Shown here piece by piece: positions 1 through 64,000 of a DNA stretch of 64,000 nt (its first letter is position 1; every line of letters starts with the position of its first letter). The stretch comes from Mobula hypostoma (Eukaryota), in assembly GCF_963921235.1 (NCBI RefSeq), contig NC_086107.1, forward strand, positions 105,774,001-105,838,000. The letters run 5' to 3'. The position numbers and the translations under genes are program-made. The notes below the pieces were generated by a model. That model saw only the letters and a program-made list of their open reading frames with translations, made no database searches and was not told the DNA's origin.

Positions 1-3000
1 GGTAGGGCACTCCCTCAGTACTGTCCCTCCGACAGTGAGGCACTCCCTCAGTACTGTCCCTCCGACAGTGAGACACTCCCTCAGTACTGTCCCTCTGACA
101 GTGAGACACTCCCTCAGTACTGTCCGTCTGATGGTAGGGCACTCCCTCAGCACTGTCCCTCCGACATTGAGGCACTCCCTCAGTACTGTCCCACCGACAG
201 TGAGACACTCCCTCAGTACTGTCCCTCCGACAGTGTGACACTCCCTCAGTACTATGCCTCCGACACTGAGACACTCCCTCAGTACTGTCCCTCTGACAGT
301 GAGACACTCCCTCAGTACTGTCCCTCCGACAGTGAGATACTCCCTCAGTACTGTCCCTCTGACAGTGAGACACTCCCTCAGTACTGTCCCTCTGACAGTG
401 AGACACTCCCTCAGTACTGTCCCCCTGATGGTAGGGCACTCCCTCAGTACTGTCCCTCCGACAGTGAGACACTCCCTCAGTACTGTCCCTCCGACAGTGA
501 GACACTCCCTCAGTACTGTCCCTCTGACAGTGAGACACTCCCTCAGTACTGTCCCTCTGACAGTGAGACACTCCCTCAGTACTGTCCCTCTGATGGTAGG
601 GCACTCCCTCAGTACTGTCCCTCCGACAGTGAGACACTCCCTCAGTACTGTCCCTCCGACAGTGAGACACTCCCTCAGTACTGTCCCTCTGACAGTGAGA
701 CACTCCCTCAGTACTGTCCCTCCGACAGTGAGACACTCCCTCAGTACTGTCCCTCCGACAGTGAGACACTCCCTCAGTACTGTCCCTCCGACAGTGAGAC
801 ACTCCCTCAGTACTGTCCCTCTGACAGTGTGACACTCCCTCAGTACTGTCCCTCTGACAGTGTGATACTCCCTCAGTACTGTCCCTCCGACAGTGAGATA
901 CTCCCTCAGTACCTCCCCTCTGACAGTGAGACACTCCCTCAGTACTGTCCCTCCGACAGTGAGATACTCCCTCAGAACTGTCCCTCTGACAGTGAGACAC
1001 TCCCTCAGTACTGTCCCTCTGACAGTGAGACACTCCCTCAGTACTGTCCCTCTGACAGTGTGACACTCCCTCAGTACTGTCCCTCTGACAGTGAGACACT
1101 CCCTCAGTACTGTCCCTCCGACAGTGAGATACTCCCTCAGTACTGTCCCTCTGACAGTGAGACACTCCCTCAGTACTGTCCCTCTGACAGTGAGACACTC
1201 CCTCAGTACTGTCCCTCTGATGGTATGGCACTCCCTCAGTACTGTCCCACTGACAGTGAGACACTCCCTCAGTACTGTCCCTCTGACAGTGAGACACTCC
1301 CTCAGTACTGTCCCTCCGACAGTGAGATACTCCCTCAGTACTGTCCCTCTGACAGTGAGACACTCCCTCAGTACTGTCCCTCTGATGGTAGGGCACTCCC
1401 TCAGTACTGTCCCTCCGACAGTGAGGCACTCCCTCAGTACTGTCCCTCCGACAGTGAGACACTCCCTCAGTACTGTCCCTCTGACAGTGAGACACTCCCT
1501 CAGTACTGTCCCTCCGACAGTGAGATACTCCCTCAGTACTGTCCCTCTGACAGTGAGACACTCCCTCAGTACTGTCCCTCTGATGGTAGGGCACTCCCTC
1601 AGTACTGTCCCTCCGACAGTGAGGCACTCCCTCAGTACTGTCCCTCCGACAGTGAGACACTCCCTCAGTACTGTCCCTCTGACAGTGAGACACTCCCTCA
1701 GTACTGTCCGTCTGATGGTAGGGCACTCCCTCAGCACTGTCCCTCCGACATTGAGGCATTCCCTCAGTACTGTCCCTCCGACAGTGAGACACTCCCTCAG
1801 TACTGTCCCTCCGACAGTGTGACACTCCCTCAGTACTATGCCTCCGACACTGAGACACTCCCTCAGTACTGTCCCTCTGACAGTGAGACACTCCCTCAGT
1901 ACTGTCCCTCCGACAGTGAGATACTCCCTCAGTACTGTCCCTCTGACAGTGAGACACTCCCTCAGTACTGTCCGTCTGACAGTGAGACACTCCCTCAGTA
2001 CTGTCCCCCTGATGGTAGGGCACTCCCTCAGTACTGTCCCTCCGACAGTGAGACACTCCCTCAGTACTGTCCCTCCGACAGTGAGATACTCCCTCAGTAC
2101 TGTCCCTCTGACAGTGAGACACTCCCTCAGAACTGTCCGTCTGACAGTGAGACACTCCCTCAGTACTGACCCTCTGATGGTAGGGCACTCCCTCAGTACT
2201 GTCCCTCCGACAGTGAGGCACTCCCTCAGTACTGTCCCTCCGACAGTGAGACACTCCCTCAGTACTGTTCCCCGACAGTGAGACACTCCCTCAGTACTGC
2301 CCCTGTGACAGTGTGACACTCCTTCAGTACTGTCCCTCTGACAGTGAAACACTCCCTTAGTACTGTCCCTCCGACAGTGTGTCACTCCCTCAGTACTGTC
2401 CCTCTGACAGTGAGACACTCACTCAGTACTGTCCCTCTGATGGTAGGGAACTCCCTCAGTACTCTCCCTCCGACAGTGAGGCACTCCCTCAGTACAGTCC
2501 CTCCGACAGTGAGACACTCCCTCAGTACTGTCCATCTGATGGTAGGGCACTCCCTCAGTACTGTCCCTCCGACAGTGAGACACTCCCTCAGTACTGTCCC
2601 TCTGACAGTGAGATACTCCCTTAGTACTGTCCCTCTGACAGTGAGACACTCCCTCAGTACTGTCCCTCTGATGGTAGGGCACTCCCTCAGCACTGTCCCT
2701 CCGACAGTGAGGCACTCCCTCAGTACTGTCCCTCCGACAGTGAGAAACTTCCTCAGTACTGTCCCTCTGACAGTGAGACACTCCCTCTGTACTGTCCCTC
2801 TGATGGTAGGGCACTCCCTCAGCACTGTCTCTCCGACAGTGAGGCACTCCCTCAGTACTGTACCTCCGACAGTGAGACACTCCCTCAGTACTGTCCCTCC
2901 GACAGTGAGGCACTCCCTCAGTACTGTCCCTCCGACAGTGTGGCACTCCCTCAGTACTGTCCCTCCGACAGTGTGACACACCCTCAGTACCTCCCCTCTG

Positions 3001-6000
3001 ACAGTGAGACACTCGCTCGGTACTGTACCTCTGACAGTGAGACACTCCCTCAGTACTGTCCCTCCGACAGTGAGATACTCCCTCAGTACTGTCCCTCTGA
3101 CAGTGAGACACTCCCTCAGTATTGTCCCTCTGACAGTGAGACACTCCCTCAGTACTGTCCCTCTGGCAGTGAGACACTCCCTCAGTACTGTCCCTCCGAC
3201 AGTGAGATTCTTCCTCAGTAGTGTCCCTCTGACAGTGAGACACTCCCTCAGTACTGTCCCTCTGACAGTGAGACACTCCCTCAGTACTGTCCCTCTGATG
3301 GTATGGCACTCCCTCAGTACTGTCCCTCTGACAGTGAGACACTCCCTCAGTAATGTCCCTCTGACAGTGAGACTCTCCCTCAGTACTGTCCCTCCGACAG
3401 TGTGATACTCCCTCAGTACTGTCCCTCTGACAGTGAGACACTCCCTCAGTACTGTCCCTCTGATGGTAGGGCACTCCCTCAGTACTGTCCCTCCGACAGT
3501 GAGGCACTCCCTCAGTACTGTCCCTCCGACAGTGAGACACTCCCTCAGTACTGTCCCTCTGACAGTGAGACACTCCCTCAGTACTGTCCGTCTGATGGTA
3601 GGGTACTCCCTGAGCACTGTTCCTCCGAAATTGAGGCACTCCCTCAGTACTGTCCCTCCGACAGTGAGACTTTCCCTCAGTACTGTCCCTCCGACAGTGT
3701 GACACTCCCTCAGTCATGTGCCTCCGACACTGAGACACTCCCTCAGTACTGTCCCTCTGACAGTGAGACACTCCCTCAGTACTGTCCGTCTGACAGTGAG
3801 ACACTCCCTCAGTACTGACCCTCTGATGGTAGGGCACTCCCTCAGTACTGTCCCTCCGACAGTGAGGCACTCCCTCAGTACTGTCCCTCCGACAGTGAGA
3901 CACTCCCTCAGTACTGTTCCCCGACAGTGAGACACTCCCTCAGTACTGCCCCTGTGACAGTGTGACACTCCTTCAGTACTGTCCCTCTGACAGTGAAACA
4001 CTCCCTTAGTACTGTCCCTCCGACAGTGTGTCACTCCCTCAGTACTGTCCCTCTGACAGTGAGACACTCACTCAGTACTGTCCCTCTGATGGTAGGGAAC
4101 TCCCTCAGTACTCTCCCTCCGACAGTGAGGCACTCCCTCAGTACAGTCCCTCCGACAGTGAGACACTCCCTCAGTACTGTCCATCTGATGGTAGGGCACT
4201 CCCTCAGTACTGTCCCTCCGACAGTGAGACACTCCCTCAGTACTGTCCCTCTGACAGTGAGATACTCCCTTAGTACTGTCCCTCTGACAGTGAGACACTC
4301 CCTCAGTACTGTCCCTCTGATGGTAGGGCACTCCCTCAGCACTGTCCCTCCGACAGTGAGGCACTCCCTCAGTACTGTCCCTCCGACAGTGAGAAACTTC
4401 CTCAGTACTGTCCCTCTGACAGTGAGACACTCCCTCTGTACTGTCCCTCTGATGGTAGGGCACTCCCTCAGCACTGTCTCTCCGACAGTGAGGCACTCCC
4501 TCAGTACTGTACCTCCGACAGTGAGACACTCCCTCAGTACTGTCCCTCCGACAGTGAGGCACTCCCTCAGTACTGTCCCTCCGACAATGTGGCACTCCCT
4601 CAGTACTGTCCCTCCGACAGTGTGACACACCCTCAGTACCTCCCCTCTGACAGTGAGACACTCGCTCGGTACTGTACCTCTGACAGTGAGACACTCCCTC
4701 AGTACTGTCCCTCCGACAGTGAGATACTCCCTCAGTACTGTCCCTCTGACAGTGAGACACTCCCTCAGTATTGTCCCTCTGACAGTGAGACACTCCCTCA
4801 GTACTGTCCCTCTGGCAGTGAGACACTCCCTCAGTACTGTCCCTCCGACAGTGAGATTCTTCCTCAGTAGTGTCCCTCTGACAGTGAGACATCCCTCAGT
4901 ACTGTCCCTCTGACAGTGAGACACTCCCTCAGTACTGTCCCTCTGATGGTATGGCACTCCCTCAGTACTGTCCCTCTGACAGTGAGACGCTCCCTCAGTA
5001 ATGTCCCTCTGACAGTGAGACTCTCCCTCAGTACTGTCCCTCCGACAGTGTGATACTCCCTCAGTACTGTCCCTCTGACAGTGAGACACTCCCTCAGTAC
5101 TGTCCCTCTGATGGTAGGGCACTCCCTCAGTACTGTCCCTCCGACAGTGAGGCACTCCCTCAGTACTGTCCCTCCGACAGTGAGACACTCCCTCAGTACT
5201 GTCCCTCTGACAGTGAGACACTCCCTCAGTACTGTCCGTCTGATGGTAGGGTACTCCCTGAGCACTGTTCCTCCGAAATTGAGGCACTCCCTCAGTACTG
5301 TCCCTCCGACAGTGAGACTTTCCCTCAGTACTGTCCCTCCGACAGTGTGACACTCCCTCAGTCATGTGCCTCCGACACTGAGACACTCCCTCAGTACTGT
5401 CACTCTGACAGTGAGACACTCCCTCAGTACTGTCCCTCCGACAGTGAGATACTCCCTCAGTACTGTCCCTCTGATAGTGAGACACTCCCTCAGTACTGTC
5501 CCTCTGACAGTGAGACACTCCCTCAGTACTGTCCCTCTGACAGTGAAACACTCCCTCAGTACTGTCCGTCTGACAGTGAGACACTCCCTCAGTACTGTCC
5601 CCCCGATGGTAGGGCACTCCCTCAGTACTGTCCCTCCGACACTGAGACACTCCCTCAGTACTGTCCCTCCGACAGTGAGATACTCCCTTAGTACTGTTCC
5701 TCCGACAGTGAGACACTCCCTCAGTACTGTCCCTGTGACAGTGTGACACTCCTTCAGTACTGTCCCTCTGACAGTGAGACACTCCCTCAGTATTGTCCCT
5801 CCGACAGTGTGACACTCCCTCAGTACTGTCCCTCTGACAGTGAGACACTCACTCAGTACTGTCCCTCTGATGGTAGGGCACTCCCTCAGTACTCTCCCTC
5901 CGACAGTGAGGCACTCCCTCAGTACTGTCCCACCGACAGTGAGACACTCCCTCAGTACTGTCCCTCTGATGGTAGGGCACTCCCTCAGTACTGTCCATCC

Positions 6001-9000
6001 GACAGTGAGACACTAACTCAGTACTGTCCCTCTGACAGTGAGACACTCCCTCAGTACTGTCCCTCCGACAGTGAGATACTCCCTCAGTACTGTCCCTCTG
6101 ATGGTAGGGCACTCCCTCAGTACTGTCCCTATGACAGTGAGACACTCACTCAGTACTGTCCCTCTGATGGTAGGGCACTCCCTCAGTACTCTCCCTCCGA
6201 CAGTGAGGCACTCCCTCAGTACTGTCCCTCCGACAGTGAGACACTCCCTCAGTACTGTCCCTCTGATGGTAGGGCACTCCCTCAGCACTGTCCCTCCGAC
6301 AGTGAGGCACTCCGTCAGTACTGTCCCTCCGACAGTGAGACACTCCCTCAGTACTGTCCCTCCGATAGTGAGACACTCCCTCAGTACTGTCCCTCTGACA
6401 GTGAGACACTCCCTCAGTACTGTCCCTCCGATAGTGAGACACTCCCTCAGTACTGTCCCTCTGACAGTGTGACACTCCCTCAGTACTGTCCCTCTCACAG
6501 TGTGATACTCCCTCAGTACCTCCCCTCTGACAGTGAGACACTCCCTCAGTACTGTCCCTCCGACAGTGAGATACTCCCTCAGAACAGTCCCTCTGACAGT
6601 GAGACACTCCCTCAGTACTGTTCCTTTGACAGTGAGACACTCCCTCAGTACTGTCCCTCTGACAGTGTGACACTCCCTCAGTCCCGTCCCTCTGACAGTG
6701 AGACACTCCCTCAGTACTGTCCCTCCGACAGTGAGATACTCCCTCAGTACTGTCCCTCTGACAGTGAGACACTCCCTCAGTACTGTCCCTCTGACAGTGA
6801 GACACTCCCTCAGTACTGTCCCTCTGATGGTATGGCACTCCCTCAGTACTGTCCCACTGACAGTGAGACACTCCCTCAGTAATGTCCCTCTGACAGTGAG
6901 ACTCTCCCTCAGTACTGTCCCTACGACAGTGAGATACTCCCTCAGTACTGTCCCTCTGACAGTGAGACACTCCCTCAGTACTGTCCCTCTGATGGTAGGG
7001 CACTCCCTCAGTACTGTCCCTCCGACAGTGAGGCACTCCCTCAGTCCTGTCCCTCCGACAGTGAGACACTCCCTCAGTACTGTCCCTCTGACAGTGAGAC
7101 ACTCCCTCAGTACTGTCCGTCTGATGGTAGGGCACTCCCTGAGCACTGTTCCTCCGAAATTGAGGCACTCCCTCAGTACTGTCCCTCCGACAGTGAGACT
7201 TTCCCTCAGTACTGTCCCTCCGACAGTGTGACACTCCCTGAGTCATGTGCCTCCGACACTGAGACACTCCCTCAGTACTGTCCCTCTGACAGTGAGACAC
7301 TCCCTCAGTACTGTCCCTCCGACAGTGAGATACTCCCTCAGTACTGTCCCTCTGATAGTGAGACACTCCCTCAGTACTGTCCCTCTGACAGTGAGACACT
7401 CCCTCAGTACTGTCCCTCTGACAGTGAGACACTCCCTCAGTACTGTCCGTCTGACAGTGAGACACTCCCTCAGTACTGTCCCTACGACAGTGAGATTCTC
7501 CCTCAGTACTGTCCCTCTGACAGTGAGACACTCCCTCAGTACTGTCCCTCTGATGGTAGGGCACTCCCTCAGTACTGTCCCTCCGACAGTGAGGCACTCC
7601 CTCAGTACTGTCCCTCCGACAGTGAGACACTCCCTCAGTACTGTCCCTCTGACAGTGAGACACTCCCTCAGTACTGTCCGTCTGACAGTGAGACACTCCC
7701 TCAGTACTGTCCCTACGACTTTGAGATACTCCCTCAGTACTGTCCCTCTGATGGTAGGGCACTCCCTCAGACCTGTCCCTCCGACAGTGAGGCACTCCCT
7801 CAGTACTGTCCCTCCGACAGTGAGACACTCCCTCAGTACTGTCCCTCTGACAGTGAGACACTCCTTCAGTACTGTCCGTCTGATGGTAGGGCACTCCCTG
7901 AGCACTGTTCCTCCGAAATTGAGGCACTCCCTCAGTAGTGTCCCTCCGACAGTGAGACTTTCCCTCAGTACTGTCCCTCCGACAGTGTGACACTCCCTGA
8001 GTCATGTGCCTCCGACACTGAGACACTCCCTCAGTACTGTCCCTCTGACAGTGAGACACTCCCTCAGTACTGTCCCTCCGACAGTGAGATACTCCCTCAG
8101 TACTGTCCCTCTGATAGTGAGACACTCCCTCAGTACTGTCCCTCTGACAGTGAGACACTCCCTCAGTACTGTCCCTCTGACAGTGAGACACTCCCTCAGT
8201 ACTGTCCGTCTGACAGTGAGACACTCCCTCAGTACTGTCCCCCTGATGGTAGGGCACTCCCTCAGTACTGTCCCTCCGACACTGAGACACTCCCTCAGTA
8301 CTGTCTTTCCGACAGTGAGATACTCCCTTAGTACTGTTCCTCCGAGAGTGAGATACTCCCTCAGTACTGTCCCTGTGACAGTGTGACACTCCTTCAGTAC
8401 TGTCCCTCTGACAGTGAGACACTCCCTCAGTACTGTCCCTCCGACAGTGTGACACTCCCTCAGTACTGTCCCTCTGATGGTAGGGCACTCCCTCAGTACT
8501 CTCCCTCCGACAGTGAGGCACTCCCTCAGTACTGTCCCTCCGACAGTGAGACACTCCCTCAGTACTGTCCCTCTGATGGCAGGGCACTCCCTCAGTACTG
8601 TCCATCCGACAGTGAGACACTAACTCAGTACTGTCCCTCTGACAGTGAGACACTCCCTCAGTACTGTCCCTCCGACAGTGAGATACTCCCTCAGTACTGT
8701 CCCTCTGACAGTGAGACACTCCCTCAGTACTGTCTCTCTGATGGTAGGGCACTCCCTCAGCACTGTCCCTCCGACAGTGAGGCACTCCCTCAGTACTGTC
8801 CCTCCGACAGTGAGACACTCCCTCAGTACTGTCCCTCCGATAGTGAGACACTCCCTCAGTACTGTCCCTCTGACAGTGAGACACTCCCTCAGTACTGTCC
8901 CTCCGATAGTGAGACACTCCCTCATTACTGTCCCTCTGACAGTGTGACACTCCCTCAGTACTGTCCCTCTCACAGTGTGATACTCCCTCAGTACCGTCCC

Positions 9001-12000
9001 TCCGACAGTGAGATACTCCCTCAGTACCTCCCCTCTGACAGTGAGACACTCCCTCAGTACTGTCCCTCCGACAGTGAGATACTCCCTCAGAACAGTCCCT
9101 CTGACAGTGAGACACTCCCTCAGTACTGTTCCTTTGACAGTGAGACACTCCCTCAGTACTGTCCCTCTGACAGTGTGACACTCCCTCAGTCCCGTCCCTC
9201 TGACAGTGAGACACTCCCTCAGTACTGTCCCTCCGACAGTGAGATACTCCCTCAGTACTGTCCCTCCGACAGAGAGATACTCCCTCAGTACTGTCCGTCT
9301 GATGGTAGGGCACTCCCTGAGCACTGTTCCTCCGACATTGAGGCACTCCCTCAGTACTGTCCCTCCGACAGTGAGACTTTCCCTCAGTACTGTCCCTCCG
9401 ACAGTGTGACACTCCCTCAGTCATGTGCCTCCGACACTGAGACACTCCCTCAGTACTGTCCCTGTGACAGTGTGACACTCCTTCAGTACTGTCCCTCCGA
9501 CAGTGAGATACTCCCTCAGTACTGTCCCTCTGACAGTGAGACACTCCCTCAGTACTGTCCCTCCGACAGTGAGACACTCCCTCGGTACTGTCCCTCTGAC
9601 AGTGAGATACTCCCTCGGTACCGTCTCTTTGACAGTGAGACACTCCCTCGGTACCGTCCCTCCGAGACTGAGACACTTCCTCGGTACTGTCCCTCCGACA
9701 GTGAGATACTCCCTCAGTACTGTCCCTCTGACAGTGAGACACTCCCTCAGTACTGTCCCTCTGATTGTATGGCACTCCCTCAGTACTGTCCCTCCGACAG
9801 TGAGGCACTCCCTCAGTACTGTCCCTCCGACAGTGAGACACTCCCTCAGTACTGTCCCTCTGACAGTGAGACACTCCCTCGGTACTGTCCCTCTGACAGT
9901 GAGACACTCCCTCGGTACCGTCCCTCCGACAGTGAGACACTCCCTCAGTCCTGTCCCTCTGACAGTGAGACATTCCCTCAGTACTGTTCCTCTGATGGTA
10001 GGGCACTCCCTCAGTACTGTCCCTCCGACAGTGAGGCACTCCCTCAGTACTGTCCCTCTGATAGTGAGACACTCCCTCAGTACTGTCCCTCCGACAGTGA
10101 GATACTCCCTCAGTACTGTCCCTCTGACAGTGAGACACTCCCTCAGTACTGTCCCTCTGACAGTGAGACACTCCCTCAGTACTGTCCCTCCGACAGTGAG
10201 GCACTCCCTCAGTGCTGTCCCTCCGAGAGTGAGACACTCCCTCAGTACTGTTCCTCCGAGAGTGAGACACTCCCTCAGTACTGTCCCTCTGACAGTGTGA
10301 CACTCCTTCAGTACTGTCCCTCTGACACTGAGACACTCCCTCAGTACTGTCCCTTCGGCAGTGTGACACTCCCTCAGTACTGTCCCTCTGACAGTGAGAC
10401 ACTCCCTCAGTACTGTCCCTCTGATGGTAGGGCACTCCCTCAGTACTGTCCCTCAGACAGTGAGGCACTCCCTCAGTACTGTCTCTCCGACAGTGAGACA
10501 CTCCCTCAGTACTGTCCCTCTGATGGTAGGGCCCTCCCTCAGTACTGTCCCTCCGACAGTGAGACACTCCCTCAGTACTGTCCCTCTGACAGTGAGACAC
10601 TCCCTCAGTACTGTCCCTCCGACAGTGAGATACTCCCTCAGTACTGTCCCTCTGATAGTGATACACTCCCTCAGTACTGTCCCTCTGACAGTGAGACACT
10701 CACTCAGTACTGTCCCTCTGACAGTGAGATACTCTCTCAGTCCTGTCCCTCTGACAGTGTGACACTCCCTGAGTACTGTCCCTCTGACAGTGAGACACTC
10801 CCTCAGTACTGTCCCTCCGATAGTGAGACACTGCCGCAGTACTGTCCCTCTGACAGTGAGGCACTCCCTCAGTACTGTCCCTCTGACAGTGAGACAGTCC
10901 CTCAGTACTGTCCCTCCGACAGTGAGATACTCCCTCAGTACTGTCCCTCTGACAGTGAGACACTCCCTCAGTACTGTCCCTCTGACAGTGAGACATTCCC
11001 TCAGTACTGTCCCTCTGATGATAGGGCACTCCGTCAGTACTGTCCCTCCGACAGTGAGACACTCCCTCAGTACTGTCCCTCTGACAGTTTGACACTCCCT
11101 CGGTACCGCCCCTCGACAGTGAGACACTCTCTCAGTACCGTCCCTCTGCCAGTGAGACACTCCCTCAGTACTGTCCCTCCGACAGTGAGATACTCCCTCA
11201 GTACTGTCCCTCTGACAGTGAGACACTCCCTCAGTACTGTTCCTCTGATGGTAGGGCACTCCCTCAGTACTGTCCCTCCGACAGTGAGGCTTCCCTCAGT
11301 ACTGTCCCTCCGACAGTGAGACACTCCCTCAGTACTGTCCCTCTGACAGTGAGACACTCCCTCGGCACCGTCCCTCCGACAGTGAGACACTCCCTCAGTA
11401 CCGTCCCTCTGCCAGTGAGGCACTCCCTCGGTACTGTCCCTCCGACAGTGAGACACTCCCTCGGTACTGTCCCTCTGACAGTGTGACACTCCCTCGGTAC
11501 TGTCCCTCTGACAGTGAGACACTCCCTTAGTACTTTCCCTCCGACAGTGAGACAATCCCTCAGTACTGTCCCTCTGACAGTGAGATACTCCCTCGGTACC
11601 GTCCCTTTGACAGTGAGACACTCCCTCGGTTCCGTCCCTCCGACACTGAGACACTTCCTCGGTACTGTCCCTCCGACAGTGAGACACTCCCTCAGTACTG
11701 TCCCTCTGAGAGTGTGACACTCCCTCAGTACTGTCCCTCCGACAGTGAGATACTCCCTCAGTACTGTCCCTCTGACAGTGAGACACTCCCTCAGTACTGT
11801 TCCTCTGATGGTAGGGCACTCCCTCAGTACTGTCCCTCCGTCAGTGAGGCACTCCCTCAGTACTGTCCCTCCGACAGTGAGACAGTCCCTCAGTACTGTC
11901 CCTCTGACAGTGAGACACTCCCTCGGTACTGTCCCTCTGACAGTGAGACACTCCCTCGGTACCGTCCCTCCGACAGTGAGACACTCCCTCAGTCCTGTCC

Positions 12001-12700
12001 CTCTGACAGTGAGACATTCCCTCAGTACTGTTCCTCTGATGGTAGGGCACTCCCTCAGTACTGTCCCTCCGACAGTGAGGCACTCCCTCAGTACTGTCCC
12101 TCTGACAGTGAGACACTCCCTCAGTACTGTCCCTCTGACAGTGAGACACTCCCTCAGTACTGTCCCTCCGACAGTGAGGCACTCCCTCAGTGCTGTCCCT
12201 CCGAGAGTGAGACACTCCCTCAGTACTGTCCCTCTGACAGTGTGACACTCCTTCAGTACTGTCCCTCTGACACTGAGACACTCCCTCAGTACTGTCCCTT
12301 CGGCAGTGTGGCACTCCCTCAGTACTGTCCCTCTGACAGTGAGACACTCCCTCAGTACTGTCCCTCTGATGGTAGGGCACTCCCTCAGTACCGTCCCTCC
12401 GCCAGTGAGGCACTCCCTCGGTACTCTCCCTCCGACAGTGAGACACTCCCTCGGTACTGTCCCTCTGACTGTGTGACACTCCCTTAGTACCGTCCCTCCG
12501 ACAGTGAGACACTCCCTCAGTACTTTCCCTCTGACAGTGAGACACTCCCTCGGTACCGTCCCTCTGACAGTGAGACACTCCCTCGGTACCGTCCCTCCGA
12601 CAGTGAGACACTCCCTCGGTACTGTCCCTCCGACAGTGAGACACTCCCTCGGTACTGTCCCTCCGACAGTGATACACTCCCTCAGTACTGTCCCTCTGAT
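1..12700. repeat. 33-bp minisatellite array 1 (~385 units, open at window start)
   Basis: Continuous tandem units GACAGTGAGACACTCCCTCAGTACTGTCCCTC(T/C) with recurrent variant units such as GATGGTAGGGCA, GAGAT, GAGGC and GTGTG. Confidence 0.99.
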
Positions 12701-12966
12701 CGTGCAAAAATCTCTCGTTACTCCGACAGCGCTGTGCTCCCTCAGTGCCGGACAGTTTGTCTGCAAAGTTCTCATCTCAGCGCTGTAATATTTCATCAGA
12801 TTTAAATCCACCCAAAACTTAAGCATTTGCATGGCAGATCCAGACAGTTGTAATTGTACAAGCTGAGAGACGATGTTTTATGGTTCTGCTCCAAAATTAA
12901 TCCTGGCAGTTTACTGAGGATTTCTATTGAATTGCTCTAATTTTCGCATGGATTCCAAGGCCAGCC

Positions 12967-13115
12967 TCACACAGATGTCGGCTGTTGTCTGATGTTGTGT
13001 TGACCAAGTGTGTACTTCTGTCCTGTGGAGATAATGTGGTCGATCTGCCTCCATTCTTCACCCAGCTCATCATTGTCCACGGGGGAAGGGGCTGATAGAT
13101 TATCATAATATCCAC
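12967..13115 (-). other. Possible terminal coding exon of an unidentified gene (GYYDNLSAPSPVDNDELGEEWRQIDHIISTGQKYTLGQHNIRQQPTSV*); duplicate at 26154-26302
   Basis: AG at 13117-13116, then 2 nt + 48 open codons + TGA in non-TE-looking sequence. Acceptor weak, no homolog recognised. Confidence 0.2.
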
Positions 13116-13134
13116 CTATGATCATATAGTCGCA

Positions 13135-13715
13135 GAATCATAGAGCACTACAGAACAGAAACAGGCCTTTCGGCCCATCTAGTCTCTGCCAGCCAGGTCT
13201 GCTACCTGATCTCATAAGGCTTCACCTGGACCATAGCCCTCCATCCCTCTCTCATCATCTTACCTGACCAAACTTCTCTTAAATGTTACAATTGACCTCG
13301 TATTTACCACTTTCTCTGGCATAAATAGACCCACCTAATCTGAGCCGAACTATTATTCTGCCAGGTTCCATCGATCTGTACCTAGACCATACCCCTCCCG
13401 TCCATATACCTATTTAAACTTCTCTTAAGTGGTGCAAGTAACCCCATTTCCACCACTCCTGCAGGTTGCACACCACTCTTAAGTATTTCAACTTTCACCC
13501 TTAACCTATGACCTCTAGTTCCAGTCTCACCCAACCTCAATGGAAAAAGCCTGCTTGCATTCACCCTATCTATACACCTCATACTTTTATATACTCCCAT
13601 ATGATCTCTCCTCACTCTCCTAAACTCCAGGGAATAAAGTCGTAATCCATTCAGACTTTCCCTGTAACCAAGGTCCTCAAGTTCCGGCAACATCCTTGAA
13701 ATCTTTCAAGGTTAT
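13135..13715 (-). mobile_element. CR1 LINE 3' fragments (duplicate 26322-26902)
   Basis: ORF 13382-13693 'LPELEDLGYRESLNGLRLYSLEFRRVRRD..GETGTRGH' resembles the CR1 ORF2 C-terminus, with CR1-type 3' UTR. Confidence 0.85.
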
Positions 13716-13759
13716 TGATACCTTTCACCTTGAGGCTGGTCAATGTTAGGGTGAACCAG

Positions 13760-13940
13760 TGTTGCAGTCGGTCAAGCCACTGCCTGGCATCTCCAATGAC
13801 CCGGGGGGAAATCCTGATCTCTGGTGCTGTCTGTGTGGTGTTTGCAAGTTCTCCCTGTAGCCGCACACGTTTCCTCCTGTTGTTACCTCCCACATCCCAA
13901 ACGTGGATTAGTTCTCCACGCTAAATTGTTCCTCATATGT
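13760..13940 (+). mobile_element. HE1/V-SINE-like SINE remnant (second remnant 14210-14370; duplicates at +13187)
   Basis: V-domain-like 'tgtgtggtgtttgcaagttctccctgt...cctcccacatcccaaa'. Confidence 0.7.
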
Positions 13941-14371
13941 AGATATTAGGGGGCTTTTGCTTTTGCTAAGGCACTTGAGGGGAGGGGGTTGGTGGAGGGT
14001 TGATGTTTTGCTGCTGTTTATGTGTAGGAGGGGGGCTTTGGGTTTCCAATGTTTTCCTGTCATTCATTCTTTGGGGTTTTCTTCTGTTTTTGAGGCTGTC
14101 TGTGAAGAGTAAGAATTTCAGGTTGTATACCGTGTACATTCTCTGATATTAAGTGGAATCATTGAACCATTGATCAGTGATAAAATCTGTTTTTTTCTTC
14201 TCTGGGGATGATGCGGTAGTGTAGCAGTTAGGGTAATGCTAGCAAATACCAGTACTGTAACCCAGTTTCAATTCTGCACCCGGCTTCAACCCTGCCATTA
14301 TCTGGAAGGAATTTGTACTTTCTCCCTGTGACCATGTGGGATTCCTCCAGGTGCTCTGGTTTCCTCCTACG

Positions 14372-14714
14372 TTTGCTTGTTTGTTATGCGCCCTGTCATG
14401 TGACGTGGGCTTTCCATGACCATGATTGTTCTTGGCAAACCTTTCCACAGAAGTGGTTTGCCATGGCCTTCTTCTGGGCAGTGTCTTCACAAGACGGGTG
14501 ACCCAAGCCATTATCAATACTCTTCAGCGATTGTCTGCCTGGCGTTGGCGGTCACATAACCAAGGAGAACCATGCACCAGCTGCTCATACAACCATCCAC
14601 CACCTGCTCCCGTGGCTTGACGTGACCCTGATCGGGGTGGGGGTCTAAGCTAGTGCCCTTAATGGAGTGCCTTACACCTCCTTTGGTAGAAACGTATTTC
14701 AACCCTGCCACCCA
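14372..14714 (-). mobile_element. SINE-like element with RTE/BovB-type motif (duplicate 27559-27901)
   Basis: Minus-strand 'gaagaaggccatggcaaaccact' resembles the Bov-A/Sauria-SINE motif. Confidence 0.5.
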
Positions 14715-15105
14715 GTGATAATAGCGTTACACATTACAGTGCTCCACAAAACACACTGTTCACAGTTTCAAATTATAGCCCGCTCATTACTGTCTGTGTT
14801 AATGCACTCGAGCTCCTGGGGTGCCCTCCAGTTCCAGGATTCTTCCACTGTACTTGTGGTCCCTCTTCAGCGACACATGGGTATGGGCATAACCATGGAA
14901 AATGAGTAGGCATCAGTGGTAGACACACACAAAATACTGGAGGAACTCAACAGATCAGGCAGCATCTATGGACGTCAATAAACCATCAACATTTTGGCCA
15001 AGGCACTTCTTCAGAAGGGGGAAGATGCCAGAATAAAAAGGTGAGGGGGGAGGGGAAGGACAATAGCTAGAAGGTGATAGATGAAGCCAGGTGGGTTGGA
15101 AAGAT

Positions 15106-15709
15106 GGTTGGCATCTGTCTGTCTCGATGGACAATGGGTGATGATCATCATCACAAACCTGGGCTGAAAGTGTGGAGATCCTGAGATGCCCAGTCATCAA
15201 GATCCCCCTCTCGGCCTCATTGGTGTAGTCCAAAGGAAAGCTTATGAAGCAATACGTTTGGCACCAGCTTGGCAGCAGGAGCTGCTGGAAGGATGTTCAA
15301 CGACATCCAGCTGCCTTAGAGGCTCCACTCCGGATTTGCTTTCTGAGTTCACTTCCATAGCCTTCATCTCTCCTGAGGCTGCCCACAAGGCAGTGGGGCT
15401 GTTTACCCCTAGCTGGGGATCTGGTTCGTGAGCACTGGGGTGTGCTACGTGTTCAGGGGCCAGACCTCCTCCCCGTCCTCTGTAGTTCAGCCCGAGTCCG
15501 AAAGGAGTTCAGTTTCCGTGTGACGCCAGCGAGGAGGCACTGCGTGAGGCTTGTTGTTGGAGAGGCTGTGTACTGGCAGGGAGAGACTCACACATTCAGA
15601 TCTCCTTTTTAACAAGACTGCCAGCCAGCGGTGGAAGCTGAAAGTGAGATAACAAGCACTACCCGCTACACTACCACACTAGATGCATCTCAACAACCAA
15701 TCTGACACC
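15106..15709 (-). mobile_element. 604-bp non-autonomous retroelement, probably RTE-derived, with 13-bp TSD; duplicate 28293-28896
   Basis: Direct repeat GGGTTGGAAAGAT at 15093-15105 and 15710-15722; no credible ORF; contains an HDV-like fold. Confidence 0.75.
15477..15593 (-). ncRNA. HDV-like self-cleaving ribozyme (possibly decayed)
   Basis: P1 GUGUGAg/gUCACAC; P2 CCUCacGCAGU/ACUACaGAGG; P3-L3 GCC-UCCUCGCU-GGC; P1.1 GG; P4 CUGA-ac-UCC-UUUC-GGA-c-UCGG; J4/2 CUGA with catalytic C at 15490. Confidence 0.75.
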
Positions 15710-16189
15710 GGGTTGGAAAGATAAAGGGCTGGAAAAGAAGGAATCTAATAGGACAGGAGAGTGGACCACAGGAGAAAGAGAAGGAGAAGGAGGAAGGGAC
15801 CCAGAGGGAGGTGATAGGCAGATGAGAAGAGATAAGAGGCCACAGTGGGGAGTAGAAGAAGAGGGGAGGAGGAGGGAATATTTTTTACCAGAAGGAGAAA
15901 TCATTCAATATTCATGCCATTAGGTTGGAGGCTACCCAGACGGAATATAAGGTGTTGCTCCTCCACCCTGAGGGTGGCCCCATCTTGGCACAAGAGGAGG
16001 CCGTGGACGGTCCTGTCAGAACAGGATTGGGAGTTGGAGTGAAAATTTTGGACCACCGGGAAGTTCCACTTTTGGTGGATGGGGCGGAGGTGCTCGACAC
16101 AGTGGGCCCCCAGTTTACAACGGGTCCCACCCATGTGGAGAATGCTGCATCAGGAGCACGGGACACAATAGACGACCCCAGCAGATTCT

Positions 16190-19100
16190 CAGTGAGGCAC
16201 TCCCTCGGTACCGTCCCTCTGACAGTGAGACACTCCCTCAGTATTGTCCCTCTGACAGTGAGACACTCCCTCAGTATTGTCCCTCTGACAGTGAGACACT
16301 CCCTCAGTACTGTCCCTCTGGCAGTGAGACACTCCCTCAGTACTGTCCCTCCGACAGTGAGATTCTTCCTCAGTAGTGTCCCTCTGACAGTGAGACATCC
16401 CTCAGTACTGTCCCTCTGACAGTGAGACACTCCCTCAGTACTGTCCCTCTGATGGTATGGCATTCCCTCAGTACTGTCCCTCTGACAGTGAGACACTCCC
16501 TCAGTAATGTCCCTCTGACAGTGAGACTCTCCCTCAGTACTGTCCCTCCGACAGTGTGATACTCCCTCAGTACTGTCCCTCTGACAGTGAGACACTCCCT
16601 CAGTACTGTCCCTCTGATGGTAGGGCACTCCCTCTGTACTGTCCCTCCGACAGTGAGGCACTCCCTCAGTACTGTCCCTCCGCCAGTGAGACACTCCCTC
16701 AGTACTGTCCCTCTGACAGTGAGACACTCCCTCAGTACTGTCCGTCTGATGGTAGGGTACTCCCTGAGCACTGTTCCTCCGAAATTGAGGCACTCCCTCA
16801 GTACTGTCCCTCCGACAGTGAGACTTTCCCTCAGTACTGTCCCTCCGACAGTGTGACACTCCCTCAGTCATGTGCCTCCGACACTGAGACACTCCCTCAG
16901 TACTGTCACTCTGACAGTGAGACACTCCCTCAGTACTGTCCGTCTGACAGTGATACACTCCCTCAGTACTGACCCTCTGATGGTAGGGCACTCCCTCAGT
17001 ACTGTCCCTCCGACAGTGAGGCACTCCCTCAGTACTGTCCCTCCGACAGTGAGACACTCCCTCAGTACTGTTCCCCGACAGTGAGACACTCCCTAAGTAC
17101 TGCCCCTGTGACAGTGTGACACTCCTTCAGTACTGTCCCTCTGACAGTGAAACACTCCCTTAGTACTGTCCCTCCGACAGTGTGTCACTCCCTCAGTACT
17201 GTCCCTCTGACAGTGAGACACTCACTCAGTACTGTCCCTCTGATGGTAGGGAACTCCCTCAGTACTCTCCCTCCGACAGTGAGGCACTCCCTCAGTACAG
17301 TCCCTCCGACAGTGAGACACTCCCTCAGTACTGTCCATCTGATGGTAGGGCACTCCCTCAGTACTGTCCCTCCGACAGTGAGACACTCCCTCAGTACTGT
17401 CCCTCTGACAGTGAGATACTCCCTTAGTACTGTCCCTCTGACAGTGAGACACTCCCTCAGTACTGTCCCTCTGATGGTAGGGCACTCCCTCAGCACTGTC
17501 CCTCCGACAGTGAGGCACTCCCTCAGTACTGTCCCTCCGACAGTGAGAAACTTCCTCAGTACTGTCCCTCTGACAGTGAGACACTCCCTCTGTACTGTCC
17601 CTCTGATGGTAGGGCACTCCCTCAGCACTGTCTCTCCGACAGTGAGGCACTCCCTCAGTACTGTACCTCCGACAGTGAGACACTCCCTCAGTACTGTCCC
17701 TCCGACAGTGAGGCACTCCCTCAGTACTGTCCCTCCGACAGTGTGGCACTCCCTCAGTACTGTCCCTCCGACAGTGTGACACACCCTCAGTACCTCCCCT
17801 CTGACAGTGAGACACTCGCTCGGTACTGTACCTCTGACAGTGAGACACTCCCTCAGTACTGTCCCTCCGACAGTGAGATACTCCCTCAGTACTGTCCCTC
17901 TGACAGTGAGACACTCCCTCAGTATTGTCCCTCTGACAGTGAGACACTCCCTCAGTACTGTCCCTCTGGCAGTGAGACACTCCCTCAGTACTGTCCCTCC
18001 GACAGTGAGATTCTTCCTCAGTAGTGTCCCTCTGACAGTGAGACATCCCTCAGTACTGTCCCTCTGACAGTGAGACACTCCCTCAGTACTGTCCCTCTGA
18101 TGGTATGGCATTCCCTCAGTACTGTCCCTCTGACAGTGAGACACTCCCTCAGTAATGTCCCTCTGACAGTGAGACTCTCCCTCAGTACTGTCCCTCCGAC
18201 AGTGTGATACTCCCTCAGTACTGTCCCTCTGACAGTGAGACACTCCCTCAGTACTGTCCCTCTGATGGTAGGGCACTCCCTCAGTACTGTCCCTCCGACA
18301 GTGAGGCACTCCCTCAGTACTGTCCCTCCGCCAGTGAGACACTCCCTCAGTACTGTCCCTCTGACAGTGAGACACTCCCTCAGTACTGTCCGTCTGATGG
18401 TAGGGTACTCCCTGAGCACTGTTCCTCCGAAATTGAGGCACTCCCTCAGTACTGTCCCTCCGACAGTGAGACTTTCCCTCAGTACTGTCCCTCCGACAGT
18501 GTGACACTCCCTCAGTCATGTGCCTCCGACACTGAGACACTCCCTCAGTACTGTCACTCTGACAGTGAGACACTCCCTCAGTACTGTCCCTCCGACAGTG
18601 AGATACTCCCTCAGTACTGTCCCTCTGATAGTGAGACACTCCCTCAGTACTGTCCCTCTGACAGTGAGTCACTCCCTCAGTACTGTCCCTCTGACAGTGA
18701 AACACTCCCTCAGTACTGTCCGTCTGACAGTGAGACACTCCCTCAGTACTGTCCCCCCGATGGTAGGGCACTCCCTCAGTACTGTCCCTCCGACACTGAG
18801 ACACTCCCTCAGTACTGTCCCTCCGACAGTGAGATACTCCCTTAGTACTGTTCCTCCGACAGTGAGACACTCCCTCAGTACTGTCCCTGTGACAGTGTGA
18901 CACTCCTTCAGTACTGTCCCTCTGACAGTGAGACACTCCCTCAGTATTGTCCCTCCGACAGTGTGACACTCCCTCAGTACTGTCCCTCTGACAGTGAGAC
19001 ACTCACTCAGTACTGTCCCTCTGATGGTAGGGCACTCCCTCAGTACTCTCCCTCCGACAGTGAGGCACTCCCTCAGTACTGTCCCACCGACAGTGAGACA

Positions 19101-22100
19101 CTCCCTCAGTACTGTCCCTCTGATGGTAGGGCACTCCCTCAGTACTGTCCATCTGACAGTGAGACACTAACTCAGTACTGTCCCTCTGACAGTGAGACAC
19201 TCCCTCAGTACTGTCCCTCCGACAGTGAGATACTCCCTCAGTACTGTCCCTCTGATGGTAGGGCACTCCCTCAGTACTGTCCCTATGACAGTGAGACACT
19301 CACTCAGTACTGTCCCTCTGATGGTAGGGCACTCCCTCAGTACTCTCCCTCCGACAGTGAGGCACTCCCTCAGTACTGTCCCTCCGACAGTGAGACACTC
19401 CCTCAGTACTGTCCCTCTGATGGTAGGGCACTCCCTCAGCACTGTCCCTCCGACAGTGAGGCACTCCGTCAGTACTGTCCCTCCGACAGTGAGACACTCC
19501 CTCAGTACTGTCCCTCCGATAGTGAGACACTCCCTCAGTACTGTCCCTCTGACAGTGAGACACTCCCTCAGTACTGTCCCTCCGATAGTGAGACACTCCC
19601 TCAGTACTGTCCCTCTGACAGTGTGACACTCCCTCAGTACTGTCCCTCTCACAGTGTGATACTCCCTCAGTACCTCCCCTCTGACAGTGAGACACTCCCT
19701 CAGTACTGTCCCTCCGACAGTGAGATACTCCCTCTGAACAGTCCCTCTGACAGTGAGACACTCCCTCAGTACTGTTCCTTTGACAGTGAGACACTCCCTC
19801 AGTACTGTCCCTCTGACAGTGTGACACTCCCTCAGTCCCGTCCCTCTGACAGTGAGACACTCCCTCAGTACTGTCCCTCCGACAGTGAGATACTCCCTCA
19901 GTACTGTCCCTCTGACAGTGAGACACTCCCTCAGTACTGTCCCTCTGACAGTGAGACACTCCCTCAGTACTGTCCCTCTGATGGTATGGCACTCCCTCAG
20001 TACTGTCCCACTGACAGTGAGACACTCCCTCAGTAATGTCCCTCTGACAGTGAGACTCTCCCTCAGTACTGTCCCTCCGACAGTGAGATACTCCCTCAGT
20101 ACTGTCCCTCTGACAGTGAGACACTCCCTCAGTACTGTCCCTCTGATGGTAGGGCACTCCCTCAGTACTGTCCCTCCGACAGTGAGGCACTCCCTCAGTC
20201 CTGTCCCTCCGACAGTGAGACACTCCCTCAGTACTGTCCCTCTGACAGTGAGACACTCCCTCAGTACTGTCCGTCTGATGGTAGGGCACTCCCTGAGCAC
20301 TGTTCCTCCGAAATTGAGGCACTCCCTCAGTACTGTCCCTCCGACAGTGAGACTTTCCCTCAGTACTGTCCCTCCGACAGTGTGACACTCCCTGAGTCAT
20401 GTGCCTCCGACACTGAGACACTCCCTCAGTACTGTCCCTCTGACAGTGAGACACTCCCTCAGTACTGTCCCTCCGACAGTGAGATACTCCCTCAGTACTG
20501 TCCCTCTGATAGTGAGACACTCCCTCAGTACTGTCCCTCTGACAGTGAGACACTCCCTCAGTACTGTCCCTCTGACAGTGAGACACTCCCTCAGTACTGT
20601 CCGTCTGACAGTGAGACACTCCCTCAGTACTGTCCCTACGACAGTGAGATTCTCCCTCAGTACTGTCCCTCTGACAGTGAGACACTCCCTCAGTACTGTC
20701 CCTCTGATGGTAGGGCACTCCCTCAGTACTGTCCCTCCGACAGTGAGGCACTGCCTCAGTACTGTCCCTCCGACAGTGAGACACTCCCTCAGTACTGTCC
20801 CTCTGACAGTGAGACACTCCCTCAGTACTGTCCGTCTGACAGTGAGACACTCCCTCAGTACTGTCCCTACGACAGTGAGATACTCCCTCAGTACTGTCCC
20901 TCTGATGGTAGGGCACTCCCTCAGACCTGTCCCTCCGACAGTGAGGCACTCCCTCAGTACTGTCCCTCCGACAGTGAGACACTCCCTCAGTACTGTCCCT
21001 CTGACAGTGAGACACTCCTTCAGTACTGTCCGTCTGATGGTAGGGCACTCCCTGAGCACTGTTCCTCCGAAATTGAGGCACTCCCTCAGTAGTGTCCCTC
21101 CGACAGTGAGACTTTCCCTCAGTACTGTCCCTCCGACAGTGTGACACTCCCTGAGTCATGTGCCTCCGACACTGAGACACTCCCTCAGTACTGTCCCTCT
21201 GACAGTGAGACACTCCCTCAGTACTGTCCCTCCGACAGTGAGATACTCCCTCAGTACTGTCCCTCTGATAGTGAGACACTCCCTCAGTACTGTCCCTCTG
21301 ACAGTGAGACACTCCCTCAGTACTGTCCCTCTGACAGTGAGACACTCCCTCATTACTGTCCGTCTGACAGTGAGACACTCCCTCAGTACTGTCCCCCTGA
21401 TGGTAGGGCACTCCCTCAGTACTGTCCCTCCGACACTGAGACACTCCCTCAGTACTGTCTTTCCGACAGTGAGATACTCCCTTAGTACTGTTCCTCCGAG
21501 AGTGAGATACTCCCTCAGTACTGTCCCTGTGACAGTGTGACACTCCTTCAGTACTGTCCCTCTGACAGTGAGACACTCCCTCAGTACTGTCCCTCCGACA
21601 GTGTGACACTCCCTCAGTACTGTCCCTCTGATGGTAGGGCACTCCCTCAGTACTCTCCCTCCGACAGTGAGGCACTCCCTCAGTACTGTCCCTCCGACAG
21701 TGAGACACTCCCTCAGTACTGTCCCTCTGATGGCAGGGCACTCCCTCAGTACTGTCCATCCGACAGTGAGACACTAACTCAGTACTGTCCCTCTGACAGT
21801 GAGACACTCCCTCAGTACTGTCCCTCCGACAGTGAGATACTCCCTCAGTACTGTCCCTCTGACAGTGAGACACTCCCTCAGTACTGTCTCTCTGATGGTA
21901 GGGCACTCCCTCAGCACTGTCCCTCCGACAGTGAGGCACTCCCTCAGTACTGTCCCTCCGACAGTGAGACACTCCCTCAGTACTGTCCCTCCGATAGTGA
22001 GACACTCCCTCAGTACTGTCCCTCTGACAGTGAGACACTCCCTCAGTACTGTCCCTCCGATAGTGAGACACTCCCTCATTACTGTCCCTCTGACAGTGTG

Positions 22101-25100
22101 ACACTCCCTCAGTACTGTCCCTCTCACAGTGTGATACTCCCTCAGTACCGTCCCTCCGACAGTGAGATACTCCCTCAGTACCTCCCCTCTGACAGTGAGA
22201 CACTCCCTCAGTACTGTCCCTCCGACAGTGAGATACTCCCTCAGAACAGTCCCTCTGACAGTGAGACACTCCCTCAGTACTGTTCCTTTGACAGTGAGAC
22301 ACTCCCTCAGTACTGTCCCTCTGACAGTGTGACACTCCCTCAGTCCCGTCCCTCTGACAGTGAGACACTCCCTCAGTACTGTCCCTCCGACAGTGAGATA
22401 CTCCCTCAGTACTGTCCCTCTGACAGTGAGACACTCCCTCAGTACTGTCCCTCCGACAGAGAGATACTCCCTCAGTACTGTCCGTCTGATGGTAGGGCAC
22501 TCCCTGAGCACTGTTCCTCCGACATTGAGGCACTCCCTCAGTACTGTCCCTCCGACAGTGAGACTTTCCCTCAGTACTGTCCCTCCGACAGTGTGACACT
22601 CCCTCAGTCATGTGCCTCCGACACTGAGACACTCCCTCAGTACTGTCCCTGTGACAGTGTGACACTCCTTCAGTACTGTCCCTCCGACAGTGAGATACTC
22701 CCTCAGTACTGTCCCTCTGACAGTGAGACACTCCCTTAGTACTTTCCCTCCGACAGTGAGACACTCCCTCGGTACTGTCCCTCTGACAGTGAGATACTCC
22801 CTCGGTACCGTCTCTTTGACAGTGAGACACTCCCTCGGTACCGTCCCTCCGAGACTGAGACACTTCCTCGGTACTGTCCCTCCGACAGTGAGATACTCCC
22901 TCAGTACTGTCCCTCTGACAGTGAGACACTCCCTCAGTACTGTTCCTCTGATGGTAGGGCACTCCCTCAGTACTGTCCCTCCGACAGTGAGGCACTCCCT
23001 CAGTACTGTCCCTCCGACAGTGAGACACTCCCTCAGTACTGTCCCTCTGACAGTGAGACACTCCCTCGGTACTGTCCCTCTGACAGTGAGACACTCCCTC
23101 GGTACCGTCCCTCCGACAGTGAGACACTCCCTCAGTCCTGTCCCTCTGACAGTGAGACATTCCCTCAGTACTGTTCCTCTGATGGTAGGGCACTCCCTCA
23201 GTACTGTCCCTCCGACAGTGAGGCACTCCCTCAGTACTGTCCCTCTGATAGTGAGACACTCCCTCAGTACTGTCCCTCCGACAGTGAGATACTCCCTCAG
23301 TACTGTCCCTCTGACAGTGAGACACTCCCTCAGTACTGTCCCTCTGACAGTGAGACACTCCCTCAGTACTGTCCCTCCGACAGTGAGGCACTCCCTCAGT
23401 GCTGTCCCTCCGAGAGTGAGACACTCCCTCAGTACTGTTCCTCCGAGAGTGAGACACTCCCTCAGTACTGTCCCTCTGACAGTGTGACACTCCTTCAGTA
23501 CTGTCCCTCTGACACTGAGACACTCCCTCAGTACTGTCCCTTCGGCAGTGTGACACTCCCTCAGTACTGTCCCTCTGACAGTGAGACACTCCCTCAGTAC
23601 TGTCCCTCTGATGGTAGGGCACTCCCTCAGTACTGTCCCTCAGACAGTGAGGCACTCCCTCAGTACTGTCTCTCCGACAGTGAGACACTCCCTCAGTACT
23701 GTCCCTCTGATGGTAGGGCCCTCCCTCAGTACTGTCCCTCCGACAGTGAGACACTCCCTCAGTACTGTCCCTCTGACAGTGAGACACTCCCTCAGTACTG
23801 TCCCTCCGACAGTGAGATACTCCCTCAGTACTGTCCCTCTGATAGTGATACACTCCCTCAGTACTGTCCCTCTGACAGTGAGACACTCACTCAGTACTGT
23901 CCCTCTGACAGTGAGATACTCTCTCAGTCCTGTCCCTCTGACAGTGTGACACTCCCTGAGTACTGTCCCTCTGACAGTGAGACACTCCCTCAGTACTGTC
24001 CCTCCGATAGTGAGACACTGCCGCAGTACTGTCCCTCTGACAGTGAGGCACTCCCTCAGTACTGTCCCTCTGACAGTGAGACAGTCCCTCAGTACTGTCC
24101 CTCCGACAGTGAGATACTCCCTCAGTACTGTCCCTCTGACAGTGAGACACTCCCTCAGTACTGTCCCTCTGACAGTGAGACATTCCCTCAGTACTGTCCC
24201 TCTGATGATAGGGCACTCCGTCAGTACTGTCCCTCCGACAGTGAGACACTCCCTCAGTACTGTCCCTCTGACAGTTTGACACTCCCTCGGTACCGCCCCT
24301 CGACAGTGAGACACTCTCTCAGTACCGTCCCTCTGCCAGTGAGACACTCCCTCAGTACTGTCCCTCCGACAGTGAGATACTCCCTCAGTACTGTCCCTCT
24401 GACAGTGAGACACTCCCTCAGTACTGTTCCTCTGATGGTAGGGCACTCCCTCAGTACTGTCCCTCCGACAGTGAGGCTTCCCTCAGTACTGTCCCTCCGA
24501 CAGTGAGACACTCCCTCAGTACTGTCCCTCTGACAGTGAGACACTCCCTCGGCACCGTCCCTCCGACAGTGAGACACTCCCTCAGTACCGTCCCTCTGCC
24601 AGTGAGGCACTCCCTCGGTACTGTCCCTCCGACAGTGAGACACTCCCTCGGTACTGTCCCTCTGACAGTGTGACACTCCCTCGGTACTGTCCCTCTGACA
24701 GTGAGACACTCCCTTAGTACTTTCCCTCCGACAGTGAGACAATCCCTCAGTACTGTCCCTCTGACAGTGAGATACTCCCTCGGTACCGTCCCTTTGACAG
24801 TGAGACACTCCCTCGGTTCCGTCCCTCCGACACTGAGACACTTCCTCGGTACTGTCCCTCCGACAGTGAGACACTCCCTCAGTACTGTCCCTCTGAGAGT
24901 GTGACACTCCCTCAGTACTGTCCCTCCGACAGTGAGATACTCCCTCAGTACTGTCCCTCTGACAGTGAGACACTCCCTCAGTACTGTTCCTCTGATGGTA
25001 GGGCACTCCCTCAGTACTGTCCCTCCGTCAGTGAGGCACTCCCTCAGTACTGTCCCTCCGACAGTGAGACAGTCCCTCAGTACTGTCCCTCTGACAGTGA

Positions 25101-25887
25101 GACACTCCCTCGGTACTGTCCCTCTGACAGTGAGACACTCCCTCGGTACCGTCCCTCCGACAGTGAGACACTCCCTCAGTCCTGTCCCTCTGACAGTGAG
25201 ACATTCCCTCAGTACTGTTCCTCTGATGGTAGGGCACTCCCTCAGTACTGTCCCTCCGACAGTGAGGCACTCCCTCAGTACTGTCCCTCTGACAGTGAGA
25301 CACTCCCTCAGTACTGTCCCTCTGACAGTGAGACACTCCCTCAGTACTGTCCCTCCGACAGTGAGGCACTCCCTCAGTGCTGTCCCTCCGAGAGTGAGAC
25401 ACTCCCTCAGTACTGTCCCTCTGACAGTGTGACACTCCTTCAGTACTGTCCCTCTGACACTGAGACACTCCCTCAGTACTGTCCCTTCGGCAGTGTGGCA
25501 CTCCCTCAGTACTGTCCCTCTGACAGTGAGACACTCCCTCAGTACTGTCCCTCTGATGGTAGGGCACTCCCTCAGTACCGTCCCTCCGCCAGTGAGGCAC
25601 TCCCTCGGTACTCTCCCTCCGACAGTGAGACACTCCCTCGGTACTGTCCCTCTGACTGTGTGACACTCCCTTAGTACCGTCCCTCCGACAGTGAGACACT
25701 CCCTCAGTACTTTCCCTCTGACAGTGAGACACTCCCTCGGTACCGTCCCTCTGACAGTGAGACACTCCCTCGGTACCGTCCCTCCGACAGTGAGACACTC
25801 CCTCGGTACTGTCCCTCCGACAGTGAGACACTCCCTCGGTACTGTCCCTCCGACAGTGATACACTCCCTCAGTACTGTCCCTCTGAT
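16190..25887. repeat. 33-bp minisatellite array 2 (~294 units)
   Basis: Same unit; order of variant units nearly identical to 3085-12700. Confidence 0.99.
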
Positions 25888-28663
25888 CGTGCAAAAATCT
25901 CTCGTTACTCCGACAGCGCTGTGCTCCCTCAGTGCCGGACAGTTTGTCTGCAAAGTTCTCATCTCAGCGCTGTAATATTTCATCAGATTTAAATCCACCC
26001 AAAACTTAAGCATTTGCATGGCAGATCCAGACAGTTGTAATTGTACAAGCTGAGAGACGATGTTTTATGGTTCTGCTCCAAAATTAATCCTGGCAGTTTA
26101 CTGAGGATTTCTATTGAATTGCTCTAATTTTCGCATGGATTCCAAGGCCAGCCTCACACAGATGTCGGCTGTTGTCTGATGTTGTGTTGACCAAGTGTGT
26201 ACTTCTGTCCTGTGGAGATAATGTGGTCGATCTGCCTCCATTCTTCACCCAGCTCATCATTGTCCACGGGGGAAGGGGCTGATAGATTATCATAATATCC
26301 ACCTATGATCATATAGTCGCAGAATCATAGAGCACTACAGAACAGAAACAGGCCTTTCGGCCCATCTAGTCTCTGCCAGCCAGGTCTGCTACCTGATCTC
26401 ATAAGGCTTCACCTGGACCATAGCCCTCCATCCCTCTCTCATCATCTTACCTGACCAAACTTCTCTTAAATGTTACAATTGACCTCGTATTTACCACTTT
26501 CTCTGGCATAAATAGACCCACCTAATCTGAGCCGAACTATTATTCTGCCAGGTTCCATCGATCTGTACCTAGACCATACCCCTCCCGTCCATATACCTAT
26601 TTAAACTTCTCTTAAGTGGTGCAAGTAACCCCATTTCCACCACTCCTGCAGGTTGCACACCACTCTTAAGTATTTCAACTTTCACCCTTAACCTATGACC
26701 TCTAGTTCCAGTCTCACCCAACCTCAATGGAAAAAGCCTGCTTGCATTCACCCTATCTATACACCTCATACTTTTATATACTCCCATATGATCTCTCCTC
26801 ACTCTCCTAAACTCCAGGGAATAAAGTCGTAATCCATTCAGACTTTCCCTGTAACCAAGGTCCTCAAGTTCCGGCAACATCCTTGAAATCTTTCAAGGTT
26901 ATTGATACCTTTCACCTTGAGGCTGGTCAATGTTAGGGTGAACCAGTGTTGCAGTCGGTCAAGCCACTGCCTGGCATCTCCAATGACCCGGGGGGAAATC
27001 CTGATCTCTGGTGCTGTCTGTGTGGTGTTTGCAAGTTCTCCCTGTAGCCGCACACGTTTCCTCCTGTTGTTACCTCCCACATCCCAAACGTGGATTAGTT
27101 CTCCACGCTAAATTGTTCCTCATATGTAGATATTAGGGGGCTTTTGCTTTTGCTAAGGCACTTGAGGGGAGGGGGTTGGTGGAGGGTTGATGTTTTGCTG
27201 CTGTTTGTGTGTAGGAGGGGGGCTTTGGGTTTCCAATGTTTTCCTGTCATTCATTCTTTGGGGTTTTCTTCTGTTTTTGAGGCTGTCTGTGAAGAGTAAG
27301 AATTTCAGGTTGTATACCGTGTACATTCTCTGATATTAAGTGGAATCATTGAACCATTGATCAGTGATAAAATCTGTTTTTTTCTTCTCTGGGGATGATG
27401 CGGTAGTGTAGCAGTTAGGGTAATGCTAGCAAATACCAGTACTGTAACCCAGTTTCAATTCTGCACCCGGCTTCAACCCTGCCATTATCTGGAAGGAATT
27501 TGTACTTTCTCCCTGTGACCATGTGGGATTCCTCCAGGTGCTCTGGTTTCCTCCTACGTTTGCTTGTTTGTTATGCGCCCTGTCATGTGACGTGGGCTTT
27601 CCATGACCATGATTGTTCTTGGCAAACCTTTCCACAGAAGTGGTTTGCCATGGCCTTCTTCTGGGCAGTGTCTTCACAAGACGGGTGACCCAAGCCATTA
27701 TCAATACTCTTCAGCGATTGTCTGCCTGGCGTTGGCGGTCACATAACCAAGGAGAACCATGCACCAGCTGCTCATACAACCATCCACCACCTGCTCCCGT
27801 GGCTTGACGTGACCCTGATCGGGGTGGGGGTCTAAGCTAGTGCCCTTAATGGAGTGCCTTACACCTCCTTTGGTAGAAACGTATTTCAACCCTGCCACCC
27901 AGTGATAATAGCGTTACACATTACAGTGCTCCACAAAACACACTGTTCACAGTTTCAAATTATAGCCCGCTCATTACTGTCTGTGTTAATGCACTCGAGC
28001 TCCTGGGGTGCCCTCCAGTTCCAGGATTCTTCCACTGTACTTGTGGTCCCTCTTCAGCGACACATGGGTATGGGCATAACCATGGAAAATGAGTAGGCAT
28101 CAGTGGTAGACACACACAAAATACTGGAGGAACTCAACAGATCAGGCAGCATCTATGGACGTCAATAAACCATCAACATTTTGGCCAAGGCACTTCTTCA
28201 GAAGGGGGAAGATGCCAGAATAAAAAGGTGAGGGGGGAGGGGAAGGACAATAGCTAGAAGGTGATAGATGAAGCCAGGTGGGTTGGAAAGATGGTTGGCA
28301 TCTGTCTGTCTCGATGGACAATGGGTGATGATCATCATCACAAACCTGGGCTGAAAGTGTGGAGATCCTGAGATGCCCAGTCATCAAGATCCCCCTCTCG
28401 GCCTCATTGGTGTAGTCCAAAGGAAAGCTTATGAAGCAATACGTTTGGCACCAGCTTGGCAGCAGGAGCTGCTGGAAGGATGTTCAACGACATCCAGCTG
28501 CCTTAGAGGCTCCACTCCGGATTTGCTTTCTGAGTTCACTTCCATAGCCTTCATCTCTCCTGAGGCTGCCCACAAGGCAGTGGGGCTGTTTACCCCTAGC
28601 TGGGGATCTGGTTCGTGAGCACTGGGGTGTGCTACGTGTTCAGGGGCCAGACCTCCTCCCCGT

Positions 28664-28780
28664 CCTCTGTAGTTCAGCCCGAGTCCGAAAGGAGTTCAGT
28701 TTCCGTGTGACGCCAGCGAGGAGGCACTGCGTGAGGCTTGTTGTTGGAGAGGCTGTGTACTGGCAGGGAGAGACTCACAC
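28664..28780 (-). ncRNA. HDV-like ribozyme, duplicated copy
   Basis: Same sequence as 15477-15593 at offset 13187. Confidence 0.75.
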
Positions 28781-29376
28781 ATTCAGATCTCCTTTTTAAC
28801 AAGACTGCCAGCCAGCGGTGGAAGCTGAAAGTGAGATAACAAGCACTACCCGCTACACTACCACACTAGATGCATCTCAACAACCAATCTGACACCGGGT
28901 TGGAAAGATAAAGGGCTGGAAAAGAAGGAATCTAATAGGACAGGAGAGTGGACCACAGGAGAAAGAGAAGGAGAAGGAGGAAGGGACCCAGAGGGAGGTG
29001 ATAGGCAGATGAGAAGAGATAAGAGGCCACAGTGGGGAGTAGAAGAAGAGGGGAGGAGGAGGGAATATTTTTTACCAGAAGGAGAAATCATTCAATATTC
29101 ATGCCATTAGGTTGGAGGCTACCCAGACGGAATATAAGGTGTTGCTCCTCCACCCTGAGGGTGGCCCCATCTTGGCACAAGAGGAGGCCGTGGACGGTCC
29201 TGTCAGAACAGGATTGGGAGTTGGAGTGAAAATTTTGGACCACCGGGAAGTTCCACTTTTGGTGGATGGGGCGGAGGTGCTCGACACAGTGGGCCCCCAG
29301 TTTACAACGGGTCCCACCCATGTGGAGAATGCTGCATCAGGAGCACGGGACACAATAGACGACCCCAGCAGATTCT

Positions 29377-30227
29377 CAGTGAGGCACTCCCTCGGTACCG
29401 TCCCTCTGACAGTGAGACACTCCCTCGGTGCCGTCCCTCCGACAGTGAGGCACTCCCTCGGTGCCGTCCCTCCGACAGTGAGGCACTCCCTCGGTACCGT
29501 CCCTCCGACAGTGTGACACTCCCTCGGTGCCGTCCCTCCGACAGTGAGGCACTCCCTCGGTACCGTCCCTCCGACAGTGTGACACTCCCTCGGTGCCGTC
29601 CCTCCGACAGTGTGACACTCCCTCGGTGCCGTCCCTCTGACAGTGAGACACTCCCTCGGTGCCGTCCCTCCGACAGTGAGGCACTCCCTCGGTGCCGTCC
29701 CTCCGACAGTGAGACACTCCCTCGGTGCCGTCCCTCCGACAGTGAGGCACTCCCTCGGTGCCGTCCCTCCGACAGTGAGGCACTCCCTCGGTGCCGTCCC
29801 TCCGACAGTGAGGCACTCCCTCGGTACCGTCCCTCCGACAGTGAGACACTCCCTCGGTACCGTCCCTCCGACAGTGTGACACTCCCTCGGTGCCGTCCCT
29901 CCGACAGTGAGACACTCCCTCGGTACCGTCCCTCCGACAGTGTGACACTCCCTCGGTGCCGTCCCTCCGACAGTGAGACACTCCCTCGGTACCGTCCCTC
30001 CGACAGTGTGACACTCCCTCGGTGCCGTCCCTCCGACAGTGAGGCACTCCCTCGGTGCCGTCCCTCCGACAGTGAGACACTCCCTCGGTACTGTCCCTCT
30101 GATGGTAGGACACTCCCTCAGTACTGTCCCTCCGACAGTGAGACACTCCCTCAGTACTGTCCCTCCGACAGTGTGACACTCCCTCGGTACCATCCCTCCG
30201 ACAGTGAGGCACTCCCTCAGTACTGTC
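29377..30227. repeat. 33-bp minisatellite array 3 (~26 units, CpG-rich variant)
   Basis: Units dominated by CACTCCCTCGGTGCCGTCCCTCCGACAGT; followed by an inverted ~1.4 unit at 30227-30272. Confidence 0.97.
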
Positions 30228-31389
30228 ACACTGTCAGAGGGACAGGACTGAGGGAGTGCTACACTGTTGGAGTCCACAACTTTGATAAAATCAAGTAAAT
30301 CACAGTCATGCTTGACTCTCTGAAGGCACTACAGACATACATGACTTTACCCCATTTGGCTAATTGCCCCACTGGACACTTTTAGCATCAGCATTTTTCT
30401 GTTTACTGTGATAAGACAGAGGCACAGATGGTGACATTAGTGTGTTAACACTGACATCCTCTTTAGATCCGTTTATATAAAGATACTGCCTGATTTCAAA
30501 CTATTTGAAAACATGTTTAAAGACGTTCATCACATCGTCTCATCAGATAACACTTCCAAGTTAAACACACATCCTGATTTTCAGTGTTGGCTCTGGCTGC
30601 CAGCCCCACTTATGATCTGTAAAGTTCACCAGACACTGAAAACTTCCAACTATAAAAGCATTCCGTGACATCTGCAAATAGCTCGTGGCGGGAGAAACAG
30701 GAAGGTGCACTGATCATCCGCCCTGGGGCCCCGAGATCATTTCTAGCCGGGGCAGTAGGAATGAGACATCGCCACAGTCTGGGGGACGACGTGAACTGAG
30801 TCCAAGTCATTTTGATTCAGGTCACCAAGGAGGAGGGAGAGAGAAACATTTGGAATCTGAAATGCGAGCTGCAGCTGCCGCGAATGTTCAGCTGGGAACA
30901 ATAACAACACCTGCTGCTTCACGGTCCCCGTCGTTCAAAGGATTCAAATTAAATTTACTATCAAGACACATATGCAGTACACAACCCTGAGATTCATCTT
31001 CCCCATAGACAGCCACAAAACAAAGAAAACCTTGGAACCTGTTCAAAGAAAAACATCTACACCCCCCCAACCCCCATGCTCAGTAAAACTAACCATGCAA
31101 GTGGCAACAAGAACATCAACCGCGCCCCCCCCCCACGCAAATGGCTAAAAGGAGGAACGAGCGAAAACATGGAATGTAAAGACACAAAATTGAAAGGGTC
31201 CATATTTATCGCCACTCGGTGCTCGTTACCTGCAGGCCGCCCCGATTCAAGGTCGCCCAAAAGAGCAAAGCAGGAAAAAGAGCTGCAGCCCAACCCAGAA
31301 ACCGCAGTCCCAGAACTTCAGAACCGTCCTTCGACAGCATCGAGGGAGAGGGAGGGCCTTTTCGAATGCAGGTTCGAGCCTGACCTCGG

Positions 31390-31660
31390 GCGCTGTCCGT
31401 GTGGAGTTCGCACGTTCTCGCAGTGACTGTGTGGGCTTCCTTCCCTTCACTGGGCACTCTGTTTTCCTCCCTCATCCCAAAGTTGTGCTGGTTGTTGGGT
31501 TAACTGGCCGCTGTAATTTGCCCCTAGTGGAGAGGTGAGTGGTGGAATCGGGACAGAGATGATGGAAAGGTAGGGAGGATGAGATGGGCTAGTATTAAAA
31601 TGGATGCTTGGTGGTCTGTGACGATTTGACAGGCTGAATGGCCTGTTTCTCTGTTAATTG
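31390..31660 (+). mobile_element. HE1/V-SINE-like SINE
   Basis: 'gtgtggagttcgcacgttctcgcagtgactgtgtgggcttcc...catcccaaag...aatttgcccctagt'. Confidence 0.75.
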
Positions 31661-32147
31661 ACTCCATAACACGGGATACAACTCCACAGCTGACCCTTCT
31701 GTGACTTCTCTGACATAATAGGACCTTTCTTTCAGTGAGGTAGTTTTAAAGTTTGGCAACAAGGCACTCAAATGTGACACAGAATGATCTCACAGACAGC
31801 AAGGAGACTCATGCCACCCTTATGTTTGTTGTCAGGAGCACAGGTCCGGTGAGGTACGAGTACAGTTGAAAAGCTTGCATGTGGCAACAGCGCAGGTACG
31901 CGGGTTCAGCCAACACAGAGAACATGAATTATACAAGACAGCGAAGAATAAAAAAGTCTCTGCAAAGCTCGAGTTTAGTGCAAAAAAAGCACATTCGGAG
32001 CTGCCCACGTAAGAGGTGGTTTTAGGGTTGATGCTGCAGGGATGTTGGCTGTTGGATGGTACAATTCTTGTCAGGCTCAAACCACGCAGGGCTGACTGAT
32101 GGGTCAGTTGCCTGCAGTCCTGGGGTAGATAGGGAGCTCTCTATCCT

Positions 32148-32346
32148 GTTGAGTGAGTGAGTGAGTGAGTGAGAGAGAGAGTGAGAGGAGAGAGAGAGAG
32201 AGAGTGAGAGAGTGTGAGAGAGAGTGTGAGAGAGTGAGAGAGAGAGAGAGAGTGAGTGTGAGAGAGAGTGAGAGAGAGAGAGTGAGAGAGAGAGAGAGAG
32301 AGTGAGAGAGAGTGAGAGAGAGTGAGAGAGAGAGAGTGAGAGAGAT
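32148..32346. repeat. (GA)n/(GAGT)n compound microsatellite
   Basis: Directly visible. Confidence 0.97.
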
Positions 32347-32974
32347 CATAGTACAGACCTACTAAGTGATGGAGTTAGGCTACAGATCACATGGAGTGGG
32401 TTGACAAGCTAATGGCTTCTCTCTGTCCTTGTGTTCCAGATTCTCATGCCTGTGTTCCAGTGTTCTGTTGCCCTGCAGTGTTCCAGATCTTCTGTGTTTG
32501 GATGCCCCTGTACGTCAGAGTTTCAGTGTCCTTGTGGGACAGTTCCAATGTGCCTGTCAGTCAGTGATCCCAGTATCCCTGCGGATCGGCATTCCAGTGT
32601 CCCTGTAGATCATCACCCCAGTGTTCCTATGGGCCAGAGAGCCAGTGTCCCTCTATGTCAGATGATCCAGTTTTCCTGTAGGCCAGAGTTCACATGTCAC
32701 TGTGGGTCATCACCCTCAGTCAGTGTTCCAGTGTCCTTAGTTCGCTAATCTTCCTAATTCCATTGATCCTTAGTCCACACAATTCTGTGTCTGTGTTCCT
32801 CTTCCTCACGGTGGAAAATTGATCTACAGTATCACAGATCAGAGTGCCCGTGTTCCTCTGACTCTATGATAAATCGCCACCATGTTCCTTTGTCCTTGTC
32901 TTCCAGTGTTTCGTTCCACAGCACTTGGTACACGAGTCCAGTGTTTCGACTCCTGCGTGTCCTGTTCTTGAGGA

Positions 32975-33330
32975 CCTTCATCTTCCCCTGGGTTAGGGTG
33001 AAATATGAGGGGAATAGATGGGGAGGAGCGGGGTGAATGCATGCAGGCTTTTACCCCTGAGGGCGGGTGAGACTAGAACTAGAGCTCCAGGCTTAGGGTG
33101 AAAGGTGAAATGTTCAAGGGGAATTCTTCACTCAAAGGGCGGAGTGAGTTTGGAATGAGCTGTCGGCGGAAGTGATGGATGCACGTTCATACTGAAACAC
33201 GTAAGAGAAGCTCGGATAGGTACGTGGATGAGAGGGATATGGTCCAGCTGCAGGTACATGGGACCAAGCAATAAAATGGGCCAGCATGGACTAGATGGGT
33301 CAAAGGGCATGTAACACTCTGTGACTCTAT
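32975..33330 (+). mobile_element. CR1 LINE 3' fragment
   Basis: 'atgaggggaatagat...gagactagaactagag...' and CR1-type 3' end. Confidence 0.75.
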
Positions 33331-33899
33331 ACCTAAGATCTCATTTTCTGTCCTGGAGTAATCAATTAGTCCAATTGCATCTCCAGTAATGGCCACTAAT
33401 TCCATGCAGATAGGAAGAAGGTGGGACAAGATGGGGCACTTGTTACTGTGCTGTGCTGGGATTCTGTCGGGAGCACTCCAAATCTTTCCCCGCAGACACA
33501 GCTAGTGTCCCTCTACCCTCGGCTTTGTCAAGTCTTGAGGAGCTTCACCAGCTGCACACCCAGATCAAAACTCGGTGCTCCGGGTAATCCTTGTTTGCTT
33601 GTTGGCGTCTCTGGATTATTTATCTTCTGACCAGAACTTGCAAAACAATTCCTGGAGAAATAATCCTGGCCTTGTCTCTAAGCTTGCTTTCTGCTGGGGA
33701 GATTTTTAACCACTCGTTGACTAGGCTTGAGTGAAGCCAACAACGACCATCGAGCATTGTTGAGTTTAGAGAAGTGTAAGATAGGTAACCACTCAGTGAA
33801 ACGAGACAGAGTGACACATTTCAGAAATCTTTGGGTCACCAGGTGTGCTACGTGGGGGTATTTGGTGTGATTATAAACACACGGGGAAACCTGCCCTTC

Positions 33900-34145
33900 A
33901 GCGCAGTCTGTGTGGTGTTCGCACGTTCACCGGTGCTCTGGTTTCCTCACACATCCCAAAGACACACGGGATGGGGGATGGTGGTAGTTAACTTGGAAAT
34001 TCCCCACTGGAAATTGTCCCTAATGTGTAGGCGAATGGCTGGAGTGGGGGTTGGATGTGGAGGTTGGTGTTAAAGGGTAGCTGGCGGTCAGGATGGAGTC
34101 GGTGGACCGAAGGGCCTGGTTCCGTTCTCTGTGACCCTGTGAGTC
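33900..34145 (+). mobile_element. HE1/V-SINE-like SINE
   Basis: V-domain-like motif and tail 'ggaccgaagggcctggttccgt'. Confidence 0.7.
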
Positions 34146-34189
34146 TGTGGCCTTGGATGCAGTTACTCCGGGTGAACTCATGGGACCTG

Positions 34190-34390
34190 GCAAAATCCCG
34201 CAGACGGTAAGTGACCGAGCAAATGGATAATCTCTTTACTTGCTGGCTGGGTCTAGACTGGTGTTTACTAGAACTCTCCTGCTGTTTGAACAAGGTCTTG
34301 GGATGTTCTGTACCAACAAGAGCCTTGAGGTAATGTCTCATCCCTAAGACTGCACCCTCTAACAACACAGCACTGTCAGTCTGGCTTACG
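34190..34390 (-). mobile_element. Highly diverged Deu-domain SINE remnant (AmnSINE1/SacSINE1-like)
   Basis: Minus-strand 'gtgctgtgttgttagagggtgcagtcttagggatgagacatt...catcccaaga...gcaggagagttct...gattatcc' follows the Deu-domain motif order as I recall it. Confidence 0.5.
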
Positions 34391-34914
34391 GTCTTGTCCT
34401 TCTGATTGACCATACATGACGACCACAGATCCATGTTTTTCCCCATACAACCAAGAGGAAAAGAGTCAAGGGCAGGCCACTGGGCTCCTTGAGTCTTTTC
34501 AGCTGTACAGCAAGATCACATATCTCGTTCACTTTCTTATGTGTTGCCATACCTTTCAGTTCCAGAAATCTGTCAGTCTCGGCCTCGGACATACTCAGTC
34601 GCTGCACAAGGAGAGCCCCCCCGGGAAGCGAGACCCAAAGATTTCAATCAAACAAATTTCTCCCGATCTTCCAAAATGGATGCCGTCCCCTTGTGAAGCA
34701 GCACACAGAATGTTTGAGAAACTCGGTGAGCCAGGCAGCAGTAAAGTAAAGGCATCCGTTAGTCTTGCGAGACCATGGATCTGCGCCTGGAAAGTCTTCA
34801 CTCTCCAGGGCGCAGGCCTGGGCAAGGTTGTATGGAAGACCGGCAGTTGCCCATGCTGCAAGTCTCCCCTCTCCACGACACTGATGTTGTCCAAGGGAAG
34901 GGCATTAGGACCCA

Positions 34915-35691
34915 AACAACAGGAATTCTGCAGATGCTGGAAATTCAAGCAACATACATCAAAGTTGCTGGTGAACGCAGCAGGCCAGGCAGCATCTGTA
35001 GGAAGAGGTGCAGTCGACGTTTCAGGCCGAGACCCTTCGTCAGGACTAACTGAAGGAAGAGTGAGTAAGGGATTTGAAAGTTGGAGGGGGAGGGGGAGAT
35101 CCAAAATGATAGGAGAAGACAGGAGGGGGAGGGATGGAGCCGACAGCTGGACAGGTGATAGGCAAAAGGGGATACGAGAGGATCATGGGACAGGAGGTCC
35201 AGGAAGAATGACAAGGAGCGGGGGGGTGACCCAGAGGATGGGCAAGAGGTATATTCAGAGGGACAGAGGGAGAAAAAGGAGAGTGAGAGAAAGAATGTGT
35301 GCATAAAAATGAGTAACAGATGGGGTACGAGGGGGAGGTGGGGCCTTAGCGGAAGTTAGAGAAGTCGATGTTCATGCCATCAGGTTGGAGGCTACCCAGA
35401 CGGAATATAAGGTGTTGTCCCTCCAACCTGAGTGTGGCTTCATCTTGACAGTAGAGGAGGCCGTGGATAGACATATCAGAATGTGAATGGGATGTGGAAT
35501 TAAAATGTGTGGCCACTGGGAGATCCTGCTTTCTCTGGCGGACAGAGCGTAGATGTTCAGCAAAGCGGTCTCCCAGTCTGCGTCGGGTCTCACCAATATA
35601 TAAAAGGCCACATCGGGAGCACCGGACGCAGTATATCACCCCAGTCGACTCACAGGTGAAGTGATGCCTCACCTGGAAGGACTGTTTTGGG
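34915..35691 (-). mobile_element. 5'-truncated PLE (GIY-YIG + 3' pLTR + tail) with ~10-bp TSD
   Basis: ORF 'GVIYCVRCSRCGLLYIGETRRRLGDRFAEH'; TTAGGACCCA at 34905-34914 and 35692-35701. Confidence 0.93.
35011..35048 (-). ncRNA. Minimal type-I hammerhead ribozyme
   Basis: UAGUC-CUGACGA-AGG-gucucgg-CCU-GAAAC-GUC^GACUG. Confidence 0.85.
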
Positions 35692-36523
35692 TTAGGACCC
35701 ATACAGTTTGGCACCAGTGTCGTCGCAGAGCAATGTGTGATTAAGTGCCTTGCTCAAGGACACAACATGTTGCCTTGGCTGAGGCTCGAACTCACGACCT
35801 TCAGATCGCTAGTCCAATGCCTTAACCACTTGACCATGTGCCAGGCAGCATCTGTGGAGGCAAATGGATATTTGCTGTCTTGGGTTGAGACCCTTCATCT
35901 GGACTGAGAGATTGGGAGACAGTCAGTATAAAGAGGCAAGCAAGAGTTAGCAGTGATAGGTGGATCAGGTGGAATGTGTGATAGGCACGTGATATCTCCT
36001 TCCCTTCCCTCACTCTATCCATCTGTCCATCCCTCACACACACAGTTTGCCCTCCCTACCTCCTTTACATTTTTCCATACTCCACCTTCCTCGCCTATCG
36101 GATTCCATCTTCTTCAGCCCTTTGTCACTTCCCCCATCACCTCCCAGCATTTGACGTCAACCCTACACACTGCCCTCCCCTGTCTGTCTATCATCAACCC
36201 CGCTTCGCCTGCCTCCACCTATCACTTGACAGCTCTTGCTCAATCCCTAGCACAATAAGACCTCACATCTACCTCATTATGATCTTGCGCCTTACTGACC
36301 CTCTGCTCTGCAGTTTCTCTGCCTTGTTATTGTTTTACCTTGTTCTACCTCAATGCACCCGGAGCCCTGAGTCTGCGATTTCCCGCAAGTTCGTCGGGGA
36401 AGTGGAAGGATCGATGTCTGTGACTCTGAATCTGCTGGAGGCTGGGGGCCAAAGATGGCCTGTCCTGGGGTTCAGAGAACTTAGTATTTGCATTTGGGAG
36501 GAACAGGACTTGTTTTGATGTTG

Positions 36524-36742
36524 ACAACACCCACAAAATGCTGGAGGAAATTCAGCATCTATGGAAAAGAGTAAACAGTCGACTTCTTGCGCCGAGAACT
36601 GTCATCAGGACTGATGAAGGGTCTTGGCCCGAAATGTCGACTGTTTACATTTTTCCATTGATGCTGCCTGGCCTGCTGAATTTCCTCCAGCATTTTGTGG
36701 GTGTTACTTTGGATTTCCAGCATCCGCAAATTCCCTCTTGTC
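36524..36742. mobile_element. ORF-less PLE-derived fold-back element with back-to-back hammerhead cores and 13-bp TSD
   Basis: TGTTTTGATGTTG at 36511-36523 and 36743-36755; inverted arms; CTGATGA...GAAATGTC at 36611-36638. Confidence 0.85.
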
Positions 36743-36903
36743 TGTTTTGATGTTGTTGTTTTGTTGCTTGCTGTGTTCTGTGTTGCTCTGACGAGCATTA
36801 TAGGGCAAGCTTTGTTGGTGCCAGAACACGTGGTGACACTTGTGCCTGTCCCCGGCTGTCCCTCAGGTGTATTAAGTTGCTAAACAAATAACATATTTCA
36901 CTG

Positions 36904-38175
36904 CAAACAACAGGAATTCTGCAGATGCTGGAAATTCAAGCAACACACATAAAAGTTGCTGGTGAACGCAGCAGGCCCTTCTCGCAATTCCTCCGTCTCC
37001 GCCGCATCTGCTCTCAGGATGAGGCTTTTCATTCCAGGACCAGGGAGATGTCTTCCTTTTTTAAAGAAAGGGGCTTCCCTTCCTCCACTATCAACTCTAC
37101 TCTTAAACGCATCTCCCCCATTTCACGTACATCTGCTCTCACTCCATCCTCCCGCCACCCCACTAGGAATAGGGTTCCCCTGGTCCTCACCTACCACCCC
37201 ACCAGCCTCCGGGTCCAACATATTATTCTCCGTAACTTCCGCCACCTCCAACGGGATCCCACCACTAAGCACATCTTTCCCTCCCCCCCCTGCATTCCGC
37301 AGGGATCGCTCCCTACACAACTCCCTTGGCCATTCGTCCCCCCCATCCCTCCCCACTGATCTCCTTCCTGGCACTTACCCTTGTAAGCGGATCGAGTGCT
37401 ACACATGCCCTTACACTTCCTCCCTCACCACCATTCAGGTCCCCAGACAGTCCTTCCAGGTGAGGCAACACTTCACCTGTGAGTCGACTGGGGTGATATA
37501 CTGCGTCTGGTGCTCCCGATGTGGCCTTTTATATATTGGCGAGACCCGACGCAGACTGGGAGACCGCTTTGCTGAACATCTACACTCTGTCCGCCAGAGA
37601 AATCAGGATCTCCCAGTGGCCACACGTTTTAATTCCACATCCCATTCCCATTCTGACATGTCTATCCACGGCCTCCTCTACTGTAAAGATGAAGCCACAC
37701 TCAGGTTGGAGGAACAACACCTTATATTCCATCTGGGTAGCCTCCAACCTGATGGCATGAACATTGACTTCTCTAACTTCCGCTAATGCCCCACCTCCCC
37801 CTCGTACCCCATCTGTTACTTATTTTTATACACACATTCTTTCTCTCACTCTCCTTTTTCTCCTTCTGTCCCTCTGAATATACCTCTTGCCCATCCTCTG
37901 GGTCCCCCCCCCTTGTCTTTCTTCCCGGACCTCCTGTCCCATGATCCTCTCGTATCCCTTTTGCCAATTGCCTGTCCAGCTCTTGGCTCTATCCCTCCCC
38001 CTCCTGTCTTCTCCTATCATTTTGGATCTCCCCCTCCCCCTCCAACTTTCAAATCCCTTACTCACTCTTCCTTCAGTTAGTCCTGACGAAGGGTCTCGGC
38101 CTGAAACGTCGACTGCACCTCTTCCTACAGATGCTGCCTGGCCTGCTGCGTTCACCAGCAACTTTTATGTGTGTT
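36904..38175 (+). mobile_element. 5'-truncated PLE (RT C-terminus, Cys-rich linker, GIY-YIG; frameshift ~37285) with inverted tailed 5' arm and 13-bp TSD
   Basis: 'FSQFLRLRRICS..FFKERGFP', 'PCKRIECYTCPY', 'VIYCVWCSRCGLLYIGET'; TSD ACATATTTCACTG at 36891-36903 and 38176-38188; perfect inverted repeat 36942-36977/38140-38175. Confidence 0.95.
38078..38115 (+). ncRNA. Minimal type-I hammerhead ribozyme
   Basis: TAGTC CTGACGA AGG..CCT GAAAC GTC^GACTG; predicted cut after 38110. Confidence 0.85.
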
Positions 38176-39409
38176 ACATATTTCACTGTATGTCTCAATG
38201 TACACGTGATAAATAAACCTGAATCTTCAATCTGAATTATTTGGTCAGTATGAATCTGGAAGAAGATGACGCTAGTGAACAACGCGACCGAGGACAACAT
38301 CCTTCAGAAAGTTCATGAAATTACTTCTTTCACTTCTTTTTCTTTCAAATGTGGTTCTGGTCTGGTTGGAACATGTGATCTACGGTTTGGTGGTGCGTTT
38401 CCCAGCCAACTGAGCGATCTGGCGCTTTGTCGTCTCCATGGGGCTCCTGTGAGGTGAGCAGCCCTGAGGCCAAGACGCCTGGAGACAGGGCGCGAACCCA
38501 TGATCGACTGCATTTATCAGATTAAAGTGCTGAGGAAGACTGAAATCATTGAGGTGAGCACAGAAGGCAAGTGGGTGTCTCGCGCTGTCTATCAGCCTCT
38601 TGCTCGCTGCTGATGGAGGAAGATGTCTGCGTATGACGGTCTCTCTTTCCCTCTCCCTTGTTTCTCCTGGAGGAAGGTCCTTGCGTTCAAATGGTTTCTC
38701 ACCCCCTCGATGCTGTTGGACGATGGTCGCAGATTTTCTAGGTCTTGGATAAAGTTTACTCGACACAGTTTGTGGATTGGACTCTGAGTTCACGCTGTGA
38801 TGTGTTTCTGGTTTCTGGTCGCTCCCTTTTTTTGTTGATATGTTGGGCGACTTTGAGTCAGGGCAGCCTGCAGGTAACAAACACCGAGCAGAACTGAATA
38901 TGCCTGGACTCTTACAATTTTGTGTTTTTCACTCTGTGTTTTTTGCTCTTTTTTTGTTGGTGTTTGCGCAATTTGTTTTTTTTTTGTGTTGTTGCGGGGT
39001 GCAGGTTAGTGTTTTTCTCAGAACATGTTCCATGGTTTTCTTTGTTTCATGGCTGCCCGTGGGGAAGACAAATCTCAGGTTTATTATCATAGTTTGATAA
39101 TAAATATTCCTTGAATCTTTGAATAAAGTTTTTCTCTCTGCATTAGTATAGGTGATAATAATTCCCTTCTCTCCACCATTTTATACTTGGCCTGAAACAT
39201 TACCTGTCCAATTCCTTCCACAGATGCAGCATGATTCATTGAGTTCTTCCAGCTGTTAGGGTGTCGCTCAGTTTCCAGTGTCTCCTCACCCCTTTGTGTG
39301 ACCCTCCATTCTAGACATTCCAGCTAGAGAAAATAGTGACTTAGCATCTCCCCAGTCAAACCTTCTCAGAGTCCTCCACATCTTGATGAGCTCAGCTCTC
39401 ATTAAAACA

Positions 39410-40571
39410 TACACTCAGTGTTTAGTTTATTAAGTACAACTGCTCGTTAATGCAAACATCTAATCAGCCAATCACGCGGCAGCAACTCAATGCATAAAAG
39501 CACACAGACATGGTCAAGTGCGCACGCAGCCCTCCGATGAAAAATTATATCGTATCTGTTAAATAGGGGCCGTGGACAACTCTGATTTGATGGAGAGGGA
39601 CGTGAAAGCACAGAGGAACATCTGAAGAAATTTCTGAAACGCTCGTTCGCTGCTGTCATTACTGCGTGGTTGGGAATCTTTCGGAGGATAGGCCTCAAAA
39701 TCCCCGGCTTTGCCTGCTGGTGGCGACCGAGGCTGAGGTCGAATCGTTCGGACAGAGATGGCACTCAGTACTCGGTGTCGGAGAGCTGATCAGAGCTCGA
39801 AGTTTTCGGATGACTCAGAGTCGGACTGTGGTTGGCATGGCAGGGTGAGTTCTTCCTTCTCCCGTCTGCGTGAGATGTGGGACATTTGAGAGACTTTGAA
39901 CTTTTACTGTGCTCATGGACTTCTTCATCAAGTTATGGTATTGTTGCGCTGTTATAACTATATGTTATAATTATGTGGTTTTGTCAGTTCTTTTCAGTCT
40001 TGGTCTGTGATATCACACCGGAGGAAATATTGTATCATATCTTAATGCATGCATTACTAAATGACAATAAAAGAGGACTACGTGTCTTCATAATCTAAAA
40101 AGAGGTTCAGTTATTGTTTAGACCAAACATCAGAATGGAGAAGAAATATGATCTAAGTGACTTTGACCGTGGAATGGTTGTCGGTGCCAGACGGGGTGGT
40201 TTGAGGATCTCAGAAACTGATCTCCTGGGATTTTCAAGCACAATAGTCTTCACAATAGTCTTCAGTAATGTACTTCACAAAGAATGGTGCAAAAAACAAA
40301 AAAAGATAACCAGATATCCAGTGAGCAGCAGTACATTATGAAAGTGCCTTGTTATTGAGAGAGGACAGAGGAGAATGGCCAGACTGGTTCAAGCTGACAG
40401 GAAAGCGACAGTAAACTCATTACAACAGTGGTGCGCGGAAGAGCATCTCTGAACGCACAACATGTTGAGCCTTGAAGTGGATGGGCTACAGCAGCAGAAG
40501 ACCACGAACGCACGCTCAGTGGCCACTTTATTGGGTACAGAAGTATTTAATATAGCGGCCACTGACTGTAT
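39410..40571 (+). mobile_element. Internally deleted Tc1/mariner DNA transposon, interrupted at ~39520-40099
   Basis: TA-CACTCAGTG left end and CACTGACTG-TA right end; 'KYDLSDFDRGMVVGARRGGLRISET' transposase N-terminal HTH. Confidence 0.8.
39520..40099 (+). mobile_element. Non-autonomous retroelement with Rex1-like 3' tail (family shared with 47860-48800 and 55908-56341)
   Basis: Shared 3' end 'gatatcac.ccggag...aatgcatg...aaatgacaataaaagaggact...cataatcta'. Confidence 0.65.
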
Positions 40572-41249
40572 ATTCCAAATCCCAAAATTATTCTTTCAAA
40601 TAATAACCATATTTGGTGAGGATATGGAATGCTGTCTCATGACACAAATTCTCCATCTCCTCAAATCATGTTCCATGTATATCAACCTCCTCTTTATCTG
40701 GGTGTCTGCTATATGTTGTTTATTGACTTCCATCCCACAATCCTTGGAAACTGTGGTCACAAATAAGGCCCTCCTTTGATGGTGAATCTCTTTCCCATCT
40801 CTTGTTTGTTATCCTGGAGGAAATGGTGTGTCTGAAGGGTGAAATGATGAAACCATTAAATCACATTATTTCTCTTAATTTGTATCGGAAAATATTTTGT
40901 TAGTTCCATGACCTCAGTTGCAAAAGTGTTCCTCCCAGAAACCCAGAACTGCCTTTAAAATATAAATCCCTCCTAATATAAATCTTTGTTTATGCATAGA
41001 TATTACTCCTTTGTAGAGCAATTACTTTCTTTTTTTGACAACAAAAGCTACTTATATTTTTACAAGAATTCCTTAACACTGTGAAACATTCTTCACTGGA
41101 GTACTGCCTAAGAAAACATAGTGTCTTCAGAACCAGAATCAGTTCTAATATCATCAGCATATGTCTTGAAATTTGTTCAATACATGATAAATATAGAAAA
41201 AACATTCTTTCAAATAATAACCACATTTAGTGAGCATATGTCTTGAATC

Positions 41250-41532
41250 ATTGAAGGTGTGCTTCTAGGCTCCTGTACCTCCTTCCTGAAGATAGCAATG
41301 AGACCAAGGCATGACCTGGGTGATGGGGTTCTTAATAGTGGACGCCGCCTTTTTGAGGCATCGCTCCTTGAAGATGTCCTGGACACCCTGGAGACTAGTG
41401 TCCATGATGGAGCTGGCTAATTTTACAACCTCCTGCAGCTTACTTCGATCCTGTGCAGTGGCCCCCGTGTACCAAGTGGTGATGCAGCCAGTTAGAATGC
41501 TCTCCATGGTACATCTGTAGAAATTTGCGAAT
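41250..41532 (-). mobile_element. Rex1/Babar-like LINE RT C-terminal fragment
   Basis: 'NFYRCTMESILTGCITTWY..DRSKLQEVVKLASSI'. Confidence 0.85.
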
Positions 41533-43057
41533 TTGAGAGAACATCTAAAGAATGATTCGAGGTGGCCTGGCCCAGGCATGAGAGGAGGGAATGAGCCAAC
41601 ATTTGCCGGACTTGGAGGTGATTTGATACGGCATAACTGAGGCAAGGCAAGCGGAGGTGAGCCCTAGGCCTAAGAATGAGGTAAGACCCGAAGTTTGATT
41701 AATTTTAGCGTTGGGATAATTGGAAAAGTTGGGTATGGGGTGAATGGAGGTGGCAGGGCTCAGGCCTGAGAATGTTTTGAAGTGGCAGGGCCTGGATTCA
41801 AGAGCTGAGGCTTGGACAATTTAAGTGGGGGGGGGGCCTGATTGAAAAGGTGAGGGTGTCTGGGCTGTAGGAGAGGGACAAGCCGGTTCAGCTCGCTGCT
41901 CTGCAAGGTTTACTTGTCTCTGCACTGAAATGAGACTGTGGCCTGCAACTAACGGGCTCCTGAATTGGCTGTTGTGATGCCTGGCTTGGTGTTTGTGGAC
42001 TCACTTTTGTAAACTTCAATTCCGAATGCTATTTGCTTACTTTTATTGTTAGCACGACTTTTTTCTGCACATTGGGTGCTTGTTTTTTTAATAGGTTTTG
42101 TCGCTGCGAAGTATGTTAATCATTTACTTACAAACAGTAAAATTCAACCAAACGTTCAAGTTACGGACACTACAAAGCTGAACATTCAACAAACATACTT
42201 AGCTAAAAGCACGCGCAGAGCATACCTTCCCAGTGGTCATGTGCATCACTTGCCTGAAAATAAAGGGAGAGAGAGAGAGAACCTCCCATACGTGCTCTAT
42301 ATACCCAGGATATTTCAAACTGGACATCAGGCAATTAACCAATGGGGAAAGCAACTGCAGTTTCTAAACTAATCAATCACGACAAAGCAGCTTTCGAGAA
42401 TCAGAATAAGGCACGCCGCCTATAAGACACTGTTGGCCGGAGCTGGGTCTGTCAATCTCTGTGAGTCTGTTGGGGTGATCGAAGTCCATTTTCTGCAGGC
42501 CTGCGTCCATGTCCACTGGAGGCTAGGTGGCCTTTCCTGGGTTGAATGGATTATGTCTGTGTGTGGGTGGGAGGGAGGAACGGCTTTTGTTGCTTGTTGT
42601 GTTCTGTGTTGTTCTGCTGAGAATTGTGGTCATGCTATGTTGGCGCTGGAATGTGTGGCAACCCTTGCAGGCAATCCCCAGCACGTCCTTAGGTTGGGTT
42701 GGTTGTGAACGCAAAGGACGCATTTCACGGTACACATGACATTGAACTTGAACCTCGAACCCCACCTCCCCCGCAAACATTTTTAATGTCCATATTGTCA
42801 GAAAGGCAACCAATTCATTTGAGGGACTTTTGCTCGTCAATAGAACATTCCAAACCCAACCCAATAAGCGACAGCTGTCAGTAATAGGAGTTCAAGGGTG
42901 ACCCCGAGTGATGGGATGAAGGTGGATCGACATTGTGACTGGGCAAGGGCTAAGCTGTCAGCCCAGGCAAGAAAGATCTTTTAACAAAGATCTTTTGAAG
43001 AGCACAGCCTCCCCATGCCCAGCAGGGATCTGACATAGGAGATAAGAATGTAAGGGA

Positions 43058-43510
43058 ATGTCAGGATGCTGCCTGGTTTAGAGAGTATGCATTATGATCA
43101 GAGATTAAGGGAGCTAGGGCTTTACTCTTTGGAGAGAAGGACGATGAGAGGAGACATGATAGAGGTATACAAGATAATAAGAGGAATAGATCTATCTATG
43201 AGTGGATAGCCAGCGCCTCTTCCCCAGGGCACTACTGCTCAATACAAGAGGACATGGCTTTAAGGTAAGGGGTGGGAAGTTCAAGGGGGATATTAGAGGA
43301 AGGTTTTTTACTCAGAGAGTGGTTGGTGCGTGGAATGCACTGCCTGAGTCAGTGGTGGAGGCAGATACACTAGTGAAGTTTAAGAGACTACTAGACAGGT
43401 ATATGGAGGAATTTAAGGTGGGGGGTTATATGGGAGGCAGGGTTTGAGGGTCGGCACAACATTGTGGGCCGAAGGGCCTGTAATGTGCTGTAATATTCTA
43501 TGTTCTATGA
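43058..43510 (+). mobile_element. CR1 LINE 3' end
   Basis: 'TRGHGFKVRGGKFKGDIRGRFFTQRVVGAWNALP' and (TTCTATG)n tail. Confidence 0.92.
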
Positions 43511-44029
43511 AAGATTCCTGGAGCGCACGTCAACTGAGGGACAATTACTTTACCAATTTCAAAGTATCATCAGTGGTTAACTTGCAGTTTCTATTGACTT
43601 TCAACACCTGTGTTACGAAGCACAGTTGGTCTTGCCTGGAAGGAATTTGAGCGTACGCAGTTTACCAATTGGTCGTTATCTGCAACTGCCAGTCAATTCT
43701 GTATAAAACTGGCATTTCTCTATTCATACTTCAGAACAGCACGGTTTATTTTTTATTTATATATTTAGCAACATAGTGCGGAATAGGCCCTCCTGACCCA
43801 GCAACCCCCGACAACTCCGATTAACCCTAACCTAACCAAGTGATAATTGACAATGACCGGTTAACCTACCGTGGACTGTGAGAGGAAACTGGAGAACCCG
43901 GGGAATCAGAATCGGAACTAATATCACCGGCGTATGTCGTGAAACCTGTTCACTTTGCTGCCGCAGTACAACACAATACACGATAGTAGGGAAAAAACTG
44001 TGAATAGTGCAAAAATAGAAATGAATAGA

Positions 44030-44610
44030 ATAGGTCCACCAGAAAAAATGGGATCTTCCAGTGGCCATCTATTTTAATTCCACTTCCCGTTCCCGTTCTG
44101 ATATGTCCATCCATGGCCTCCTCTATTGTTGTGATCAGGTCGCACTCATTGGAGGAACTGCATCTTATGTTCCGTCTGAATAGCCTCCAACCTGTTGGCA
44201 TGTACATCGATTTCTCGAATTTCCAGTAATGGCCCAACCCCTCTCCTTCACCATTCCGCATCCCCTTTTCCCTCTCTCACCTGCCCATCCCCTCCCTCTG
44301 GTGCGCCTCCCCCCTCTTCTTTCTTCCATGGCCTTCTGTTCCCTCCTATCAGACTGCCCCTTCTCTAGTCCTGTATCTCTTTCTCCAATCGACTTCCCAG
44401 ATCTTTACTTCACCCCTCAGCCTCCCAGTTTCACGTATCACCTTATATTTCTCCCTCCCCGCCGCCCTCCCCCACCTTTTAAATCTACTCTTCTTTTCCT
44501 CTTCCAGTCCTGCTGAAGGGTCTCGGCCCGAAACACTGACAGTACTTGTTTTCCATAGATGCTGCCTGGCCTGCTGAGTTCCTCCGGCATTTTTGATGTG
44601 TGTGTGTGTG
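44030..44610 (+). mobile_element. Degenerate PLE 3' part with decayed hammerhead (44506-44542, core CTGCTGA)
   Basis: Homologous to 37600-38175. Confidence 0.8.
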
Positions 44611-46859
44611 TGTTGCAGTGCCAAAGTTTACCGAAATCATGGCAAGATATTGCAGGCGCTGGAAATTGGAAATAAAAGTAGAAATTGCTGGAAAATCATA
44701 GCTGGTCAGGCGTGTGGGGAGAGAAAATGAGGTAATACTGCAGTTCAATGAGCTTCCCTCAGGACTGGAAGCTGTTTGAGGTGTAACAGGTTGTGAGGCA
44801 TTGTAAATCGCGCGGGGTCACTCACGTCCCTGTGTTAACAGACTCACCCCACGGGCTTTGATCTTCTGTATATTAGTGCACAACCATGTATTAATTAATA
44901 GGTTAGTAGAGGTTGTGTATTGATGCCTATGATTCATTAAAACACAATTTCCATTTGGGTAGTCTCCAACCTGATGGTACGAGCATTGATTTCTCAATCT
45001 CCTTTGTACCCGTGGACGTCGCATGCTCCTTCTCCAAGGATATAACCCCGAAGAGGGGCAGGCAATCCGCTCGGGCAGAACCCTTGACTGCCCACGTCTG
45101 GACCTGTGATAGGCCACCTTGGAGAAAACCAACCAGGAGATTCCCCTGATCAACCCACCGCCCACCTCCCTCCCGTCCACATTGGGTGAGCAAAGATCAG
45201 GAGCATAAGGCTGAAGTGCATGCTCCCTGGGATGATTCATCGGAGTCATGGGATATTGTACATAATTCATTCTGACTCAGCTTCCTTATGGAACCTGTCA
45301 GGGGCAATGGGGGTAGACATTCAGCATGAGACATGGACTGTAGTTTCCGATACTGCCTGTCTCCTGACTCCCATCTGGCGAAGGACTATTTCCTGATTGC
45401 TGGACTATTTCCTGATTGCTTAACTATTTCATTCCACCTTCCTGGAATGAGACTTTTTTTTGCGTGAGGATGGGGGTTTGATATTCTTGTTGCTGTCTGT
45501 GCGATTTCCTTTTTGCACATGGCAGGGGAAATAATCTCCTTGTTGCCATTTGCGCAATTTGGTTTTGTTTTTGCACATTGGTGGGGTTTGATGTTTTCAA
45601 CGTCTTCAATGGTTTTCATTGTTTCGTGGCTATCTGGGGAAGACAAATCTCAGAGTTGTGTACTGCATACATACTTTGATAGTAAATGTACCTTGAACCT
45701 TGATCCACAGAATTAGAACCAGACTGAGTCCACACTGAACATCAACCATCTGTTTGCAATCACCCAACATTAACCCTATTGATATCCGTGTTCCCATCAA
45801 CTTTCCCCGGATTCTACCAGTCACCTACACACAGAGGGCAACTTACAGCAGCCGATTCACCTACCAACTTGCACGTCTTTGGGACGTGGGGAGGAAACTG
45901 GAACACTCAGAGGAAACCCACCCCGTCACAGGGAGGAGGTGTAAACTCCATACAGTCAGCACCGAAGGTCAGGCTGTGGTGTCGAAGGCAGGAGAATGGG
46001 GCTGGGAGGGAAAACAAGTCAGCCATGATGCAATAGTGGAGAAGACCTGATGTGCCAAGCTGCTTCTATGTCTTATGGTCCGGATTGAACCAGGGTTGCT
46101 GAGGCAGTGGTTCGAGCAGTTCAGCAGCTCTGGAAAGAGGAAGGTGGTATGATCAGGGAACAAGCTTGAAGATGGTAACCATGGAGATGGTAACCATGCT
46201 GTCTGCTGCAGGGAACGTCTTCACCGGGATCATCCTCCTCCCAATATCAGAAGAGTTGCTCCTGAACCGTAGCATGGATTCTGCACTTTCTGAGGCATCA
46301 CGGACGCCACCTTCACCACTCGATAACCAGGAAAAGCTCTGGGACCAACACCAGCCACCATACCAGACATCTTCAAACACTAAAGCAGAGGCTGATAGCT
46401 TCTTGATTAGTCAGGGCGTCAAAAGTTACAGGGAGAGAGAAGACAGGAGAATGGGGTTGGGAGGGATGATAAACCAGTCATGATGGAATGGGTGAGCAGA
46501 CTCGATGGGCTGAATGGCCTAATTCTGCTTCTATATATTATGGTCTTACTAAATTGGGGGTCAATGTCACACCCTCCTCAAATTCAATGGCCCACAGAAA
46601 TGTCTTCATCTTACACTTGCATCACGATGACATGCAAAGCCTGATGTCGAGGTGATTGTCATAGGTACAAGTACACGTCTAGGTAGATGCACTGGAGAAC
46701 TTACCTACAGCAGTATCGCAGGCACACAGTAGCAGAGGTACAACATTGTTCAGAAAAACACAAACTAAATATTAATTCTGCAAAATTATACAAGAAAGAG
46801 CACAATTAGAACATCAAATAATGTTCCAATATAGAGCAAAGTGGTCATAGTATCGCTAT

Positions 46860-47210
46860 ACTGAGGCAGTGATGAGGGGTCGTGCTGGGTGGTTCAAGAA
46901 CTGAATGGCTGAAGGGAAGTAGCTGGTCTTGAACCTATTGGTGTGAGACTTCAGGCTCTGTACCCGATGGTAGCTGTGAGAAGGTGGCATGGCCTGAGTG
47001 GCCCGGATGCTCAGTGATAGATTCTTCCTTCTTGAGGATGTGGATATGGATACCTCATGTGGATACTTCTAACGGTGGGGAGGATGTGACCACGAGGTAC
47101 TTGTCTGAGTCCTCTACTCTCTGCAGCTTCTTCCCTTCCTGCATATCACAATTACTGTCCAACATTGTGATACAATCAGCCAGGATGCTTCCAACTGTAC
47201 TTGTGTAGAG
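46860..47210 (-). mobile_element. Degenerate Rex1/Babar-like fragment
   Basis: 'YTSTVGSILADCITML..KKLQRV' resembles 41250-41532. Confidence 0.6.
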
Positions 47211-47995
47211 GCCTGCGAGGGGTGGCATGGTAGCACGGCAGTTCACATAACGCTTTGCAGCGCCGGCGATCTTCGAGGAGTTTGTGCGTTCTCCCTGTGA
47301 CTGTGCATTTCCTCCATGTGCCCCAGATTCCCCCCCATGTGCATTGCAAAGAGATGTGGGCTAGTAAGTAGCGGGCATGGATGTTGGCACTTCACTTCTG
47401 CAGGTTGCCCCAGCACATCGTCAGACGGTGTTGGTAGTTGGCGCAAATGACACATTTCACCATCTGTTTCAGTGTTTTTGTGACGAATACCTGTAAAGCT
47501 AATCATAATCTTAAAGAGGGTTTGGTGATTAGACCTCCTTAATCTTTTGAGACTGTGAGACAGTCTCAGAGAAGACTGGACCTAAGCACGTCACAATACG
47601 TGTGCAAATAGTGGAACCCAAGTGCAGAGGAAAGATGGACTCGGGTGTAGAGACGGTGATCAAAGTTTATTCATAAGAATTCCAACAGAAGGTTGGTGAT
47701 TTGGCCCAGCAACACTAAAAGGTGCAATATTCTCAAAACTAGGACCCCGTGATTAGCTCCAATAGGGCATCCACTCACATAGGTCAAGAAACACAGAACC
47801 CCCGAGCCTATCAAAATAAACTTAACAAGTTTAAGCAGAATGCATTAGGAGATCGCATTAGATTTTAGATTATGAGAACCCTCAGTCCTCTTTTTATTGT
47901 CAGTTAGAAATGCATACATGCATTAAGAAATGATACTTTGTTTCTCCGGAGTGATATCACAGAAAACAGGACAAACTAAAGACTAACACTGACAG

Positions 47996-48265
47996 CAACA
48001 CACACCAAAGTTGCTGGTGAACGCAGCAGGCCAGGCAGCATCTGTAGGAAGAGGTGCAGTCGACGATTCAGGCCGAGACCCTTCGTCAGGACTAACTGAA
48101 GGAAGAGTGAGTAAGAGTCAGTTAGTCCTGACGAAGGGTCTCGGCCTGAAACGTCGACTGCACCTCTTCCTACAGATGCTGCCTGGCCTGCTGCGTTCAC
48201 CAGCAACTTTGATGTGTGTTGCTTGAATTTCCAGCATCTGCAGAATTCCTGTTGTTTGCGTTTAA
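47996..48265. mobile_element. ORF-less PLE fold-back element with two inverted hammerheads and 14-bp TSD
   Basis: ACTAACACTGACAG at 47982-47995 and 48266-48279; ~100-bp inverted arms; ~43-nt tail on the right arm. Confidence 0.92.
48123..48160 (+). ncRNA. Minimal type-I hammerhead ribozyme (inverted partner 48057-48094 has GAAA>GAAT)
   Basis: Identical to 38078-38115. Confidence 0.85.
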
Positions 48266-49538
48266 ACTAACACTGACAGAACCACATAATTATAACATAT
48301 AGTTACAGCAGTGCAAAGCAATACCATAATTTGATGAAGAACAGACCATGGGCACAGTAAAATAAAGTCTCAAAGTCCCGAGTCGATCGACTCCTGAGTC
48401 ACTGATAGCAGGCGGCAAAAGGGAAAAACTCCCTGCCATAAACCTCCGGGCACCGACAACTTGCCAATGCCTTGGAAGCAGCTGACCACAGCCGACGCTG
48501 AGTCCATCCGTCCGAAAACTTCGAGCTTCTGACCAGCCTCTCCGATACAGCCTCCCAAGCGCCATCCTCTGCCGAGCGCCTTCGACCTCGCCCCGGCCGC
48601 TGAAACACGCAAAGCCGAGGATTTCGGGGCCTTCAGCTCCAGAGATTCCGGTTACCACACAGTAGCAGCGGCAGCGAAGCGGGCATTTCAGAAGTTTCTC
48701 CAGATGTTCCTCCGTACTCTCACGTCCGTCTCCATCAAATCAGAATTGTGCACGGCACCCTACTTGACAGATAACAGACATCACCACCGAAATAGCCGCT
48801 TGAAAGAGAAACTCGCTTGTAAAAAAAAACACAGGGAACTCAAAACAATTAATGACTTTCATTAAACAATAGTTAACCAATTCAGGTGCTCTAAAATCTT
48901 TGGAGCCCAATGGTTTCCTGCTCCCCGCAAAAACCCAAAGAGTTCATTACAAAGCAGGGCTGTGCCAATGCCCACAAACACTTTTCTCCATCGTTCTTGC
49001 TACAATGCTGCATCTCATTTTCAGCAAACCATCTGTGGAAGGGAAGTTAATCTTTAGAACGAACAGTTGTGCAACATGCAGTGACTCTGCTCCAGAACCA
49101 CAGGTACCCTCGCTTGTTGAGCTGTGGAACAAACGTGATTCTCACAGCCTCACACATTTGGAGGTTAAGCCCAAAGTTATTCTCAAATCATTCACTGACG
49201 CTTGCAAGACAATCTCTCATAATCAGCTGGTCCTCTACCAGCCTAAATATTTTTTAAAAGATTAGCTTTATTTATCACATGTACATCAAAACATGCAGTG
49301 GAATACGATGTTCATGCCAACAAACAGTACAATTGCCATGCTCTCTGTGCCAACAACTTACTAACCATAACCCGTAAGTCTTTGGAAAGGTGAAGCATCT
49401 GTGGGAAAGCAATGTGGTCGCAGGGAAAATGGACAGACTGTTTACAATCAGAGATGGGAGTTGAACCCAGGTCAGTTATTGCTGGTGCTTTAGTAGCCTG
49501 ACCCCATCCGCTACACAACTGTGCCTTCCTTGGAAAAA

Positions 49539-49586
49539 TAGCACAGGATGGTTTTGATCCATCGGCCTCTGGGTTATGGACGTGCT
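49539..49586 (-). pseudogene. Initiator tRNA-Met pseudogene lacking the D-arm
   Basis: AGCAC-gt-CCATAACCCAGAGGCCGATGGATCAAAACCATCCTGTGCTA followed by TTTTT; matches the 3' part of vertebrate tRNA-iMet. Confidence 0.8.
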
Positions 49587-49974
49587 ATTGGGTGTTACCT
49601 GTTGCCTGCTGCTGCCACACCACTCTACTCCTCAGGAAAATTGGGTGAGACCCAGGAAAATGTGGAGCAGATCCTGTGTCTTTGAAACCATTCTCAGGGA
49701 AGCCAGACGACAGTGATGAAGTTCAACATATACTGAAGTGTGTCAACGCAGGCTTAGTCAATGGAGGAAATGGTGTTTGAAGAGCATGGCTAAGATCATG
49801 GTCTACCAGGCAACTGGAATTTCTGGGACATGTACTGAAGCTCAAACATCTTGCAGTGACGGGAAAAACTGATGGAAGGAAAGGAGCGGTTGACAGCGGG
49901 TTGGACAGGCAATCATCTTGAAAAGCTTATTAGAACTTTTTAGATTAAAGAAAGATAGAAGACCATGATTGACA

Positions 49975-50712
49975 ATAGACAATAGACAATATGTGCAGGA
50001 GTAGGCCATTCAGCCCTTCACTGTGATCATGGCTGACCATCCACAATCAGTACCCTGTTCCTGCCTTCTCCCCATATCCCTTCACTCCGCTATCTTTAAG
50101 AGCTCTATCTAACTCTTTCTTGAAAGAATCCAGAGAATTGGCCTCCACTGCCTTCTGAGACAGAGCATTCCACAGAACTACAACCCTCCGTGTGAAAAAG
50201 TTTTTCCTCAACTCCGTTCTAAATGGTCTACCCCTTATTCTTAAACTGTGGCCTCTGGTTCTGGACTCCCCCAACATCGGGAACATGTTTCCTGCCTCTA
50301 GCGTGTCTAATCCCTTAATAATCTTATATGTTTCAATCAGATCCCCTCTCATCCTTCTAAATTCCAGTGTATAAAACCCAGTTGCTCCAATCTTTCAACA
50401 TCTGACAGTCCCACCATCCTGGGAATTAACCTTGTCAACCTACACTGCACTCCCTCAATAGCTAGAATGTCCTTCCTCAAATTTGGAGACCAAAACTGGA
50501 CACAATATTCCAGGTGTGGTCTCACCAGGGCCCTGTACAACTGCAGAAGGACCTCTTTGCTCCAATACTCAATTCCCCTTGTTATGAAGGCCAGCATGCC
50601 ATTAGCTTTCTTCACTTCCTGCTGTACCTGCATGCTTACTTTCAGTGACTGATGAACAGGGACACCCAGATCTCGTTGTGCTTCCCCTTTTCCTAACTTG
50701 ACGCCATTCAGA
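49975..50712 (-). mobile_element. CR1 LINE 3' fragment
   Basis: 'LYRALVRPHLEYCVQFWSP', 'MRGDLIETYKIIKG', (TCTATTG)n tail. Confidence 0.95.
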
Positions 50713-51069
50713 TGATTGCCCATGTTGGCCAGGCAGCAATGATTCCCGTCCTCTTTAATGTTCTTGAGACCTGGTCTATAGAAAGTAGACACAACCAAGG
50801 CACTGGAGAGATAGCACCAATACTGATTCATCCAACTTCACTGAAAGTTCAAGCAAAGTAATGCCAGTATTCTCACCCCAAGTCATCCTACCCCATGCTG
50901 AGGCCCCAGTTACACTCAGTCGGCTCTGTTGGGAAGGTCACAATGTTTCCATTCCTGACATCGAACTCTTCAACAAGACCCTATATTCTGAAGTCTTTCA
51001 TAGGTACCATTAGAGAAGATAAGGGTCAAAATCCTGGTCAAAACCTCCTTGAAGAAATGGAACAACTCC

Positions 51070-51500
51070 ACTGACTACAGGAAAGATGTCATTAAGTTTG
51101 AAAGAGTACAGAGAAAATTTACAAGGATGTTGCCGGGACTTGAGGACCTGAGTTATGAGGAAAGATTGAATAGGTTAGAACATTATTCCCTGGAACAAAG
51201 GAGAATAAAGGGAGAATTGATAAAGGTATAGATAGGGTAAATGCAAGCAGGCTTTTTCCACCAAGTTTGGGTGAGACTAGAACTAGAGGTCGTAGCTTAA
51301 AGGTGAAAGGTGAAATATTGAAGGGGAACTTCTTCACTAGAAGGGTGTTGCAAGTGTGGAACGAGTGTGGGTTTAGTTGTAACATTTAAGAGATGTTTGG
51401 ATAAGTACAGGCATGGAAGAGTATGGAAGGCTATGTCTAAGTGTGGGTCAATTGGACCAGGCAGAATAATAGTTAGGCCTGATTCTGCGTTGTAATGCAC
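51070..51500 (+). mobile_element. CR1 LINE 3' fragment
   Basis: 'KDVIKFERVQRKFTRMLPGLEDLSYEERL'. Confidence 0.9.
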
Positions 51501-51774
51501 TAGACTCGATGAATTCTGGGAAGATCTGGTCCAGGAACACTGCACAAAATGGGAAAGAACATTTGGGAAGACATCTAGAACCTCGATGCCACACCTTGGG
51601 AGCATGTGAAAGGAGAGCGTCACCTCACAAACTCACAATTCTGGAAAAGGGTCTTTAAACTGAAGCATTAGCTCTGTTTCTCTTCCCACAGATACTGCCT
51701 GACCTGCTGAGTATTTCTGGTGTTTTCAGCTTTTATTTCAGGTTTTCTGCATCTGCCTTATTTTTGAGCTTCAC

Positions 51775-64000: not shown

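What the first reader, a model, noticed from the sequence alone, without database searches (positions are those of the whole stretch)
15477..15593. HDV-like ribozyme inside a TSD-flanked 604-bp non-coding retroelement
Seen: the minus strand has GCCUCCUCGCUGGCG, followed by a 7-nt P1 3' strand (GUCACAC), GG for P1.1, a P4 hairpin, CUGA (J4/2) and a P2 partner; the P1 5' strand GUGUGAg lies upstream across a ~37-nt J1/2. Known: this 15-mer equals P3/L3 of the genomic HDV ribozyme as I recall it, and HDV-like ribozymes occur in RTE/R2 5' UTRs. Unusual: the predicted cut (15593) is ~116 nt inside the TSD-defined 5' end, so this copy came from uncleaved RNA. One P1 and one P2 mismatch suggest decay.
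Basis: partly seen in the sequence, partly recalled or inferred. Interest (0 to 1): 0.7.

Follow-up and report, generated by a model that had tools for sequence, protein, structure and literature searches.

The report
Ribozyme-headed shortened RTE retrotransposon copy
This is a worn copy of a common short jumping element made of the two ends of a longer RTE retrotransposon; its first 229 bases match a hepatitis-delta-type RNA fold predicted to cut itself exactly at the element's first base, which is an ordinary, already described strategy.

Summary
The HDV-like core and the 13-bp target duplication are real. The unusual claim is not. The element (15709-15106, minus strand) belongs to a dispersed family that joins the 5' UTR and 3' tip of a decayed ~4-kb EN/RT LINE in the same genome. 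The better P1 partner is the element's own first bases: 7 of 7 pairs in the older family's majority, 6 pairs plus a bulged A in this family. Of 47 loci picked on the core alone, 36 start in the first 10 nt and 0 near 15593. Two sister RTE families have the same layout with other paired sequences. The predicted cut is therefore 15709, at the duplication boundary; nothing points to uncleaved RNA. Cleavage is untested and there is no covariation within the family. Bipartite RTEs with ribozyme heads are in print (PMC5786205), and this scan noted similar elements on other DNA.

The parts
15106..15709 (-). Bipartite non-autonomous RTE-type element, 604 bp, about 90% identical to its family majority
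15710..15722 (.). Target-site duplication, copy at the element's 5' side (13 nt)
15093..15105 (.). Target-site duplication, copy at the element's 3' side (13 nt)
15481..15709 (-). Predicted large HDV-like ribozyme (229 nt); predicted cut just 5' of 15709
   Evidence: cleavage not tested
15704..15709 (-). P1 5' strand = first six bases of the element (seven in the older family and parent LINE)
15545..15703 (-). J1/2 domain (159 nt), closed by a predicted 7-bp P1.2 helix 15697-15691 with 15559-15553, then an 8-nt linker
15587..15593 (-).
15539..15544 (-). P2 5' strand; two U-to-C changes break 2 of 6 pairs in this copy
15525..15538 (-). P3 and L3
15516..15524 (-). P1 3' strand (7 nt, A-to-U change at 15523 in this copy) and GG of P1.1
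15492..15512 (-). P4 hairpin
15481..15490 (-). J4/2 with the predicted catalytic C at 15490, and P2 3' strand
15152..15480 (-). Rest of the parent LINE's 5' UTR
   Evidence: 77-81% identity of window copy nt ~2-558 to full-length-5' parent copies
15138..15154 (-). Junction: near-palindromic (GAT)/(ATC) filler; a perfect 20-nt palindrome in the family majority
15106..15137 (-). 3' tip of the parent LINE and the short (CCA/ACCA) tail
28293..28896 (-). Second, identical copy inside a ~7-kb local duplication (not an independent insertion)

Best explanation
This is a decayed copy of a non-coding element formed by internal deletion of an RTE-type LINE, and its first 229 bases are predicted to fold as a large HDV-like ribozyme that would cut just before the element's first base (15709). 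Shown: family, boundaries, parent LINE, paired helices in the family majority, clustering of 5' ends. Inferred mechanism: a host transcript reads into a master copy; the element's first 6-7 bases pair with the strand after P3 across a 159-nt J1/2 domain whose closing helix brings P1 and P2 together; the C at 15490 acts as general acid; the released RNA starts at G1; the parent LINE's endonuclease/RT recognises the 3' tip and inserts it by target-primed reverse transcription, leaving the 13-bp duplication. This copy is likely inactive now (a U-U mismatch in P1, two P2 mismatches).
For: Parent: loci L218, L249-L251, L253, L254, L260 match family nt ~2-568 at 78-88%, most then carry EN/RT remnants and end with family nt 586-614; L250 spans about 4.0 kb and hits RVT_1. 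A 64-nt stretch of the 5' UTR matches Repbase RTE-12_AMi as printed in the supplement of PMC5786205 at 57 of 64 positions (counted by eye). Ends: 36 of 47 core-selected loci start within nt 1-10, 0 of 47 at nt 107-127. P1: older short copies begin G,T,G,T,G,T,C in 8,10,13,13,14,14,14 of 16, the exact complement of the P1 3' strand; this family begins G,G,T,G,T,C in 32,31,37,40,37,39 of 47. Terminal P1 pairs in 86% (26 copies) and 83% (15 copies) of cells; P1.2 97%, P2 90%. Partition function of the majority: terminal P1 0.24, internal candidate 0.00. Sister families A and C start sharply with six bases that pair 6 of 6 with the strand after their P3, and keep P1.2 (7/7), an 8-nt linker, P2 (6/6), P3 and CUGA with different helix sequences. 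Long J1/2 loops and 6-7 bp P1 stems are normal in R2 ribozymes (PMC3774820, passages and section 16); a P1.2 helix activates large HDV-like ribozymes (PMC4908430, part 1 of 4).
Against: No cleavage data. No covariation inside the family: 364-500 of 500 shuffles reach the observed values, as expected for dead copies but giving no support. In this family P1 needs a bulged A next to the cleavage pair, for which I found no precedent in the papers read; only 19 of 47 copies keep the exact hexamer. J4/2 is CUGA, not the CRRA of the descriptor in PMC6326823. No Rfam HDV-family hit; the only notable weak hit is antisense twister-P1, 22.6 bits against a cut-off of 67.2. RNAalifold on 49 mixed copies recovered just 5 pairs. 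The B-versus-A/C helix correspondence was laid out by hand. Target duplications were detected in only part of the copies and their ends scatter from -3 to +4 around G1.
Confidence: 0.85

Rival explanations
1. One reading: P1 is formed by 15593-15587, the cut lies 116 nt inside the element, and this copy derives from uncleaved RNA.
For: In this one copy the segment pairs 6 of 7 with the P1 3' strand, -7.2 kcal/mol; its first four pairs are possible in most copies.
Against: The last three pairs form in 8, 1 and 1 of 26 copies; the key change at 15523 is absent from the two closest sister copies, so it likely arose after insertion; 0 of 47 core-selected loci start near that site; parent LINE and older copies reach at most 4 of 7 pairs there (17 copies).
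Confidence: 0.03
2. The ribozyme worked in the parent LINE and older short copies, but in this younger family (one P1 base lost) it is a weak or dead relic, and the fixed 5' end comes from something else, such as an internal promoter or cleavage in trans.
For: P1 5' strand is one base shorter than in the older family, with no change on the 3' strand. A sub-lineage with two P2 mismatches occurs at three loci with different target duplications, two starting exactly at G1 (window copy, L006). P1 mismatches lowered or abolished cleavage in other HDV-like ribozymes (PMC3774820, passages).
Against: All other core elements stay intact in the family majority; R2 ribozymes tolerate 6-bp P1 stems and P2 mismatches (PMC3774820, section 16); the three sub-lineage loci lie within 2.1 Mb on one contig, so the P2 changes may have spread by gene conversion rather than by transposition. 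No promoter evidence was sought.
Confidence: 0.1
3. The fold is a chance resemblance with no self-cleaving role in any lineage.
For: No Rfam HDV hit; no within-family covariation.
Against: Descriptor hits 2 vs 0.08 expected; 31-32 pairs in six helices consistent in the majority; same layout with different paired sequences in sister families whose termini also equal P1.
Confidence: 0.02

Closest known systems
Bipartite ORF-absent non-autonomous RTE LINEs (RTESINE1/2, WALLSI3, MAR4_MD, Bov-A unit; Kojima 2018, PMC5786205: passages, section 23 and supplement passages read)
   Same: 5' end plus 3' end of an RTE LINE, no ORF, no tRNA head; the paper notes such elements usually keep the LINE's 5' end and links this to a 5' ribozyme.
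   Different: Different host and family; about 570 nt of 5' UTR kept; palindromic filler at the junction; ribozyme here resolved helix by helix.
R2 SIDEs and R2/R1 SIDEs of Drosophila (Eickbush and Eickbush 2012, PMC3414825: abstract only)
   Same: 5' HDV-like ribozyme joined to the 3' end of a LINE, mobilised in trans.
   Different: SIDEs are rDNA-site-specific and R2/R1-derived; this family is dispersed with varied target duplications and an APE-type parent.
Large HDV-like ribozymes with a J1/2 domain, e.g. drz-Agam-2-1 (Webb et al. 2016, PMC4908430: part 1 of 4) and R2 ribozymes (PMC3774820: passages, section 16)
   Same: P1 at the 5' end, long J1/2 closed by a P1.2 helix, P2-P3-L3 core, catalytic C in J4/2.
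   Different: P2 only 6 bp; predicted bulged A in P1 of the younger family; activity not measured.
RTE 5' HDV-like ribozymes (Ruminski et al. 2011; not held, known only through citations in PMC5786205 and PMC6765202, passages)
   Same: Ribozyme at the RTE 5' terminus thought to release the element from read-through transcripts.
   Different: Could not check whether this family or a relative is among their examples.

Membership tests
HDV-like ribozyme | P1 of 6-7 bp starting with G1 paired to C or U (PMC6326823, PMC3774820) | tested here: met
   7/7 in older family majority; 6 pairs with a bulged A in this family; one U-U mismatch in the window copy
HDV-like ribozyme | P1.1: two L3 cytosines pair with GG after P1 | tested here: met
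   25 and 21 of 26 copies
HDV-like ribozyme | P2 of at least 5 bp nested with P1 | tested here: met
   6/6 in majority, 90% of cells; 4/6 in the window copy
HDV-like ribozyme | 3-bp P3 and L3 with conserved U and CG | tested here: met
   P3 99% paired; L3 sequence
HDV-like ribozyme | J4/2 with catalytic C followed by RRA (descriptor of PMC6326823) | tested here: inconclusive
   C and final A present, second base is U in all three families; R2 ribozymes keep little beyond the C (PMC3774820)
HDV-like ribozyme | Compensatory changes support the helices | tested here: inconclusive
   None within the family; P1, P1.2 and P2 differ but pair in sister families, by manual correspondence
HDV-like ribozyme | Match to an Rfam HDV-type model | tested here: not met
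   the long J1/2 may defeat these models (inference)
HDV-like ribozyme | Mg2+-dependent self-cleavage 5' of G1, lost on C mutation | not testable with these tools
   needs an in vitro assay
Bipartite non-autonomous RTE | 5' part equals the 5' end of an autonomous LINE | tested here: met
Bipartite non-autonomous RTE | 3' part equals the 3' end of the same LINE | tested here: met
   nt 586-614 hit the 3' end of 9 of the 16 parent-candidate loci, with a shorter hit in L218
Bipartite non-autonomous RTE | No ORF and no tRNA-derived head | tested here: met
   two longest minus-strand frames have no Pfam hit; ARAGORN finds nothing, though it can miss decayed heads
Bipartite non-autonomous RTE | Amplified as a unit: many copies with one junction, target duplications, microsatellite tail | tested here: met
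Bipartite non-autonomous RTE | Parent belongs to the RTE clade | tested here: inconclusive
   5' UTR matches RTE-12_AMi; sister proteins are single ~1045-aa EN+RT ORFs; no RT tree against named clades was built

The most novel reading that the evidence does not exclude
The younger family amplified with a P1 shortened by one base, and a sub-lineage with a broken P2 still produced insertions starting exactly at G1. Either an HDV-like ribozyme tolerates a bulged A beside the cleavage pair, a natural variant I did not find described, or the fixed 5' end is made without cis self-cleavage. Old versus young majority RNAs give a natural paired test of how much ribozyme activity an RTE parasite needs.
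Probability: 0.15. Interest if true: 0.5.

Novelty: new member of a known kind. Interest (0 to 1): 0.25.

Why it matters
It adds one resolved example to a known pattern: RTE retrotransposons and their shortened parasites likely free themselves from host transcripts with a 5' HDV-like ribozyme. The practical lesson is that P1 must be sought at the element's terminus across a long J1/2, using family data; a single decayed copy offered a convincing false P1. The one open point of some interest is the one-base-shorter P1 of the younger family.

Tried and rejected
Rfam: no hit at gathering scores in the window; only chance-level hits at E<10 around the element; none in five loci at E<1; weak antisense twister-P1 hit on a 91-nt core, read as a mirror of the stems. 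DUF6451 search for the parent: found other LINE families; apart from one neighbouring copy of the element (L099) none of 40 loci shared sequence with it. RTE family A is a sister (about 70% over nt 356-566), not the parent. End-pairing as cause of the deletion (lead from an earlier finding): the parent's junction flank and 3' UTR pair at -37.7 kcal/mol against -36.9 +/- 4.6 for shuffles, 123 of 300 as good: not supported for this lineage. Sequencing runs: no RNA holder listed; contigs of four runs guessed to be RNA cover the family at 85% likeness but cannot show starts, and no place where many molecules begin was listed; several contigs stop at 15609, beside a site where this copy differs from the family, so I did not read that as an RNA end. 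The other-letter table agrees with the family majority at 15523, 15542, 15544 and 15589. Automated TSD calling succeeded in a minority of 81 copies. The P1 line for family B (1/6) ignores the bulge and is a script artefact; one search gives the bulged register. Literature: 'HDV-like, insertion in L3, ribozyme' and 'HDV-like, ribozyme, elasmobranch' returned 0 papers; two searches listed no paper that I could see describing a bulged P1, but only PMC4908430 (part) and PMC6326823 (passages) were opened from them, and the main RTE ribozyme paper is not held.

Full report
Observation. The minus strand carries an HDV-type core: P3 15538-15536, L3 15535-15528, P3' 15527-15525, a 7-nt strand 15524-15518, GG, a P4 hairpin 15512-15492, CUGA at 15490-15487 and a P2 partner 15486-15481. 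A 13-nt direct repeat flanks 15106-15709, and public contigs hold the host repeat without these 617 nt. A loose descriptor finds 2 hits in the window against 0.08 per shuffle in 100 shuffles. The two hits are one event: window 9246-16239 recurs 13,187 nt downstream almost unchanged. Rfam has no HDV-type match.

Family. A search of the own genome gave 3296 candidates, of which 40 were scored; 38 other places match at 82-86% over most of the length. In 29 aligned copies identity to the majority is 88-94%. Both ends are sharp, with a short (ACC/ACCA) tail. None of the 30 loci fetched on the core pattern shows RT or endonuclease sequence continuing from the element.

Parent. A junction-variant search revealed an older short family with an (ATC) tail and one copy that runs on into coding remnants (L218). 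A search with that coding part gave further copies. Of 16 candidate loci, 7 match family nt about 2-568 at 78-88%, 5 more match part of it, and 9 end with family nt 586-614; L250 spans about 4.0 kb and hits RVT_1. The element is therefore the LINE's 5' UTR joined to its last 30 or so bases. A 64-nt stretch agrees at 57 positions with RTE-12_AMi as printed in the supplement of PMC5786205 (counted by eye). A sister LINE (family A) has EN and RT domains and its relatives are single ORFs near 1045 aa. I did not build a tree, so the RTE label rests on these matches and on recalled features.

Which strand is P1? The change at 15523 that completes it is shared by 1 of 28 other copies and is missing from the two closest sisters. 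The element's own first bases fit better. Older short copies begin G,T,G,T,G,T,C in 8,10,13,13,14,14,14 of 16, the exact complement of the P1 3' strand; 2 of 7 LINE copies keep the exact heptamer; this family begins G,G,T,G,T,C in 32,31,37,40,37,39 of 47; 11 copies were left unclassified. The terminal helix pairs in 86% of cells with one bulged A and 83% as 7 bp in 15 older and LINE copies. Of 47 loci selected only on the core (30 of 43 matches, 17 new of 18), 36 start within nt 1-10 and none at nt 107-127. The J1/2 between is 159 nt, closed by a 7-bp helix (97% paired).

Comparative support. Family A (30 of 157 pattern matches examined) starts sharply at six bases beyond which composition is random; these pair at 5 or 6 of 6 with the strand after P3 in 19 of 23 parsed copies, 7 not parsed. 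Family C shows the same. Both keep the order P1, P1.2, 8-nt linker, P2, P3, J4/2 CUGA, with P1, P1.2 and P2 sequences that differ from this family yet pair fully; they carry a hairpin in L3 and lack P4. The correspondence is manual.

Against. No covariation exists within the family. J4/2 departs from the CRRA descriptor of PMC6326823 (passages). The bulged A has no precedent in what I read. A sub-lineage (window copy, L004, L006) shares two P2-breaking changes at three loci with different duplications; all lie within 2.1 Mb, so gene conversion is possible. Cleavage is untested.

Mechanism. Inferred: read-through transcription, cis cleavage before G1, then target-primed reverse transcription by the parent's protein. 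This follows what is described for R2, L1Tc and RTE elements (PMC6765202, passages; PMC5786205, section 23; PMC3774820, passages and section 16; PMC3414825, abstract). A structured J1/2 speeds cleavage in large HDV-like ribozymes (PMC4908430, part 1 of 4). PMC8501958 (passages) shows a twister-type alternative in another RTE. Ruminski et al. 2011 could not be read, and its supplements may bear on novelty.

Verdict. The ribozyme-like fold is real; the surprising part of the finding disappears once P1 is placed at the terminus. It is a new member of a known kind. Earlier notes of this scan describe similar elements in this and other genomes (38 findings, 8 shown); none matched this sequence by shared words. 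Interest 0.25.

Noticed in passing
window 9246-16239 and 22433-29426: A ~7-kb stretch recurs at an offset of 13,187 nt with almost no differences, inside a 33-bp satellite array (8-25886); a very recent duplication or an assembly artefact.
   Followed up: partly
L264-L293 (family A, first ~170 nt) and L295-L323 (family C): Two sister RTE families begin with a predicted HDV-like fold that has a hairpin inserted in L3, a one-pair P1.1 and no P4; no Rfam hit on three family-A loci. Earlier notes of this scan report the same variant.
   Followed up: partly
window 15138-15154: The junction of the younger family is a perfect 20-nt palindrome in the majority, made of the older family's (ATC) tail unit and its complement; it may come from a fold-back during copying.
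   Followed up: partly
L188-L217: Older short copies have varied junctions (28 distinct strings of 28, partly from decay), some keeping longer pieces of the parent's 5' or 3' UTR (L209, L217), which suggests repeated independent deletions.
   Followed up: partly
L002, L004, L006 (G000:C45:103.7-105.8 Mb): The window copy shares 21 and 20 of its 47 differences with two copies within 2.1 Mb on the same contig, each with its own target duplication; other copies share 1-12.
   Followed up: partly
position just 5' of the element in many loci: T precedes G1 in 32 of 47 younger copies and is the last base of the target duplication where one could be called, suggesting a target preference.
   Followed up: partly
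window ~15290-15355 (minus strand): The family majority matches a non-coding stretch of the alligator element RTE-12_AMi at 57 of 64 positions without gaps, high for such distant hosts; strong constraint or horizontal transfer.
   Followed up: no
L044:2267-2556: A SINE with a tRNA-like head (by eye) followed by pieces of family A's 5' UTR and 3' end, lacking the ribozyme region, as the Kojima model expects.
   Followed up: no
L081:4813-1760 (minus): A 1018-aa open EN/RT frame of another LINE family with a (GAA) tail, near intact.
   Followed up: no
window 14920-15105 and 15710-16200: The element sits inside an abundant host repeat that resembles Penelope-like elements of cartilaginous fishes (recalled; no Pfam hit).
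   Followed up: partly
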